From Myxococcales bacterium (GTDB lineage: Bacteria > Myxococcota_A > Polyangia > Palsa-1104): a stretch of DNA of 64,000 bases. Numbering within the stretch: the first letter of the stretch is position 1; the number at the start of each line of letters is the position of its first letter. Shown here in pieces: positions 1 to 64,000 of the stretch. The notes beneath the pieces were generated by a model. The model saw only the letters and a program-made list of their open reading frames with translations. It had not been told where the DNA came from and did not search any database. Location: assembly GCA_043741435.1 (NCBI GenBank), contig JAYUBF010000332.1:22279-86278 (forward strand), given 5' to 3'. The translations under genes and the position numbers were made by a program.

Positions 1-744
1 GTGGCGCAGCTCGTTCGTGGCGAAGGCCCCCAGGTCATCGAGCGCGAAGATCGCATGCGGCAGATCGTGATCTGGGCCGCACCGCGAGGTCGCGCCCTCG
101 GCGAGATCGTCGAGGAGATCCAACCCAAGCTCGACGGCATCAAGATGCCGGCCGGTACTCGCTACGCCTACGACGGCCAGATCCGCATGATGAAGGAGAA
201 CAACTCCGCCGTCTCCACGGCGCTCCTGCTCGCGGTCATCTTCATCTACATCGTGCTGGCGTCGCAGTTCGAGAGCTTCATCCACCCGCTCACGATCATG
301 CTCACCCTGCCACTCGCCCTCGTCGGTGCCATCCTCGCCTTGTTCCTCACCAACAACACCATGGCGATGGGCACCATGATCGGCATCGTGTTGTTGATGG
401 GACTCGTGACGAAGAACGCGATCTTGCTCATCGACCGCGCGATCGTGCGCGTCCGCGAGCACGGTGAGCCTCCGCTGCAGGCGATCCTCGAAGCAGGACC
501 GGAGCGCTTGCGGCCCATCCTCATGACCTCGGCCGCGATGGTGCTCGGCATGTTGCCCACGGCGCTCGGTCGCGGGGAAGGCTCCGAGTTCCGGGGCCCC
601 ATGGCCATCGCCGTGATCGGCGGCGTCATCAGCTCCACGTTGCTGTCGCTGGTGGTGGTGCCGGTCTTCTACCTCGCGATCGAGAACAGCAAGGTGACGC
701 TCGGCGCTTTGCTCGCCCGTCTGCGCGTCTTTATTTCACGCTGA
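1..744 (+). CDS. RND (HAE1/AcrB-family) efflux permease, C-terminal fragment; 5' end lies outside the window
   Basis: ORF runs from base 1 with no start codon. Several hydrophobic TM helices (LLLAVIFIYIVLASQFESFIHPLTIMLTLPLALVGAILALF) and a C-terminal VVVPVFY motif typical of AcrB/MexB C-termini. Confidence 0.8.
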   Translation: MAQLVRGEGPQVIEREDRMRQIVIWAAPRGRALGEIVEEIQPKLDGIKMPAGTRYAYDGQIRMMKENNSAVSTALLLAVIFIYIVLASQFESFIHPLTIMLTLPLALVGAILALFLTNNTMAMGTMIGIVLLMGLVTKNAILLIDRAIVRVREHGEPPLQAILEAGPERLRPILMTSAAMVLGMLPTALGRGEGSEFRGPMAIAVIGGVISSTLLSLVVVPVFYLAIENSKVTLGALLARLRVFISR

Positions 745-932
745 GGCAAATTGCATCGGCGGCGTCGTGTTCGACCATCGACATTTCACGGACATGAGCG
801 ACGGCCTGGATGGCCCCGCGCGTGCAGCAGCTCTGTTGTTTTCTTCGTTCGTCATTTCGCTTCTGTAATCGCTTTCACGACTTCCAAGCGGGGTTGTTTC
901 GGCCCCTCAGATCGGAGACAGATGAGAGCGAA

Positions 933-2333
933 ATGCACAACGCTTCATCCTCCACTCGCGCACCTCGCGACGCGGAGCCGAGCCTGAAAATTCTCCTCGC
1001 CGATGATGATCCTGCGGTGCTTGCGGAGGTGGGCGCCGCGCTGACCGAGCTCAACCATGAGGTCGTGACGTCGAGCGATGGGCGCCAGGTGTGCGACTAC
1101 CTCGACGCGCGCAGCTTCGACCTCGTCATCAGCGACGTGCGACTACCCGGCGTCGATGGTTTTTCCATCCTGCGACGCGTCCGTGCGCAAGCGCCCCTCA
1201 CGGAGGTGGTGTTGATGAGCGGTCACGCCAGCGTGGCTGACGCGATCGCGGCGATTCGCGAGGAAGCCGTCGACTACGTGACGAAGCCATTTCAGATGGC
1301 GAAGCTGCTCACGCTCGTCGAGGGTGTTGCCGAGCGACTGCGTCTTCGACAGGCGACGGAGTGGGCGCGCGAGCAAGTGCCCACCATCGACGAGCCGGAT
1401 CTCCTCATCGGCCACTCGCCGATCATGGCGCGGTTGCGCGATCGCCTCGCTGCCTTCGCGGGCAGCCAAGCACCGGTGCTGGTGCTCGGCGAGAGTGGTA
1501 CCGGCAAGGAGCTGGCAGCGCGCCTCCTTCACCAGAGAAGCGTCCGTCACGCGAAGCCCTTCGTGGCCATCAACTGCGCCGCGTTCACCGAGACGCTGAT
1601 CGAGGCGGAGCTCTTCGGACACGTACGTGGCGCGTTCACCGGCGCCGTGCGCGATCGTAAGGGACAGCTGGCCGCCGCCGATGGTGGCACCTTGTTCCTC
1701 GACGAGATCGCCGAGCTCTCACCGTCGGCGCAAGCGAAGCTGCTGCGCGTGCTGCAAGAAGGCACCTATACGCCGGTCGGCAGCAATACGCCCGTCTCCG
1801 TCGACATTCGCTTGGTGTCGGCGACCCACCAAGATCTGAAGCGCGCGATCGCCGAGGGCCGGTTCCGCGAGGACCTGTTCTTTCGCATCAAGGTGCTCGA
1901 CGTGCTGGTGCCGACGCTGGCGCAGCGACCGGGCGACATCCCGATCCTGGTCGAGCACTTCCTCCGTCGCTTCACGGCGCCGGGTCAGGCGGTTCCGCAC
2001 CTCGCGCCGCGCGCGTGGGCCGCGCTCGTGCACCACCGCTTTCCGGGCAACGTCCGCGAGCTCGAGCACGCGATCCAATACGCGCTCGTCGTGTCGGGTG
2101 GCGGTGCGATTGGCGTGGAGCACTTTCCAGACGACATTCGCGGTGACCTGACCATCGACAGCGACGCGCGCCCCACGGGGCCACTGCAGCTGGGCACCGC
2201 CGTGGAGTTTTTCGAACGCGAGTACATCTTGCGTGCGCTCGTGGATTCGGGCGGGCGCAAGGCAAAGGCGGCCGAGCAGCTCGGCATCTCGCGCAAACAC
2301 CTGTGGCACAAGATGCGCGCGTATCACATGTGA
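933..2333 (+). CDS. sigma-54-dependent response regulator (REC, AAA+ and HTH; NtrC family)
   Basis: N-terminal receiver domain (ILLADDDPAVL...DLVISDVRLPGVDG), Walker A GESGTGKE, the sigma-54 contact motif GAFTGA, and a C-terminal Fis-type HTH. I chose the ATG at 933 over the in-frame ATG at 810 because the receiver domain starts right after it. Confidence 0.85.
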   Translation: MHNASSSTRAPRDAEPSLKILLADDDPAVLAEVGAALTELNHEVVTSSDGRQVCDYLDARSFDLVISDVRLPGVDGFSILRRVRAQAPLTEVVLMSGHASVADAIAAIREEAVDYVTKPFQMAKLLTLVEGVAERLRLRQATEWAREQVPTIDEPDLLIGHSPIMARLRDRLAAFAGSQAPVLVLGESGTGKELAARLLHQRSVRHAKPFVAINCAAFTETLIEAELFGHVRGAFTGAVRDRKGQLAAADGGTLFLDEIAELSPSAQAKLLRVLQEGTYTPVGSNTPVSVDIRLVSATHQDLKRAIAEGRFREDLFFRIKVLDVLVPTLAQRPGDIPILVEHFLRRFTAPGQAVPHLAPRAWAALVHHRFPGNVRELEHAIQYALVVSGGGAIGVEHFPDDIRGDLTIDSDARPTGPLQLGTAVEFFEREYILRALVDSGGRKAKAAEQLGISRKHLWHKMRAYHM

Positions 2334-2336
2334 GCC

Positions 2337-3584
2337 TCAGCTGCTGCGCAGCAGCGCGTGCGAGCGCGGGTCTTGGACGAGCCTTCGGTCGGATTGAAGC
2401 TCGACGATGGGCTGGATATTCAGGGCGCGAGGAGTGTCACGGGCGATTGCGGGCTCGGGGGCCGTGGGTTGCGGCGCAGCCACGCAGCGGAGGATATCGT
2501 CCGCGGACAGTATCCCGACGATGACGCCCTCCGGCGAGACGATGACGATGCGTGCCACGCCTTCGTACGCCATGAGCCGCGCCGCTTGCGCAACGGTCGC
2601 GTCCTCCGGCAGGCGGAAGACGATGGCCGTCATGATGTCGTCGACGACCTGGTTCGCGCGTGGCGTTTCGAAGCAGCTGCGCAAGAGCTCGCTTTTCGAG
2701 ACGATGCCGAGGATGCGACCGTTCTCGTCGAGCACCGGGGCCCCCCCGATGTCGCGCTCGATGAAGAGATCGGCGAGCTGCGCCACTGGGGTCTCGGGGC
2801 GCAAGCACACCACCCGACGGGTCATGATGTCCGTGACGCAGGCGTCTGCCGTGAGCAATACTTTGCCCACGCGGGCATCGCTCGTGGCGTCGGTGGCCTC
2901 GAGTGGATCGGTCGTACCGCCGGCAACCCACACTTCTCTTCCCCCCACCTTCGCGATGAGAAGGGCCTGATCCGCGTTTTGCATCATGCGCGATGCATCG
3001 GCGCCGGAGGCCTGCTGCTCCGCAATGCCGATGATGGCGTGCACCATGCCGATCTTGGAGCGGGTCTCTTCGTCCTCGAGCTCGTCGAGCACGCGTTCGG
3101 CCAGCTGCACCGCCTGCTGGGCGGTCGAGCACGGCGCCACGATCCCGAGCTTGTTGCAATCGCAGACCGCGATCAGATCGGCCGCGCGACACAAGCGGCG
3201 CAACACGTGCGCAACCTTCAGCACGATCCCGTCGATGGGAGCATCTCCACCTCGCCGCAGGTCGATCAGCAACAAGGAGAGGGGCAGCCCATGCCGGGTC
3301 GCATGGTCGACTTCTTGCGCGAGCCGGTGCGTGAGCGCGACGAAGTTGGCCACCTGCTTGCGCGGGTCAACGGCTCCCGCCTCGAGCACGCGATTCTCGC
3401 GCCGCCCGAGCAAGAAGCCGACGACTGCCAGCACCGCGGCGTAGCCCAGCACCAAGTACGCCGCGCTCCAGCTGAGGCCGAGCTGCAACGGCAGGCCGAA
3501 CAAGCTCCCTATCGCGACGCCAATGGCCGCATAGAAAATGGTGCGTTCTGCTCCGCCCTCCCCCGTCGCCACGGTCCGCGCCAT
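2337..3584 (-). CDS. membrane protein with a degenerate GGDEF-like domain and tandem CBS domains
   Basis: Two N-terminal TM helices. The central region resembles the C-terminal half of a GGDEF domain but lacks the GG[DE]EF signature (ADLIAVCDCNKLGIVAP). The C-terminus carries two CBS-pair-like segments (TDIMTRRVVCLRPETPV...GAPVLDENGRILGIVSKSEL and VDDIMTAIVFRLPEDATV...VIVSPEGVIVGILSADDIL). Confidence 0.6.
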   Translation of the reverse strand: MARTVATGEGGAERTIFYAAIGVAIGSLFGLPLQLGLSWSAAYLVLGYAAVLAVVGFLLGRRENRVLEAGAVDPRKQVANFVALTHRLAQEVDHATRHGLPLSLLLIDLRRGGDAPIDGIVLKVAHVLRRLCRAADLIAVCDCNKLGIVAPCSTAQQAVQLAERVLDELEDEETRSKIGMVHAIIGIAEQQASGADASRMMQNADQALLIAKVGGREVWVAGGTTDPLEATDATSDARVGKVLLTADACVTDIMTRRVVCLRPETPVAQLADLFIERDIGGAPVLDENGRILGIVSKSELLRSCFETPRANQVVDDIMTAIVFRLPEDATVAQAARLMAYEGVARIVIVSPEGVIVGILSADDILRCVAAPQPTAPEPAIARDTPRALNIQPIVELQSDRRLVQDPRSHALLRSS

Positions 3585-3713
3585 CTGTCTAGTCCGAGCA
3601 AGGGTTACGCCACGCGGCCAGCGTCACGATCTCGCTTGGCTAGGCGATCCGCACGTTACCAATCAGGAACGGTGCAGGGGGCGAGGACGTCCGAAAGGTA
3701 GGCTGCGGTATCG

Positions 3714-5054
3714 TTACAACAAGGTGCCCGACAGCACCATGCTCGCCATCGTGAAGTAGATGACGAGACCGGTCACATCGACCAGGGTGGCGACGGCCGG
3801 TGCCGAAGCGCTCGCGGGATCGAGCCCGAGGCGACGCAAGAGCAGCGGCAACATCGCGCCCGCGAGCGTACCGAACAACACGACACCGACGACGGACAGA
3901 GACACCGCGACGCCAATCGACACGTAGTACGGGCCGTACAACGTGTGCCGGGAGGGCCAAAGCAAGATGCGCACGAGGCCGGTGACCCCGAGCAGCGCAC
4001 CGAGCGCGACACCCATCAGGAGCTCACGCGCAAGGATGCGCCACCAATCGCGGAGCCGAACCTCGCCGAGCGCGATGGCGCGGATGACCAGCGTGGTGGC
4101 TTGGGACCCCGCGTTACCGCCTGCGGAAATGATGAGCGGGATGAAGAGCGACAACACCACCGCGCGCTCGAGCTCGTGCTCGTAGAACGCCATCGCGGTC
4201 GCGGTGAGCATCTCGCCGAGGAACAACGCCTGCAGCCAGCCCGCTCGCTTCCGGAACATCTGCGTGAAGCTGACGTTGAGGTACGGCGCTTCGAGGGCCG
4301 CGACGGCGCCCATCTTCTGGATGTCCTCGGTGGCCTCTTCCTGCACCACATCCACGATGTCGTCGACGGTGACCACGCCCTTCATGCGCCCCGCCGCATC
4401 GAGAACGGGGATGGCCACCAGCCCGTGCTGACCGAAAAGCTGGGACAACGCCTCTTGGTCGGTCTCTTCGGTGGCGGTCACGAGGTCCGTCTTCATGACT
4501 TCGGCGACCGTCTTGCCCGGCTGCGCGGCGAACAGATCGCGAAAGGAGACGACACCCTGCAGCTTTTGCTCCGCGTCGAGCACATAGGAGTAGTGCAACG
4601 TCTCCACGCGCTCGCGTGCTTGTTTCCGCAGGTAGCTGATCGCCTCGTCTACGGTCATGCCTGGACGCACGCGCACGTAGCGCGGGTTCATGAGCCCGCC
4701 GGCCTCGTCCTCCGCGTATGCGAGGAGCGCGCCGACTTCCTTGCGCGTGGCTTCGTCGAGGAGGTTGAGCAGCGCGTCCTTGTCCTCGGCGGAGGCAGAC
4801 TGCACCACGTCGGCCGCGTCGTCGGGCTCGAGGAAGCGCATCCACGAGCGACGTTCTGCTTGCGGCACCGCGAGGATCAGCGTGGCTTGGTCCGTCGCGC
4901 TCAGCCGGTCGAATAGATCCTCGGCGTCGGAACGCGTGAGGATGCGGAAGCCCTCGACCCGCTCCTCGATGGAGAGGAAGGTCCACACCTCCTCCAGCTC
5001 CGAAGACAAGAAGGCATCGTCAGCCTCGGGATCCGGCTCCGGGTCCCGCGCCAT
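3714..5054 (-). CDS. mgtE: magnesium transporter MgtE
   Basis: The N-domain, tandem CBS pair and C-terminal 5-TM MgtE channel domain are colinear with MgtE. The start is the ATG at 5052-5054 (MARDPEPD); the annotated ORF extends further upstream without homology support. Confidence 0.85.
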   Translation of the reverse strand: MARDPEPDPEADDAFLSSELEEVWTFLSIEERVEGFRILTRSDAEDLFDRLSATDQATLILAVPQAERRSWMRFLEPDDAADVVQSASAEDKDALLNLLDEATRKEVGALLAYAEDEAGGLMNPRYVRVRPGMTVDEAISYLRKQARERVETLHYSYVLDAEQKLQGVVSFRDLFAAQPGKTVAEVMKTDLVTATEETDQEALSQLFGQHGLVAIPVLDAAGRMKGVVTVDDIVDVVQEEATEDIQKMGAVAALEAPYLNVSFTQMFRKRAGWLQALFLGEMLTATAMAFYEHELERAVVLSLFIPLIISAGGNAGSQATTLVIRAIALGEVRLRDWWRILARELLMGVALGALLGVTGLVRILLWPSRHTLYGPYYVSIGVAVSLSVVGVVLFGTLAGAMLPLLLRRLGLDPASASAPAVATLVDVTGLVIYFTMASMVLSGTLL

Positions 5055-5285
5055 GGCAGGAAAACCGGGCACGGTCTTCGAGTGCACGGAACCTTCGCGT
5101 TTGCCCTCTTCGTCCGACGGTGGGACCACCCCGCACCTCGCTTGCCGCGGCCTATATGCGGCGAGCGCCTCGGAAAATTCCACAAAAATGCGCTGCGGCC
5201 CCGCGATTTTTTCGTGAGGCGGCAAACGAGAGCGAGGTGGGCCAAAAATTTCGGTTGCCGACGATGCACGCGCTAGCCTTCCACC

Positions 5286-5912
5286 ATGCTGCGGTTTCTC
5301 TTCGGCCTCATCGTCGCGCTGGGCGGTGTGGCGGCCGGCCTCTACTTCGGCGTTGGCAAGAGCGTGATCGACGATCGCTGCTTCGGACGTTGCGGCACCG
5401 GTACGCATTGCGCCTACGACGTTTGCATCCCGAACGCCGATGCCCCGGTGGTGCCCGAGCCCAAGCTCGCGAAGAAGCGCGGCAAGGGACGTCTCGCGCT
5501 GAGCAGCGATGGTGTCACGCCAGCCGAGCCAGAGAAGAAGCTGCAAGCGGGCGACGAGCGCATGTCCACCACCGGGGACGCGCTCGGGCGTCCCGAGCAC
5601 CTCGATCTGAGCCAAGGTGGCGATGAAAAAGAGCTGCCGCAGTCCGAGATCGATCGCGTGTGGGGCGCCGCCGAGCCGGCCCTGTCGCGCTGTATCACGG
5701 ACGCGCTCGGCGACTGGCCCCTCCAGACCGCCAAGGTGGAGGTGAGCTACCGCATCGAAAAGGATGGCAGCGTGAAGAAGGTCCGTATCGCCGCGCCTCA
5801 GCTACTCATGCGAAATGGGCTCAGCACGTGCGTGCGCGGCAAGGTCACCTCGCTGCGCTTCCCTCACTCGGGGAGCGCGAGCGTGGTGACGTTCCCGTTT
5901 CAGCTGCAGTAG
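5286..5912 (+). CDS. TonB/TolA-like membrane-anchored protein (N-terminal TM, Pro/Lys-rich linker, TonB-C-like domain)
   Basis: TM helix FLFGLIVALGGVAAGLYFGVG, then the linker PVVPEPKLAKKRGKGR, then a C-terminal segment of about 90 aa with the beta-alpha-beta pattern of TonB-C/TolA-III. It sits immediately upstream of pal. Confidence 0.5.
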   Translation: MLRFLFGLIVALGGVAAGLYFGVGKSVIDDRCFGRCGTGTHCAYDVCIPNADAPVVPEPKLAKKRGKGRLALSSDGVTPAEPEKKLQAGDERMSTTGDALGRPEHLDLSQGGDEKELPQSEIDRVWGAAEPALSRCITDALGDWPLQTAKVEVSYRIEKDGSVKKVRIAAPQLLMRNGLSTCVRGKVTSLRFPHSGSASVVTFPFQLQ

Positions 5913-6059
5913 CAGTTGTTGCGCGCTCGATCCCCACGCGATGTTACCGTTGGCCGCCGCGTTCTCGCCGCACTGAATGGGGGCGCTGCAGCACGAGTCC
6001 CTCGTTTCCGACATCTCACAACCGGTGAAAGCCATCTCGCGTTGCCCCAGGAGGAAGTC

Positions 6060-6566
6060 ATGACCCGATCCGTAGCGCTGTTCGCCGCCCTTTGCCTCAC
6101 CGCTTGCGCCCACAAGTCCGACGTCAAGAAGGACACCTCGATGGGTCCCGGCAACTCGAGCGCAGCGAGCCCGAACAACGACGGCAAGGGTGCTGGCACG
6201 GACGACGGCGACGCCGGCAAATGCGGCTCGGTCCGCGTCTTCTTCCCCTTCAACTCGGACGAGATCCCGGCCGACACCGCCAGCTCGCTCGAGAAGAGCG
6301 CAAAGTGTCTGAAGGCCGACCACGCGCTGCACGTGACCATCGAAGGCAACGCCGACGAGCGCGGCACCGAGGAGTACAACATGGCGCTCGGCGATCGCCG
6401 CGCCACGGCCGTCGCGAAGTACCTCGAGCGCCTGGGCACGTCGCAAGCGCAGCTCAAGACGGTGAGCTACGGCAAGGAGAAGCCTCTCTGCGTCGAGCAT
6501 GACGAGGAATGCTGGAAGAAGAACCGCCGAGCCGAGCTCAACCCCGACGCGAAGCGCACGAAATAG
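6060..6566 (+). CDS. pal: peptidoglycan-associated lipoprotein Pal (OmpA-family C-terminal domain)
   Basis: Lipoprotein signal with lipobox LTAC. The OmpA-like domain has the NSDEI, ADERGTEEYNMALGDRRA and RRAEL motifs. A strong RBS (AGGAGGAAG) precedes the ATG at 6060. Confidence 0.85.
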   Translation: MTRSVALFAALCLTACAHKSDVKKDTSMGPGNSSAASPNNDGKGAGTDDGDAGKCGSVRVFFPFNSDEIPADTASSLEKSAKCLKADHALHVTIEGNADERGTEEYNMALGDRRATAVAKYLERLGTSQAQLKTVSYGKEKPLCVEHDEECWKKNRRAELNPDAKRTK

Positions 6567-6596
6567 TCGTCGACGCCGCGTGTTAGCCTCGCCCCG

Positions 6597-7706
6597 ATGA
6601 AGAACGAACCGCTGGTCTGCGTGCTCGCATTCGTAGCTCTGTCCGCGTGCGCAGCACACTCGCGTCCACCCGCGACCGAGAAGCCCACAGCCACGGCGAG
6701 CGGCATCGGCCATCCCGACAACGCGCCCGCGATCACCGCGTTCGTCGGTGACGTGAAGCGATGCTGGGAGGCGAAGCCCGAGGACCTCACGGAGGCCGGC
6801 TGTCCCCCCATCACGAATATTCGAGATCTCTACGTCGGTGCGGACGATGCTGCTCGTCCCAAGGTCTTCGACACGCTCGTTCGCTGGTTTGGAGAGCCGT
6901 CCGACTGGCGCTATCGCAAGGTGGCGGCGTCGGTTTTGGTGGTGCGTAGCGACGGCAACAGCGAGACCCTGGGCCGCGTGCTGGCGGTCATGCGCAACGA
7001 AGTGCAGGTGCAAACGCCGATGCGTGCCGCCGACAACCTGCGCAGCAATATGGCGCAGTACGTCGGCAATCTCGCTGCTCGTGTGACGGGTGAGAATGCC
7101 GCGATCCTCGCCTACACCAAGGACAAGGCGAACAGCGATCAGGACGCGCGCGCCATCTTCATCTCCGACCTCGGCGCGTCACAACGCCCTGGCCACTTCG
7201 AAGCGCTGCTGGTCGTCGCGAGGGACACCACGGAGAGAGACGAAGTGCGTCGCGCGGCGCTCGAAGCCGTCAGCGGCTACGATGCTGCGGAGCAGAAGCC
7301 CAAGATCAGCGCATTGCTGTTCGAGCTCGCGCGCAAGGACCCCAGCAAGGCGGTCGCCGAGAAGGCGCTGTTCGTCTACAAGGGCTACGGCGTGCCCAAC
7401 GAGGCCAGGACCGTCGTCTCGATCATCACCGAGCGTCAGGATGCCGAGGTCAGCTCGAGCGGCATGGTGATGCTGCAAGTGAACATCGCGCCCAAGGCAT
7501 CGGCAGCGGACAAGAAGGTCATCACCACGTTTTGCATCCAGACGGCGAACGACGGCACCGCCGATGCTCGCACGCGCGCCGTTGCGGTCGCCACGCTGCG
7601 CGACCTCCAGGCACCTCAGTGGAAGAAGCTGGCGACGCAGCTCGCGCGCTCGAGCGACGCCGAGTTGGCGGCAGCAATGAAAGAGCTGCTCGCCAACAAG
7701 AAGTAG
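6597..7706 (+). CDS. lipoprotein with HEAT/ARM-like repeats
   Basis: Signal peptide with lipobox LSAC. The body is a repetitive alpha-helical region (repeated ...A..ALE/A..AL... segments). Confidence 0.5.
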   Translation: MKNEPLVCVLAFVALSACAAHSRPPATEKPTATASGIGHPDNAPAITAFVGDVKRCWEAKPEDLTEAGCPPITNIRDLYVGADDAARPKVFDTLVRWFGEPSDWRYRKVAASVLVVRSDGNSETLGRVLAVMRNEVQVQTPMRAADNLRSNMAQYVGNLAARVTGENAAILAYTKDKANSDQDARAIFISDLGASQRPGHFEALLVVARDTTERDEVRRAALEAVSGYDAAEQKPKISALLFELARKDPSKAVAEKALFVYKGYGVPNEARTVVSIITERQDAEVSSSGMVMLQVNIAPKASAADKKVITTFCIQTANDGTADARTRAVAVATLRDLQAPQWKKLATQLARSSDAELAAAMKELLANKK

Positions 7707-7733
7707 CCGAGCACCCGCGTCGCCGACTCGACG

Positions 7734-10250
7734 CTAAAACATCGTCGTCGTGTCTTTGCGCGGCGCGGCGGGCAGCTCCGGGAAGTGCGGCTCCGGATCG
7801 GCGTCCTTGTCCTCTTCCATCTCTTCGATCTCGACGGGAGACATGAGGTCGACGGTCTTTTCCTTGTCGGCCTCCGCGCCGTGCTTCTTGCAGTTGTCAC
7901 AGCGGGAGCACATCGGCAGGTCGGTCTCGCCGAAGTACTCGAGGAAGAGTCGCGCACGGCACTTCGTGGAGCGGGCGTACCTGATCATCCACTCGAGCTT
8001 GCCGCGGTCGCCTTCACGGCGCTTGCGGTACTCCTCGGCGGCGCGCCCGATGGTGAGCTCGTCGGGGGCCTCCCCGGTGGCGAGCCAGATGTTGCCGGGA
8101 AGCTCCTCGGCCATGCCGCGATCCTTGAGGACGCCGAGTACGACGCGGGCCTTTTGCTGCGACGTCGCCGCACGCAACGCGATCTCCTTCAGGGAGCCCT
8201 CGCCCGCCGACAAGCCGAAGATGATCTGCCGCATCTCGGTCTTGGTCGGGTACTTGCCACCGACGAAGAACTCCTGCACGGCCTCGTCGTTCGGGTTGTA
8301 GAGGAGGATGCAGCGCGACGGCTTGCCGTCACGGCCCGCACGACCGGCCTCCTGGTAGTAGGACTCGATCGATCCCGGGATGTTCCAATGGATGACGAAG
8401 CGGATGTCCGGCTTGTCGACGCCGAGACCGAACGCGTTGGTCGCGATCATGATGCGCGGTTGGTTGCGCATGAAGTTGCGCTGCGACTCCTCGCGCTCCT
8501 TCGTCGTCATCTTGCCGTGGTACATGCCCACCTTGAGGCCCAGCTTCGGCAGCACGCCATGCAGCGCCTCCACGTCTCGCACCGTCGAGCAGTACACGAT
8601 GCCCGGGCCCTTGATGCGGCGAACCAAGCGGATGAGGCGGCGAACCTGCTGCTTCAGGTCGTTGGCGAAGCGCACGTCGAACGTGAGCGACGGACGGTTG
8701 AAGCCGGTGTGGATCTTGAGCGGGTCTGTCAGCGCCAGCTGCTTCAAGATGTCTTCGGAGACCTGCGGCGTGGCCGTGGCGGTGAGCGCGAGCACCGGAG
8801 GACGGCGGTCTGGGTAGGCAGACGGCATGTCGGTGATGCACTGCTTCAGGCCGAGGTACGCGGGACGGAAATCGTGACCCCACTCGGATACGCAGTGGGC
8901 TTCGTCGACGACGAACAGGCCGACCTTTTGCGCACCGAGCTGCTCGATGAGCGCCCCCGACGCGACACGCTCCGGGGTGGCGTAGATGATCTTGTGGCTA
9001 CCCTTGTCGATGCGCTCGAGGGTGGCGCGCTTCTCCTTGGCGGTCTCGGTGGAGTCGAGACGGGCGCCGACCACGCCGGCACGGCGCAGCTTCTGCAATT
9101 GGTCGCTCATGAGCGCGAGCAGCGGGGACACGACGATGGTCACGCCGGGTAGCTCGAACGCGGTGAGCTGATAGGTCAGCGACTTGCCCGCACCGGTCGG
9201 CATGACCGCGAGCACGTTGCGGCCCTCGAGGAGCGCGCGAATGATCGGCTCCTGTCCGGGACGAAAATCACGAAGGTTGAATTGACGACGGAGGCGACGA
9301 TAGATGGGGTCCGCTGCTTGCGCCGCGCGCAGCGCCTCGACAGCGGGATCGAGTGGTGCATGGCGGTGCTCGGCTTGCCCGAAGCCACCACCACCTCCAC
9401 CTCCACCGCCCCCTCCACGACGGCGACGACGGCGACGACGACCTCCGCCTCCGCCGTGCGCATCCATGCCCGGCGCTTGGCCACCGCCCGACGGTGGGAC
9501 CGGCGCCACGGGACCCGGAGGCGGTCGGTCGAACGTCCGCGGCGGTGGTGGACTTCCGCCAGCCCAGAATGCCTTCGCCGCGATCTCGGTGGCCGTCGGA
9601 GGACGACTGGTCAGCGCCCCCCAGAGTGGATCGGTACGCTTCTCCGGTGCGGCCGGCGCGGCGACGGGTGCAGCCTCCGGCTTCTTCGCAGGGTCCGTCG
9701 CGCGGGCGTCACCGCGCGCCGGACGACGTGCCGGGCCCGCGCCGCGGTCGCGCGACAACAACGGCTCGCCGGGGAGCGCGCGCCCCGCTGACGCCGGGGC
9801 GTCCGCACCGATGGGTTCGACATCGACGCGGGTCTTGGCTTCCCAGCTGTCCGCGGCCGAATCCTCGACGACGGCATCGGGCTTCTTCTTCTTCTTCGCG
9901 ACCGCGACCGGCTTCTTCGCGACCACGACCGGCCTCTTCGCGACCGCGAGCGCCTTCTTCGCCGCTTTCGGCGCCGCTTTCGGCGCCGCTTTGGCGGCGG
10001 CCTTCCCCGGCTTCGCTGCCGCTTTGGCGATGGGCCTCTTCGATGCCGCAATCGGCTTCTTCGTGGCCGCGAGCGGCTTCTTCGTGGCCGCCATGGCGAC
10101 CGGCTTCGCTGCCGCTTTGGCGACGGACGCCTTCGCCGAAGGCTTGGCGGCCGCCTTGGGTGCGGGCTTGGCAGGTGGTTTTTTCGCAGCAGGCTTGGCC
10201 GCCGGCTTCTTGGCAGCGACGGGTTTCTTGGTCTTTTTGGTCGGCGCCAT
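7734..10250 (-). CDS. recQ: RecQ-family ATP-dependent DNA helicase with a long Lys/Ala/Pro-rich (histone-H1-like) N-terminal tail and a Gly/Arg low-complexity stretch
   Basis: Helicase motifs are present: Walker A (MPTGAGKSL), DEAH (VDEAHCVSEWGHDFR), the helicase C domain and the RecQ Zn-binding motif (CRARLFLEYFGE...CSRCDNC). The start is the ATG at 10248-10250 (MAPTKKTKKP). The first 260 aa or so are KKPAAK/AAKP repeats followed by GGGGRRRRRRRRGGGGGGGGGGG. Confidence 0.85.
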   Translation of the reverse strand: MAPTKKTKKPVAAKKPAAKPAAKKPPAKPAPKAAAKPSAKASVAKAAAKPVAMAATKKPLAATKKPIAASKRPIAKAAAKPGKAAAKAAPKAAPKAAKKALAVAKRPVVVAKKPVAVAKKKKKPDAVVEDSAADSWEAKTRVDVEPIGADAPASAGRALPGEPLLSRDRGAGPARRPARGDARATDPAKKPEAAPVAAPAAPEKRTDPLWGALTSRPPTATEIAAKAFWAGGSPPPPRTFDRPPPGPVAPVPPSGGGQAPGMDAHGGGGGRRRRRRRRGGGGGGGGGGGFGQAEHRHAPLDPAVEALRAAQAADPIYRRLRRQFNLRDFRPGQEPIIRALLEGRNVLAVMPTGAGKSLTYQLTAFELPGVTIVVSPLLALMSDQLQKLRRAGVVGARLDSTETAKEKRATLERIDKGSHKIIYATPERVASGALIEQLGAQKVGLFVVDEAHCVSEWGHDFRPAYLGLKQCITDMPSAYPDRRPPVLALTATATPQVSEDILKQLALTDPLKIHTGFNRPSLTFDVRFANDLKQQVRRLIRLVRRIKGPGIVYCSTVRDVEALHGVLPKLGLKVGMYHGKMTTKEREESQRNFMRNQPRIMIATNAFGLGVDKPDIRFVIHWNIPGSIESYYQEAGRAGRDGKPSRCILLYNPNDEAVQEFFVGGKYPTKTEMRQIIFGLSAGEGSLKEIALRAATSQQKARVVLGVLKDRGMAEELPGNIWLATGEAPDELTIGRAAEEYRKRREGDRGKLEWMIRYARSTKCRARLFLEYFGETDLPMCSRCDNCKKHGAEADKEKTVDLMSPVEIEEMEEDKDADPEPHFPELPAAPRKDTTTMF

Positions 10251-10418
10251 TCGAATCGGTTCCCCTCGTGATTGGCACCAGCAGCCGCGGTGTTGCCGCG
10301 GAGAGCTGGGCACGCCGGCCGTACACACCGAGCCGCGAAGTGCCGACCGGTGCGCTTCGGTTCAACGCAGCCGCGTCTATACCACGGGCGCGGCTCCGGT
10401 ACACTCCCACCCGCTCAC

Positions 10419-11687
10419 ATGCCACGACCGCCTCGAACCGATAACCCGCAGCCACGGACGACAGATCCTAGACCGCGCGTGCGTCGCGCGCTCTCAGCTT
10501 CCGCGCAGGGCCTGCGCACCGACGGCGATCGTGAGGCCGCGCTCCTCCTGGCGCGCGCGTTCGCCCGAGCGCAAGAAGCAGATCCGCGTCAGCTCACGCA
10601 CGGCTTCCATAGCTACCCGGCGCGGTTCCATCCCGTGCTGGTTCGCACGCTGTTGGCGGCGCGCGCGAAGCCCGGCATGACGGTGTGCGACCCTTTCTGC
10701 GGATCGGGCACCACCCTCGTCGAAGCGTTGCTCGCGGGCTGCCGCGGGGTGGGCAGCGACCTCAACCCGCTCGCGCTCGAGCTGGCTCGCATCAAGGCGC
10801 TCGCACCGACGGATGCGCATCGTCGTTTGCCCGACGAGCTGCTCGAACGCACGAAGCAGATCGGCGAGGCGAGCTGGGCCCGGGTGAAAGCGCGGACGCG
10901 GACCAAGTCCTCGGGAGAGCAATGGGACGACCCCACGATGTATGCGCCCCACGTTTTCCGCGAGCTGGTCGGACTGCGCGAGCTCATCGATGCGCCACCC
11001 GGTGGTCCCGTCGGTGCGCTGCTGCGTCGAGCGATGCTCCTGTGCTTCTCGTCGCTCCTCATCAAAGTTTCGCGCCAGTCGTCGGAGACTGCGCCCGGTC
11101 TGCAGGAACGCACCATCGGAAAGGGCCTCGCGTCGCGGTTGTTCCAGCGCAAAGCCGAGGAGCTGGTGAAGGGCCTACGCGACCTGTGGGAGCTGGTGCC
11201 GCCGGGCGCGCCGAGCCCTCTCGTGCAAAAGGGCGATGCGCGGCGGCTCAAGCACGTGGCGGATGCCAGCGTCGACCTCATCGTGACGTCGCCGCCGTAC
11301 CTCGGTACCTACGACTATGCTGACCACCACATCCGTCGCCTCGGCTGGCTCGAGCTGAACGATACCGCGCTGCGCGACAACGAGCTGGGATCGCGCCGCA
11401 AAGCAGAGGAGCGCTCTGCGATCCCCGAGATCGCCGTTGCGATGTGGCAGACCGAGCTCGATCAAGCGGTCGCTGCAATGGCGCGCGTGCTGCGGCCGGA
11501 AGGCTACGCTTTCGTGGTGATGGGCGATAGCCACATCGGCAAGAAAGGGATTCAAGGGGACCACGCGTTGCGCATCGCCGCCGACCGCGCGGCGCTCGTG
11601 GTCCACGCGACGGCAGCCGAGCTGCGCAAGGCCAATGGGCCCGCCAGCGAGGAGCACCTCATCGAGCTGCGCCACAAGCCAGCGTAG
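10419..11687 (+). CDS. DNA (N6-adenine/N4-cytosine) methyltransferase with no adjacent restriction endonuclease gene (orphan)
   Basis: SAM-binding motif I (VCDPFCGSGTT) and catalytic motif IV (IVTSPPYLGTYDY). The start is uncertain: the frame is open from 10272, and 10419 is the first ATG before the conserved region. Confidence 0.65.
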   Translation: MPRPPRTDNPQPRTTDPRPRVRRALSASAQGLRTDGDREAALLLARAFARAQEADPRQLTHGFHSYPARFHPVLVRTLLAARAKPGMTVCDPFCGSGTTLVEALLAGCRGVGSDLNPLALELARIKALAPTDAHRRLPDELLERTKQIGEASWARVKARTRTKSSGEQWDDPTMYAPHVFRELVGLRELIDAPPGGPVGALLRRAMLLCFSSLLIKVSRQSSETAPGLQERTIGKGLASRLFQRKAEELVKGLRDLWELVPPGAPSPLVQKGDARRLKHVADASVDLIVTSPPYLGTYDYADHHIRRLGWLELNDTALRDNELGSRRKAEERSAIPEIAVAMWQTELDQAVAAMARVLRPEGYAFVVMGDSHIGKKGIQGDHALRIAADRAALVVHATAAELRKANGPASEEHLIELRHKPA

Positions 11688-11804
11688 CCAACGATCCGGA
11701 TCGCGACAGCCACGTCGCTGCCCCCTCAAAAAACTGAGTGCATCATGTCGGTGCTCGACGAGGCAGTGCTTCATGGTAGCGTCCGTCCGTTCTGGAGGTG
11801 CTGT

Positions 11805-14306
11805 ATGCTCGCTCGCATCGGGTCTCGTCTGGTTGGGCTTCGCATTGGGTTGCTCTGCCTGTTGTTCCTCTCAACTGCGAGCAGCGTGGTGCTGAGCGGT
11901 TGCGGACGATCGAGCTTCCTGTTCGGAAGCCCGCAGGATTGTCCCGACGGCAAGGTCAACGCCGACGGCACGTGCGTCCACACGGACGGCGGCACCGACG
12001 GCAGCATCGACGCCAACCCCGATGGGCCCGCGAGCTGCACGCAGTGCGCGCAACAAGGCTGCGACAAAGCCGGTTGCTGCGCGTGTGGTGTCTGCCAGGG
12101 CGCGCTGTTCTGCCAGAACCCCGACATGAAGGGCGATGGCGGTACCGACGGCTTCATGGACCCGTGCGCCAGCAAGAACGACTGCATGAAGCCCGAGTGT
12201 GTCGGCGATCCGCGCTGCCGCATACCCGGCACGGAGGTCTGTAACAACGGCATCGACGACGATGACGACGGCTTGATCGACTGCAAGGACAGCGACTGCA
12301 ATGCCTTCCCAGGCTGCTCCATCCTCGCCTGCCCCGCGCCACCGAACTGCGCGCTGCCGGTCTGTGTCGACAAGCCCGAGTGCAAGGACCTGCGCTGTAT
12401 GCCCACGGTCGACTTCGGCACGCTGCAAGGCATGGGCTCGACGGTCACCAAAACGGTCAGCACCACCGGCACCGTCGACGTCGTCACGACGCCGTGCGCA
12501 CCGGGTGGCGGTGGCATGATCGTCGGCCGCGTGACGCTCGCGGCCACCACCGACGTGTCGCTGTCCTACACCCAGGCGAAGGGCGAAGACCACGTGTTCG
12601 GCTTGTTCCGGGCGGGCGTGAACCAACCGTGCGCCGCCAATCCCATCGAGTGCTACGACCCGAAGGGCGCGCAAAGTGGTGTGCATCCGTACCCAGGTCT
12701 AGCAGCGGGCGACTACTACATCATCGCGCAGGCATTCGCGCCGGCCGGGCAAGGCTCCGTGAGCATCACACTGTCCACGCCGAGCATGCCCGAGATCTGC
12801 AACAACGGCGTCGACGACAATGGCAACGGTCTCATCGATTGCCAAGAAGCCAGCTGCGCGACCGCGGCCAACTGCATCAACTCGCAGTGCTCCGTGGACA
12901 TCAACCTCGGCGCGCTGGTGGTGAATGGCCCCGGCAAGACGGCGAGCTTCGATACGAACGGTGCCGATTCCAACAACAACCTCAGCTGCCAAGCAACGGC
13001 CGGTGGCAAGGACGTCGTCGTACGCTTCACGCTACAACAGACCGCGGGCCTCCTCGTGGAGTGGAGCCAGAGCGGCGATCACGTGCTCGAGCTCGTGCGC
13101 CTGCCCGATCCGGGCTCGCCGTGTGACGTCAACCCACTCTCCTGCTACGACCCGTCGGGGCGCACCAACGACAACGTCGCTTTCGGCGAGCAACCTCCGG
13201 GTGAGTACGCGTTCATCTGGAAGGCGCTCAAGCCCGGGCAAGAAGGCATGGTCACCGCCAACATCAGCGCGTTCGTGAATCGCCAGCAGGAGCTCTGCCA
13301 CAACGGCATCGACGACGACGGCAACGGCCTCATCGATTGCCAAGATCCAGCGTGCGTCGGGGTGGAAGGCTGCTCGGCACCGTACTGCCAACCGAACGTG
13401 AACCTGGGCACGCTCAACGTGGGCGACTTCAAGCAGGCCTCGTTGAACGTGAAGCAAAACGGCCAGGCCGGTTACGTCGCGAGCTGCTCGCGCGGCGGCG
13501 CCAAGGGCATGGTGGTGCAACTCACCATCGGTGGCACCAGCGGTGTGGCCATCGGGTTCGACTGTACGGAGACCGGTGACCACGTGCTGGCGCTCTATCA
13601 GGCCGGAGGGCCGCGCGACAAATGCGACCTCAGCGAGCTGGTGTGCGCCGACCCGAAGGTGCTGCCGTTCGGCTGCGGCTACGCGATTCCGAACCTCGAT
13701 CCCGGCACCTACAACGTCGTCGTTGCGGGGTATCAGCCGGGCTCGGAGGGCACGGTCGACCTGACGTTGTCGATCAGCGACGATCGCGTGCTCGAGATCT
13801 GCAACAACGGCATCGACGACGACGGCAACGGCAAGACCGACTGCGCCGATCGCAAGTGCGCCACCAACCCGAGCTGCGCGGCAACGCAATGCCGTGCCGA
13901 CGACCTCATCAACCCCGTCCCACTCACCGGCGCCAACACGTTCCGCTTGGTGCAAACGGCCAACAACGGCGTGCAGGCAAACGTGCCCTGCGCGACGACG
14001 CCGGGGGGACAGACCTCGGTCATCGAGCTCACGCTCACCGCTAAGGCCGACCTGACGTTGCAGTGGAACCAGATCGGCAACCACGACTTCTCCATCTACA
14101 CGAAGGACGGCACCCAGCTGCCGTGCGATGCAGGCACCAATCTCGTCTGCAAGAAGTCGAACGGCACCGCCTCGGGCTCCGTCAGCTTTGCGGGCGTGCC
14201 GCAAGGCACGGTCTACCTCGTCATCGCGGGCGATGCGCCCGACGTGGTCGGCAACCAGTCATCGGGCTCGGTCTCGATCGCGCTCTCGGGAACGCCCTCG
14301 CTGTAG
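11805..14306 (+). CDS. large lipoprotein with four tandem repeats of about 170 aa, each a MopE-like Cys/Asp metal-binding motif (CNNGIDDDGNGLIDCxDxxC) followed by a PPC-like beta domain
   Basis: Signal peptide with lipobox VLSGC. The motifs are E-V-CNNGIDDDDDGLIDCKDSDC, EICNNGVDDNGNGLIDCQEASC, ELCHNGIDDDGNGLIDCQDPAC and EICNNGIDDDGNGKTDCADRKC, each followed by a related beta-rich module ending in a ...G.Y..I..A..PG.EG.V.L.LS pattern. Confidence 0.7.
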   Translation: MLARIGSRLVGLRIGLLCLLFLSTASSVVLSGCGRSSFLFGSPQDCPDGKVNADGTCVHTDGGTDGSIDANPDGPASCTQCAQQGCDKAGCCACGVCQGALFCQNPDMKGDGGTDGFMDPCASKNDCMKPECVGDPRCRIPGTEVCNNGIDDDDDGLIDCKDSDCNAFPGCSILACPAPPNCALPVCVDKPECKDLRCMPTVDFGTLQGMGSTVTKTVSTTGTVDVVTTPCAPGGGGMIVGRVTLAATTDVSLSYTQAKGEDHVFGLFRAGVNQPCAANPIECYDPKGAQSGVHPYPGLAAGDYYIIAQAFAPAGQGSVSITLSTPSMPEICNNGVDDNGNGLIDCQEASCATAANCINSQCSVDINLGALVVNGPGKTASFDTNGADSNNNLSCQATAGGKDVVVRFTLQQTAGLLVEWSQSGDHVLELVRLPDPGSPCDVNPLSCYDPSGRTNDNVAFGEQPPGEYAFIWKALKPGQEGMVTANISAFVNRQQELCHNGIDDDGNGLIDCQDPACVGVEGCSAPYCQPNVNLGTLNVGDFKQASLNVKQNGQAGYVASCSRGGAKGMVVQLTIGGTSGVAIGFDCTETGDHVLALYQAGGPRDKCDLSELVCADPKVLPFGCGYAIPNLDPGTYNVVVAGYQPGSEGTVDLTLSISDDRVLEICNNGIDDDGNGKTDCADRKCATNPSCAATQCRADDLINPVPLTGANTFRLVQTANNGVQANVPCATTPGGQTSVIELTLTAKADLTLQWNQIGNHDFSIYTKDGTQLPCDAGTNLVCKKSNGTASGSVSFAGVPQGTVYLVIAGDAPDVVGNQSSGSVSIALSGTPSL

Positions 14307-14352
14307 CTTCACGACAGCAGCATGTGTTTCCCGGGTGCTGGTAGCCACGCCA

Positions 14353-14380
14353 TTGACGACAATGTAGGCGTGCTTACCCT
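14353..14380 (+). promoter_or_regulatory. candidate sigma-70-like promoter (TTGACG, 16 nt spacer, TACCCT) ending 6 nt upstream of the clpB ATG; possible leaderless clpB transcript
   Basis: ccaTTGACGacaatgtaggcgtgctTACCCTgcgcagATG. There is no Shine-Dalgarno sequence between the -10 element and the ATG. Confidence 0.25.
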
Positions 14381-14386
14381 GCGCAG

Positions 14387-17011
14387 ATGCGACTCGACAA
14401 ACTGACAGTGAAGACACGCGAAGCGCTCAGCCATGCGCAATCGCTCGCGCAGGAGAAGGGGCAACCGGAGCTCCTGCCCGAGCACGTGCTCGCGTCGCTG
14501 CTGGCGCAAGAGGACGGCGTGATTCCAGCGCTCGTCAGCAAGACGGGCATCGATACCTCGGCGTTGGCAGTGCGCGTCACCCAAGAGATCGATCGCCTGC
14601 CGCGTCAACAGGGCTCGCTCGAGGTGGGGCTGGGTCGCAGGGCAAAAGAGCTCATCGAGTCCGCCGAGCGCGAGGCGAAGAAGTTCAAGGACGAGTTCAC
14701 GTCCACCGAGCACTTGCTGCTCGCGATGGTCGCGGCCGATCATGGCGCCGCCACGCGCCTCCTCAAAGAGGCCGGCCTCACGCACGACACGCTGATGGCG
14801 GCGCTCGGCGAGGTCCGTGGATCGCAGCGGGTCACCGACGAAAATCCCGAGGGGAAGTACCAGGCACTCGAGAAATACACCCGCGACCTCACGGCCCAAG
14901 CCCGGAAGGGCAAGCTCGATCCGGTCATCGGCCGCGACGAGGAGATTCGTCGATCGATCCAGGTGCTGTCACGCCGCACCAAGAACAACCCCGTTCTCAT
15001 CGGTGAGCCCGGCGTCGGCAAGACCGCGATCGCCGAGGGCATCGCGCAGCGCATCATCGCAGGGGATGTGCCCGAGGGCCTGAAGGACAAGCGCGTCTTG
15101 TCACTCGATCTCGGCGCGCTCGTCGCCGGCACCAAGTATCGCGGCGAGTTCGAAGATCGCTTGAAGGCCATCTTGAAAGAGATCGAGTCGGCCGCCGGCA
15201 AGGTCATCCTGTTCATAGACGAGATCCACACCATCGTCGGCGCAGGTGCAGCCGAAGGCGCGCAGGACGCCGCCAACTTGCTGAAGCCCGCCCTGGCGCG
15301 TGGCGAGCTGCGCTGCGTTGGTGCCACCACGCTGACCGAGTATCGCAAGCACGTCGAGAAGGACAAAGCGCTCGAGCGTCGCTTCCAACCCGTGTTCGTC
15401 GGCGAGCCTTCGCTCGAAGATACCGTCGCGATCTTGCGGGGACTGAAGGAGAAGTACGAGGTGCACCACGGCATCCAGATCCGCGATGGCGCGCTCGTCG
15501 CTGCCGCGCGGTTGTCCGACCGCTACATTCAAAATCGCTTCCTTCCCGACAAGGCCATCGACTTGGTCGACGAAGCGGCGTCACGACTGAAGATGGAAAT
15601 CGACTCGCTGCCCACGCCCATCGATCAGATCCAGCGCCGCATGGTGTCTCTCGAGATCGAGAAGCAAGCGCTCTCCAAAGAGAAAGACGAGCCGTCAAAG
15701 AAGCGTCGCAAAGACGTCGAGCGCGAGATCGCCGAGCTCACCGAGAAGGTCGATGGGATGAAGGCGCGCTGGCAGCGCGAGAAGTCGCTCATCGCGGCCG
15801 TGAGCCAGACCAACGAAGCCATCGATCAAGCGAAGACCGACAGCGAGCTCGCCCAACGCCGCGGCGAGCTGAACGTGGCCGCCGAGCTGCGCTACGGCAA
15901 GCTGCCCGAGCTCGAGCGCAAGCTGAAGGACGCGACCACCGCGCTCGAGGCGGATCGCAAAGACGGCGTCTCCTTTTTGCGCCAAGAGGTCACCGAAGAG
16001 GACATCGCCGCGGTGGTCGCAAAGTGGACCGGCATCCCCGTCGAGAAGATGCTCGAGGGCGAGGTCGCTCGCCTCACGCAGATGGAAGACCGTCTGCACA
16101 CCCGCGTGGTGGGTCAGGAGAAGGCAGTCGCAGCGGTCGCGAACGCCGTACGTCGATCGCGCGCGGGCCTCCAGGATCCGAATCGTCCCATCGGCTCGTT
16201 CATCTTTCTCGGGCCGACGGGCGTCGGAAAGACGGAGCTCGCCCGTGCGCTGGCGGAGTTCTTGTTCGACGACGACACGCACATGGTCCGCATCGACATG
16301 GGCGAGTACATGGAGAAGCACGCGGTGTCGCGCCTCATCGGTGCACCACCGGGCTACATCGGTCACGACGAGGGCGGTCAGCTCACCGAGGCCGTCCGTC
16401 GTCGGCCGTACTCCGTCGTGCTGTTCGACGAGATCGAAAAGGCCCACCCCGACGTCTGGAACACGCTGTTGCAGGTGCTCGACGACGGGCGCCTCACCGA
16501 CGGGCAAGGCCGCACGGTGGACTTCAAGAACACGGTGGTCATCATGACCTCGAACGTGGGCTCGCAGTTCATCCGCGACGTCGACAACGTGGACGATCCG
16601 GAAGTGAAGACCCAGATCGACGGTGCGCTGCGTGCCGCCTTCAAGCCGGAGTTCTTGAACCGGATCGACGACATCATCGTGTTCCACAAGCTCGGCCAGA
16701 AGGAGCTGCGCGTGGTGGTCGAGATCCAGCTGCAGCGGTTGCAGAAGCTCGTTGCCGAACGCGGCTTCCAGCTGGAGCTCAAGCCGGCCGCCCTCGATTT
16801 CCTGGTGCAGCAAGGCTACGACGCCGCGTACGGTGCGCGGCCTCTCAAGCGCGCCATCCAGCGCTGGGTGCAGGACCCACTGGCGACACGGATCATCGCG
16901 GGCGACTACAAACCGGGCGACCACATCTTCGCGCAGGTCAAGGCCGACGGCAGCGGCCTGGAGTTCGGCACCGTCATGCAGGGCCAGGCTAAGCTAAGCT
17001 CAGTCTCGTAA
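14387..17011 (+). CDS. clpB: ATP-dependent chaperone ClpB (two AAA+ modules with a middle coiled-coil domain)
   Basis: Clp N-domain, NBD1 Walker A (GEPGVGKT), long M-domain coiled coil, NBD2 Walker A (GPTGVGKT) and the sensor/GAR motifs. Colinear with ClpB. Confidence 0.95.
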
Positions 17012-17029
17012 AGGACTGCTCATACCCAC

Positions 17030-18049
17030 ATGGCTGCGATCAAGAATCACTACTCGACCATCGGTGTCGCCGAGACCGCGAACCCTGACGAGATCAAGAA
17101 GGCGTATCGCAAGCTCGCGAAGAAGTATCACCCCGACGCGACGGGCGGGGACAAGGCCAAGGAAATCAAGTTCAAGGAGATCTCCGAGGCGTACGAGGTC
17201 CTCTCCGACGCCAAGAAGCGCACCGAGTACGACACCACGCGCCGCAACCCGTTCGCGGGCGGTGGTCGTGCCAGCTATGGTGGCGGTGGCGCACCCAACG
17301 TCGACATGAGCGGCATCGATCTCGACGAGCTCTTCGCGCAGTTCGGTGGCGCGCCTCGTCGCGGTGCCGGTCGCACCGCGCGACCTGATAGTGGCGGAAG
17401 CGGCGGTGGCGTCGGCGACATCTTCGGCAACATGTTTGGCGGCCAGCAAGCGCGCGGCGGTGCGGGAGCAGAGCGCGGTCCGCAGAAGGGAGCGGACATC
17501 CAGGCTCGCCTCGAGGTCGACCTCCCCGACGCGGCGCTCGGCAGCGAGAAGACCATCTCCGTCGACGGTCACCGCTCGCTGAAGGTGAAGATCCCCGCCG
17601 GCATCACCTCGGGCAAGAGCATCCGCCTCGGTGGGCAAGGTCAGTCCAACCCTCGCGGTGGCCCGCCCGGCGATCTGATCGTGGAGATCACCGAGCGTCC
17701 GCATCCACGCTTTCGTCGTCGCGCCGATGCCGCGCAGGACATCGAGGTCGACGTGCCGGTCCCGCTCGACGTGGCGCTGCTCGGGGGCAAGGCCGACGTG
17801 CCCACGCTCGAAGGCACCACGTTGTCGCTCACCGTGCCGCCCAACACGTCGAGCGGCAAGAAGCTGCGCCTCCGCGGCAAGGGTGCGGTCATCGCCGGCG
17901 GCGCCAAAGCCGCGACCGGCGCAGGCGACGGCAAGAGCAACCGTGGCGATCTCTACGCCAACGTCGCCATCGAGCTGCCCACGATCCTCACGCCCGAGGC
18001 CCAAGAGGCCCTCGAACGCTTCGCTCAGCTGTTGCGACCGAAGGCCTAG
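17030..18049 (+). CDS. DnaJ-domain co-chaperone (CbpA-like; J domain, G/F-rich linker and C-terminal substrate-binding domains, no Zn-finger)
   Basis: J domain with HPD ([16 protein letters not shown]). Gly/Phe-rich linker ([14 protein letters not shown]). The C-terminal DnaJ-C-like beta domains have no CxxCxGxG repeats. Confidence 0.85.
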
Positions 18050-18105
18050 TTTCACACCCAAGCGATGCGATTGCATCTAGCTCGCCGTCGTCTTACGTTC
18101 GCATC

Positions 18106-20493
<2,388 letters not shown>

Positions 20494-20606
20494 CGCGCGC
20501 GGAGCTTGGCGTCCTCGACGAGCAGCGATACGCCCTAAACGTCGGCCGCCAGCTGCACCTCGTGGGTGCTGGCGCATGGGCCGTCGGGGCGTGCCCGTAA
20601 AAGTGG

Positions 20607-21116
20607 ATGCCCGGGAGGCCTGTGGCGTCTTATGCTGCAGCGATGCCCGCCGCCCCACCTGCGTCGCCCTGGACCCGCAGCATCTCCGCCGTGCGTGAGT
20701 CCCTGCTGAGTCTCCACAAGGGCCTCATCGATCTCGCGCGCGACAACCGACAAGCGCAGGTGGGGCGACCGATTCCACCGGGTGAGCTGCTCCAGCTCCT
20801 CACGTCCGACGCGACGTTCGATTGGCTGCATCCCTTCTCGCAGCTCATCGTGGCGCTCGACGAGCTCCTCGAGCGCGAAGCGCCGCCGACGGAGCGCGAC
20901 GCGGCTGCCGTGCGTCTCGAGGCGGAGTGCATCGTGGACCGCGGCGGGCAGACGTTTCACGATGCCGTCGCGCAATCACCCATCGTCGAGGCCGAGCGCG
21001 AGCGACTGTACACCGCGATGAAGGAGCTGCCCGGAGCCGAGCCGGCGGAGCACGAAGCGCTGCTCTCTCAACGTGGCACCTGGGTGGCGCGCCGGCGACG
21101 TCCCAACAGCAACTGA
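20607..21116 (+). CDS. hypothetical protein
   Basis: ORF with GC-typical codon usage and no recognisable motif. Start is uncertain. Confidence 0.4.
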   Translation: MPGRPVASYAAAMPAAPPASPWTRSISAVRESLLSLHKGLIDLARDNRQAQVGRPIPPGELLQLLTSDATFDWLHPFSQLIVALDELLEREAPPTERDAAAVRLEAECIVDRGGQTFHDAVAQSPIVEAERERLYTAMKELPGAEPAEHEALLSQRGTWVARRRRPNSN

Positions 21117-21133
21117 CCGAAGCATCGCGCGCT

Positions 21134-21172
21134 GGCGCTACTCCCAGTTGCGCCAGGCTACTCCCAGTTGCG
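21134..21172 (+). repeat. tandem duplication of about 19 bp (GGC(G)CTACTCCCAGTTGCG x2) spanning the stop codon of the PEGA-protein gene
   Basis: ctactcccagttgcg occurs at 21139-21153 and again at 21158-21172. The second copy encodes the C-terminal NWE plus the stop. Confidence 0.6.
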
Positions 21173-22231
21173 GTGGATCTCCTCGTTCGAGCTCGCGCGA
21201 ACCTCGACGGTGACCTTCTCCCTTTTGTGGAGACCGTCGTTCACGAGCTCGACAGAGTGCAGTCCCGCGGTGAGGCTGTGGCCCGACACCGGGGTTTGCC
21301 GAATCTTCGCACCATCGATGTAGACGATGGCCCATGGCCGCACGTGCACCGACAAGGTACCGGTGCCCCCCATGACGGGCGCGATGGTGTCGTTGTTATT
21401 CGGCGGCTTCTCGCGCTTGCTGACGGGCTCTTTCTTTCGCACGGGTCGGTCGTTGTCGCGCTTCGTTGGGATCGGCGTCGGCGCCAACATGTCTTCGTTG
21501 TCCGGGTCCTTCGTCGGTGTCGGCGTCGCGGTCGGCGCATCCCGTCGATCGAGCTTCACGCGGAACGGTCGCTCTCCCTCGCCGACGAAGACCTCGGCGT
21601 CCCGATCGAGGTAGCCATCGAGCCTGAAGCCCACGTGCAAGGTCGCGCCGATTTCGCCTTCGATCACCATCGGTGTCGCGTGCGGATGAACCTTGCCTTC
21701 GATGAGGACCGTCGCGCCTTCGGGCTCGCTCGAGATGTTGAGCTTGCCTCGCGTGACGGGCGTTGGATGCGCGCCCTGGATGAAGCCCGCGGTCAGAAGC
21801 GTGGCGAAACCCACCACGGCTGCGATCAGCGGACCGACGACCCAGCGCGCGACCGCACGTTGCTGACGCGGCGGTCCCGGGCGAGGCGAAGGCGCCGCCG
21901 TGGCTGGGATGCCCATACCCGGGCTCTGGTAGGCGGCCGGCACTGGCTTCTGCGGCGTCAACACCGTTGGCATCGACGGCCGGTTGCGCGTCTGCGCCTC
22001 TTGGAGAGCGGACGGATCGAACGTCATGGTTCGGTCGTGCGGCGCGGAGGTCGGAACCGGCGCGTGCGGCAAGGCCGCCGTACGTCGGTCGGGGCCCGCA
22101 CCACCCCCGGAACCCGGAACTGGGTTCGCGAGCAGCGTTTCGGCCAAATCCGCTGATCGGTCCGCTGACGGCTTCTTGGGGCTACTCATTTGCGCTGGCC
22201 GGTGAAACGAGGACCGGGCACCGACGAACAA
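21158..22231 (-). CDS. PEGA-domain membrane protein with Pro-rich segments
   Basis: Single TM helix (WVVGPLIAAVVGFATLLTAGFI) followed by a PEGA motif (ISSEPEGATVLIEGK), and a C-terminal beta-rich domain (LSVHVRPWAIVYIDGAKI). Start is uncertain; an alternative is the ATG near 22189. Confidence 0.6.
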   Translation of the reverse strand: MFVGARSSFHRPAQMSSPKKPSADRSADLAETLLANPVPGSGGGAGPDRRTAALPHAPVPTSAPHDRTMTFDPSALQEAQTRNRPSMPTVLTPQKPVPAAYQSPGMGIPATAAPSPRPGPPRQQRAVARWVVGPLIAAVVGFATLLTAGFIQGAHPTPVTRGKLNISSEPEGATVLIEGKVHPHATPMVIEGEIGATLHVGFRLDGYLDRDAEVFVGEGERPFRVKLDRRDAPTATPTPTKDPDNEDMLAPTPIPTKRDNDRPVRKKEPVSKREKPPNNNDTIAPVMGGTGTLSVHVRPWAIVYIDGAKIRQTPVSGHSLTAGLHSVELVNDGLHKREKVTVEVRASSNEEIHRNWE

Positions 22232-22419
22232 CCATACCCCGCTTCCTTGACGAGCGCCAGGCAGCGGCGGATACTTACCAGCTGATATCGCAGCTAAAAA
22301 GGCGATAAAACTTCGATGAAACTCCGACCGAGCGGCGGTCTGCGGACGAACAGAACGTCACCGATTCCGCCCGGTTGCCTCGTTGTTGTCGATGTCACAC
22401 TGGGGAGCGGTCGTCGAAC

Positions 22420-23376
22420 ATGAACCGACGCAGCATCAGGGCCTTCGTGTCTTCCTTCTCCAGCGCTTGTGCCGTCGCGGTCGTCGCCGGGATAGGCGTC
22501 GGCGTTGCCGTTTGTGGATGCTCCGCCATGTCCGCTGCGCAAGGCGGTGTGCAAACGGGGATGGGTGGCGTGCAACAAGCGCAGGGCACCGGCGACCAGC
22601 TGAAGGGCATGGGCACTTCTGCCAAGGACCTCCTCACCGGCAAGAAAGCCGAAGAAGAGGGCAAAGGCGACGACGATGACCGCCTCCACGCCAAAGAGTC
22701 CGCCATCAACACGCCCCTCAACGACAAGCTCGACAACAAGAAGGGCGATCGCGAGGATTGGCGGAAGTTCGAGCTGCAGGGCAAGGCCGGCGTCGCCACC
22801 TTCGAGCTGTTCTGGGACGACGAGAAGGCAAACGTCGATCTCGACGTGTTCGACGCATTCGGCGTCAACATCGGTCGCAATCCGCCACGGATGGAAGGCC
22901 AGAGCGTCAGGCGCATCCTCGTGTCCATCCAGCGCCTCGGTACCTACTACGTGCGGGTGAAAGCACCGGGCGAGAAGGACAAGTCGATCTACACGCTCAA
23001 CGTGCGGTGGGCCGGTCCCCCGGCGGTCGCGCAGGTGCAGCCGCCACCGACGAACAATCCTCCCATCGCACCGACGCAGCCGGGCACGCCGCTCGTTCCG
23101 ATCACCCTGCTGACGGACCCGACCAAGCTGCTCGGCACCGTGATCAGCGCCTACCGCGACGGTCCGGGGTGGGTGCTCTATATCGACAAGGGCTCCTCGC
23201 AGAAGGTGCACCAGGGCATGTCGGGCGTGATGCTCGAGGGCCCCGAAGGCGAAAGGCTACTCGACCACGGGGAGCTCACCGTCAGCCAGGTGGTGGACGG
23301 AAACAAGAGCATTGCACGCACCAACCTCAAGAACCCCCCCGGCAAGAACAAGCGGGTGGTCCTGAACCTGAGGTAG
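22420..23376 (+). CDS. lipoprotein with a PPC-like (pre-peptidase C-terminal-like) beta domain and a conserved C-terminal domain of unknown function (paralog A)
   Basis: Signal peptide with lipobox AVCGC. Domain 1 (DREDWRKFELQGKAG...VDLDVFDAFG...GTYYVRVKAPGEKDKSIYTLNVRW) matches the next gene. A Pro-rich linker follows, then GTVISAYRDGPGWVLYIDKGS...LTVSQVVDGNKSIARTN. Confidence 0.6.
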   Translation: MNRRSIRAFVSSFSSACAVAVVAGIGVGVAVCGCSAMSAAQGGVQTGMGGVQQAQGTGDQLKGMGTSAKDLLTGKKAEEEGKGDDDDRLHAKESAINTPLNDKLDNKKGDREDWRKFELQGKAGVATFELFWDDEKANVDLDVFDAFGVNIGRNPPRMEGQSVRRILVSIQRLGTYYVRVKAPGEKDKSIYTLNVRWAGPPAVAQVQPPPTNNPPIAPTQPGTPLVPITLLTDPTKLLGTVISAYRDGPGWVLYIDKGSSQKVHQGMSGVMLEGPEGERLLDHGELTVSQVVDGNKSIARTNLKNPPGKNKRVVLNLR

Positions 23377-23406
23377 GTCGATCACGATGAGAGTGCGTTA
23401 CGATAG

Positions 23407-24246
23407 ATGCGCCTTCCCATGACCCGAGCTCTTGCGTCTCCTCTTATGTTCGTATTGCTGGTGTTCGCGGTGCTGGCGGTCGCCGGCGGTTGCGACGATC
23501 GCTTTCCACCCAACTTCGACGCCGACAAGCGCTCGGGCCCCGACGGCAAGCGCTCCGGCGCCAACGTGTTGCGCACCAACAAGTCGCGCACCGATGAGGT
23601 CAGCTTCGTCCAGCAAGATCGCACCGACTGGTTCGTGGTGACGTTGAAGGGCCCACCCAACGTGCTCGCCGCCGAGCTGCACTGGGACAACGCCAAGAGC
23701 GACCTCATGGTCGACGTCTTCGACGAGTTCGGAAAACAGATCTCCGCTTCTCCGACGAGAGCGCCCGGCTCCACGCAAAAGATGTTGCTGACGCAGATCG
23801 ATCATCCGGGCGTGTTCTACATCCGCGTGTCGGCGCCGAAGCCCGACGACGGCAGTGTCTACACGATGGAAGCGAAGTGGGACACGCCACCGGATCTGCC
23901 GGCCGAGGTGCCGGTCATCCCGGTGCCGCTGCCACGTGAGGCGACGCCACGCGAGCCGAAGCCGAAGCACATCCCCAAGGAAGATCCGCCGCAGGAGACC
24001 ATCCAAGGTCACATCGTCAGCGCGTATCGCGAAGGTGGGTCGCTCACCATCCACATCGACAAGGGCTCGGGCGCCGGCGTGAAGGTCGGCATGAGCGGTA
24101 ACATCCTCACCGGCCCGTCGGGAGAGGATCCGTTGTCGGGCGGTAGCTTCCGCATCACGCAGGTGCTCGATGAGCGCAAGAGCGTCGCGCGCGCCTCCAT
24201 CGGCACCATCGGCAAGAACACCCGCGTCGCGATCACGGTGCGCTAG
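23407..24246 (+). CDS. lipoprotein, paralog B of the preceding gene (PPC-like domain plus the same C-terminal domain)
   Basis: Lipobox VAGGC. DRTDWFVVTLKGPPN...MVDVFDEFG...GVFYIRVSAPKPDDGSVYTMEAKW, then GHIVSAYREGGSLTIHIDKGS...FRITQVLDERKSVARAS. Clearly alignable to 22420..23376 by eye. Confidence 0.6.
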   Translation: MRLPMTRALASPLMFVLLVFAVLAVAGGCDDRFPPNFDADKRSGPDGKRSGANVLRTNKSRTDEVSFVQQDRTDWFVVTLKGPPNVLAAELHWDNAKSDLMVDVFDEFGKQISASPTRAPGSTQKMLLTQIDHPGVFYIRVSAPKPDDGSVYTMEAKWDTPPDLPAEVPVIPVPLPREATPREPKPKHIPKEDPPQETIQGHIVSAYREGGSLTIHIDKGSGAGVKVGMSGNILTGPSGEDPLSGGSFRITQVLDERKSVARASIGTIGKNTRVAITVR

Positions 24247-24247
24247 G

Positions 24248-25513
24248 GTGGCAGCGGGCGGCAACGATCCGCTCGTCGGCAAGGTCCTCGCCGATCGCTT
24301 CGAGATCCTCGAGCGCGTCGGCGACGGTGGCACGGGCGTCGTCTATCGCGCCAAGCAACTCTCGGTCGACCGCATCATCGCCGTGAAGGTCCTCGGCGCC
24401 CATGTCTCCACCGACCCTCAGTGGATGAAGCGCTTCCAGAACGAAGCGCGCGCCGCTTGCAAGCTCGAGCATCCCAACACCGTCCGCGTGCTCGACTTCG
24501 GGCAGACACGAGAGGGGCTGCTCTTCATCGCCATGGAGTACCTGCACGGTCGATCGCTGCGCGCGGAGATCGAGCGCTCGGGGCGCATGCAGCCCGTGCG
24601 CGTGTTGCAGATCGTCTCGCAGATCAGCGCGTCGCTCGCCGAGGCGCACATGATGGGGATCATCCATCGAGACATCAAGCCGGACAACGTGTTCCTCGTG
24701 GACATGAAGGGCGGTGGTGACATGGTGAAGGTGCTCGACTTCTCCGTCGCCAAGAGTGACTCACCCGACGCACAGCTCACGCGCGTCGGCGTGGTGTTCG
24801 GCACGCCCGCATACATGAGCCCCGAGCAAGGGCGCGGGATTCCGCTCGGGCCAGCGTCGGATCTCTACGCGGTCGGCATCGTCGCCTACGAGATGCTGAC
24901 GGGACGTCCTCCATTCCAAGCCACCATCCCCACCGAGGTGGTGATGATGCACCTGCGCAATGCGCCGCCGCCGATGCAGGGCGTACCACCAGCGCTGGCG
25001 AGCCTGGTGATGCGCACGCTCGAGAAGGACCCGAAGCGTCGTCCGCAATCGGCGACCGAGCTCGAGCAGCTGTCACAACAAGTGATGACAGAGCTCGGCG
25101 GCTACGGAAGCGGGAATCGCGTCGCTACGCCGCCACCTCGCTCTGCCGTCAGCAGCTCCGATCCGTATCTGCAATCGCATCCGCGAACGCAGGCGTTGCC
25201 TCCGCCGGGCGCGCCCGTGCTGATGGGCGACCGCGTGCTGCCTTCGGGCCATCCGGGCGGAACGATGGTCTTGCCCGAAGGTGGCTTGCCCGCGGGCACC
25301 GCTGGTCTGCCGCACAGCATTCCGTCGGGGAACTGGAACCAGCAGCAGCAGGTCGCTCAAGGCTTCAACGGTGCCGAGGACATCACTTTCGCCGGCCAGA
25401 CCAGCCTCCCGCCGGCACCCGCTGGCGCGCTCTTCTGGCTCGCGTGGATCCTGCTCGGCATCGGAGGTGGGCTCGCTGCTCACTTCTTCGTTCCGCATCG
25501 ACCTTTTTTCTGA
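24248..25513 (+). CDS. Hanks-type Ser/Thr protein kinase with a C-terminal TM anchor
   Basis: GxGxxG loop (GDGGTGVVY), VAVK, HRDIKPDN, the DFS variant of DFG (VLDFSVA) and APE (SPEQ). A C-terminal hydrophobic helix (ALFWLAWILLGIGGGLAA) follows. I called a GTG start at 24248 that overlaps the TAG stop of the upstream lipoprotein gene (TAGGGTG); the annotated ORF begins at 24170. Confidence 0.85.
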   Translation: MAAGGNDPLVGKVLADRFEILERVGDGGTGVVYRAKQLSVDRIIAVKVLGAHVSTDPQWMKRFQNEARAACKLEHPNTVRVLDFGQTREGLLFIAMEYLHGRSLRAEIERSGRMQPVRVLQIVSQISASLAEAHMMGIIHRDIKPDNVFLVDMKGGGDMVKVLDFSVAKSDSPDAQLTRVGVVFGTPAYMSPEQGRGIPLGPASDLYAVGIVAYEMLTGRPPFQATIPTEVVMMHLRNAPPPMQGVPPALASLVMRTLEKDPKRRPQSATELEQLSQQVMTELGGYGSGNRVATPPPRSAVSSSDPYLQSHPRTQALPPPGAPVLMGDRVLPSGHPGGTMVLPEGGLPAGTAGLPHSIPSGNWNQQQQVAQGFNGAEDITFAGQTSLPPAPAGALFWLAWILLGIGGGLAAHFFVPHRPFF

Positions 25514-25525
25514 GAGGGGGTCCTC

Positions 25526-26119
25526 GTGCCTGGCGGTGGGATCGACGATCCGGAAGAGCTCCTCGCGGCGTTCCAGGCACAGCTTGCGGACCACGATGCG
25601 CAGACGTCGGCCCCCGATGCGTCGGAAGAAGCGCCTAAGCAGACGTTGCGCGAGCGGGTCGTGCAAGCGGCGGATCCCGCGCTCGTGGCGCGCCTCGAGG
25701 CGCGGCGCGATGTCGACCTGATCCGCACGCCACCGACGGTCACGTACCTGCGAGAGATGCCTACGCACCTCGATCCCGCGGTGTGGCGCACGGGCTTCCT
25801 CGATGTGCACGAGGCCCCTATCCCCGCGGCCATGTGGGACATGCTTCACGATCCCGTTCCTCAGGCGTTGCTGCGTGACCTGTTCCGTCCGGTGTTCTCC
25901 GAGCCGAGGGCCTACCACCGCATGGAGACGGGGCTCGACCCTGGGGCGCGCCGAGCGTTCGAGCTGATCCAGGAATCGCAGCGACGAGAAGCGCCCGTGA
26001 CGACGGAGACGTTGAGCGAAGCGATCACGCGGCGGCAGAACGAGTGGCGCGCCTTCCTGCGGGAGCCATGGCGGCCCTGGCTCGACGACGAGGCGCCGCG
26101 ACGCGAGGTCTTCGTCTAG
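25526..26119 (+). CDS. hypothetical protein
   Basis: ORF 12 bp downstream of the kinase stop, with no recognisable motif. Confidence 0.45.
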   Translation: MPGGGIDDPEELLAAFQAQLADHDAQTSAPDASEEAPKQTLRERVVQAADPALVARLEARRDVDLIRTPPTVTYLREMPTHLDPAVWRTGFLDVHEAPIPAAMWDMLHDPVPQALLRDLFRPVFSEPRAYHRMETGLDPGARRAFELIQESQRREAPVTTETLSEAITRRQNEWRAFLREPWRPWLDDEAPRREVFV

Positions 26120-26122
26120 ATC

Positions 26123-27004
26123 TCATAGTCGCGTGTCGAACGGGCACACCGAAGGCGCCTCGTATGAAGGGGTCGTCGAGTCGCCAATCTCGTAGTCGGG
26201 TCGTGCTGCGTAGACGCACGAACGGAACGCGATGCCGTTCATGCCCGGCGAGAGATCTGCGCGACCCGGACACCCGCCGAGCTCGAGGAGACGAGCGGCA
26301 ACGTAGCAGTCGAGGAACAGCCGGCGGTCGAGCGCTCGATTGAGCAGCGAGCTCAACGCGGCCAGCGTGCGCAGCCAGAACGCGCGATCGCAGAACGGCG
26401 GTGGCGGCTTGAGCGCGCTCAGTGCGACGCCGGTCAGCTCGGGAAGGTCGACCAGCGCGCCGAGCAGGCCCTCCTCGACGAGGAGCGAGGCGAACGTAGG
26501 CGTCGCCAGCGTGGCGAGCGCGATGATCTCCAGCTCGGCCTTCGCGGAGCGAGCGGCCGCGGCAGCGCGTCGCACGACGCGCAAGATCTTCGGGGCATCG
26601 CCGCCTATCTTCCAGGCGTCGACGCTGAAGTTGAGGCGCTGTGCGTGGTGCAACAGCTGCGGATGGGCAGCGGCGACCTCGATCGTGGTGGTGAGCGTGG
26701 CGGGCAGACCCCGGCGCGCGGCGGCAGCACAGAGCCGCGCGACCGCGACTTCGTCCACCGGTTCGCTCACCGCGATGGCGAGCTCGGCGAACGCGAGCCG
26801 ATCGATCGCTCGCTCCAGCTGGTCGACAGAATGGGCCTTCTTCGAGGCCCGCGCGCGCGCGCCACGCCCGAGCCCGAGCCCAAGCCCGATCAGCGGCTCG
26901 GCCGCTTGCCGGGCACCCAGGTAGCAGAAAGGACAAGCGACCGCACACGGCGCGCCGTCGAGGTGCACCGACAACACTCCGATAGAGGTCATGTGCGTTG
27001 ACAC
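26123..27004 (-). CDS. hypothetical protein with an N-terminal radical-SAM-type CX3CX2C motif
   Basis: GAPCAVACPFCYLG near residue 20. Nothing else diagnostic; the rest is Ala/Leu-rich. Confidence 0.4.
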   Translation of the reverse strand: MSTHMTSIGVLSVHLDGAPCAVACPFCYLGARQAAEPLIGLGLGLGRGARARASKKAHSVDQLERAIDRLAFAELAIAVSEPVDEVAVARLCAAAARRGLPATLTTTIEVAAAHPQLLHHAQRLNFSVDAWKIGGDAPKILRVVRRAAAAARSAKAELEIIALATLATPTFASLLVEEGLLGALVDLPELTGVALSALKPPPPFCDRAFWLRTLAALSSLLNRALDRRLFLDCYVAARLLELGGCPGRADLSPGMNGIAFRSCVYAARPDYEIGDSTTPSYEAPSVCPFDTRL

Positions 27005-27036
27005 CTTGTCTTTGGGTGAAATAGCATTTTGGCGAG

Positions 27037-27774
27037 ATGCCCATCGCCCTCGAGAGTGCTGGTAAGACCGACGTAGGGCTGGTGCGGGAGAAGAACGAAG
27101 ACGCGATGTTGCTCGAGCCGGCGTACGGGCTCTACGTCGTGTGCGACGGCATGGGCGGCCACGTCGGTGGTCAGGTCGCGAGCCAGCTCGCCGTCGCCAC
27201 CATGTCCGAGGTCGTGCGCACCAAGAATCCGGCCCCCACCGAGGACGACACCGACATCTTGGTCACGGCGATCCGTGCCGCGAACAACGCCGTGTTCGGG
27301 AAGGCCAAGGCCGAGCCCGCTCTGCACAACATGGGCACCACCGTCGTGGCGCTGCGGGGTGAAGGCAACTTCATGCACGTGTGCCACGTGGGAGACAGCC
27401 GCATCTACCGGCTGCGCCAGGGCAACTTCGAGCAGATCACGCGCGACCACTCGCTCATCAACCTCTACGAAGAGAACCCCGAGCTGGCGATTCGCTTCGG
27501 TCCGCCGAACGCGAACGTCATCGTGCGCGCGGTGGGCCTGCGCGACGGCGTCGAAGTGGATCACCGCAAGATCTCCCTCGAGGCCGGCGACATCTTCTTG
27601 CTGTGCTGCGACGGCCTCACCGACATGGTCGACGACTGGATGCTGAAGGAGATGCTCCTCGACGGCTCCAATGGCTCGCTCGACGAGTGCTGCGACACGA
27701 TGGTGCGCGCTGCCCTGACCAATGGCGGCGTGGACAACACCACGGTGGTCTTGGTCCGCGTCTCGGAAGTCTAG
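27037..27774 (+). CDS. PP2C-family Ser/Thr protein phosphatase
   Basis: PP2C motifs GKTDVGLVREKNED, VCDGMGGH, GTTVV, VGDSR and CCDGLTD. Confidence 0.85.
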   Translation: MPIALESAGKTDVGLVREKNEDAMLLEPAYGLYVVCDGMGGHVGGQVASQLAVATMSEVVRTKNPAPTEDDTDILVTAIRAANNAVFGKAKAEPALHNMGTTVVALRGEGNFMHVCHVGDSRIYRLRQGNFEQITRDHSLINLYEENPELAIRFGPPNANVIVRAVGLRDGVEVDHRKISLEAGDIFLLCCDGLTDMVDDWMLKEMLLDGSNGSLDECCDTMVRAALTNGGVDNTTVVLVRVSEV

Positions 27775-27776
27775 CT

Positions 27777-28205
27777 TCAACAGCTCTTGCGCAGCGTGGC
27801 CGCCTGAGTGAACGCGGCGAACGAATCTGCGTAGCGACGTGTCCGCGCGCGCAACCGGGCAATGCGCAGCCACAGCTCGGGGCCAGCACCAGGCAAGGTG
27901 GCGGCCTCGGTGAGTGAGGTGTCGGCGCCGGGAAAATCACCGCTCAAGATCTGCGCTTCACCGAGCGCCTCGAGGAGGATGCGGCGCCGTCGCCCGCGCG
28001 GCGACTGGCCGAGGCCTCCGCGCAGCGTGGTGGTGGCACGCGGTGGATCGTCGCGCAGCTGCACCATCGCGAGGCCGATCCGCGCCTCGAGGAAGCTCGG
28101 GCACAGCTCGACCGCGGCAGAGAACGCCTCGCGCGCGGCTGGCGCATCACCCCGGAGGCGTGCTTCGCGTCCGCGCAGGAAGTAGCGACGAGCGACCGCG
28201 CTCAC
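27777..28205 (-). CDS. TPR-repeat protein
   Basis: Helical repeats with a TPR-like pattern (A..Y...G......A...F..A). Confidence 0.5.
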   Translation of the reverse strand: MSAVARRYFLRGREARLRGDAPAAREAFSAAVELCPSFLEARIGLAMVQLRDDPPRATTTLRGGLGQSPRGRRRRILLEALGEAQILSGDFPGADTSLTEAATLPGAGPELWLRIARLRARTRRYADSFAAFTQAATLRKSC

Positions 28206-28209
28206 GACG

Positions 28210-28677
28210 CTAGTCTACTTCCAGCAGGGAGAAGCGCGTGCCGGTGTCCGATGGGCTCGGCTCTTCCTTGGCCTGCGCGGCAGGCGCAGCCGCTTGCGGT
28301 GCAGCAACGGGCGGCTGCGGCATGGGCGCGACCACCACCGTAGTGGTTGGGAGTGCGACCGCGGCAGGACGTGCTTGTAGGCGGATGCTACGACCATCGG
28401 AACGAACGCTGACGTCGGCGCCGGTGACCTCGAAGAGCGCAAGCTCCGGACAATCGACGTGGGTCTGCAACCAGACCATGAGTTCTGGAAATGCCATGCC
28501 CTCGATGTCGGTGCGCGCATCGAGCACGTTGCCTGCCGAGGACAAGGGTTGCGAGCCCTCGACGACGTATTCCTTGAACACGAGCGCGAGCACCTCGGCG
28601 AGCGAGTCACGCGAAAAGCTATCGAGCGCGCGCCGGATGTCCGTGAGGGCGCGACGAATCTGTTGTGGATCGTTCAT
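28210..28677 (-). CDS. hypothetical protein
   Basis: ORF packed between the TPR and pentapeptide genes, with a C-terminal Pro/Ala-rich tail. Confidence 0.45.
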   Translation of the reverse strand: MNDPQQIRRALTDIRRALDSFSRDSLAEVLALVFKEYVVEGSQPLSSAGNVLDARTDIEGMAFPELMVWLQTHVDCPELALFEVTGADVSVRSDGRSIRLQARPAAVALPTTTVVVAPMPQPPVAAPQAAAPAAQAKEEPSPSDTGTRFSLLEVD

Positions 28678-29390
28678 TCGGTTCTCCCCGCGAGGGCACC
28701 TTCGCGCTGGTCACGCAGCGCATCGGGTAAATCGGCGCCGATGGTTTGGCAGCCGACCAGCCGAGCACCAGTGGCTTCTGCTCCGGTGAGGGTAGCGCCC
28801 GAAAGATCGCAGCGCACGAACAACGCGCCGGCGAGGTCGGCGCGGTACAGATTGGCTCCGGACAGGTTGCAATCGATGAGCACGGCTCCGCTCAGCTTGG
28901 CGCGTGTCAGCTCGACGGCGGTGTTCGGCCGTGGGTCGGAGAAGCGGCAGCGGATCAGCGTGGCCCCGACGAGCCTGATGCCATAGAGCTGCGTCTCCAC
29001 GCAGCCGACATCGACCCATCGCGCGCCCGAGGCATCGACGTTGGCCAGCGTGCCGCGCAGAAAGGAGATGCGCTCCATGTGTGCTTCGACGAGCGACGCC
29101 TCGGTGAGGTCGGTGTCCTCGAAGCGCGCGTCCACGAGCACCGCCTCTTCGAAGCGGGCCTGCCGCAGGTCTACGCGCAGGAAGCTGGTGCGCCCGAGGT
29201 CGGCACGCGCGAAGTGGGACCCGGACAGGGCCATGCGCTCGAAGCGCGTGTCGTCGAGCACGGCAGGGGCCATGCGAAGCCCGGCGCAGTCGAAGCCCTG
29301 CACCGCTCGACCGCGAAGACCGCCTTCCTCGAGCAGGATCCGGACCTGCTCGCGACTCTCGATCACCGTGGCCGGCGGAACGGCGGTCAT
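28674..29390 (-). CDS. pentapeptide-repeat protein
   Basis: Long run of A(D/N)LxG/A(N/D)LSG pentapeptide units (ANLYRADLAGALFVRCDLSGATLTGAEATGARLVG). Confidence 0.75.
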   Translation of the reverse strand: MTAVPPATVIESREQVRILLEEGGLRGRAVQGFDCAGLRMAPAVLDDTRFERMALSGSHFARADLGRTSFLRVDLRQARFEEAVLVDARFEDTDLTEASLVEAHMERISFLRGTLANVDASGARWVDVGCVETQLYGIRLVGATLIRCRFSDPRPNTAVELTRAKLSGAVLIDCNLSGANLYRADLAGALFVRCDLSGATLTGAEATGARLVGCQTIGADLPDALRDQREGALAGRTE

Positions 29391-29408
29391 GGGCTCCTCA
29401 TGCGGAGG

Positions 29409-30041
29409 TCACCTGTCGTCGAACCCGAGGAGGTCCGCGTCGAGGCGACGGGCGTCGGCCACTTTCTCGAGGACCCGAAGCAAGATCTTCTCTCGGCGCT
29501 TTTCCGGATCGGCTGCCTTGGGTGCGTCGCCACCTTGGTCGCCCGCGAGCGACTTCGCTTCCGCATGCTCGGCTTCGCGCTCGTGTGCGGCGCCTTGACC
29601 ACCCTGCTCGAGCGCGAAGTTCATACCGCTCTGCGCTTGCTTGACGTGGGTGAGCTCGTGAGCGAGGAGCGCTCGACCTTCGCGCGTCTTGAGGTTCGTG
29701 CGAGGCGTGTCGCGCAACAGCACGAGGCCGGTACTTCCGACGGTGACAGCGTCGGCGCGATGACGACGGGTCACGCGCTCGGCGAAAGAGCCGCGGATGA
29801 TTCGGACGTCGCCGAAGTTGCCGCCAAGCTGCTTCTCCATGCGTTGGCGCGTGTCGGCATCGAGCTTCTCCGAATGGCCAGCACCGGACGCGGTGATGTG
29901 GCCCAGGCGTGACGCGTCGTAGCGGCGCGCCACGTCAGTGGCCAACGATTCGAGCTGGGCCTCTTCCCGCGCGGCGAGGCGAGTGCGCTCGTCGGCACTG
30001 AGGTTGAGATCGTCGAGAGACTTCGGATCGTCAGTCGCCAT
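29409..30041 (-). CDS. DUF4157-family protein (putative Zn-metallopeptidase-like; HExxH-like HELTHVKQ)
   Basis: Central motif ALLAHELTHVKQAQSG, matching my recollection of the DUF4157 signature (HEL.HV.Q). Start at the ATG at 30039-30041; the ORF track starts at an upstream TTG. Confidence 0.6.
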   Translation of the reverse strand: MATDDPKSLDDLNLSADERTRLAAREEAQLESLATDVARRYDASRLGHITASGAGHSEKLDADTRQRMEKQLGGNFGDVRIIRGSFAERVTRRHRADAVTVGSTGLVLLRDTPRTNLKTREGRALLAHELTHVKQAQSGMNFALEQGGQGAAHEREAEHAEAKSLAGDQGGDAPKAADPEKRREKILLRVLEKVADARRLDADLLGFDDR

Positions 30042-30137
30042 GTGTTGCAGGCACCTCGACAAAAAGCATAGCCCGGGTCCTGGCTTTCGAAAAGCACGTG
30101 GTCGATTGGTCTCCCAGGTGAACGACTACTCGGAGAC

Positions 30138-30545
30138 TTACTTGTCGAGCTCCTGGGTCATCATGTCCCAGCCCGTATACGACTGGCCGTCATGGGTTGC
30201 GGTGCCGACGCCCGCCTTGAAGGTGAAGGTGGTGGCGGTGCCGCGGACGATCTGCAGCGTCTTCATCTGACACACGGCCTTCTTCGAGGCGGCGTCATTA
30301 CAGTAAGCGGCCGGGCCAGAGGCGACGCTCTCGGCGACGTGTTTTACCTGGTAGAGATCGTCGTTGTTCTTGGTGGTGCTCTCGGTCACCGTGATCTTGA
30401 GCGCACATCCGCACGCGGCCTTGAACTTGGTCTCGGCATCTTTCACGGCCGGCTCCACGTCGCTCTTCATGTACTCCCGCTCGGCCTTACCAGCCAATGC
30501 GGTGATGGAAAGAAACAACGATGCGGTGACGAACAAGCGCTTCAT
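30138..30545 (-). CDS. small secreted protein (signal peptide, 4 Cys)
   Basis: Signal peptide MKRLFVTASLFLSITALAG. Local GC is clearly below the window average. Confidence 0.5.
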   Translation of the reverse strand: MKRLFVTASLFLSITALAGKAEREYMKSDVEPAVKDAETKFKAACGCALKITVTESTTKNNDDLYQVKHVAESVASGPAAYCNDAASKKAVCQMKTLQIVRGTATTFTFKAGVGTATHDGQSYTGWDMMTQELDK

Positions 30546-31009
30546 GGATGCTCCTTGGTATCGGGGTGGATGGCTTTGACGATATCGTCGACTCGAAATT
30601 TATCGGAGGCGGTTTCAGAGTAGGTGAGCTCGAACTCGGTCGACGACTTCGGCTGGAAGAACGTCCAGCGGTTGTCGCGGGCGGCCAGCAGGACCGTTCT
30701 ATACGGCTTGCTGCCGCGCTTGTGATCGAGATAGGCGTTCTTCGTCCCGTGCCCGAGGTCTTCGTACGAGTAACGCAGGGTTTTGCCTTCGAGCTCCCCA
30801 CCGAGATTCTTCAAGTAGACGAGAATCTCTTTGCCCTCGTTGATCTCGAGCATGACGACGACCTGGCCTTCAGGCCCTTTGAACGCTTTGAGCGGCCCCG
30901 AAGGCGTGACCTTGGCACCGAAGGTGGTGGTGATCCGATCGTCTGCCCGTGACTGTAGCGCGGGCGCCACACACAAGACGACCAAGGTCACGAACAGCAG
31001 CGAACGCAT
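30542..31009 (-). CDS. small secreted protein
   Basis: Signal peptide MRSLLFVTLVVLCVAPALQSRA. The ATG overlaps the TGA stop of the upstream gene (TGATG), so the two genes appear translationally coupled. The annotated ORF extends to a TTG at 31063. Confidence 0.5.
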   Translation of the reverse strand: MRSLLFVTLVVLCVAPALQSRADDRITTTFGAKVTPSGPLKAFKGPEGQVVVMLEINEGKEILVYLKNLGGELEGKTLRYSYEDLGHGTKNAYLDHKRGSKPYRTVLLAARDNRWTFFQPKSSTEFELTYSETASDKFRVDDIVKAIHPDTKEHP

Positions 31010-31614
31010 CAACGCCCCTTCCCGCACGATTTTACGACGTTCTCTTCCATCAACACCTCGCAAGCATTTTTACTCAGGTAGGCGTCGGGTCTATCTTTCT
31101 CTTCGAGGAAGTCAGCGCGGAATTCTTTGTCCTTCAGACATTGCTTGACGACGTTCTTCGCTTTCGCGTAGTTCGACGAAGGGTTCGTGTTCTTGGGATG
31201 CGACAGCGTCTTGGTAAGGACCTCGTAGGCGGCGAGCTCGTTGCAGCCGCTCAGCGCGTGACCGACGAGCACTGCGACCAAGGCGACCGAGTTTTCCGGC
31301 GCGCTGAGCCGCTTGACCGAGCCGATGAAGTCGAGGTCGGTGGCCTTGCTCTTCAGCGGCTCGAGCACGGCCACAGCCCTTTCGATGCAGCGCATCTGAA
31401 GCTCTACCTGTCCGAGGAGCCGGGTCTGATCACCGGTTTCGGTCTTGGTGCTCTCCACCAGGTGATCCATTTGCAGGCACTTCTCGAACCCCTCCAGGGT
31501 TTTGAAGGCAAACAAGTCGGCCCGAGCGATCGCAGGCGACAAAAGGACCGTCACGAAGGCGAGCGCTGTGGGCCCTACGAAACGCGTCCGGAAGCTTGGC
31601 ACAGTCATCTCCAT
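31009..31614 (-). CDS. secreted protein (signal peptide, 6 Cys)
   Basis: Signal peptide ...ALAFVTVLLSPAIARA. Lower-GC region. Confidence 0.5.
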   Translation of the reverse strand: MEMTVPSFRTRFVGPTALAFVTVLLSPAIARADLFAFKTLEGFEKCLQMDHLVESTKTETGDQTRLLGQVELQMRCIERAVAVLEPLKSKATDLDFIGSVKRLSAPENSVALVAVLVGHALSGCNELAAYEVLTKTLSHPKNTNPSSNYAKAKNVVKQCLKDKEFRADFLEEKDRPDAYLSKNACEVLMEENVVKSCGKGR

Positions 31615-31805
31615 GTCTCTCGATGGGCGAGGTGATCGAAGCTAGCTGGCGATCATATCTTAGTCTCCGTGACATTTCACTCAGCGGCGGAGACGGTTGA
31701 GCGGTGGCAATTTCATTCGCCGCTGCAGCCGACGTCCGCGACCAAGCATCTCAAGACGTTGCGTTGTTCTAACGTGGCCCGCTTCGTGCTCGCCACGGAT
31801 GCTCG

Positions 31806-32309
31806 ATGCGAATCGCGGTTGTGCTGGTGCTTGGGTTGAGGATGGTGGGCGCGGCCAATGCGGGTCCCGCCGATGTATTGCCGATGCGGGCCCGCGCGCT
31901 GCTCACGCAACGTCCGGATCGGGACGGGCCGAATTGTCTCAACGCGGTCGAGCTGTACCATGGGCTCGCCCGGGCCCAACGCTGGACCGCTTGGCGTGTG
32001 CTGGACCGCAAGCTCCGCACGGCGAATCGGTTCCGCGAGATGCGCGCCAACGAACTATCACAGCTCGGCGACGTGATCCTGTACCGCCACGGACCGCTCG
32101 ACTTGATCGAGCATGGCGCAATCTTCGTCGACTCTCTTCACGTGTGGGAAAAGGCAAACGCCGACGCGACGAGCACCTGGCAGTTCACGTCGCACGAAGC
32201 TTCCGCGGCGCCTTATGGCTACACCATCGTGCAACGCTGGCGCAGGCTCGACGCGCGCCGCCAAAGGCCTGACCTCGACGGCAAACAGCTGCTACCGACC
32301 GGGCCGTAG
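31806..32309 (+). CDS. secreted hypothetical protein
   Basis: Signal peptide MRIAVVLVLGLRMVGAANA. It is the only plus-strand ORF in this block. Confidence 0.4.
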   Translation: MRIAVVLVLGLRMVGAANAGPADVLPMRARALLTQRPDRDGPNCLNAVELYHGLARAQRWTAWRVLDRKLRTANRFREMRANELSQLGDVILYRHGPLDLIEHGAIFVDSLHVWEKANADATSTWQFTSHEASAAPYGYTIVQRWRRLDARRQRPDLDGKQLLPTGP

Positions 32310-32358
32310 CTCGGCTTTAGTTCGCCAACGAATTTGAGTGATCGCGACGGCGGACGCG

Positions 32359-32568
32359 TTACCGCCCGGTTTTCTGCGTGTTGCCGATGTCCGTGTTGTT
32401 CTCGTAGTACTCGGGTAGGAGCTCGCGGGCCTGGACCTTGTTGCCGAGGGCTTCCTCGAGGAACTTGGTGTCGTCGACGCAGGTGGTGCCATCGCCGCAC
32501 TTCACGCGCACGGAGACGTTGCCGTCGGGGCCGATGGTGATCTCGAGCTCTTTCTTCTTGGCCGACAT
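32359..32568 (-). CDS. DUF2997-family small protein
   Basis: 69 aa: MSAKKKELEITIGPDGNVSVRVKCGDGTTCVDDTKFLEEALG. This matches the DUF2997 pattern (E I T I . P D G . V . V . V . G . . G . . C . . . T . . L E . . L G). Confidence 0.6.
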   Translation of the reverse strand: MSAKKKELEITIGPDGNVSVRVKCGDGTTCVDDTKFLEEALGNKVQARELLPEYYENNTDIGNTQKTGR

Positions 32569-32580
32569 GGTCTGTTCCTC

Positions 32581-32976
32581 CTAACCCCACTTCGAGACGT
32601 TGAGCTTGACCGTGCCGTCCTTCTGTACCGCGTTCTCATCGATGGTGTAGCCGGCGTCTTCCACCGCGGCCACCACCTTCTGATACGCGTATTTCGAATT
32701 GATCTCCTTCGCGATCTCCTGCTCCGTCGCTCCGCGGGTGGTCTCTATTCCCCACCAATCGGCGACGAGCTCGTAGCCGCCGTTCTCGGCTTTCACGACG
32801 GCGACGTCGTACTTGCCCATGTCGATGGCGATCTCGGCCTGCATCGTCGCGCCCTTCCAGCCGCGAACCGTGACGCCGGCTTCCTCGTGCTTGTACTTCC
32901 AGCCGAGCGCATCGAGCGCCTTTTTGAGGCACACGAGGTCGGTTATCTGCGTTTGGACTTTGGTGAAGTGCGACAT
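32581..32976 (-). CDS. DUF1257 (Ycf35-like) family protein
   Basis: 131 aa beginning MSHFTKVQTQITDLVCLKKALDALGW, the hallmark DUF1257 N-terminus. It lies 4 bp downstream of the AAA gene. Confidence 0.6.
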   Translation of the reverse strand: MSHFTKVQTQITDLVCLKKALDALGWKYKHEEAGVTVRGWKGATMQAEIAIDMGKYDVAVVKAENGGYELVADWWGIETTRGATEQEIAKEINSKYAYQKVVAAVEDAGYTIDENAVQKDGTVKLNVSKWG

Positions 32977-32979
32977 GTT

Positions 32980-34524
32980 CTAGACCTCGAGCTTTCGTTC
33001 CGGCGCAGCGAAGCGATCACCCTTGGGCTTCGCCTCCGTCGAGAACGACGCGCTGCGCGCGCGGGTCTTGGCCCACTCGCGCATGGTGTCGATACCTTCC
33101 TTCATCGTTACGGCGAGCGGTACGATCTCGCGCGCTGCCGCGAGCAACCCCTCGGGCGTGACGTCGCGCTCCGCATCGAACGCGTCGTACAGCGCCGAGA
33201 TGACGGCCTGCTCGATCTCGGCGCCCGAGAACTCCGGCATGGCTTCGACGACCTTGGCGATGTCGAGCGTCTCCGGATCACGCTTCTTCTTGCGCAAGTG
33301 GATGTCGAGGATGCTCTTGCGCTCGTCGCGCGTCGGTAGATCGACGAAGAAGATCTCGTCGAAGCGACCTTTGCGCAGGAGCTCGGGCGGCAGCGCACGA
33401 ACGTCGTTCGCGGTGGCGATTACGAACACGGGTGCCGTCTTCTCCTGCATCCACGTGATGAACGTACCGAACACGCGCGACGTGGTGCCGCCGTCGGACA
33501 TGTTCGAGCTCCCGGTGCCGGAGAAACCCTTCTCGATCTCGTCGAGCCAGAGGACCGCCGGCGCGATGGCCTCGGCGGTCTTCAGCGCCTTGCGGATATT
33601 CTCCTCTGAAGCACCGACCAGGCCGCCCATGATTTTGCCCACGTCGAGGCGCAGGAGCGGCATCTGCCACGCAGCCCCGACGGCCTTCGCGGTGAGCGAC
33701 TTGCCGCAGCCGGGCACGCCGATGAGGAGGATCCCCTTCGGCAACGGGAGGCCGAAGTCGCGGGCCTTCTGCGTGAAGGCGCCGCGCCGCTTCTGCAGCC
33801 AGGTCTTCAGCGTCTCGAGCCCACCGATCTCGTCGAGCGACTCGGCGGTCTCGTAGTACTCGAGGATGCCGCTCTTGCGGATGATGTGCTTCTTCTCCTC
33901 CAGCACCGTTCCGATGTCGAAGGTCTTGCAGCGCACGATCGACTTCGCGAAGACGTTCTCCGCCTCGATGTACGTGAGACCCAGCGCGGCCTCGACGAGG
34001 CGCTCGCGGCCACTCGGGTCCGAGGCCATGCCAGGGTCCACGCCCGTAGGCAGCTCGCTGAGCAGCTTGCCGATGATGCCGTCGATCTCCGCGCGATCCG
34101 GCAGGTCCCAGTCGACGATCGCGACCTCCTTCTCGAGCTCCGGCGGCATCTTCAGCACGGGCGAGAGGAACAGCACGCTCTTCTGCGACTTCTTGAGATC
34201 GTGGCCGAGATCGCGCAGCTTGCGCACGACCTGAGCGTTGTCGAGGAACGCGTGGAAGTCGCGCAGGATGTAGAGGCCTTTGCCCTCGGCACCGGCGATG
34301 TGATCGAGCGCCTTCAGCGGATCTTTCACGTCGCCGCCACGATGCTCTCCGGCAAGCTGCACGAACCCGCGCGTGATCGACCACGCCACGAGCCGTCGCT
34401 CACGCCGGAGGGCGAAGTCGCGCAGCATGCGCTCCACCCGCTGCTCCTCCGACGACACGATATAGACGAGCGGATATCGCGCCTTGACCAGATCTTCGAC
34501 TTCCGTCGTGCTCGGTATCGCCAT
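32980..34524 (-). CDS. AAA+ ATPase with a single classical AAA domain and an N-terminal domain of about 230 aa (Ycf46-like architecture)
   Basis: Walker A GILLIGVPGCGKSLTAKAV, Walker B VLWLDEIEKGF, sensor-1 (VIATAN) and an Arg finger region (RKGRFDEIFFVDLP). Confidence 0.85.
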   Translation of the reverse strand: MAIPSTTEVEDLVKARYPLVYIVSSEEQRVERMLRDFALRRERRLVAWSITRGFVQLAGEHRGGDVKDPLKALDHIAGAEGKGLYILRDFHAFLDNAQVVRKLRDLGHDLKKSQKSVLFLSPVLKMPPELEKEVAIVDWDLPDRAEIDGIIGKLLSELPTGVDPGMASDPSGRERLVEAALGLTYIEAENVFAKSIVRCKTFDIGTVLEEKKHIIRKSGILEYYETAESLDEIGGLETLKTWLQKRRGAFTQKARDFGLPLPKGILLIGVPGCGKSLTAKAVGAAWQMPLLRLDVGKIMGGLVGASEENIRKALKTAEAIAPAVLWLDEIEKGFSGTGSSNMSDGGTTSRVFGTFITWMQEKTAPVFVIATANDVRALPPELLRKGRFDEIFFVDLPTRDERKSILDIHLRKKKRDPETLDIAKVVEAMPEFSGAEIEQAVISALYDAFDAERDVTPEGLLAAAREIVPLAVTMKEGIDTMREWAKTRARSASFSTEAKPKGDRFAAPERKLEV

Positions 34525-34561
34525 CTCGTTTTTCGTTCCTCTCGGTCGGAGCCGTTCCCGT

Positions 34562-36526
34562 TCAGACCACTTCGCGCAGCGTGCGCAGGACGTTCTTTGC
34601 TTCTTCGGTTCGCTCTACGGAAGCGGTGATCGCGTCCTTGAGCGAGCGGGTGGCTTCGCCGTCGGCGCCCAACTCTTCGACGAGTCGCTGCGCGAGCAGC
34701 ACGTGGGTGCGCAGCTCGGACAGGGCATCGTTCACGCCATCGTGCGCAGCTTCCGCCCGTCGCTGGATCTCGGCGATTCCAGCGGTCCCGTTGGTCGGCG
34801 CGCTGGCTTCGAGCTCGGCCCTGGCGATCGCGAGATCGGACCCCAGCAACGACAGCTCTTCTTCGAGCTCGCGGATCCGGATCTCGGCGGGCGCCGCGTG
34901 GCGTCGGCCATCTTCGCCGCCACCCCACGTGGACTCCTCGAGGTCGCCGCTGATGGGTCCCGTCGGGAGATCACTGCCGGTGGCGGCTTCGAGCAGATCA
35001 CCCGACAGCGTGACCTGCTCGCCGCGCTGACCGGTCGGCTTCGCCGCATCGGAGCGCTTGCGCGCGAGGTCGGCGTCCTTGCGCGCTTCGATGGCTTCTT
35101 GGCTGGCCTGCATCGCGCGCTGGTTCGCTTCGTCGAGCTCGCGACGCAGCTGCGCGATCTCGCCCATCAGGCGACCGGACGTGTCCTCGAGCATGCGTCG
35201 AGAATCTTCCGAAGCTTGACGCTGCAGCTCGGCGCGTTGCAGTGCTTCTTCGGCGCGTTCACGGGCGGAGATGGCGCGCTGCTTCTCCTCGAGCGCGTGC
35301 GTTCGCTCGACGTCGAGGTTGGCCACCTTCTGCTCCGCCAACGTGCGCGCCGCATCGGCTCGCTCGGCGCGCTCGAGCAACCGATCGCGCTCCGCCTCGA
35401 GGGTCTTCTGCGCGACGCGCGCTTGTCGCAGATCGCTCGCCAGCTGCAGCGCCTCTTCCGCGGTGCCACCGGTGCCGTCTGCCACTTTGCGCTGCAGACG
35501 TCGGTGCTCTTCGTCGAGCCCCTCGAGCTGGTTGCGCATCGCGACGAGTTGTTGCTTGGCATCGTCACGCTCGGTGCGCGTGATGACGAGCTCGCGCAGC
35601 GTGCGTTCTTTCTCTTGTCGCAGCTCTTGCGCCGATGATTCGAGCGCGATGAGGCCCACGCGACGCTCTTCCAACAGGCGCTCTTGCTCGGAGATGACGG
35701 CGCGCAGCCCGTCGAGCTCACCCGCGCGATTGTTGAGCTCGCGCCAGCCCGCGTCCTTGGTGCGCTCGAGCTCGACCAAGCGACCACGCGCCTCGTCGAG
35801 CGTGTGCTTGGTCCGCTGCACGTCCTCGAGAGAGCGCTCGAGCTGGCGATCACGTGCTTGCAGATCACCCGACGCCTTGTCGTGGCGATCACGCAGCTCG
35901 ATATGTTCCTTGCGGAGGCTGTCGATGTCCGTGCGGAGCTGCTCCGACACCCGCAGCGTGGCGTTGAGCTCCTCGTCGGTGCTCTGACGGATGCGCGACA
36001 GCTCGCTGAACTTGTCGCGTTGGATCGCGACCTCCGCACGCAGGCGTTGCAGCTCCGCACTGTCCGTCTCGCTGCGCGAACGCAGCGCGTCGAGCTCGCG
36101 ACCGAGGTCGAAGAGCTGTTGCTCCTTCGCGGATCGGTCGGCGAGCACCGACTCGAGCTCGCGCCGCGCCAGGTCGAGCTCACCCGACTCCTCCATGAGG
36201 CCCGGGTCCACGGCGATGCGGCTCGACGGCTTGTCATCGATGATGACGAAGCGGACCTGAAGCGTGCCGCAGCGCACGATGTCCGCGTGGCGCAGCTGCT
36301 GCTTCTGCACGCGCTGATCGTTCACGAAGGTGCCGTTCGAGCTCCCCAGGTCTTCGACGAACCAAGCGCCGCTTTCGAGCCACAGCCGATAGTTGCGGCG
36401 CGATACCATCGCGTCATCGGTCCGGACCACGCACTCCTGCGCTCGTCCCACGAAGGAGCCTTCCGGCTGCACGTCCGCGGACGCGTCCCTGCCTTGCGCA
36501 TCGCGGTAGAGCAACCGACCCTTCAT
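34562..36526 (-). CDS. FHA-domain protein with a very long coiled-coil (SMC/myosin-tail-like) C-terminal region
   Basis: N-terminal FHA domain (FVGRAQECVVRTDDAMVSRRNYRLWLESGAWFVEDLGSSNGTFVND). About 500 aa of heptad-like sequence rich in E, R, L and A follows. Confidence 0.75.
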   Translation of the reverse strand: MKGRLLYRDAQGRDASADVQPEGSFVGRAQECVVRTDDAMVSRRNYRLWLESGAWFVEDLGSSNGTFVNDQRVQKQQLRHADIVRCGTLQVRFVIIDDKPSSRIAVDPGLMEESGELDLARRELESVLADRSAKEQQLFDLGRELDALRSRSETDSAELQRLRAEVAIQRDKFSELSRIRQSTDEELNATLRVSEQLRTDIDSLRKEHIELRDRHDKASGDLQARDRQLERSLEDVQRTKHTLDEARGRLVELERTKDAGWRELNNRAGELDGLRAVISEQERLLEERRVGLIALESSAQELRQEKERTLRELVITRTERDDAKQQLVAMRNQLEGLDEEHRRLQRKVADGTGGTAEEALQLASDLRQARVAQKTLEAERDRLLERAERADAARTLAEQKVANLDVERTHALEEKQRAISARERAEEALQRAELQRQASEDSRRMLEDTSGRLMGEIAQLRRELDEANQRAMQASQEAIEARKDADLARKRSDAAKPTGQRGEQVTLSGDLLEAATGSDLPTGPISGDLEESTWGGGEDGRRHAAPAEIRIRELEEELSLLGSDLAIARAELEASAPTNGTAGIAEIQRRAEAAHDGVNDALSELRTHVLLAQRLVEELGADGEATRSLKDAITASVERTEEAKNVLRTLREVV

Positions 36527-36593
36527 CCCAGGTCATCATGACACGACCCACGGCCAAATTCCCGCCAGTGCTGGCCTAAAGGTCGACTAGAGC

Positions 36594-37175
36594 TTAGCCC
36601 TTGAACAGTGCTTCGCTGGTGCCGATGCGGATGATGTCGCCCGCGACGAGCTTGCGGCGCGCGCTCTTTTCGCCGTTCACATAGACGCCGTTGGTGGAAC
36701 CGAGGTCGGCGAGCTCGTAGCCGCCATCGACCCGGCGAATGCCCGCGTGCTTGCGCGACACACCGGTGTCTTTGAGCAGCACCGAGTTGCCTTCGAAGCT
36801 GCCGATCGTGGTGACGTCCGCGTCGAGGAAGAAGTTTTGTCCGGCGAGGGGGCCGGTACGGAACTCGATCGCGGCCCGACCCGAGGAAACGGCGGCCGCC
36901 GGCGTCGCCACCCGTGCGCCGTTCGTCGCGGGTGCCGCGCTCGAGCGCGCGCTACCGCAGGCGGGACAGAGGCGCCAGCTGGCCTGCACCCCGCCACCGC
37001 ACGTCGGGCACGCGCCTCTCTGCGCGCGACGACGATTCGAGACCACGGCCATGCGTAGGATGAACAAGGCCATCACCACGACCGCGGCGACCACGGCGGC
37101 AAGAAACCATCGTGGCGGCGGCTCGGCCACCACGGCGACCTCGTCGGCCATCGAGAGGAGCAGCAAGGCGATCAC
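36594..37175 (-). CDS. membrane protein with a zinc-ribbon and a C-terminal FHA domain
   Basis: TM helix (AAVVAAVVVMALFIL), then a Cys4 ribbon (CPTCGGG...CPACG), then an FHA domain (ADLGSTNGVYVNGE). Confidence 0.7.
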   Translation of the reverse strand: MIALLLLSMADEVAVVAEPPPRWFLAAVVAAVVVMALFILRMAVVSNRRRAQRGACPTCGGGVQASWRLCPACGSARSSAAPATNGARVATPAAAVSSGRAAIEFRTGPLAGQNFFLDADVTTIGSFEGNSVLLKDTGVSRKHAGIRRVDGGYELADLGSTNGVYVNGEKSARRKLVAGDIIRIGTSEALFKG

Positions 37176-37181
37176 GGCGTG

Positions 37182-38612
37182 CTACTGCACCACCGACTTG
37201 AACTTGAACTCGCTCCGACCGAGAACGATGCGGTCGTTGTCGACGAGCTCGTGCTCGCGCACCTTCTTCTCGTTCACCACCATGCCGTTGGTGGATCCGA
37301 GATCGATCAACCGGAAGCGCTGACCGTCGCGCCTCACCTCGGCGTGGCGCGACGAGGCGAAGGAGTCGTCGATGACGACGTCGCAATCGGGCGCGGTGCC
37401 GATGATGGTGCGGCCGCCTTGGTTGAGCGAAAACGTCTTGTCGACGTTTCGGCCGCTGAGCACGACCAACCAACCGACGGCTTGCACCTTGCCACCCCCG
37501 GCCCCACCCATCGCCATCGTGCGCGACGGTGCGCCCGCGGGCTGTGGCGCCGGCGCTGCGAACTGCATGGGCTGTTCATCGCGCTCGCGGAAGATGAGCC
37601 ACACGATGAGCATCACCAGCAGCACCCCACCGCCGATGCAGAGCGCCCACAGCCACCAGCGACGCGCCTGCACCTTGGTGACGACGAGATGCGTCGCCGG
37701 CGGGACGGAACGAATGTAGTTATTGGACGAAGCGATGTGTCCCCCCGCCTCGGCCGAGATCTGGAACGTATGGAACTTGCCGTCGCCGCCCGCGATGCCG
37801 AGCTCGTACGTCGCGATGTATTGCTTGCGCAGCTCGTCGGCCACGTTCTGGAACTCCGTGGTGACCTCGTTGCTGCTCTTGCATGTGCGCTCGCCGCCGT
37901 TCGATTGCTTGGTGAGCTCGGTGAGGTTGCGCAGGCGGGCCGGCTCGAACGGTGCGTAGCCGATGGTGTCGATGACGATGCCGCCATCGACGGCGCGCAT
38001 CGCGACGGATTTGTAGGTCTTCCTCTCCATGTTGACGTCGATACCATCGGAGAAGAGCACGATGAGCTTGCGCTGATCTTTCGGCGCGGCGTTGAGCAGA
38101 TCGATGGAGGTTCGCAGCGCATCGAGCAGGTGGACCTCGACGAGCTCGGTGTCGGTCTGCAGCTGGTTGGCGGCGGCCTCTGCATCGGCGGGCGGACCCA
38201 GCTCGGCAAGGCGCTTCGTCTCGGCGGAGAAGCCGAGCAAGGCCATCTTGGACTTGGCTGGAAGTGCGTTCGCCAACATCTTCACGCCCTTCTTGATGTC
38301 GTCGGAGACCTCGAGCATGGCCTGTGACACCTGCACCACGACGACGAGGTTCACTGGCTCGTTCGAGGCATCGAAGACCTGTAGATCTCTCGCTGCACCC
38401 TGCTCCGCCGAATCGAGGATGAGCTTGAACTCCTCCTTCGCGCGCCCGGAGATCAAACGCCCATCACCGTCGGTGAGCGTGAGGTACGCCTTCATGGTGG
38501 GCGAGCGTGTCAGGTCGATGCGCTCGAGGCGCAGCTTGTCTGCCGCGAGCGCGGGTGCGCAAAGAGCCAGGGATGAAAGAACAACGGCGATGCACGCCGA
38601 GCGCAGGGTCAT
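37182..38612 (-). CDS. secreted/membrane vWA-domain protein with a TM helix and a C-terminal cytoplasmic FHA domain
   Basis: Signal peptide; a vWA-like domain whose MIDAS-like motif is partly degenerate (VVVQVSQAM...LFSDGIDV); a TM helix (WWLWALCIGGGVLLVMLIVWLIF); and an FHA domain (IDLGSTNGMVVNEKKV). Confidence 0.75.
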   Translation of the reverse strand: MTLRSACIAVVLSSLALCAPALAADKLRLERIDLTRSPTMKAYLTLTDGDGRLISGRAKEEFKLILDSAEQGAARDLQVFDASNEPVNLVVVVQVSQAMLEVSDDIKKGVKMLANALPAKSKMALLGFSAETKRLAELGPPADAEAAANQLQTDTELVEVHLLDALRTSIDLLNAAPKDQRKLIVLFSDGIDVNMERKTYKSVAMRAVDGGIVIDTIGYAPFEPARLRNLTELTKQSNGGERTCKSSNEVTTEFQNVADELRKQYIATYELGIAGGDGKFHTFQISAEAGGHIASSNNYIRSVPPATHLVVTKVQARRWWLWALCIGGGVLLVMLIVWLIFRERDEQPMQFAAPAPQPAGAPSRTMAMGGAGGGKVQAVGWLVVLSGRNVDKTFSLNQGGRTIIGTAPDCDVVIDDSFASSRHAEVRRDGQRFRLIDLGSTNGMVVNEKKVREHELVDNDRIVLGRSEFKFKSVVQ

Positions 38613-39427
38613 GTCGATTTGAATTTGAAGGACGTGCGTCCCAGTCGGAGCGTATCACCGTCGACCAGATCGGACTGGGTCACGCGCTTGTCATTGACGA
38701 AGGTTCCGTTCGTGGAGCCGAGGTCGCTGACGCGAAACACGCCGGCTTGCGCGCTGAACTCCGCATGACGGCCGCTGACCGACGAGTCGCTGACCAGCAC
38801 GTCGCAATCCGGCGCGGTCCCCACGACGGAGCGGGCCCGCAGCTCGAGCAGCTGCCCTCCTTGCGGACCGTCGAGCGGGATGATCCAGGCGACGAGGCGA
38901 GAGGCCGACGACCCACCGTGCGCGACGCCGCCACCACCGCTGTCGATGTCCATGGTGCGGGGCTTGTTACCGCCACCGCCGTAGTTGCTACCGCCGTGGC
39001 CGACATCGAGCGATTCGGTGCGGGGCGATGCACCGCCCGCTGGCTGGCCACCGTTGTCGACCTGGTTGCCGAAGCCGCAGTAGGGGCACAGCTCCCAACG
39101 CGCATCGAGCTTCTCGTTGCAGTTGGGACAGCGCTTCTTCTTCGAGAAGAGGCCCATCTTCTTGTTGTTCGCTCCTGGTTGAGGCGCCGTGCCGCCTCTG
39201 TTCTTCAGCTGGCCCGCTTGGTTCGCGAGCTGCTTCGCCTGATGCCCGTATTGCTGCATCTGCTGCTTGTTGTACTGGAGCTCGCTGCGAAGTTCGTTGG
39301 GCAGCTGACGTACGCGGTTGATGTTGCCGCGAATTTGTCCTTCGAAGTTGCGCACGCTCGATGTCTTGCCGCGCATGAAGTCCAGCGGCGCGCGCAAAGT
39401 GCGCAAGAGATCGTCGAAGAACGACAT
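38609..39427 (-). CDS. zinc-ribbon plus FHA domain protein with a Gly-rich linker
   Basis: Cys4 ribbon (CPNCNEKLDARWELCPYCG), then an FHA domain (GRHAEFSAQAGVFRVSDLGSTNGTFVNDKRV). The gene overlaps the next gene by 4 bp. Confidence 0.7.
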   Translation of the reverse strand: MSFFDDLLRTLRAPLDFMRGKTSSVRNFEGQIRGNINRVRQLPNELRSELQYNKQQMQQYGHQAKQLANQAGQLKNRGGTAPQPGANNKKMGLFSKKKRCPNCNEKLDARWELCPYCGFGNQVDNGGQPAGGASPRTESLDVGHGGSNYGGGGNKPRTMDIDSGGGGVAHGGSSASRLVAWIIPLDGPQGGQLLELRARSVVGTAPDCDVLVSDSSVSGRHAEFSAQAGVFRVSDLGSTNGTFVNDKRVTQSDLVDGDTLRLGRTSFKFKST

Positions 39428-39506
39428 CCGTCTGAAAGACTAGCACACCCCCCGCAGCCGTGTTCCGCAAGCCTGGTTGAAGTGTCGCTGCGGCAAATGC
39501 TTTCAA

Positions 39507-40787
39507 TTACTGCTTGAGCTGCACGACCTCTTGCAGCATCTGGTCAGCCGTCGAGACGGTCTTGGCGTTGGCGGAGAAGGCGCGCTGGTAGGCGATGAGC
39601 GTGACGAGCTCGTTGCCGATGTCCACGTTCGACTGCTCGAGCGAGCTGCCGACGATGCCACCGCGCGAGCCGGTCGCCGCGGCGTCAACCAGGGCCTGGC
39701 CCGAGACTTGGGTCTCCGAGAACAGCTGCGAGCCCGAGCGCTGCAGGCCCTTCTCGCTGGCGAACGTCGCGAGGGCGACGCGCACGATGGGCCGGCTCTG
39801 ACCGTTCGAGAACTGACCGGTGATGGTGCCGTCGCTGGAGACGTTCACGCTGGCAAGGTCGCCCGAGCCGTAGCCGTCCTGGTCGAGCTTCTTCACGGTG
39901 TTCGGCGCGGAGAACTGCGTCGAGCCGTTGAGCCCGGTGCCGCCCGCGGCGATATCGTCGCCGAAGCTGAAGGCGATGGCTTGGTTCGCCGTTGCACCCA
40001 CGAAGCTGGCGGACGAGGCGACGGTGGTCTGCGCGGTGAGCGCACCTGCGGTGTTGAAGGTGGCCGTGCCGTTCGCGATCTCGGTGGGCACGCCCGCGGT
40101 TCCACCGGCGAGCTCTCCACCGTCGACCATCGCGTGCCACTCCCAGGCGCCGGCGCCGTTGTCGCGGAAGAACACGTCGGCGCGGTGCGCGGTGCCGAGC
40201 GAGTCGTACACCGTGGCCGACGTCGAGTAGTTCGACGTGCCGCTCGGGTTCGCAGCGCTCCAAGCGGCCGGCGGTATCGACGAGGAGTCGAGGTTCACCG
40301 ACAGGTCGAGCTTGGTGGTGGGGTTCGGCGAGCTCTGGCCACCGATGACGAGGTCGCCCACGGCTTGCGACGGCTTGCCGGTCGCGTCGATGGTGTAGCC
40401 CTGCACCTTTAGGCCCTGGCCGTTGACGAGCGTGCCCTTGTTGTCGAGCTTGAACTGGCCGTCACGCGTGTAGTAGCTGCCGTCGACGCCGTTGTGGTTG
40501 CCCTTCACGACGAAGAAGCCGTTGCCCTGCACGGCCATGTCGAGCGGTTGGCCGGTGTTGGTGATGGTGCCCTGGCCGAACAGCGTGTCGGGGCCGGTCA
40601 TGCGCGAGCCTTGTCCGAGGTTCTGTCCGTTGCTCGCGGCGCCGCCGATCATGTCTTCGAACACTGCGCGGTTCTGTTTGAAGCCGACGGTGGACGCGTT
40701 GGCGATGTCGTCGCCGACGATTCCGATCGCGTCACCATGCGCAGCGAGACCGTTGGCACCCGTGTACAGCGAGCTGAAGATGGACAT
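39507..40787 (-). CDS. flgE: flagellar hook protein FlgE
   Basis: N-terminal Flg_bb_rod motif (IANASTVGFK), the central FlgE hook domain and the C-terminal Flg_bbr_C (VDIGNELVTLIAYQRAFSANAKTVST). Confidence 0.9.
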   Translation of the reverse strand: MSIFSSLYTGANGLAAHGDAIGIVGDDIANASTVGFKQNRAVFEDMIGGAASNGQNLGQGSRMTGPDTLFGQGTITNTGQPLDMAVQGNGFFVVKGNHNGVDGSYYTRDGQFKLDNKGTLVNGQGLKVQGYTIDATGKPSQAVGDLVIGGQSSPNPTTKLDLSVNLDSSSIPPAAWSAANPSGTSNYSTSATVYDSLGTAHRADVFFRDNGAGAWEWHAMVDGGELAGGTAGVPTEIANGTATFNTAGALTAQTTVASSASFVGATANQAIAFSFGDDIAAGGTGLNGSTQFSAPNTVKKLDQDGYGSGDLASVNVSSDGTITGQFSNGQSRPIVRVALATFASEKGLQRSGSQLFSETQVSGQALVDAAATGSRGGIVGSSLEQSNVDIGNELVTLIAYQRAFSANAKTVSTADQMLQEVVQLKQ

Positions 40788-40832
40788 TCGGTTTGCTCCT
40801 TCGCCTGTTGGCGTGGTGGACGAGTTGGGTGG

Positions 40833-41612
40833 TTACTTCTGGACGCTGATGATGTCGCCGGGACCCACGGGGGAGCCGCCGACCCGGAGTTGCGTGGAAC
40901 CCGAGCCGAAGTCGACCGAAGTGACGGTGCCGGTGATCTGGGCGTAGCCGTCGACGGTGCTGTTGCCCGAGCCAGTCGCGACCACCTTGACGCCGTAGTT
41001 GCCGGGCGCGAGCTGCCGCCCCTTGTCATCGAGGCCGCCCCAGTTGGTCTCGACGTCGCCGGCAGTGCGCGAGCCGAGATCGATGGTGCGAACGATGGCG
41101 CCGGAGGAGTCGGTGATCTGCACCTTCACGCTGTTCGCGTTCGTGGGCAGGTGCACCTGGAGATTCACCGGCGTGGCCGGCGCACCTTGCACGGTGAGGG
41201 TGCTGGTCTTCGCGACCGCCGCGTGACCCACGAGGCCGGCAAGCTGGATGCGCTGGTTCGCCGCTTGCGCGGAGGTCAACGACGCGAGCTGATCGTTGGT
41301 CTCGGTGCTCTGCTCGAGCGCGGAAAACTGCGCGAGCTGCGTGACGAACGCGGTCGGATCCTGCGGGCTCAGCGGATCTTGGTGCTGGAGCTGCGCCACC
41401 AGCAGCTTCAAGAACTGGTCCTTCGAGACCTTTGCGTTGCCGGTCGCGCTCGCGAGCTGGCTCGCGTTCGAGGTGGTCGACGTGGTGCCGGTCGTCGAGG
41501 TCGTGCTGCCAGTGCTCGTGGCGGTGGTCGCCGTGGAGCTCGCTGACGTGGACTTCGCGGTAACGCTGCTGGCGACGCCGGCGACGGTGGAGGCGATGCT
41601 TCCGATGCTCAT
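40833..41612 (-). CDS. flgD: flagellar hook capping/assembly protein FlgD
   Basis: FlgD signature QDPLSPQDPT...QLAQFSALEQ. The Ser/Thr-rich N-terminus is typical. Confidence 0.85.
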   Translation of the reverse strand: MSIGSIASTVAGVASSVTAKSTSASSTATTATSTGSTTSTTGTTSTTSNASQLASATGNAKVSKDQFLKLLVAQLQHQDPLSPQDPTAFVTQLAQFSALEQSTETNDQLASLTSAQAANQRIQLAGLVGHAAVAKTSTLTVQGAPATPVNLQVHLPTNANSVKVQITDSSGAIVRTIDLGSRTAGDVETNWGGLDDKGRQLAPGNYGVKVVATGSGNSTVDGYAQITGTVTSVDFGSGSTQLRVGGSPVGPGDIISVQK

Positions 41613-41620
41613 GTTCTCTC

Positions 41621-42781
41621 CTAGGCCATCACGACGACTCGTTGGGAGTCGCGCGGGGTGGACGATTCTTCGGACGAGGGCTTGGTGACGGCGTTGGACG
41701 AGCGACGCTCGCGAGGCTCGGTGGCTTCCTCGCGCGCGGGATTTCGCGCGTCTTGCTGCGACAGATCGAGACCGTGACGACCGAGCGCCTCGCGCAGCTC
41801 GTGCTGCCCGTTGCGCAGCGCTTCCGCCAAGGCATTGCCCGCCGGCGTGTTCTGCTCCACATCGACGGAGACGCGGTTCGCGTGCGTCGAGATGGTCATC
41901 ACCACGCGCTCGTCGCCAGAGCCGAGCACCAGGCGCGCACGGTGCCCTTCGATGGAGCCGCCGCCGACGTCGACGATCTTCTCGGCCAGGCCGTGCCAGT
42001 CGACGTCCTTCACTTCCTTGGCCGCCTCCACCGGCGCCGGTGCATCGGAGGCGAGCTGCTGCATCGGCGCTGCCAAGGTGCCCACCACGGGCTTCGTCGT
42101 ACGAGGGCCGTCGACCCGCGCGCCCGCCTCGTCGCTGTCGTTCGCCGGCGCCGACTTCGGCGGGAGCTGCTGTGCGATGAGGTCCATCAACAGATCGGCG
42201 TGCTCTGGGGCGCGCGTCGCGACCGTCGGCGCGGGCTCGGGTTGCTCTTGCTGCGGCGTCGCCACGGCACGCTTCGCCGAGTCGGCCGTCGAAGCGGCCG
42301 TCGAAGCACTCGTCGACACGTCGTGGCTCTCATCCCGATCGGCCGGCTGCATCGGGGAGAGCACCTGGTCGAAGACGCCGGGCTTGCCGAGGTCGGCCAG
42401 CGTGCTGAGGGTCGGGCCCGCGACCGCTCGCGCTTCGACGCTGCCCACGGCCGCAGCGCCGAGCTCCTCGACATGGGCGATCGCGCCATCGGTTTGGGTC
42501 CGCTCGGTGGCCGGCGCCGGATCCGTATCGGGCTCGACCGGCGGCAAGACCCGGACGGGCTCGGGCGCGGGCGTCGCACCTTCGGGAGATTTGCGATCGC
42601 TGGTCTTGGTCTTCTTGCCCATCGCGGTGCTCGACGCGGGCTTCCCAGCGGCGTCACGATCGTTCGTCCGACGCGAGCGGAACGCTTGCTCGAAGACGCT
42701 CGGCTCGCCTTCGTTGGCGATCGTCGCGCGAGCATCGGCGGTTGTCGCTGCGAGCGTGCGCTCGAGGCCATGGAGCTTCAT
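41621..42781 (-). CDS. fliK: flagellar hook-length control protein FliK
   Basis: Pro/Ala-rich central region and a C-terminal Flg_hook domain (RARLVLGSGDERVVMTISTHANRVSVDVEQ). Position between flgD and fliJ. Confidence 0.75.
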   Translation of the reverse strand: MKLHGLERTLAATTADARATIANEGEPSVFEQAFRSRRTNDRDAAGKPASSTAMGKKTKTSDRKSPEGATPAPEPVRVLPPVEPDTDPAPATERTQTDGAIAHVEELGAAAVGSVEARAVAGPTLSTLADLGKPGVFDQVLSPMQPADRDESHDVSTSASTAASTADSAKRAVATPQQEQPEPAPTVATRAPEHADLLMDLIAQQLPPKSAPANDSDEAGARVDGPRTTKPVVGTLAAPMQQLASDAPAPVEAAKEVKDVDWHGLAEKIVDVGGGSIEGHRARLVLGSGDERVVMTISTHANRVSVDVEQNTPAGNALAEALRNGQHELREALGRHGLDLSQQDARNPAREEATEPRERRSSNAVTKPSSEESSTPRDSQRVVVMA

Positions 42782-43224
42782 CGGACTTCCTTCCGGTGCA
42801 TCACGCTGGCCGAGCGCTCGTCGGAGTCGGTCTGTTCGGCCTTGTCGCGCTCTGCGTCGCGACCGCGTCGCGCCGTCTCGAGCTGCTTCTCCGAGCCGCG
42901 CAGATCACGCTCGCGACGATTCATGTGCTGGCGAGCCTTCTCCACGACGGCGACGTGCTTGCTCAGGACCGAGCGTGCGGCCACCGCCGCGCGATCCGCG
43001 TCGTGGCGTTGATCTTGAAAGAGCTCGAGCGCGCGGATGTTCGACGCTCTCGCGAGGTGCCCTGCCGCCTCGTCGATGAAGCGCTGGTGCTCGGCGCGCA
43101 GCTCGTCCGCGTGCTGCGCCGCTTCTTGGCGCTTCGCATCGGCCACGGCCATCTCACCGGCCGACAGGTCACGCAGGCGCTTCCGGGCAGTGACGATGCG
43201 AGAGAGCATCTTGACCGGGCTCAC
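42778..43224 (-). CDS. fliJ: flagellar export protein FliJ
   Basis: 148 aa coiled-coil protein. It lies immediately downstream of fliI with a 4 bp overlap. Confidence 0.7.
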   Translation of the reverse strand: MSPVKMLSRIVTARKRLRDLSAGEMAVADAKRQEAAQHADELRAEHQRFIDEAAGHLARASNIRALELFQDQRHDADRAAVAARSVLSKHVAVVEKARQHMNRRERDLRGSEKQLETARRGRDAERDKAEQTDSDERSASVMHRKEVR

Positions 43225-44534
43225 TTCGCGGCCCCGGCGATGTCGGCGAACGCACGACGCGCAGCTTCGGGCTCCGTGCGCTCGCTCGTGTGCTGGCGCA
43301 GGATGCCGTCGAGCTTCTCGCCGCGATCGAGCAACGCGTCGTTGGTGGTGTTCGAGCCCGGCACGTACGCGCCGAGGCTGCGGAGCTCTTCGAGCTCTCG
43401 GCGACGAGCCAGGAGCGAGCGAACTTGCTGAATCTGATCTTGGCCCTCGCGCGGAACGACCTGGCGCAAAACGCGTGAAGTCGAGGCCAGCACGTCGATC
43501 GCCGGGAAGTGACCGCGGGCCGCCAGGTCGCGCGACAACACGATGTGGCCGTCGAGCAGCGAGCGCGCGGAGTCGGCCACCGGGTCGTTGAGGTCATCTC
43601 CTTCGACCAGCACCGTGTAGATACCGGTGATGGAGCCGCCCGCCTTCATCGGGGCGACGCGCTCGAGCAGTCGTGGCAGCGCGGCGAAGACCGACGGCGG
43701 ATACCCCTTCGATGCGGGTGGCTCACCCGCGGAGAGGCCGATCTCGCGAAGGGCCATCGCGTAGCGCGTGAGCGAGTCGATGACGAGCAGCACGTGGGCG
43801 CCGCGCGCGCAGAACGCCTCGGCGATGGCGGTGGCGACCTGTGCACCACGCGCGCGCTCGAGCGGCGAGCGGTCCGACGTGGCAGCAACAGCGACGGCGT
43901 TCTTCAGCGCGCCGGTTACCATGAGGTCTTGCACTTCGCAGCCACGCTCCCCGATGAGTCCGAACACCACGACATCGGCATTCGACTGGTCGACGATCTG
44001 GCGGAGCAACACCGTCTTGCCGACGCCGGCGCCAGCGAAGATGCCGACGCGCTGACCACGGCCAAGCGTGAGTAGCCCATCGATGGCGCGCACGCCGGTG
44101 GCGAACGGCTCACGCACGCCGATGCGTTCGGCGACACCGGGCGCGGGGCGATCGATCGGGATGCGGGTGCCGCGCGGGAGCGCCGGGCCACCGTCGATGG
44201 GGTTCCCGAACACGTCGACGATGCGACCGATCAGCGCGTCGGAAAAGAAAATCTCGAAGCCACCCATCGCGCGATCGACCAACGCGCCGACGGCGACGCC
44301 GCGAACCTCGGACAGCGACATCACGACGGCGGTCCCTTCACGCAGGCCGACCACTTCACCGAGAAGCGGCGAGCCTTCCCGCGCGACGCGCACCATCTCG
44401 CCGATACGCGCTTCGGGCAGGCTGACCTCGAGGGTGAAGCCGGTGATGCGCACCACGCGGCCGCGCGTCATGACGTGCGCGCTCGAGCGAACCGCCGATC
44501 GTGCGCGATCAAGGATGCCTTGCGGCAAGCTCAT
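43221..44534 (-). CDS. fliI: flagellum-specific ATP synthase FliI
   Basis: Walker A GAGVGKT and Walker B VLLVIDSLTR. The F1-ATPase beta-like fold is colinear with FliI/T3SS ATPases. Confidence 0.95.
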   Translation of the reverse strand: MSLPQGILDRARSAVRSSAHVMTRGRVVRITGFTLEVSLPEARIGEMVRVAREGSPLLGEVVGLREGTAVVMSLSEVRGVAVGALVDRAMGGFEIFFSDALIGRIVDVFGNPIDGGPALPRGTRIPIDRPAPGVAERIGVREPFATGVRAIDGLLTLGRGQRVGIFAGAGVGKTVLLRQIVDQSNADVVVFGLIGERGCEVQDLMVTGALKNAVAVAATSDRSPLERARGAQVATAIAEAFCARGAHVLLVIDSLTRYAMALREIGLSAGEPPASKGYPPSVFAALPRLLERVAPMKAGGSITGIYTVLVEGDDLNDPVADSARSLLDGHIVLSRDLAARGHFPAIDVLASTSRVLRQVVPREGQDQIQQVRSLLARRRELEELRSLGAYVPGSNTTNDALLDRGEKLDGILRQHTSERTEPEAARRAFADIAGAAK

Positions 44535-45274
44535 CGCGAGCCCTCATCGAACGACGATGCGTCCCCGACGTCTTCGATTTCCCCGGTCTCCACTACCGAG
44601 TCGTCTGCCGGTTCGGGTGGCAGGAAGAGCTCACACAGGCTGTGACGAACGGCGTCGAGGCGGCGCTCGATACCGAGGTCGATCACGCGCTGCGGCGTCT
44701 CGATGACGCAGCCACCGATGCCCAAGGTGTCGTCGTCCACGAAGTAACCGGCGCCCACGAGCTCCGGACGACGGCTCATGAGGTAGGCGAGGTCGGTCTT
44801 GCCCATGCGCACGATGACGCCACGCTTCTCTTCCACATTGGCGAGCGCTTGCTCGACCGTGTTCACCAGCACGTCGCGGTCGACGGACATCTCGTGCCCG
44901 ACGAGCTCACCCGCCGTGGCGAGCGCAAGATCGACGATCTCGGTGGGGTTGGGCTTCTGCAGATCGCGAGTGGCCTTGTCGAGGCGTGCGATGGCGTCGA
45001 GGTATCGTTGCGCCAGCGTTTCGATCTTGGTCTGGGCGGCGAGGAGGCCTTCGCGCTCCCCCTCCATGCGCGCGGCGTCCTTCAACGCTTCGAGATCGAA
45101 CACGGGCGCCACCGGTTCGGCAGCAGCGGTCGAGGCCAACGCCGCCGCGGATACCGGCGTGAGCACGGACCAGCGTCGACGCACGCCTTCGCGATTCGGG
45201 AGCTGCGCGTTCAGGGGCACCTGCGACGGTGTGCGGCGCATGTTCTCGATCATCGACTCGGCGGCGCTACTCAT
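44531..45274 (-). CDS. fliH: flagellar assembly protein FliH
   Basis: FliH-like C-terminal domain (VVDDDTLGIGGCVIETPQRVIDLGIERRL) and an N-terminal coiled coil. Positioned between fliG and fliI. Confidence 0.8.
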   Translation of the reverse strand: MSSAAESMIENMRRTPSQVPLNAQLPNREGVRRRWSVLTPVSAAALASTAAAEPVAPVFDLEALKDAARMEGEREGLLAAQTKIETLAQRYLDAIARLDKATRDLQKPNPTEIVDLALATAGELVGHEMSVDRDVLVNTVEQALANVEEKRGVIVRMGKTDLAYLMSRRPELVGAGYFVDDDTLGIGGCVIETPQRVIDLGIERRLDAVRHSLCELFLPPEPADDSVVETGEIEDVGDASSFDEGSR

Positions 45275-46278
45275 ACCGTGCCTCCGTCACCGCCCGAAGG
45301 CAGCATCAGACGACCTTCGCCACCGAGACGCGTCGCGATCTCGAGGACCTCGCGCTGGGCGGCCTCGACGTCGGCGAGCTTCATCGGAGGCAGCGCGGAC
45401 AGATCCTCGCGGAGCGACGCGGCGGCGCGTTGCGAGATGGCCGACAACAGGTGGTCGCGGAGCGCCTTGCTCGCGGTCTTGAGGGCGATGAGGAGGCGAT
45501 CGCTCTGGACCTCGCGCATGAGCTGCTGGAGCCCGCGGACATCGACCCGGAGCAGATCCTCGAAGGTGAACATCGCTTCGCGCAGCTTTGGGGCGAGGGC
45601 CTCGTCGGACCTCGCGACGTCGTCGAGAATGCGTTTGCCGCTCTCGGGGTTGAGGTCGTTGAGCAAGGCGGCGGCGAAGGCGATGCCGTCGAACTCGCGG
45701 TCTTCCGCAACCGAGGTCGCGGCGCCCGCGGAGTTGAGCGCGTCGGCGATGGCTTGCGAGGCGAGCTGCGCGGTCTCGGACGGGATCGAGTCGAGCTTAC
45801 CGATGCGGGCGACCACATCCGCTTGCTTGGCCTCGGGCATCGCGGAGAGGACCTTGGCGGCTTGCGAACGCGGCAGCTGCGCGATGACGACCGCGGCCAG
45901 CTGCGGGTGCTCTTCGTCGAGGAGGTCGGCGAGCAACGGCGCCTTCGCGCCGCGGAGTCGGTCGAGCGGCGCCGGCTCGGTCGCGCTCGGCGCGGCGAGG
46001 AGGCTGCGTGCACGCTCGGCGCCGAGGCTGGTGGCCGCGAGGCGTCGGATGTAGCCGGAGGCATCGTGTGCCATGACCGGCTGGTTCATCTGGATGGCGA
46101 ACGCGTCGAGCGCCTCGGGGAATCGCTCGACCACAGCGTTGTCGAGCTTGTCGGCGGACTCGACCAGCGCGCGGAGCACCGCGGGGTCGAGGTGCTTGAC
46201 CACTTCGGCGGCGGCGGCCTCGTCGAGCGCGAGCATCACCAGTGCGGCTTTCTGCGATCCGCTCAACTGGACAGTCAT
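45271..46278 (-). CDS. fliG: flagellar motor switch protein FliG
   Basis: FliG N, M and C domains (ARM-like repeats; LSGSQKAALVMLALDEAAAAEV... and the C-terminal REVQSDRLLIALKTASKALRDHL). Confidence 0.9.
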   Translation of the reverse strand: MTVQLSGSQKAALVMLALDEAAAAEVVKHLDPAVLRALVESADKLDNAVVERFPEALDAFAIQMNQPVMAHDASGYIRRLAATSLGAERARSLLAAPSATEPAPLDRLRGAKAPLLADLLDEEHPQLAAVVIAQLPRSQAAKVLSAMPEAKQADVVARIGKLDSIPSETAQLASQAIADALNSAGAATSVAEDREFDGIAFAAALLNDLNPESGKRILDDVARSDEALAPKLREAMFTFEDLLRVDVRGLQQLMREVQSDRLLIALKTASKALRDHLLSAISQRAAASLREDLSALPPMKLADVEAAQREVLEIATRLGGEGRLMLPSGGDGGTV

Positions 46279-47864
46279 CGTGCGTCTCCTAGCGAGGCGG
46301 TCGGGGCGTTCTGCTCGGCGACCCAGGCGGTCAGGATCCGGGCCGCGCGGGCAGCGTCGAGGCGGGCGGCTTCGCTCGCGCGGTCACGCGGCAGCGTCGA
46401 GACGTGCGGCAGCGCCGGCGCCTGTTGCTCGAGCTCGGCCGCCAGCTGGCTGGCCGGCATCGGCAGATTGCGGGTCGGCATCATCAGCGCGCGGCGACGG
46501 CGACGAGCGCGGGCCATCATGACCAGGCTCCCGATGAGCAGCACGAACACGCCGGCACCGACCCCAGCCGCGATGAGCACCTTGCGGTCGCGCCACATCG
46601 GAAGGCCCGCGGCAATCGCCGCCTCGACCTCGTCGGAGACGAACGCGCTGGAGCGAACCTCGATGCGGTCACCGCGCTCGGAGTCGAGACCAGCGGCTTC
46701 ACGGGCGAGCGAGGTGATCTCGGCGAGCTGCTCCGCGCTACGAGCAACGATGGGGCTCTTCAGGTCGGCCGGATCCTTGTGAACACCATCGACGAGCACG
46801 GCGACGTGCAAGCGACGCACGTGGCTCTTCGGGCCGGTCGACTTGCTGACGGTGCGCGTGACCTCGAAGTTGCGGGTCTCGGAGAGGTGGTGCGCGCCCG
46901 CAGTGCCGCCGGCTGGCGTCGTGGTGGGCGCCGGCGCACCGGGCAAGTTGCCACGCGCGCCGGCGACGCCACCGGTCGACGGGTCGCCCGTGCCGCTGCC
47001 GTCGGTGATGCGCGACTCGGAGCGAAGCGCGGTGCGATCCTTGTCGTAGACTTCTTCGGTGCGCTCGAGGCGCGTGTGATCGACATCGGCTGTTACTGCG
47101 ACCTGGACGTGGCCAGCCCCGACGATCCGTTCGACCATCTGGCGCACACGGAGCGAGACTCCGCGCTCCAGATCGACGCCAGAGCCAGAGCCGGCGCCCT
47201 CTTCACCCGACCACAGGCTGACGCCGCGCTCGTCGACGATGGTGACGTGCTCGGGCTGCAGGCCGTTCACGCTCGAGGCGACCAGGTGCACGATGCCGCG
47301 AACCTGCGGCTCGGCGAGGTGGGTGCCCACCTTCAGCGTGAGGACCACCGACGCGGTCGACGGCTCTTCTTCTTCTTTGTAGAGGGTGCGCTCCTTGATG
47401 GCGAGATGGACGCGAGCCCGACCCACACCATCGACGGAGAGGATGCTGCGCTCGAGCTCACCCTGCAGCGCGCGGCGAAAGTTCATCTGCTCGATGAAGC
47501 TCGAGGTGCCGAACGTCTGCTTGTCGAAGAGCTCGTAACCGATGCCGCCGCCGCGGGGCAGGCCACTCTGGGCGAGAGCGATGCGCAGCTCGGGAACGCG
47601 CGAGGCCTGGACCTCGATGGTGCTGCCGTTGTTCTCGAGACGGTACGGAGCGTTCTGCGCCTTGAGCGCCTCGAGCACCTTGCCCGCGTCCTCGGCAGCG
47701 AGCCCGGTGTAGAGCGTGGCGTAGGGCTCGGTATTCCCGCGCATCGCGACGAACAACGCGGCGGACAGCGTGACCACGGCCGCACCGATGACGAGCGCGC
47801 GACGCTGCGGCGACAGCTTCGCCCACAGTGCCTTTGCCTCTTCGATGGGATTGCGCTCGGCCAT
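46275..47864 (-). CDS. fliF: flagellar MS-ring protein FliF
   Basis: N-terminal TM helix, the YscJ/FliF periplasmic domain, a second TM helix (VLIAAGVGAGVFVLLIGSLVMMA) and a C-terminal FliG-binding tail. Confidence 0.9.
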   Translation of the reverse strand: MAERNPIEEAKALWAKLSPQRRALVIGAAVVTLSAALFVAMRGNTEPYATLYTGLAAEDAGKVLEALKAQNAPYRLENNGSTIEVQASRVPELRIALAQSGLPRGGGIGYELFDKQTFGTSSFIEQMNFRRALQGELERSILSVDGVGRARVHLAIKERTLYKEEEEPSTASVVLTLKVGTHLAEPQVRGIVHLVASSVNGLQPEHVTIVDERGVSLWSGEEGAGSGSGVDLERGVSLRVRQMVERIVGAGHVQVAVTADVDHTRLERTEEVYDKDRTALRSESRITDGSGTGDPSTGGVAGARGNLPGAPAPTTTPAGGTAGAHHLSETRNFEVTRTVSKSTGPKSHVRRLHVAVLVDGVHKDPADLKSPIVARSAEQLAEITSLAREAAGLDSERGDRIEVRSSAFVSDEVEAAIAAGLPMWRDRKVLIAAGVGAGVFVLLIGSLVMMARARRRRRALMMPTRNLPMPASQLAAELEQQAPALPHVSTLPRDRASEAARLDAARAARILTAWVAEQNAPTASLGDAR

Positions 47865-47884
47865 GGTCGTTTAGCTCCGGCTCA

Positions 47885-48187
47885 CTACAGGGGGGTGTTG
47901 AGGAGCTCTTTGTAGGCGTCGATGAGCTTGTTCTTGAGGTTCACGGCGTATTTCACCGAGATGGCTGCCTTCTCGCTGGCGATCATGACCTCGTGGATGC
48001 CGACGTTCGGGTCACCGGTGGCGAAGCGCTGCGCGGCATCATCGGCCGTGCGCTCTGCCGTGCCCGCGTTGCCGACCGCATCCTTGAGCGCGGAGGCAAA
48101 GTCGAGGCCGTGAGTCGCAGGACCTGCAGGGTCGAGTGCTTTGACGTCGAGACTGGCGGTTGCACCGACGGGGCGAATGGGTCCCAT
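47885..48187 (-). CDS. fliE: flagellar hook-basal body protein FliE
   Basis: 100 aa. C-terminal FliE motif (IHEVMIASEKAAISVKYAVNLKNKLIDAYKEL). Confidence 0.85.
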   Translation of the reverse strand: MGPIRPVGATASLDVKALDPAGPATHGLDFASALKDAVGNAGTAERTADDAAQRFATGDPNVGIHEVMIASEKAAISVKYAVNLKNKLIDAYKELLNTPL

Positions 48188-48190
48188 CCG

Positions 48191-48628
48191 TTACTTGCCG
48201 ATCTGGAGCGCGCGCTCCGCCAGCGTGGATGCGGTCTCGAGCGCGGTGACACCCGCTTGGTACGCGCGGGAGGCGGTGATCATGTCCACCATTTCCTCGA
48301 CGCCGTTGATGTTCGGGTACGCCACGTAGCCGTCGGCGTTCGCATCGGGGTGACCCGGGTCGTACTCGAGGCGCGGCGGGTTCTTGTCGTCGTTGATCGA
48401 TGCGACCTTCACGCCCGAGATGTTGCGCGCCGGGTCGCCGGCCGTACCGCCAGAGATCTTCTCGTTCGCCGTAACCGACTGGAGCACCACTTCCTTGCGC
48501 TTGTACGGCCCACCGGCGGCGGTCTGCGTGGTCTGCGCGTTGGCGAGGTTGGACGAGGCGACGTTGATGCGCTCACGTTCGGCCGTGAGGCCCGAGGCAC
48601 TGACATCCATCGCGGTGAAAAAATCCAT
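48191..48628 (-). CDS. flgC: flagellar basal-body rod protein FlgC
   Basis: N-terminal SASGLTAERERINVASSNLANAQTT and a C-terminal Flg_bbr_C (VEEMVDMITASRAYQAGV). Confidence 0.9.
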   Translation of the reverse strand: MDFFTAMDVSASGLTAERERINVASSNLANAQTTQTAAGGPYKRKEVVLQSVTANEKISGGTAGDPARNISGVKVASINDDKNPPRLEYDPGHPDANADGYVAYPNINGVEEMVDMITASRAYQAGVTALETASTLAERALQIGK

Positions 48629-48670
48629 GGTGAGTCTCCTCTTGGTTTCGCTGAGTGAAAGCCGTTAGCC

Positions 48671-49087
48671 CTAACCGCCGTTGCCGTCGCCCGCCGCGTA
48701 GCGCAGGAGGGACAGCCGGCGTGACGCGAGCTCGGTCGACGTCGAGTAGCGGACGCGGTTCGCCGCGATCTTCGACATCTCGCGCTCGAGGTTCACCGCG
48801 TTGCCGTCCGCCGACACGGTCTCGGCCGGGTCGGCGAACACGCGCATCTCGTCCGTCGACATGGCGCCGGCATCGAGGTGCGCGCCGTCCGTCTTCGTGA
48901 CCGGCGTTCCCGCATCGGTGGGCACCGGCGGCGCAACGCGCTCGAGATCCTTCGGCTGGTAGCCCGGCGTATCGAGGTTGGAAAGGTTGCCCGCCAGGAC
49001 CCCGTGACGCTCCCGGTGGAAGGTCATGGCGCGTTCCAGGTTGTCGACGCCTTCGAAGAGGGTTTTCACATCACCGAGACGTAGCAA
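48671..49087 (-). CDS. flgB: flagellar basal-body rod protein FlgB
   Basis: HGVLAGNLSNLDTPGYQPKD and a C-terminal rod motif (EMSKIAANRVRYSTSTEL). It is the first gene of the long minus-strand flagellar operon. Confidence 0.85.
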   Translation of the reverse strand: MLRLGDVKTLFEGVDNLERAMTFHRERHGVLAGNLSNLDTPGYQPKDLERVAPPVPTDAGTPVTKTDGAHLDAGAMSTDEMRVFADPAETVSADGNAVNLEREMSKIAANRVRYSTSTELASRRLSLLRYAAGDGNGG

Positions 49088-49305
49088 GCGCTCGGCCAGC
49101 GCCTCTCGCGAGCGGGATCAGCTATCTGCGAGGCCGGGTGACAGGAAGCGCGTCGTTGGAATTGACGACGGCGACAGGTGGCACGTCGATCGAGGGTGCC
49201 ACGGAGACCTACACGCGCGTAGGTGGGCACACGCGCCGGCGCCTCGACGGGAGACCGGGCGGTGCGGTGTTCGGTCTATATAGACGACCACGTTCGATCC
49301 CACTT

Positions 49306-49376
49306 AAGAGGGGTGGTGCTAGATTCAGTTCCAGTGGGAGAAATCCCTTGGGGGGTTCGACCCCCTCTTTCGCACC
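49306..49376 (+). repeat. structured direct repeat copy 1 (about 60 nt; AAGAGG...CCTCTT outer stem, GGGA-GAAA-TCCC tetraloop hairpin, GGGGG-TTCGACC-CCCTC T-arm-like hairpin)
   Basis: About 90% identical to 51719..51780 in the same orientation. It lies in the flgB upstream region. Confidence 0.6.
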
Positions 49377-49849
49377 GATGTAACTCATGTTTTCGGCTCC
49401 TCGCCCTTCGGCTCCGGTTCCACTTCTGCTCAAGCCTCAACGGCACGTTCTCCGAGGGATCGACCGCCGTCACTCAGGACATGGCCGGTGAAGGGGACAT
49501 GTCCGGTGGCGGGCCCTACTCCTGCAACGCGAGCGGGCGCTGCTACGACCTCAAGGGCAACTTCAACAAGGCTGGTGCGGACAACGCCTGCGGGGCTCTC
49601 CAAGCTGGCCTCTCCGCAACGAGCGGTGCCTGCGATCAGACCGGCGCCCTCTACCAAGTGCACCGTCAGCGTCAGTACCGTAGTCTGGTACTACTCGGGA
49701 TCCTCGGCGGCGGCGCAGTCGCACTGCAGCAGCCTCAGCGGCACCTTCTCGACTCTCTGACTGGATTTTCCCTCACTCGCTCAACAAGGAGCGGTGCTGA
49801 GCAATCCTCTACCGCAACGCAAGGTGTAGTCGCCGACCGACGCTCACGC

Positions 49850-50170
49850 TCACGCCGCCTCGACCGCGACCCTGAGCTTGAGGCCACCTGCGGACACAGC
49901 GTCCTGCAAGGCGAGCTGGACCAACACTTGCGCCGGATGTCCGAACGCACGCGCGAATCGAGCTGCCTGCTCAGGGCTCACGAGGCGGCGACCCTTCTCC
50001 ACGTCGCAGAGGTACTGACGCGAGAGGCCGAGCTTCTTCGCGAACTCGACCTGCGACCACTCGTCACGCACGCGCAACGACTCGACCGCCTCACCGAACG
50101 TCACCGGCCCCTTGAGAATCTTGCGCTCCAGCTCATCGACCGAGGAGCCGTTCAATCGCTTTGTGGTCAT
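49850..50170 (-). CDS. XRE-family HTH protein (HigA/antitoxin-like)
   Basis: HTH_XRE core (WSQVEFAKKLGLSRQYLCDVEKGRRLVSPEQAARFARAFG). It sits immediately downstream of the PIN gene on the same strand. Confidence 0.7.
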   Translation of the reverse strand: MTTKRLNGSSVDELERKILKGPVTFGEAVESLRVRDEWSQVEFAKKLGLSRQYLCDVEKGRRLVSPEQAARFARAFGHPAQVLVQLALQDAVSAGGLKLRVAVEAA

Positions 50171-50215
50171 GTCTGTTCACCTCGTCCACGAGCACGGCAC
50201 GCAGCTCGTGAACCC

Positions 50216-50731
50216 TCAGTCGGTGATGATTCCCGGCAACCGCATCGTCTCACCCAGCGGGGCCGTCGATGCATCGAGCACGATGACCCCCGAACTGATC
50301 GCATTGAGCGCAACCGTCATGTCAGCAGCGTTGCCTGTCAGCAAGTAGCGTGCGCCGACGTGGTGGGCGACTGCTGCTATGAGCCGATCGAATTTTACCC
50401 GCACGCGATCAGCGCCAGTCGGGCGCGACGCGATCGTGCGTCCGATGATGTCACCAGCGACGATCGCGGCGTCGGCGTTGAGTGGAGCTACGCGCGTGAC
50501 GCCGAGCACTTCGCCGATCGCCTGGAGCACAACTCCACCGGGGCGCTTCGCGGAGATTTCTGCAAGCACCGGCGCTGGAACGACGATGCCCGCACGCTCC
50601 TTCCTCAGCCGATCGAGGTGTTGCTCCGCGAATCCGCGCCGCTGAAGATCGACGGCGTTCAGCTCCTTGTCAGCCGAGAGGAGCAAGATCAACACGTCGG
50701 AGTCGATCGCGACGACGGGCTTGGGTGCCAT
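50216..50731 (-). CDS. PIN-domain protein (VapC-like putative ribonuclease)
   Basis: N-terminal acidic residue in VAIDSDVLI, with further conserved acidic positions (E in FAEQH, D in KFDRLI, D in NAADM), consistent with the PIN fold. Weak similarity only. Confidence 0.5.
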   Translation of the reverse strand: MAPKPVVAIDSDVLILLLSADKELNAVDLQRRGFAEQHLDRLRKERAGIVVPAPVLAEISAKRPGGVVLQAIGEVLGVTRVAPLNADAAIVAGDIIGRTIASRPTGADRVRVKFDRLIAAVAHHVGARYLLTGNAADMTVALNAISSGVIVLDASTAPLGETMRLPGIITD

Positions 50732-51499
50732 CTACTCGTCCCTGCGGAGTTCTCCAAGGAGCTGAGAACCGCCGAGTGAGATGCCCCTGTCTTCGAGACG
50801 CCTCCTCACCGCACGTACCGTGTTGAGGAAATCATGCTCCTCAAAGGCGTCGATCTTCTCGATCGTGCCTTCCTGATCGAGGCCACCGCGTAGGTAGGTG
50901 ACCTGCGCCTGCACGTTCTTGTCGAAGAGGGGCGCTGACGCCTGCGCGATCTCCGCATCGGTCGTGAAGACGCCTGTGCCGGTGCCATCGGCGTAACGGA
51001 TCGTGACGCGGTAGCTGTTGTTGACGGCTTGCACACCGACGACTCGACCGTAAATCACGTCACCGACCTCGACGTAGCTCGCACGATCCGGCTCCACAGG
51101 AGCGGCGAGGTTGATCTCCTCCTCATCGCGGTCGAGCCGTGAGCGAAAGCGGACGTGGCCGGTCTTCGCAGCGGTGTGCAGTCGGCGGATGCGCTGACGA
51201 ACCTCGGGACCGGAGCCCTCGCCGCGTCGTCGGCAGGCGTCGAGCGTGCGTCGGAGCACCTGCCGCCCCTTCGCCTTGGGACTTCGGAGCGCATAGCCTG
51301 CCGATGCGCTTCGGATCTCCACCAGGCTCAGCTCGGGCATCGGCGCGTTGTGCTCGCGTGCGACGGCCTCGACGAGCGCGATCGTCGCCTCCAACACCGC
51401 GATCGTCTCGCGTACGGGCACGGACTCAGGCGTCACGCCGTCGCCAGCGATGGCGACTTCCAGCTCTCCGCTGCGATCTCTGGAGTTCTTGCGCGCCAT
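50732..51499 (-). CDS. hypothetical protein (255 aa), first gene of the hypothetical/PIN/HTH cassette
   Basis: ORF abutting the PIN gene (stop and start adjacent). No recognisable motif. Confidence 0.45.
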   Translation of the reverse strand: MARKNSRDRSGELEVAIAGDGVTPESVPVRETIAVLEATIALVEAVAREHNAPMPELSLVEIRSASAGYALRSPKAKGRQVLRRTLDACRRRGEGSGPEVRQRIRRLHTAAKTGHVRFRSRLDRDEEEINLAAPVEPDRASYVEVGDVIYGRVVGVQAVNNSYRVTIRYADGTGTGVFTTDAEIAQASAPLFDKNVQAQVTYLRGGLDQEGTIEKIDAFEEHDFLNTVRAVRRRLEDRGISLGGSQLLGELRRDE

Positions 51500-51627
51500 G
51501 CTGCCCCCACCGTATCAAGCGGTGCATCGCTCATCGACTTTATAACACTGAACACAGGTCCAGTCAGCCACTCCGGCTCGTCAGAACTATCGTTTCCGCC
51601 GAGCGACAAGTTGCGTCACAGAGCAGT

Positions 51628-51680
51628 GGCCACAATGGCCACAATCCTGCCAATCATGGCGCTTCCTGACGCTTCCTGAC
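51628..51680 (+). promoter_or_regulatory. short tandem repeats upstream of the cassette (GGCCACAAT x2 at 51628-51645; GCTTCCTGAC x2 at 51661-51680); candidate operator/promoter region
   Basis: Two different perfect 9-10 bp tandem duplications in a locally AT-richer stretch, 130-180 bp upstream of the 50732..51499 start. Confidence 0.3.
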
Positions 51681-51718
51681 GCTGCGACATCGAGGAATAC
51701 CAACAACTTCGCGCCGCG

Positions 51719-51780
51719 AAGAGGCGTTCAGGTTCCAGTGGGAGAAATCCCTTAGGGGTTCGCCCCCCCTCTTTCGCACC
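51719..51780 (+). repeat. structured direct repeat copy 2
   Basis: aagaggcgttcaggttccagtgggagaaatcccttaggggttcgccccccctctttcgcacc, compared with copy 1 aagaggggtggtgctagattcagttccagtgggagaaatcccttggggggttcgaccccctctttcgcacc. Confidence 0.6.
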
Positions 51781-52019
51781 AGCCGAATTACTTGGGGTTC
51801 TGGTTTTTCCTACCGGTCGATGCCTTCTTGCTGTCCCGCTCTCGATTGCCGATTCGGGCAACCGAGGCCAGCACGGCTCTCGCGGCGCGCTGCGACGGCC
51901 GGATATACCGCGCCGTCGTCGAGTAGTGTTTGTGCCCGGCGACGAACATCGTGCCGGGCAGGTTCGCGTTGTTCTCGGCGAGCTGAGTGAGGCGCCCGCG
52001 GCCTTGTCACGCCCCGCGA

Positions 52020-52625
52020 TCAGCGGTGCTTTCGGATTTCCTGCTTCCCCTCGCCTTCGAGCTGGATCCACTTCTTGTCGCGGTTCTTCCAGACCTCGCT
52101 CTGAACCGCGCTCTTCGCGGCAGGCGCAGCGACGCCACCGTACGACGTGGCCGCTTCGTTCGCGCTCTTGTTGATGTCCTGCACCAGCGGATTCGGCATG
52201 CGCGTCGCGGACATGTGGAACTTCGTCGACGAGCTCGGGCTGCCGCGGTGCGAGTCGATACAATAGACGTCGAGCCGGGCGACGATCTTGCCGCCCGCGG
52301 GGATGGTCACCTTCTCCTTGCGCGCCTCGTCACCTTGGATGAGGAACGGGCCGACGGATCCGAGTCGCTGCGGTGCCTCGTTGGGGTTGGCGTCAGGAAC
52401 GAAGAACAACCCCTGCGCGGCGAAGACCTCCGGGTTCTTGCCGTCGTTGCGAACCTCGATGTTGATAGCTCCGTTGGTGGCGCCGTCGTACGAGAGCACG
52501 CGGACGTGAAGGTGAGAAGCTGCAGTTCCCTCGGCCGCGGGCACCGCTACACCGTTGGTGCCGGCAAATGCATTGGTCGCGAGTGCGAGAAACGAGACAG
52601 CGGCGAAGAGCGTGCGCATCGACAT
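52020..52625 (-). CDS. secreted hypothetical protein
   Basis: Signal peptide MSMRTLFAAVSFLALATNAFAG; no motif. Confidence 0.45.
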   Translation of the reverse strand: MSMRTLFAAVSFLALATNAFAGTNGVAVPAAEGTAASHLHVRVLSYDGATNGAINIEVRNDGKNPEVFAAQGLFFVPDANPNEAPQRLGSVGPFLIQGDEARKEKVTIPAGGKIVARLDVYCIDSHRGSPSSSTKFHMSATRMPNPLVQDINKSANEAATSYGGVAAPAAKSAVQSEVWKNRDKKWIQLEGEGKQEIRKHR

Positions 52626-52681
52626 GGGTTTCCTCCGGGAAACCGATGTCTACGCGTGCGGCTCGAATTCGATCTGACGTT

Positions 52682-52999
52682 TCAGCGACCGCGGTAACCG
52701 GAGACTCGCCCGGTGGGCCGTTCCGCGCGTTCGCAGGTCTCTTCGAGCCGCGCGCGCGCGTTGGCGAGCCGAGCCTGCCAGCGCGCGTCGATCTGCAGCA
52801 CCATGTCGAGCATCGCCTTCTCGCGTGACCCCAGCTTCTGGCCGGCAGCGATGAGCCCTGCCAACTCGCTCAAGATGAGCTGGCGCTCATGCGCGATGAT
52901 CTCCGCCTGGAGCAAGAGCTGATCGAGCGGGATCTCGTCGTCGGGCGGTTGCGGCGTCGCGTCGAACAATCGCTGAAGGGACTGTTCGACCGCGCTCAT
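52682..52999 (-). CDS. hypothetical helical protein downstream of fliS (possible flagellar chaperone, FliT-like by position only)
   Basis: 105 aa, predicted alpha-helical, with its start abutting the fliS stop. No motif identified. Confidence 0.35.
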   Translation of the reverse strand: MSAVEQSLQRLFDATPQPPDDEIPLDQLLLQAEIIAHERQLILSELAGLIAAGQKLGSREKAMLDMVLQIDARWQARLANARARLEETCERAERPTGRVSGYRGR

Positions 53000-53406
53000 T
53001 ATCGTGCCCCGGTCGAAGCCGCGATGGCGGTCATCGGAATCCCACGAGCGATCTGCTCGAAGGCATCTTGCAGCACGACCACCACACGGCGCGCTTCGAC
53101 GAGCGGATGCGGATCCATGCGGCTATTGGCGTGGGAGATTCGCTCGAGGACGTAGTCGTAGAGGCCCGCGAGCTGGTCGCATAGCTCCGGCGCCGCAGCG
53201 CGATCGAGCGCGTCGACCAGCACGCTGCAGATCTGGTGTGCGTGGTTGAGCACGAGCCCCTTGCCGCCCGCGTCGTTGCCTCGAATCTTCGTGATCGCCT
53301 CGTCGAGGTCTCGGATGAGCCTCGCGTAGAGCGCACGCAACACCTGATCGGGCGCCATCGTCTCGACGGCGGATTCTGCGTAGCCGCGACGCGCTTTGTA
53401 GCTCAT
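52999..53406 (-). CDS. fliS: flagellar export chaperone FliS
   Basis: FliS motifs (YAESAVETMAPDQVLRALYARLIRDLDEAI...LCDQLAGLYDYVLERI). Start taken at MSYKARRGY; the annotated ORF extends to 53505. It overlaps the fliD stop. Confidence 0.85.
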   Translation of the reverse strand: MSYKARRGYAESAVETMAPDQVLRALYARLIRDLDEAITKIRGNDAGGKGLVLNHAHQICSVLVDALDRAAAPELCDQLAGLYDYVLERISHANSRMDPHPLVEARRVVVVLQDAFEQIARGIPMTAIAASTGAR

Positions 53407-54734
53407 CGGTTGTTGTTGGCCGCGTTGGCGAGCTGGGTGAGATAGCTCTGTTGGCTCTTGTAGGTCTGGGTCAGCGCGTCGAGCTTCGCGAACTGTGACG
53501 TCCACTGGGTGCGCATGAGCTCGGCGCGGTCCTCGATCTTGGCGATCTGGGCAGCGAGCTTGCCGAGGTTGTCGTTGCGATTGGTCTTCGCGAGCGTCAG
53601 CACGCCCGAGGTGCCGGCGAACCGATCGACGAGATCGTTCAGCGACTTTGCGAGGCCGTTGTTCCGGTCGCCGACGAAGAGGTTCTGCACCGCCTTCGGA
53701 TCTTTTTGCAACGCTGCGGTGAGCTTGTCCTGGTCGAGCGTCAGCGTGCCATCGGAGTTCAGCTTGATGCCGATCATGCCGACGCTCGTGGTGGCGCCGT
53801 TCGCCGTGTATGAAGTGGAGAGCACCGAGCCGAGGTTCTGGCGAAGCGCCACGACGCTCCGGTCACCGAACAGCGTCTCGGGACCGAGCTTGGCACCCGA
53901 ATACGTGGTCTGCGAGTTGACGTTGCGCACCACCGAGTTGTACGCATCGATGAGCGCGCTCAGTTTGCTTGCAGTCGCACTGTTGTCACCGGTGACGGAC
54001 AAGGTCACGGGCCCGGCGCTCACATCGTTGAGCGCCAAGGTCAGCCCGGGGATCACGTCGGACACGCTGTTGCTCGAACGCGTCACGTCGAGGCCGTTGA
54101 CGGTGAGCTTCGCATCCTGCGCGGCCACCTGCGTGCCCATCGCGAGGCTGGATCCGGAGTCGCTGAACGCAATCGCACCGGCGCTGCCGGTCTGCTTCGA
54201 GTCCACGACCAGGCGATACTTGCTGCCGTCGTACAGCACCGAGGCAGACGCTATGCCACCAGCCTGCGCATTGATCTTGGCGGCAATCGTAGAGAGAGAA
54301 TCGGTGGCGTCGTAGTCCACGTTGATGGGCGAGCCGCTGCCCGCCTGCAACGTGAGTGTGCCCGAGCCCGCGATGCCAGCGGTATCACTGTCGAGCTGCG
54401 TCGACGCGCTGGTTTGTGCAGTCGCGATCTGCGTGACGTTGACCTTGTAGGCGCCCGCGCGAACGGCGCCACTGACGCTTGCCGACACGCTGCCCTCGTT
54501 GCTCGACTTTGCCGCGTAGGCCTGTGCGCCGGCAACGGTGGCCATGCCCTTCGCGAGCGTCCCGAACGATTGCAGCTGCGAGATGATGCCGCCGAGGAGG
54601 GAGATCTGGTTCTGCGTCGCGGCTTGCTTGTTCTGGATTGCTACTTTGGGAACCTTTTCGGCGGAGACCATCGCGTCGATGACCGCCGTGGAGTCGAACG
54701 CCAAGCCTACGCCCGAGGTTAAGGTGGTCGACAT
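53403..54734 (-). CDS. fliD: flagellar filament capping protein FliD
   Basis: FliD N-terminal and C-terminal helical regions (...IAKIEDRAELMRTQWTSQFAKLDALTQTYKSQQSYL) and the central FliD domain. Confidence 0.85.
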   Translation of the reverse strand: MSTTLTSGVGLAFDSTAVIDAMVSAEKVPKVAIQNKQAATQNQISLLGGIISQLQSFGTLAKGMATVAGAQAYAAKSSNEGSVSASVSGAVRAGAYKVNVTQIATAQTSASTQLDSDTAGIAGSGTLTLQAGSGSPINVDYDATDSLSTIAAKINAQAGGIASASVLYDGSKYRLVVDSKQTGSAGAIAFSDSGSSLAMGTQVAAQDAKLTVNGLDVTRSSNSVSDVIPGLTLALNDVSAGPVTLSVTGDNSATASKLSALIDAYNSVVRNVNSQTTYSGAKLGPETLFGDRSVVALRQNLGSVLSTSYTANGATTSVGMIGIKLNSDGTLTLDQDKLTAALQKDPKAVQNLFVGDRNNGLAKSLNDLVDRFAGTSGVLTLAKTNRNDNLGKLAAQIAKIEDRAELMRTQWTSQFAKLDALTQTYKSQQSYLTQLANAANNNR

Positions 54735-54782
54735 TCGAGTCTCCTAGATCCGTTGCAAAAGAAGCGTCCGACTCGTTGAAGG

Positions 54783-54820
54783 CGAGGCCGGCAGCGCAGC
54801 ACACTACGCCGCCGGCCTCG
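54783..54820 (-). terminator. candidate intrinsic terminator hairpin after fliC (10 bp GC-rich stem CGAGGCCGGC/GCCGGCCTCG, 18 nt loop)
   Basis: Perfect inverted repeat 21-58 bp downstream of the fliC stop on the minus strand. Only a short U-run (CUUCUUUU) about 25 nt further on, so the trailing poly-U is weak. Confidence 0.3.
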
Positions 54821-54840
54821 GTTCAGAACGGGCGGGCGCC

Positions 54841-55659
54841 TTAGCCGCGGAGCAGGCTCAATGCAGCCTGCGGCAGCTGGTTCGCTTGCGCGAGGACAGC
54901 GGTGCCGGCTTGCACGAGCACGTTGTTGCGGGCGAGGTTGGCAGACTCGGAAGCCACGTCGACGTCGCGGATGCGCGAAAGGGCGGCCGACAAGTTCACC
55001 GACTCGTTGGTCGCGTTGTCCGCGGCCGAGGTGAGCTGGTTCTGCGCGGCGCCGGCGCCAGCCTGGGCCGTGGACAGTGTGGTGATCGCGGTGTTGACCG
55101 CGGCGAGCGCAGCGCCTGCCGTCGCGGCGGTGAGCGTGAGACCCGCCACGCCGAGCGTCGTCGTGTCCGTCTTCGAGAACGTGACGGAGATGGAGTCCGA
55201 CGCGCCGTTGGTGATACCGACCTGCATGGCAACGGTGCTACCCGCCGACAACATGCTCACGCCAGAAAACTGGGTCGACGAAGCGATGCGGTTGACTTCG
55301 TTGATGAGCGCCTGGAACTCCGTGTTGGTGTCGGCAACCTGCGCGGCCGAGTACGTGCCGTTCATGGCCTGCACGGCCAGCTCTTTCATGCGGGTGAGCA
55401 CACTCGCCTGCCCGCTCATCGCGCCGGAGGCGACCTGCACCATCGACACGCCGTCGTTGGCGTTGCGCGCGGCTTGGTTGTAGCCGCGGATGTCAGCAGC
55501 CTGCTGCTGGCTGATGGCAAGGCCGGCTGCGTCGTCAGATGCGTCGTTGACGCGCATACCGGACGAGAGGTGGGCGATGCTGGCGCTCAGCGAGCGACTG
55601 TTGATACCCAAAGACCGTTGTGCACCCTGCGCGGCGACGTTGCTGTAAATTGAAAGCAT
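54841..55659 (-). CDS. fliC: flagellin
   Basis: Conserved flagellin N-terminus (GLAISQQQAADIRGYNQAARNANDGVSMVQVASGAM) and C-terminus (LSRIRDVDVASESANLARNNVLVQAGTAVLAQANQLPQAALSLL). The variable domain is short, giving 272 aa. RBS GGAGG is present. Confidence 0.9.
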   Translation of the reverse strand: MLSIYSNVAAQGAQRSLGINSRSLSASIAHLSSGMRVNDASDDAAGLAISQQQAADIRGYNQAARNANDGVSMVQVASGAMSGQASVLTRMKELAVQAMNGTYSAAQVADTNTEFQALINEVNRIASSTQFSGVSMLSAGSTVAMQVGITNGASDSISVTFSKTDTTTLGVAGLTLTAATAGAALAAVNTAITTLSTAQAGAGAAQNQLTSAADNATNESVNLSAALSRIRDVDVASESANLARNNVLVQAGTAVLAQANQLPQAALSLLRG

Positions 55660-55746
55660 TTTCGTTTCCTCCGGTTGGTTTGGCTTGCTACCCGTTCACT
55701 GGATTGGATCGACCATCGCCCTAGAACCCTGAAGGGGGGAGCAAAA

Positions 55747-56622
55747 CTATCGATTCGGCTTCACCATCGCGACGACCTGTGCAGCGACGGCAGCGGCCGA
55801 GTCGAGGATGTTCTTCGCATTGACCAACGAGGTGGCGCCCTGCACCGGATCGAGGTCGATGAGCTTCGCGTGACGATCGGCGAGCTGAAGCTCGAACGAG
55901 GTGCGCGCGTCGTCGCTGATGAGCAGTGTGGAGAGGCTATTGCCTACTTCCTGGCGTCCGTTGGCGATCTGCGAGACCGACGATGTGAGCCCCGGAATTG
56001 ACGCCTGGATGCCTGCCACGTTATTTGCCGCGAGTGCGGTAGCAAAGCTGTCGAGCACGGTGAGCACGTTTACACCGGTACCCGAGCTGATGATGTTGCC
56101 GGTCACCGAAACGGCCGTGAAGCCACCTTGCGCGGTCTCGATGCTGCGCGTGTTCGCGTCGCCGTTGTAGTTTCCCGCTGCGTCGAAAGGCGCCGTACCG
56201 CCGCGACTGCCGGCGAGCAGATACTCTCCATCGGGAGCCTGCACGTTCGCGAGCGCCAGAACCTGAGCCCGAATGCCCGTGATGGCACTGGCCATGGACG
56301 CGCGATCGGCCGCGGAGAGCGTGCCGTTCGCGGCCTGCACCGCCAGGGCCTTCGTCTGCTCGATGAGGCCGCCGATCGCTGCAAGCGCGCCATCGGTCTG
56401 TTGCAGCTTGTCCTGCGCGGTGGCGATCCCACTGCCGCGCGAGCTCGATTCGGCCGTGCGCGCCGCGGTTCGCTGGCCTTCGGCCCACGCAGCCACGTCA
56501 TCGGAGGGCTTCGTCACCTTGGTCCCGGTGCTGGCAGCCAATGCGGCAGCGCCGGCTTTGTCGCGAGCGCTGCTCACGTGGTCGCCGGAGAGAGTGAGCA
56601 ATCGCGATTCGGTGATGCGCAT
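55747..56622 (-). CDS. flgL: flagellar hook-associated protein 3 FlgL
   Basis: Flagellin-like N and C helices (ANGRQEVGNSLSTL...) without flagellin length. It lies between flgK and fliC. Confidence 0.8.
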   Translation of the reverse strand: MRITESRLLTLSGDHVSSARDKAGAAALAASTGTKVTKPSDDVAAWAEGQRTAARTAESSSRGSGIATAQDKLQQTDGALAAIGGLIEQTKALAVQAANGTLSAADRASMASAITGIRAQVLALANVQAPDGEYLLAGSRGGTAPFDAAGNYNGDANTRSIETAQGGFTAVSVTGNIISSGTGVNVLTVLDSFATALAANNVAGIQASIPGLTSSVSQIANGRQEVGNSLSTLLISDDARTSFELQLADRHAKLIDLDPVQGATSLVNAKNILDSAAAVAAQVVAMVKPNR

Positions 56623-56629
56623 GGGAACC

Positions 56630-58000
56630 TCAGAGGTTGTTGATGAGGTCTTTCAGGAGGTCGTTCACGGTCGCGACGAACTTGGTCGCGGCCTGGCTGG
56701 CGGTCTGGAGCTTGTTGAGCGCTGCGAGCTCGTCTTCGGTGCTGACGCCGGAGATGGAGTCGCGCATCGCGGCGAGGGCATCGGCGCGGCTCGCTGCGAG
56801 AGCGCTCGCGTTGCTCGCGGCACTGGCCTGCGCACCGACGTCGGCCACGAGCGCGATGGACTCGTCGCTCAGCGTGCGCGAGCCGCCGCCGGCGACCTTC
56901 TGGTCCCGCAGCGCCGCGAGCGCGGCGGCGCCGCCCGCGCTCGACGGTCCCTGGCCGGCGGTGGCAAGTGCGATCTTGCTTGGATCAGCGACGATCACCG
57001 CGGAGACCGACATGGCCTTCGCGGCGCCGGAGACCACGGCGGGCTGCGTGAAGAAGTCGCGGTTGGTGAGCCCATCCTGACCAGCGCCGAAACGGTGCAC
57101 GGTGTTGACCTGGTTGGCGATGTCGTACGCGAGCTGGTCCAGGCGCGCGGCACTGGCGGCAGCGCTGCCGTCACGAAACGAGATCTGACCGGCGATCGAT
57201 CCGCCATCGAGCGAGCTCGTCACGTTGGAGACGTGCGTGCCGTCGACGACGTCGACACGAACATGGTTGTTGAGCGAAGTATCGGCGGTGGCCACCACCG
57301 AGGCCGCGTGGCTTCCGTCGACCAGCACCGCGCCCGAGCCGAGCACGAAGCGCATCTGACCATCTGGGTCGATGCGCGCCTGCCCACCGACAATGCCGGC
57401 GAGCTGCTTGGCAGCCAGATCACGCTTGTCGGCGAGCACTGGATCGGGTGATGTTTTGAGCGACTTGTTGGCCGCGGCGATCTGGGACGCGAGCTGCGTG
57501 GCTTGCGTCGCGTAGTCGGCGATGCGGCTGTCGGACTCGGTCTGCGCTGCGGAGATGGTGGCCGCCGCGTTCGAGATCTGCGTGGAGAGCTTCTGTGCCG
57601 TTGCCACCACCTGGGTGCGAAGCACGCCGTCCATCGGTGCCGCCGCTGCCGCCGAGACGGACCCGAAGAAGCCACCGAGGGCGCTCGAGATGCTGGCGTT
57701 GGAGTCCGCGAGGCTCGCCTCGAGCCCTGCGAGCGACATGGCCATGGAGTCCGTGCTGCCGCTTTGTCCCGAGGCGCTGCGCTCGCTATTGCTCAACAGA
57801 TCGCTGCCCACGCGCGTGGGGTCGCCTGCGAGCACCCCACCGACGGTGGGCGCGGCCAGCTGCGATTCGAAGGCCACCCGCTCGCGCTGGTAGCCTTCCG
57901 TGTTGGCGTTGGCGATGTTGCGACCGGTGACGGCGACGCCCGAATTCTGGGCAGCGATGGCACCCGCACCGAGATCGAGCAATCCGAGCAAGCTGCTCAT
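56630..58000 (-). CDS. flgK: flagellar hook-associated protein 1 FlgK
   Basis: N-terminal GVAVTGRNIANANTEGYQRE and a C-terminal Flg_bbr_C-like region (LAALNKLQTASQAATKFVATVNDLL). Confidence 0.85.
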   Translation of the reverse strand: MSSLLGLLDLGAGAIAAQNSGVAVTGRNIANANTEGYQRERVAFESQLAAPTVGGVLAGDPTRVGSDLLSNSERSASGQSGSTDSMAMSLAGLEASLADSNASISSALGGFFGSVSAAAAAPMDGVLRTQVVATAQKLSTQISNAAATISAAQTESDSRIADYATQATQLASQIAAANKSLKTSPDPVLADKRDLAAKQLAGIVGGQARIDPDGQMRFVLGSGAVLVDGSHAASVVATADTSLNNHVRVDVVDGTHVSNVTSSLDGGSIAGQISFRDGSAAASAARLDQLAYDIANQVNTVHRFGAGQDGLTNRDFFTQPAVVSGAAKAMSVSAVIVADPSKIALATAGQGPSSAGGAAALAALRDQKVAGGGSRTLSDESIALVADVGAQASAASNASALAASRADALAAMRDSISGVSTEDELAALNKLQTASQAATKFVATVNDLLKDLINNL

Positions 58001-58007
58001 GGGGAAC

Positions 58008-58397
58008 CTACATCGCTTTCGCGCGACGCGGCTCGTACGTCGAGAAGCGACGAGCGCGGGCGTTGTAGAGGTTGTTCTCGTCCGACAGACCGAGATGCGC
58101 GGAGACGGCCTTGCCCACGCTCTGGAGCAGGAGAGCGTTGGCGTGACCGCGCTGTCGAACTCGATTGAACAGGCGCGTGAGGTGCTCGCGCTCGTTCGGG
58201 CTGGCGGCGCTTTCGTCGTTGGCCGCTCTGGCCGCCGACAGCTCCTCGACGAGGCGCTTCTTGTCCTCGGTCAAGGCAAAGATGGCGTCGATCTGAAACG
58301 TGGCGACCGCGACTCGTTCACGCTCGAGGACCAGCAACATTCTTTCGAGGGTCTCTATCAGTCGACCCATCTGCGGTCCTTTTGCGGGCTGTGTCAT
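58008..58397 (-). CDS. flgN: flagellar synthesis chaperone FlgN-like protein
   Basis: 129 aa helical protein between flgM and flgK. FlgN-like N-terminus (LIETLERMLLVLERERVAVATFQIDAI). Confidence 0.6.
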   Translation of the reverse strand: MTQPAKGPQMGRLIETLERMLLVLERERVAVATFQIDAIFALTEDKKRLVEELSAARAANDESAASPNEREHLTRLFNRVRQRGHANALLLQSVGKAVSAHLGLSDENNLYNARARRFSTYEPRRAKAM

Positions 58398-58675
58398 CTC
58401 GGTCCTCTCTCGACCTCGTCCCTCGCCATCGCCTCGGCCACGCGCCGGACGTCGACGGGGTAGTGGTTGTTTTCGATCCGCTGCGCGAGAGCGCGAATGC
58501 GCGCACTGCGCTCAGCGGCGGAGCTCTCGGCCTTGCTGACGATCTCCGTCGACAGCGCGCCGATTTTCACCTTCGCTGCGTCGTCCGAAGACGTCGGCGC
58601 GTCGGTCTTGCTGGGGGCCGAACGAACTTCGGGAGTACGTTCGACCTCGACTGAAGGCTTGTCGGTAATACGCAT
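58394..58675 (-). CDS. flgM: anti-sigma-28 factor FlgM
   Basis: 93 aa. C-terminal FlgM motif (KVKIGALSTEIVSKAESSAAERSARIRALAQRIENNHYPVDVRRVAEAM). Confidence 0.8.
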   Translation of the reverse strand: MRITDKPSVEVERTPEVRSAPSKTDAPTSSDDAAKVKIGALSTEIVSKAESSAAERSARIRALAQRIENNHYPVDVRRVAEAMARDEVERGPR

Positions 58676-58704
58676 CGCACCTCTCCCACATGGAGGTTCG
58701 ACCG

Positions 58705-59133
58705 TTAGGGGATTTCCTGTAGGGCACGTGTACGACTGATCGCATTCAGAACTACATCCCCTTTGATCTTCGAAACTTCTGCCCCCTTCATTTCGTCGAC
58801 TTCCTGACTCCGCGTGAGCGAATCCACGATGATCTTCTTGAGGCCCAAGCCCTGACCGGCCGACATCTTGTCGGCCATCGCCGTGTCGAGCATGTCGTGA
58901 AACGTGCCCCCGGCGAAGCCACCGTCCGGGTTGCTCTTGTCGTCGCTAGACTTGTGCGCTTCCGCGAGGATCTGGCGCATGAAGTAGCTCTCGAGCTCCC
59001 CCGCGACCTTTTCGAGTGCTTCGGGCGAGGTTGCCTTCTCTTTCGAAGAGGCCGCGCGGGCTTCGCGCGCTTCTTTAATCTTGTCGACCGCGGGGTCGAA
59101 GCCACCGAAGCCGCTCATCTTCAAGGCGCTCAT
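58705..59133 (-). CDS. flgJ: flagellar rod-binding protein (FlgJ N-terminal domain type, no muramidase domain)
   Basis: Rod-binding-like segment (AGELESYFMRQILAEAHKS). It lies immediately downstream of flgI, the usual position of flgJ. Confidence 0.6.
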   Translation of the reverse strand: MSALKMSGFGGFDPAVDKIKEAREARAASSKEKATSPEALEKVAGELESYFMRQILAEAHKSSDDKSNPDGGFAGGTFHDMLDTAMADKMSAGQGLGLKKIIVDSLTRSQEVDEMKGAEVSKIKGDVVLNAISRTRALQEIP

Positions 59134-60248
59134 CGCGTCAGCACCTCGGCGCGCAGGGCGCCGGCGGCCTTCAAGGCCTGGAAGATGGAGATGAGGTCGC
59201 GTGGCTTCGCGCCGAGCGCATTGAGCGCGGCCGCGACGTCGCCCACGGTGCCGGCAGCGCCGATGGCGACGAGCTGGCCCTTGTCCTCGTCGACGGCGAT
59301 GTTGGTGCTGGGGAGCGCAACCGTCGAGCCCTGGCCAAAGCCGTTCGGTTGCGACACCACCTTCTGCTCGTCGACATGGACCGTGATGCCACCGTGCGCG
59401 ATGGCGGCAGGAAGCAGAGCCACCGCGGAGCCGACCACCAACGTCCCCGTGCGCTCGTCGATGATCACGCGGCCGGGCGAGTCGGGCATCGCATCGAGCA
59501 CCTCGAGCTTGGCAACGAGCTCGATCGGCTTCTCCTTCCAGTCGTCGGCGATCTTCACCAGGACGGTGCCGGGGTCGCGCACCTTCGCGCTGCCGGCGCC
59601 GATCGCTGCGTCGATGGAAGCTGCGATGCGCGTGGCAGTCGTGAAGTCGGCGTCTTTGAGGAGGAGCACGACCTGGCCTTTCATGACCGGCGATGGCGCG
59701 CCGCGCTCGACGGTGCCGCCAGCCGGCACATGGCCCGCGGTCACGTGGTTGCGCTTGGTGCTCGAGCCCGAGGCACCACCCGCGGCGAAACCTCCGACGG
59801 TGAGCGCTCCTTGGGCGACCACGTAGGTCTCGCCGTCCGGTCCCTTGAGCGGCGTGGCGATGAGCGTGCCGCCTTGCAGGCTCTTGGCGGTGCCCATGCT
59901 GGACACTGTGATGTCGATGGCCGCGCCCGGCCGCGCGAACGGAGGCAGGGTGGCGGTGACCGTGACCAGGGCCACGTTGCGCGCCTTGATCTCGGTGTAG
60001 TCGATGAACGTGCCGAGGCGCCGCAGCAACGTCGACAGCGGACGCTGCGTGGACAGCGAGCCGACGTCGTCACCCGTGCCCGCGAGGCCTACCACCACAC
60101 CCACGCCGACGAGCGCGTTGCCGCGGAACCCTTCGACGTCGACGAGCTCTTTGAGGCGCACGGCGTGGGCCGGCGTCGCCGCAGTGCAGACGAAGACCGC
60201 GGACAAGAAGAACGCGCAAAACCGGAATCGCATCTTCATCGTCTCCAT
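59130..60248 (-). CDS. flgI: flagellar P-ring protein FlgI
   Basis: Signal peptide plus FlgI motifs (LVGVGVVVGLAGTGD...TLIATPLKGPDGETYVVAQGALTVGGF). Confidence 0.9.
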   Translation of the reverse strand: METMKMRFRFCAFFLSAVFVCTAATPAHAVRLKELVDVEGFRGNALVGVGVVVGLAGTGDDVGSLSTQRPLSTLLRRLGTFIDYTEIKARNVALVTVTATLPPFARPGAAIDITVSSMGTAKSLQGGTLIATPLKGPDGETYVVAQGALTVGGFAAGGASGSSTKRNHVTAGHVPAGGTVERGAPSPVMKGQVVLLLKDADFTTATRIAASIDAAIGAGSAKVRDPGTVLVKIADDWKEKPIELVAKLEVLDAMPDSPGRVIIDERTGTLVVGSAVALLPAAIAHGGITVHVDEQKVVSQPNGFGQGSTVALPSTNIAVDEDKGQLVAIGAAGTVGDVAAALNALGAKPRDLISIFQALKAAGALRAEVLTR

Positions 60249-60910
60249 CAGAAGGGGGACACTTTGTCGAGGGCGCGGTGGATCCAGCCCGGACGTTGTT
60301 GATCGCTGATGTCGCCGCGGCCCGTGTACTCGATCTCCGCATCGGCGACGCGTGACGAGAGGACGGTGCCATCGGCGCGCACGTCGAGGCGACGAACCAC
60401 GCCGCTCACGTACAGGTGATGCTCTTCGTTACCGACGAGGACGACCTTGCTGCCCTCGAGGTAGAGGTCGGAGTTCGGCAGGATCTTGCGCACGCGCACC
60501 GGGAGGCTCGCGTTGAGCTTACCGGAGCGCTTGCTCTCGCCGGCGCCATCGAACGAAGAAGAGGACGCGATGCCGAGGAGGTTTGCGAGCTGGAGCGCGG
60601 GCACGGCCTTCGACAAGAGATCGAAGAGGCCACCCGACAGACCAATCTGGCGGTTCGACTTCTTCGACAGCGACGTGTTGCCTTGTCGCGAGGCCGAGTC
60701 GTTCTCGTCGATCTGGATGATGACCACATCGCCCACGTGCCCTGCACGCTCGTCCTCGAGCAAGCTGCGCGCGCCAACCACGTAGAGGCTGCCCACGCCC
60801 TGGGTGGTCCCCGCGTTGTCGTAGTCACCCGGGTCGTACTCGCGGTGCTTCTCACGATACGGACCGATGTGACCCACGCAGCCACCGAGCATCGAGCACA
60901 GCGCGACCAT
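60248..60910 (-). CDS. flgH: flagellar L-ring lipoprotein FlgH
   Basis: Lipobox LGGC and FlgH motifs (GDVVIIQIDENDSASRQGNTSLSKKS...LEGSKVVLVGNEEHHLYVSGVV). Start taken at MVALCSM; the ORF track extends to 60979. Confidence 0.85.
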   Translation of the reverse strand: MVALCSMLGGCVGHIGPYREKHREYDPGDYDNAGTTQGVGSLYVVGARSLLEDERAGHVGDVVIIQIDENDSASRQGNTSLSKKSNRQIGLSGGLFDLLSKAVPALQLANLLGIASSSSFDGAGESKRSGKLNASLPVRVRKILPNSDLYLEGSKVVLVGNEEHHLYVSGVVRRLDVRADGTVLSSRVADAEIEYTGRGDISDQQRPGWIHRALDKVSPF

Positions 60911-60929
60911 GAAGAATGCACGCGTCACG

Positions 60930-61601
60930 TTACATGCCCTCGTTGATGACGGTGCCGCGGTCGACGAGCCGACCCGCAACCAGGAGGTGCGTCTCGATTA
61001 CGCGAGCGACTGTTTCTTCACCGGGCACGGCAGACTTCTCAAGCACGGCTTGTGCCATCACTCGAACGAGGCCGCGTTGCGCGATCACCTTCACCGGCGT
61101 ACCGCGCGGAACCTGCACCTCGGCGACGAGGTCCATCGCCGAAATGGGCTGACCCATTGGGATTTCGCGCGCGGCCTTGCGACCGATGAGGCGGCGCGGA
61201 TCTGCGATGGGGTGAGCGTCGCCGCTCACGACCATCAGGGTCATCTTCAAATCCCCGGCAGAAATGACGTCACCCGCGTGGATTTCCCGCGCCGGCTCGA
61301 TTACTTCCTGCTTCGCACCCACATCGACGCGCACGTAGCCCGTCTGCGGACCCTTGGCGCTGCGGAGCGTTGCCTTCACCCACGCCGAGCCGGCACGATC
61401 GGGCATCGCGCCTTCGAAGGACACTGGGCCAGACTTGAGGTACCGCCAGCTCAACGGGAGCTCGACCTTCACGATGGCGAGACCCGGTCTAATCCCCGGA
61501 CGGAGCGCTTCGGTGACCGCGCGCTCCAACGAAGGAGCGGCAGACGCCCGGCCAGCGAAGGCCAACGCGAGACCGACTACAAGACCACGCACGTTCATCA
61601 C
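60930..61601 (-). CDS. flgA: flagellar P-ring assembly chaperone FlgA
   Basis: Signal peptide and a SAF/FlgA C-terminal domain (IHAGDVISAGDLKM...AAREIPMGQPISAMDL). Confidence 0.8.
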   Translation of the reverse strand: MMNVRGLVVGLALAFAGRASAAPSLERAVTEALRPGIRPGLAIVKVELPLSWRYLKSGPVSFEGAMPDRAGSAWVKATLRSAKGPQTGYVRVDVGAKQEVIEPAREIHAGDVISAGDLKMTLMVVSGDAHPIADPRRLIGRKAAREIPMGQPISAMDLVAEVQVPRGTPVKVIAQRGLVRVMAQAVLEKSAVPGEETVARVIETHLLVAGRLVDRGTVINEGM

Positions 61602-62383
61602 TTGAGGTTCGCCGTCTGTTGCAGCATCTCGTCGGCGGCGCGGACGACCTTGGTGTTCACCTCGTAGGCGCGTTGCCCAGAGATGAGGTCGACCATCTCC
61701 TCGACGATCTTCACGTTCGAGAGCTCGAGCGTACCTTGCGACAACGTGCCGATGCCGTTCTCTCCGGGCGCGCTGGTGACCGCGGTGCCGGAGGCCGACG
61801 TCTCTTGATAGAGGTTGTTGCCGATCGAGCTGAGGCCCGCTGGGTTCACGAAAGTTGCCAGCTGGATCTTGCCGACCTCGACGGGCGCAGCCTGTTTGGG
61901 CACCGTGGCCGACACCGTGCCGTCGGAGCCGATGGTGATCGTCTGCGCGTCCGGCGGGATCGTGATGTCGGAGCCGATGGCGTAGCCGTCCTGGTTGACG
62001 AGCTTGCCGTCCTGGTCCGTCTTGAAGTTGCCGGCGCGGGTGAACGCGAGGTCACCCGACGGCATCTTGATGGGGAAGAAGCCCGCGCCCTGGATCGCGA
62101 CGTCGAGCGGGTTGCTGGTCTGCTGCAGATCGCCCTCCGAGTGCATGCGGTGCGTGTCGGCGGTGCGCACGCCTAGACCCACCTCGAGGCCGACCGGCGC
62201 CTTGCTGGTGCTGCTGGTCGCGGCGCCCGGCGCGCGCGACTGCTGGTACATGAGGTCCTGGAACTCGGCGCGGGACTTCTTGAAGCCCACCGTCGAGACG
62301 TTGGCGATGTTGTTGGCAGTGACGTCGAGCTTGGTCTGCTGCGCGTTCATGCCGGTGGCTGCGGTGGAGAGTGCTCTCAACAT
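61598..62383 (-). CDS. flgG: flagellar distal rod protein FlgG
   Basis: ALSTAATGMNAQQTKLDVTANNIANVSTVGFK; the C-terminus is GQRAYEVNTKVVRAADEMLQ. Confidence 0.9.
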   Translation of the reverse strand: MLRALSTAATGMNAQQTKLDVTANNIANVSTVGFKKSRAEFQDLMYQQSRAPGAATSSTSKAPVGLEVGLGVRTADTHRMHSEGDLQQTSNPLDVAIQGAGFFPIKMPSGDLAFTRAGNFKTDQDGKLVNQDGYAIGSDITIPPDAQTITIGSDGTVSATVPKQAAPVEVGKIQLATFVNPAGLSSIGNNLYQETSASGTAVTSAPGENGIGTLSQGTLELSNVKIVEEMVDLISGQRAYEVNTKVVRAADEMLQQTANLK

Positions 62384-62415
62384 GGTTCGGCCCCTTGGTT
62401 AGAAGGTCGGAGTGG

Positions 62416-63129
62416 TTACGGGTTCAGCTTCGCGATGCGATCGTCCATCTCGCGATACGTCTCGAGCATTCGGTGCAGCGACTCGTAGTTCCGCGAGATG
62501 CGGATGAGGTCGACCATGCCGGTGACCACGTTGAAGTTGCCCTGCTCGAGCTCGCCGATCGCGAGCTCGGAGCGTGCGCCCGCGATGGGCTTCGCATTCG
62601 GGATGTAGAGGCTGTTGCCTTCGCGCGTGAGGTCCGTCGCGTTGTAGTTGCGGACGTCGATCGTCCCGATCGTGCGGCTGCCCGCGCTCACCGTTCCGTC
62701 GGCGCGGATGCTGATGTCCTTCATGTCCTTGCCGTCTTTGCCCACAATGATGGGCTTGGCGTCGGCACTCAGCACCGGGTAGCCGTCGCTGGTGACGAGC
62801 TGACCGCCCTCGTCGAGCTGGAAGTCGCCGGCGCGCGTGACGCGCTCACCGCGCGGCGTCTGCACTGCGAAATATCCGTCGCCACTGATCGCCACATCGA
62901 GCGCGTTGCCGGTCTCGGTGCGCAGCCCCGGGCGCGTGTCGGTCGCGCCACCCTTGGCTTGCACGTAGGCGATGCTCTTGCCCTTCGCCCGCGTCAGCGC
63001 CTCACCGAAGCGGATGCGCTCGGCGCGGAAGCCCGTCGTGCTGACGTTGGCGATGTTGTTGCTGACGGTGTCGAGTGCTTGCGTCTGCGCGACCGCACCC
63101 GCCATCGCCGTGTAGATGCCCGACGACAT
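62416..63129 (-). CDS. flgF: flagellar proximal rod protein FlgF
   Basis: MSSGIYTAMAGAVAQTQALDTVSNNIANVSTTGFR; the C-terminus is NVVTGMVDLIRISRNYE. Start at the M of MSSGIY; the ORF track runs to 63219. Confidence 0.85.
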   Translation of the reverse strand: MSSGIYTAMAGAVAQTQALDTVSNNIANVSTTGFRAERIRFGEALTRAKGKSIAYVQAKGGATDTRPGLRTETGNALDVAISGDGYFAVQTPRGERVTRAGDFQLDEGGQLVTSDGYPVLSADAKPIIVGKDGKDMKDISIRADGTVSAGSRTIGTIDVRNYNATDLTREGNSLYIPNAKPIAGARSELAIGELEQGNFNVVTGMVDLIRISRNYESLHRMLETYREMDDRIAKLNP

Positions 63130-63863
63130 TATTCGTGCCTTCCTTCGCCATCGGGATCGTCCATCCCGCTGCCGAGCTCGGTGCGAAGGCGCACGATGGC
63201 GCGGGCGTGCAACTGGCACACACGGGACTCCGAGACCTTCAGCACCTCGCCGATCTCGGCGTAGCTGAGGTCTTCTGTGTAGTAGAGCTGGAGGATCTGT
63301 GCGTCGCGCTCGGGGATCCTGCCGAGGCCCTCCATGAGGCGCTCGGTGAGCTGGCGATGCTCGGCGATGCCGGCGGGGCTGTCGGAGGGGGCGCCACCGA
63401 GCGTCGCTGCGTGCGGCTCGATGTCGACGACGGTGACGTGCGTGAGCATCTCGAGCTCGGCGCGGTACTGCTCGAGAGGGACTCCGAGCGCCGCGGCGAT
63501 CTCGTGATCCTCCGGAGAGCGGCTGAGCTGATGCTCGAGCGCCCGGATGGTCTTGCCGACCTGGCGCGCGGCGCTGCGAGCGCGGCGCGACATCAGATCG
63601 CCACGACGGAGCTCGTCGAGCACGGCGCCGCGGATGCGGGTCTCGGCGAAGGCCACGAACGGCTCGCCGCGCGTGGAGTCGAAGCGATCGGCGGCCTCCG
63701 ACAGACCGATGAGCGCAGCCCCGATGAGGTCATCGTCGCTGATCCAGTCGGGGGTGCGACGACCGATCTTGCGAGCGATGCGTTGCGCCATGCCGATGTG
63801 CTCGGCAATGAGCGCGTCGCGCTCGTGCTGCGGCGCCTTTTGCGCCTGTGCATAGGCCTTCAT
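63129..63863 (-). CDS. fliA: flagellar sigma factor FliA (sigma-28)
   Basis: Sigma-70 region 2 (DDLIGAALIGLSEAADRFD...FVAFAETRIRGAVLDELR) and region 4 HTH (LSYAEIGEVLKVSESRVCQLHARAIVRLR). The ATG overlaps the stop of the upstream gene (ATGA). Confidence 0.9.
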   Translation of the reverse strand: MKAYAQAQKAPQHERDALIAEHIGMAQRIARKIGRRTPDWISDDDLIGAALIGLSEAADRFDSTRGEPFVAFAETRIRGAVLDELRRGDLMSRRARSAARQVGKTIRALEHQLSRSPEDHEIAAALGVPLEQYRAELEMLTHVTVVDIEPHAATLGGAPSDSPAGIAEHRQLTERLMEGLGRIPERDAQILQLYYTEDLSYAEIGEVLKVSESRVCQLHARAIVRLRTELGSGMDDPDGEGRHE

Positions 63864-64000
63864 CGCGCGAGCCCCGGAGCCGGCGACAGACTGGACAGGG
63901 GGGCTTTCATCGACTGTTCCTCGGTGATGGAGAGCGCTTCCAGCTGTTCGACCACTTGGCGCAGCGCTCGGCTGGAGGGCGACTCTGGATTTCGCAGCAC
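63860..64000 (-). CDS. C-terminal end of a gene continuing beyond the window; by position likely a flagellar regulator of the FlhG/FleN type
   Basis: Open frame to the window edge, ending in a TGA that overlaps the fliA ATG. Only 46 codons are visible (…ALRQVVEQLEALSITEEQSMKAPL…). Confidence 0.3.
   Translation of the reverse strand: MLRNPESPSSRALRQVVEQLEALSITEEQSMKAPLSSLSPAPGLAR

What the first reader, a model, noticed from the sequence alone, without database searches (positions are those of the whole stretch)
49306..51780. A 2.4 kb three-gene cassette (255 aa hypothetical, PIN domain, XRE-HTH) bracketed by two roughly 60 bp structured direct repeats, inside the flagellar locus
Two imperfect direct repeats of about 60 bp lie at 49306-49376 and 51719-51780, about 90% identical. 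They flank three co-directional genes:
- a 255 aa protein of unknown function;
- a VapC-like PIN protein;
- a HigA-like HTH protein.

This reads like a toxin-antitoxin or abortive-infection style cassette. It sits between the flgB promoter region and the fliS-fliD genes. The bracketing repeats suggest site-specific insertion, or excision and integration at a repeated sequence.

The gene order of toxin followed by HTH, preceded by a larger unknown gene, is not a classical VapBC pair. It may be an uncharacterised three-component module. An insertion here could also disturb flgB operon regulation.
Basis: partly seen in the sequence, partly recalled or inferred. Interest (0 to 1): 0.7.

Follow-up and report, generated by a model that had tools for sequence, protein, structure and literature searches.

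The report
Decayed tRNA-Leu island carrying PIN module
The two repeats are leftover 3' pieces of a leucine tRNA gene, the scars of an integrase-driven mobile element that has since decayed between two flagellar operons; its only notable cargo is a rare, unstudied gene pair that looks like a toxin-antitoxin pair: a 255 aa protein and a PIN-type RNA-cutting enzyme.

Summary
Two direct repeats flank three minus-strand genes lying between flgB and fliS/fliD.

**The repeats are tRNA fragments.** They are not a REP-like or newly described structured element. Both are 3'-partial copies of a tRNA-Leu(CAG) gene:
- Copy B (51727-51781) matches genuine tRNA-Leu(CAG) genes from the anticodon loop to CCA, 53 of 54 bases.
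- Copy A (49318-49376) starts in the anticodon stem and carries indels.
- Neither is a functional tRNA.

**An integrase remnant sits beside copy B.** About 72 codons of a tyrosine integrase C-terminus (GH....TT..Y) begin 6 bases right of copy B and point towards it. The region is therefore the decayed remnant of one or two integrative elements that targeted a tRNA gene.

**The conserved unit has two genes, not three.**
- In all 10 other loci examined, a homologue of the 255 aa protein is directly followed by a homologue of the PIN gene. Some of those loci lie next to recombinases or IS elements.
- The XRE gene is never with them.
- The four closest loci share a promoter.
- The PIN protein keeps its four acidic residues and folds like VapC.
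- The 255 aa partner has no Pfam family and contains a predicted OB-fold.

Best reading: ordinary island decay carrying a VapC-type toxin-antitoxin or defence pair with an unusual partner. Interest is moderate to low.

The parts
49318..49376 (+). Copy A: degenerate 3'-partial copy of tRNA-Leu(CAG), tRNA positions about 26-86, running from the anticodon-stem 5' strand to the 3' end. It has G to A in the anticodon stem, a 1-nt deletion in the anticodon loop, changes at the junction of variable arm and T arm, and a T-loop 1 nt short. No CCA.
   Evidence: Alignment to genuine tRNA-Leu(CAG) genes L085 and L088 (blastn E = 4e-12). ARAGORN and Rfam call no tRNA here.
51727..51781 (+). Copy B: 3' half of tRNA-Leu(CAG), from the anticodon loop through the variable arm, T arm, acceptor 3' strand, discriminator A and CCA. 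One mismatch (A58 to C) against genuine genes.
   Evidence: 53 of 54 bases match L085 tRNA-Leu(CAG) (E = 5e-24). No tRNA is called. Two independent short-read assemblies break inside it.
51788..52006 (-). C-terminal remnant (72 codons plus stop) of a tyrosine recombinase/integrase gene, transcribed towards copy B. It contains the motif G-H-x4-T-T-x2-Y. Its 5' part is missing, and the remnant begins just after the stop codon of the 201 aa gene.
   Evidence: Translation. Pfam Phage_integrase E = 0.045, model positions 137-169 of 172. PHROG 216 'integrase' E = 0.0021. The only two tblastn hits in plasmids are annotated integrases, E = 0.7. GC3 periodicity 0.87-0.90.
50732..51499 (-). 255 aa protein (called p255 below): first gene of the conserved pair and putative partner or antitoxin. 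Predicted layout: N-terminal alpha/beta region, OB-fold at about residues 143-218, two C-terminal helices. No Pfam, NCBIfam, PADLOC or PHROG family.
50216..50731 (-). 171 aa PIN-domain protein (called PIN171 below), VapC-like and a putative RNase toxin. Its ATG follows the TAG of the 255 aa gene directly.
49850..50170 (-). 106 aa XRE-family HTH protein, 46 nt downstream of the PIN gene. It is not part of the conserved pair. It may be a regulator left over from the element, or an orphan HigA-like antitoxin.
   Evidence: HTH_31 E = 7.9e-11 and HTH_3 E = 1.5e-9. HigA TIGR02607 scores 28.6 bits against a cut-off of 47.7. No relative in any of the other loci carrying the pair.
51539..51567 (-). Conserved sigma-70-like promoter of the 255 aa/PIN operon. 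The -35 box is CTGACT (51562-51567), the spacer is 17 nt, and the -10 box is TATAAA (51539-51544). A conserved TGTTCAGT block lies in the spacer.
   Evidence: Aligned block TTGACT...TGTTCAGTAT.ATAA is shared by the window, L090, L091 and L092, while the flanks do not align. It is not found by the strict consensus scan.
51509..51523 (-). Conserved palindrome ACCGcTTGaTACGGT in the 5' leader just before the ribosome-binding site of the 255 aa gene. Possible operator or leader hairpin.
   Evidence: Conserved in the window, L090 and L091, and partly in L092.
51707..51721 (-). Terminator-like hairpin CTTCGCGGCGCGAAG followed by a T-rich tail, between the integrase remnant with copy B and the promoter of the 255 aa gene. 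It accounts for the 'acceptor-like' GCGAAG next to copy B.
   Evidence: The number of such sites in the region is no higher than in shuffles, so this is weak evidence. One search shows the 5' resemblance to the tRNA is not significant.
50184..50213 (-). 10-bp inverted repeat (GTTCACGAGC...GCTCGTGGAC on the minus strand) between the PIN stop codon and the XRE ribosome-binding site. Function unknown.
49390..49760 (+). Coding-like remnant between copy A and the 3' end of XRE. Strong third-position GC periodicity switches frame near 49600. Probably a frameshifted pseudogene for a small Cys-rich protein, i.e. decayed island cargo.

Best explanation
**What the region is.** The segment from about 49318 to 52006 is the decayed remnant of one or two integrative elements of the kind that insert into a tRNA-Leu(CAG) gene using a tyrosine integrase.
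- Such elements carry the 3' part of the tRNA in their attachment site. Each integration therefore leaves a direct repeat of the tRNA 3' half. This is established knowledge (recalled from memory: Williams 2002, NAR).
- Copy A and copy B are those repeats.
- The stub of an integrase gene pointing at copy B is what is left of a second element to the right.
- Later deletions removed the first 25 or so nucleotides of the tRNA on the left, and most of the integrase plus everything beyond it on the right.
- The result is a 2.35 kb islet without an integrase, lodged between the flgB operon and the fliD-fliS operon.
- A working tRNA-Leu(CAG) must exist elsewhere in the genome.

**The cargo.** It is a self-contained two-gene operon with its own conserved promoter.
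- The first gene encodes an uncharacterised 255 aa protein with an OB-fold.
- The second is positioned for translational coupling to the first and encodes a VapC-like PIN nuclease with an intact acidic active site.

**Most likely mechanism (inferred, not shown).** The pair works as a type II toxin-antitoxin or abortive-infection-like module. The PIN protein cleaves RNA. The 255 aa partner binds and neutralises it, and probably autoregulates the operon through the conserved promoter-proximal sequences.

**The rest.** The XRE gene and the frameshifted ORF remnant are unrelated leftovers of the element.
For: **Shown**
- Copy B matches genuine tRNA-Leu(CAG) genes from the anticodon loop to the 3' end, 53 of 54 bases. 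Copy A matches over about 61 nt with 2 mismatches and 3 one-base indels.
- Those genuine genes score 51.1 bits on Rfam tRNA. Neither window copy is called a tRNA.
- The ORF remnant next to copy B matches the catalytic C-terminus of integrases in three independent libraries, each weakly.
- Two independent short-read assemblies carry the identical locus and both break inside copy B. This is expected if its k-mers are shared with the real tRNA gene.
- None of more than 30 Kofleriaceae/Haliangiales relatives has the cassette, or fliS/fliD, within 10 kb upstream of flgB.
- The p255-PIN pair is adjacent in all 10 other loci examined, with a gap of 4 nt or less or an overlap. Sequence identities of the two proteins fall together: p255 73 to 29%, PIN 72 to 35%.
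- Contexts of those loci include a large serine recombinase at the end of a phage-like region (L091), an IS transposase (L095), and an island with a DUF1156 protein, an SNF2 helicase and an integrase (L097).
- The promoter and leader palindrome are conserved in four loci.
- The PIN acidic residues are invariant, and the fold matches VapC toxins best.

**Inferred**
- The order of integration and deletion events.
- The toxin and antitoxin roles.
- Autoregulation.
Against: - No intact tRNA gene lies at either end, so this is not the canonical layout of full tRNA, element, 3' fragment. The history has to invoke two deletions or a transplanted fragment.
- The integrase evidence is weak for each hit taken alone (E = 0.045, 0.0021 and 0.7). 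A word-based search of 5.8 billion proteins found no homologue of the fragment.
- GC content of the islet (0.62-0.65) is barely lower than that of its neighbours.
- No true empty site could be examined.
- For the toxin-antitoxin reading: the partner is three times the size of any classical VapB and has no recognised DNA-binding or antitoxin domain. Both AF2 models are of modest quality (pLDDT about 63). PADLOC finds nothing. No homologues were found in IMG/VR, deposited phages or plasmids. Toxicity and neutralisation are untested.
Confidence: 0.72

Rival explanations
1. The segment from copy A to copy B is still a mobilisable islet without its own integrase. It would resemble a CIME (cis-mobilisable element), excised and re-integrated in trans by a related integrase encoded elsewhere, through recombination between copy A and copy B.
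For: The architecture fits: att-like direct repeats flank cargo with no integrase inside. Both short-read assemblies break inside copy B, which could also reflect population heterogeneity at this point.
Against: Copy A has a 1-nt deletion and a substitution in the anticodon stem-loop, the probable crossover region, and shares only 22 contiguous identical bases with copy B. The adjacent integrase is a 72-codon stub. The same arrangement, 100% identical, occurs in two separate samples. The assembly break is explained more simply by the genuine tRNA gene.
Confidence: 0.1
2. The cassette is a three-component system in which the XRE protein is the real antitoxin or controller of the PIN toxin (toxin-first order, as in HigBA). 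The 255 aa protein would be an accessory or sensor component.
For: XRE lies 46 nt downstream on the same strand. It has weak HigA-like and 'Control_protein'/capH-like matches. PIN toxins paired with XRE-type antitoxins are known in general (from memory: Makarova et al. 2009).
Against: None of the 10 other loci carrying the p255-PIN pair has an XRE relative. The gene downstream of PIN differs in each, and several are on the opposite strand. The HigA equivalog score is far below its cut-off. The PIN gene is positioned for translational coupling to p255, not to XRE.
Confidence: 0.1
3. The p255-PIN pair is not a toxin-antitoxin or defence module. It would be a dedicated nucleic-acid-processing complex, with the OB-fold subunit as substrate-binding adaptor and the PIN subunit as catalytic unit, serving the mobile element or the host, for example in RNA maturation or turnover.
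Against: Distribution is very sparse and patchy: 111 cluster representatives in 1.84 billion, nearly all singletons from metagenomes. Genomic contexts vary and are often linked to mobile elements. The pair has a bicistronic, coupled layout and travels with its own promoter. All of this is typical of selfish or defence modules rather than housekeeping genes.
Confidence: 0.15
4. The repeats are a structured regulatory or REP-like element belonging to the flagellar locus, such as insulators or terminators, and have nothing to do with integration.
For: They lie in intergenic DNA between operons and contain hairpins.
Against: They match tRNA-Leu(CAG) genes base for base. Their folding energy is not better than that of shuffles. 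Only two copies exist in 64 kb. An integrase remnant abuts one of them.
Confidence: 0.02

Closest known systems
Genomic islands and prophages integrated into tRNA genes by tyrosine integrases (anticodon-loop class of attachment sites; Williams 2002, recalled from memory)
   Same: Direct repeats consist of the tRNA 3' part, starting at the anticodon stem or loop and running to the 3' end. The integrase gene lies immediately next to an att copy and is transcribed towards it, as with lambda int next to attL. The cargo includes a TA-like module and an XRE regulator.
   Different: No intact tRNA gene at either end. The integrase is reduced to about 72 codons. Total size is only about 2.7 kb. Copy A is degenerate. 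This is a fossil, not an element.
CIMEs: cis-mobilisable elements, att-flanked remnants of ICEs or IMEs that lack an integrase (described in Streptococcus thermophilus; recalled from memory)
   Same: The A-to-B segment has att-like repeats at both ends, cargo inside, and no recombinase of its own. It lies in tandem with the remnant of a second element.
   Different: Nothing indicates that the att copies still function, and no helper element is known. The lineage (Myxococcota) and the integrase family are different.
VapBC type II toxin-antitoxin systems
   Same: Bicistronic operon with the partner gene upstream and the PIN gene downstream, stop codon abutting start codon. The PIN protein has four conserved acidic residues and its best fold matches are VapC toxins. 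Promoter-proximal conserved sequences are compatible with autoregulation. The pair is found on mobile DNA.
   Different: The partner is 255 aa, against 70-90 aa for VapB. It has no AbrB, RHH, Phd or MerR-type DNA-binding domain and no Pfam family, and it contains an OB-fold. The PIN protein is longer (171 aa) and falls below the Pfam PIN cut-off. No functional data exist.
HigA / XRE-family antitoxins and mobile-element repressors
   Same: The 106 aa protein has an HTH_31/HTH_3 domain and weak HigA-like matches. It sits in a mobile-element remnant.
   Different: There is no HigB/RelE-type toxin next to it. It scores below the HigA equivalog cut-off. It is not conserved with the neighbouring PIN pair.

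Membership tests
Functional tRNA-Leu gene | Complete cloverleaf detected by tRNA finders or covariance models | tested here: not met
   ARAGORN calls nothing at either copy. Rfam gives no tRNA match even at E <= 10. Genuine relatives L085 and L088 score 51.1 bits.
tRNA-targeted integrative element (island or prophage) with tyrosine integrase | Direct repeats made of the 3' segment of the target tRNA gene | tested here: met
   Copy B matches 53 of 54 bases. Copy A matches over about 61 nt with 2 mismatches and 3 one-base indels. Both were compared with tRNA-Leu(CAG) genes.
tRNA-targeted integrative element (island or prophage) with tyrosine integrase | Intact tRNA gene forming one junction (attL) | tested here: not met
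   Sequence 5' of both copies does not resemble tRNA positions 1-25 beyond chance.
tRNA-targeted integrative element (island or prophage) with tyrosine integrase | Integrase gene adjacent to an att site | tested here: inconclusive
   Only a C-terminal stub with GH....TT..Y is present. Pfam E = 0.045, PHROG integrase E = 0.0021, tblastn E = 0.7. No homologue by word search.
tRNA-targeted integrative element (island or prophage) with tyrosine integrase | Absence from the same site in related genomes (empty site) | tested here: inconclusive
   Absent upstream of flgB in more than 30 relatives. However, these share 70% FlgC identity or less and lack the flgB-fliS juxtaposition altogether.
VapC / PIN-domain toxin | PIN fold | tested here: met
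VapC / PIN-domain toxin | Four conserved acidic active-site residues | tested here: met
   D10, E58, D115 and D137 are invariant in 9 homologues at 35-72% identity.
VapBC type II TA system | Small upstream antitoxin with a recognised DNA-binding domain (AbrB, RHH, Phd or similar) | tested here: not met
   The upstream gene encodes 255 aa with no Pfam, NCBIfam, PADLOC or PHROG family. The only confident fold element is an OB-fold.
VapBC type II TA system | Toxicity of the PIN protein and neutralisation by the partner | not testable with these tools
   This needs expression experiments.
HigA-type antitoxin | Score above the HigA family cut-off, plus an adjacent HigB/RelE-type toxin | tested here: not met
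   TIGR02607 scores 28.6 bits against a cut-off of 47.7. The neighbouring gene is a PIN gene, and XRE is not conserved with it.
REP-like or dispersed intergenic repeat | Many copies at unrelated loci | tested here: not met
   Two copies in the 64 kb window. The 22-mer has 0 hits in 185,579 species genomes. Of its 5 hits in JGI metagenomes, 4 lie in ARAGORN-called tRNA-Leu(CAG) genes and the fifth is one such gene cut by the contig end. The rest of the source genome could not be searched.
Known anti-phage defence systems (PADLOC-DB 2.0) | Match to a catalogued defence protein model | tested here: not met
   No hit for p255 or PIN171. XRE matches only generic HTH/control-protein models.

The most novel reading that the evidence does not exclude
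The 255 aa/PIN pair is a previously undescribed two-gene abortive-infection or toxin-antitoxin family. A large partner with an OB-fold holds a VapC-like RNase inactive and releases it on sensing a nucleic-acid cue, for example phage single-stranded DNA or RNA, or a phage SSB-like protein. It would be a PIN toxin with a sensor-type antitoxin rather than a simple VapB.
Probability: 0.2. Interest if true: 0.6.

Novelty: new variant of a known kind. Interest (0 to 1): 0.35.

Why it matters
The repeats themselves are textbook. They show that a tRNA-targeting element once sat between two flagellar operons of a flagellated Kofleriaceae-like myxobacterium and has almost entirely decayed.

What is worth keeping is the cargo. 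It is a rare, unannotated and tightly coupled gene pair, with about 111 sequence clusters among 1.84 billion, nearly all from metagenomes. The pair travels with its own promoter and often lies next to recombinases. It combines a VapC-like nuclease with a large partner that has an OB-fold and no known family.

If the pair is a toxin-antitoxin or defence module, it adds a new partner architecture to the PIN toxins and gives a name to a family of hypothetical proteins. It does not open a long-standing question.

Tried and rejected
1. **Functional tRNA or tmRNA at the repeats.** Rejected.
2. **Copies A and B as full tRNA genes with internal deletions.** Both have a 5' stretch (AAGAGGGG in A, GCGAAGAGG in B) that can pair with the 3' end. 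The resemblance to tRNA positions 1-32 is not significant: 1952 of 2000 and 563 of 2000 shuffles score as well. In copy B the GCGAAG belongs to a terminator-like hairpin.
3. **Third copy or right-hand att of the second element.** None found in the window with sensitive blastn.
4. **Source genome in GTDB representatives.** The exact 22-mer gave 0 hits.
5. **Empty site.** Relatives are too distant.
6. **Similarity of p255 to ribosomal protein uL18.** PDB E = 8e-4 with the 5-sequence profile, but the match disappeared with a 60-sequence profile and only 1 of 60 members touches Pfam L18p. Treated as chance.
7. **Relatives of p255 and PIN in other collections.** None in IMG/VR, INPHARED phages or PLSDB plasmids.
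8. **Homologues of the integrase fragment.** None in the 5.8-billion-protein set.
9. **Multi-OB proteins P0102 and P0120.** No informative Pfam domains.
10. **AFDB Foldseek.** The library was unavailable.
11. **Literature on PIN plus OB-fold antitoxin or defence pairs.** Nothing specific found.
12. **Other contexts for the exact XRE protein.** Only the same two contigs.
Full report
**1. The observation**

The two direct repeats are real.
- They are 49328-49376 and 51732-51780, 49 nt at 88% identity without gaps. With gaps they extend a few bases further 5'.
- Their shared 22-mer occurs exactly twice in the window. The expected count was 0.00 in shuffles.
- Between them, all on the minus strand, lie ORFs of 255 aa (50732-51499), 171 aa (50216-50731) and 106 aa (49850-50170).
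- To the left is flgB-flgC-fliE-fliF-fliG. To the right are a 201 aa secreted-looking protein, a 105 aa protein, fliS, fliD and flagellin, also on the minus strand.

The description is therefore correct. Below, the 255 aa protein is called p255 and the 171 aa protein PIN171.

**2. What the repeats are**

By eye the shared sequence looked like the 3' half of a long-arm tRNA: variable-arm hairpin GGGAGAAATCCC, T arm, acceptor strand CTTTCGC, discriminator A, then CC(A).
- ARAGORN and Rfam call no tRNA at either site, even at E <= 10.
- The exact 22-mer has no hit in 185,579 species-representative genomes.
- In JGI metagenomes it hits five contigs. Four carry an ARAGORN tRNA-Leu(CAG) of 85-86 nt at exactly that place, and the fifth is the same gene cut by the contig end. 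Two of these genes score 51.1 bits on the Rfam tRNA model, against a cut-off of 29.
- A Myxococcales relative, L034, has a similar tRNA-Leu(CAG).
- Aligned to these genes, copy B (51727-51781) is the tRNA from the anticodon loop to CCA with a single mismatch, 53 of 54 bases, E = 5e-24.
- Copy A (49318-49376) begins at the 5' strand of the anticodon stem. It carries a G to A change in that stem, a 1-nt deletion in the anticodon loop, changes at the junction of variable arm and T arm, and a shortened T loop.
- Both copies have a short 5' stretch that could pair with the 3' end, so I considered whether both are complete tRNA genes with internal deletions. The resemblance to tRNA positions 1-32 is not better than shuffled sequence. 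In copy B the GCGAAG belongs to a terminator-like hairpin on the other strand.

Both copies are non-functional 3'-partial tRNA-Leu(CAG) sequences. They share no derived changes with each other, which fits independent origins (different att sites) rather than a local duplication.

**3. Integrase remnant**

- Six bases to the right of copy B an open frame on the minus strand (51788-52006) reads ...LAENNANLPGTMFVAGHKHYSTTARYIRPS.... It contains G-H-x4-T-T-x2-Y, the motif around the catalytic tyrosine of tyrosine recombinases (my knowledge of the family).
- It matches Pfam Phage_integrase at model positions 137-169 of 172 (E = 0.045) and PHROG 216 'integrase' (E = 0.0021).
- Its only two tblastn hits in 72,556 plasmids are both annotated site-specific integrases (E = 0.7).
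- Third-position GC reaches 0.87-0.90 in that frame.
- Each hit is weak, as expected for a fragment of about 70 residues, and a word-based search found no homologue. All three hits agree on the family and on the part of the protein.
- The remnant starts just after the stop codon of the 201 aa gene, so the 5' three-quarters of the integrase gene have been deleted.

An integrase gene transcribed towards an att copy is the lambda-type layout (from memory).

**4. Reconstruction (inference)**

Elements that integrate into tRNA genes carry the tRNA 3' part in attP, so every integration adds a direct repeat of it. Successive integrations give the order tRNA, newer element, fragment, older element, fragment.
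- Read this way, copy A is what remains of the tRNA-side junction of element 1 (49377-51726).
- Copy B is the junction between element 1 and element 2.
- The integrase stub is all that remains of element 2.
- Two deletions must then have trimmed the outer edges: the first 25 or so nt of the tRNA on the left, and the integrase 5' part onward on the right. Alternatively, a fragment of such an array was inserted here by illegitimate recombination.
- Within element 1, the 473 nt between copy A and XRE show coding periodicity that switches frame near 49600. This looks like a frameshifted pseudogene and fits decay.
- CUG-decoding tRNA-Leu(CAG) should be indispensable in a genome of about 65% GC, so an intact copy must lie elsewhere.
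- That also explains an independent observation. Two Logan assemblies of different runs contain this locus at 100% identity. In both, the flgB-side contig ends inside copy B (at 51762 and 51764). In SRR23617254, the only run with a fliS-side contig on record, that contig starts at 51739. This is the behaviour of a de Bruijn graph at k-mers shared with another locus.

**5. Relatives**

FlgC-based retrieval places the window in flagellated Kofleriaceae/Haliangiales (Myxococcota) MAG lineages, with best identity only 70%.
- All of these have flgB-flgC-fliE-fliF-fliG.
- None has fliS, fliD, flagellin, the 201 aa gene, p255, PIN or XRE within 10 kb upstream of flgB.
- None has a tRNA adjacent to flgB.

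The cassette is therefore not a conserved part of the flagellar locus. The relatives are too distant to provide a true empty site.

**6. The genes**

XRE:
- The 106 aa protein is an XRE-type HTH protein: HTH_31 E = 7.9e-11. Its HigA equivalog score is well below the cut-off.

PIN171:
- It scores below the Pfam PIN cut-off (E = 0.019).
- The canonical acidic residues (D10, E58, D115, D137 in the T-x-N-xx-D motif) are invariant in nine homologues down to 35% identity.
- NCBI names the closest homologue a VapC family toxin.
- It matches PHROG 21691, of unknown function (E = 1.1e-9).

p255:
- It has no family in Pfam, NCBIfam, PADLOC or PHROGs.
- A word-based search of 5.8 billion proteins finds only four relatives.
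- An exhaustive profile search of 1.84 billion cluster representatives finds 111, of which 76 have E <= 1e-10. Most are 245-270 aa, and none of the 60 scanned has a Pfam domain.
- The ten looked up are all from metagenomes. Eight have no name and two are called only 'hypothetical protein'.
- A uL18 match seen with the small profile vanished with the larger one.

**7. The conserved unit is a pair**

I examined 10 other loci that carry a p255 homologue.
- In every one it is directly followed, on the same strand, by a PIN171 homologue of 167-195 aa, cut short by the contig end in L096 and L101. The gap is 4 nt or less, or the genes overlap.
- In the window the TAG of p255 abuts the ATG of PIN171.
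- The identities of the two proteins fall together: p255/PIN = 73/72, 65/59, 65/64, 55/49, 33/37, 36/37, 31/35 and 29/37%.
- No XRE relative occurs in any of these loci. The gene after PIN is different each time.

Contexts:
- L091: directly after a large serine recombinase, at the end of a phage-like region.
- L095: next to an IS transposase.
- L097: an island with a DUF1156 protein, an SNF2 helicase, an HTH protein and an integrase.
- L090 and L092: ordinary chromosomal neighbours.
- No tRNA genes were found in the loci scanned, and no tRNA-Leu fragments in L090-L093.

Promoter and leader:
- The four closest loci share an upstream block that reads as a sigma-70 promoter, TTGACT, 17 nt, TATAAA. 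In the window the -35 box is 51562-51567 and the -10 box is 51539-51544.
- They also share a palindrome, ACCGnTTGnTACGGT, in front of the ribosome-binding site, while the surrounding DNA does not align.

The pair is therefore a self-contained, horizontally moving operon. XRE is a bystander here, either a regulator left from the element or an orphan antitoxin.

**8. Mechanism**

Shown:
- A PIN nuclease with an intact active-site signature.
- A gene layout consistent with translational coupling to a co-evolving upstream partner.
- Its own conserved promoter.
- Sporadic distribution, often linked to mobile elements.

Inferred:
- A type II toxin-antitoxin or abortive-infection logic in which p255 neutralises the RNase and may autoregulate through the conserved leader or promoter sequences.
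- The OB-fold could bind the operator, the RNA substrate or an infection cue.

The pair fails the classical VapBC membership test on the antitoxin side. It is best described as VapC-like with a new kind of partner, function untested.

**9. Effect on flagellar genes**

About 230 nt of native sequence remain between the flgB start codon and copy A. The arrangement is identical in two independent samples. There is no evidence for or against a regulatory effect.

**10. Verdict**

- The idea of site-specific insertion is supported and made precise: tRNA-Leu(CAG) att scars plus an integrase pseudogene.
- The three-component idea is not supported.
- The island scar is ordinary.
- The cargo pair is a rare, uncharacterised variant of PIN toxin modules and deserves a modest score.

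Noticed in passing
window 9763-9835 (+): ARAGORN calls a tRNA-Val(GAC) here. Rfam finds no tRNA match in 9600-10000 even at E <= 10. Probably a false positive in GC-rich DNA.
   Followed up: partly
window about 38600-62600 (whole flagellar region); loci L003-L035: The window carries a large flagellar gene set: flgB to flgE on one side, and flgF/G, flgA, flgH, flgI, flgM, flgK, flgL, flagellin, fliD and fliS on the other. Its closest relatives are Kofleriaceae/Haliangiales MAGs (Myxococcota), a phylum classically regarded as gliding and non-flagellated. The late-gene cluster abuts the flgB operon only in this lineage.
   Followed up: partly
window 49390-49760 (+): Third-position GC periodicity of 0.8-0.9 switches reading frame near 49600. 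The two frames together would encode a small Cys-rich protein (…GGGPYSCNASGRCYDLKGNFNKAGADNACG… then …CTVSVSTVVWYYSGSSAAAQSHCSSLSGTFSTL*). Looks like a frameshifted pseudogene inside the islet.
   Followed up: partly
window 51624-51641 and 51660-51686: Two sets of short tandem repeats lie upstream of the p255 promoter: CAGTGGCCA/CAATGGCCA, and GACGCTTCCT x2 followed by GACGCTG. They may be binding sites. They are not conserved in the other loci.
   Followed up: no
window 49177-49204: Inverted repeat GGTGGCAC…GTGCCACG about 100 nt upstream of flgB. It contains TGGCAC, the -24 element of sigma-54 promoters, on the flgB strand, but with a poor -12 element. Possible regulator site for the flgB operon (by eye).
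   Followed up: no
window 51739-51764; Logan contigs SRR23617254_58108, SRR23617254_96837, SRR22198255_65844: The flgB-side contigs of two independent short-read assemblies end inside copy B (51762, 51764). In SRR23617254 the fliS-side contig starts at 51739, a 24-nt overlap. The genuine tRNA-Leu(CAG) gene sharing these k-mers is the likely cause. Strain heterogeneity at this point is not excluded.
   Followed up: partly
window 52020-52625 (-) and 52682-52999 (-): Two genes with no family lie between fliS and the integrase stub. One encodes 201 aa with a signal-peptide-like N-terminus, the other 105 aa. No Pfam or NCBIfam match, and not found near flgB in relatives. It is unclear whether they are flagellar accessory genes (for example FliT-like) or island cargo.
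   Followed up: no
L097 1-16786 (contig_20682, 276,898 nt): A p255/PIN homologue pair sits in what looks like a defence or mobile island. Its neighbours are a DUF1156 protein, an SNF2/DEAD helicase of 1150 aa with a NOV_C domain, an XRE HTH gene and a 447 aa integrase-like gene.
   Followed up: no
L091 3216-4382 and 8179-9894: The phage-like region preceding the p255/PIN pair in L091 encodes a RelA_SpoT-domain protein (388 aa) and ends with a 571 aa large serine recombinase immediately upstream of the pair.
   Followed up: no
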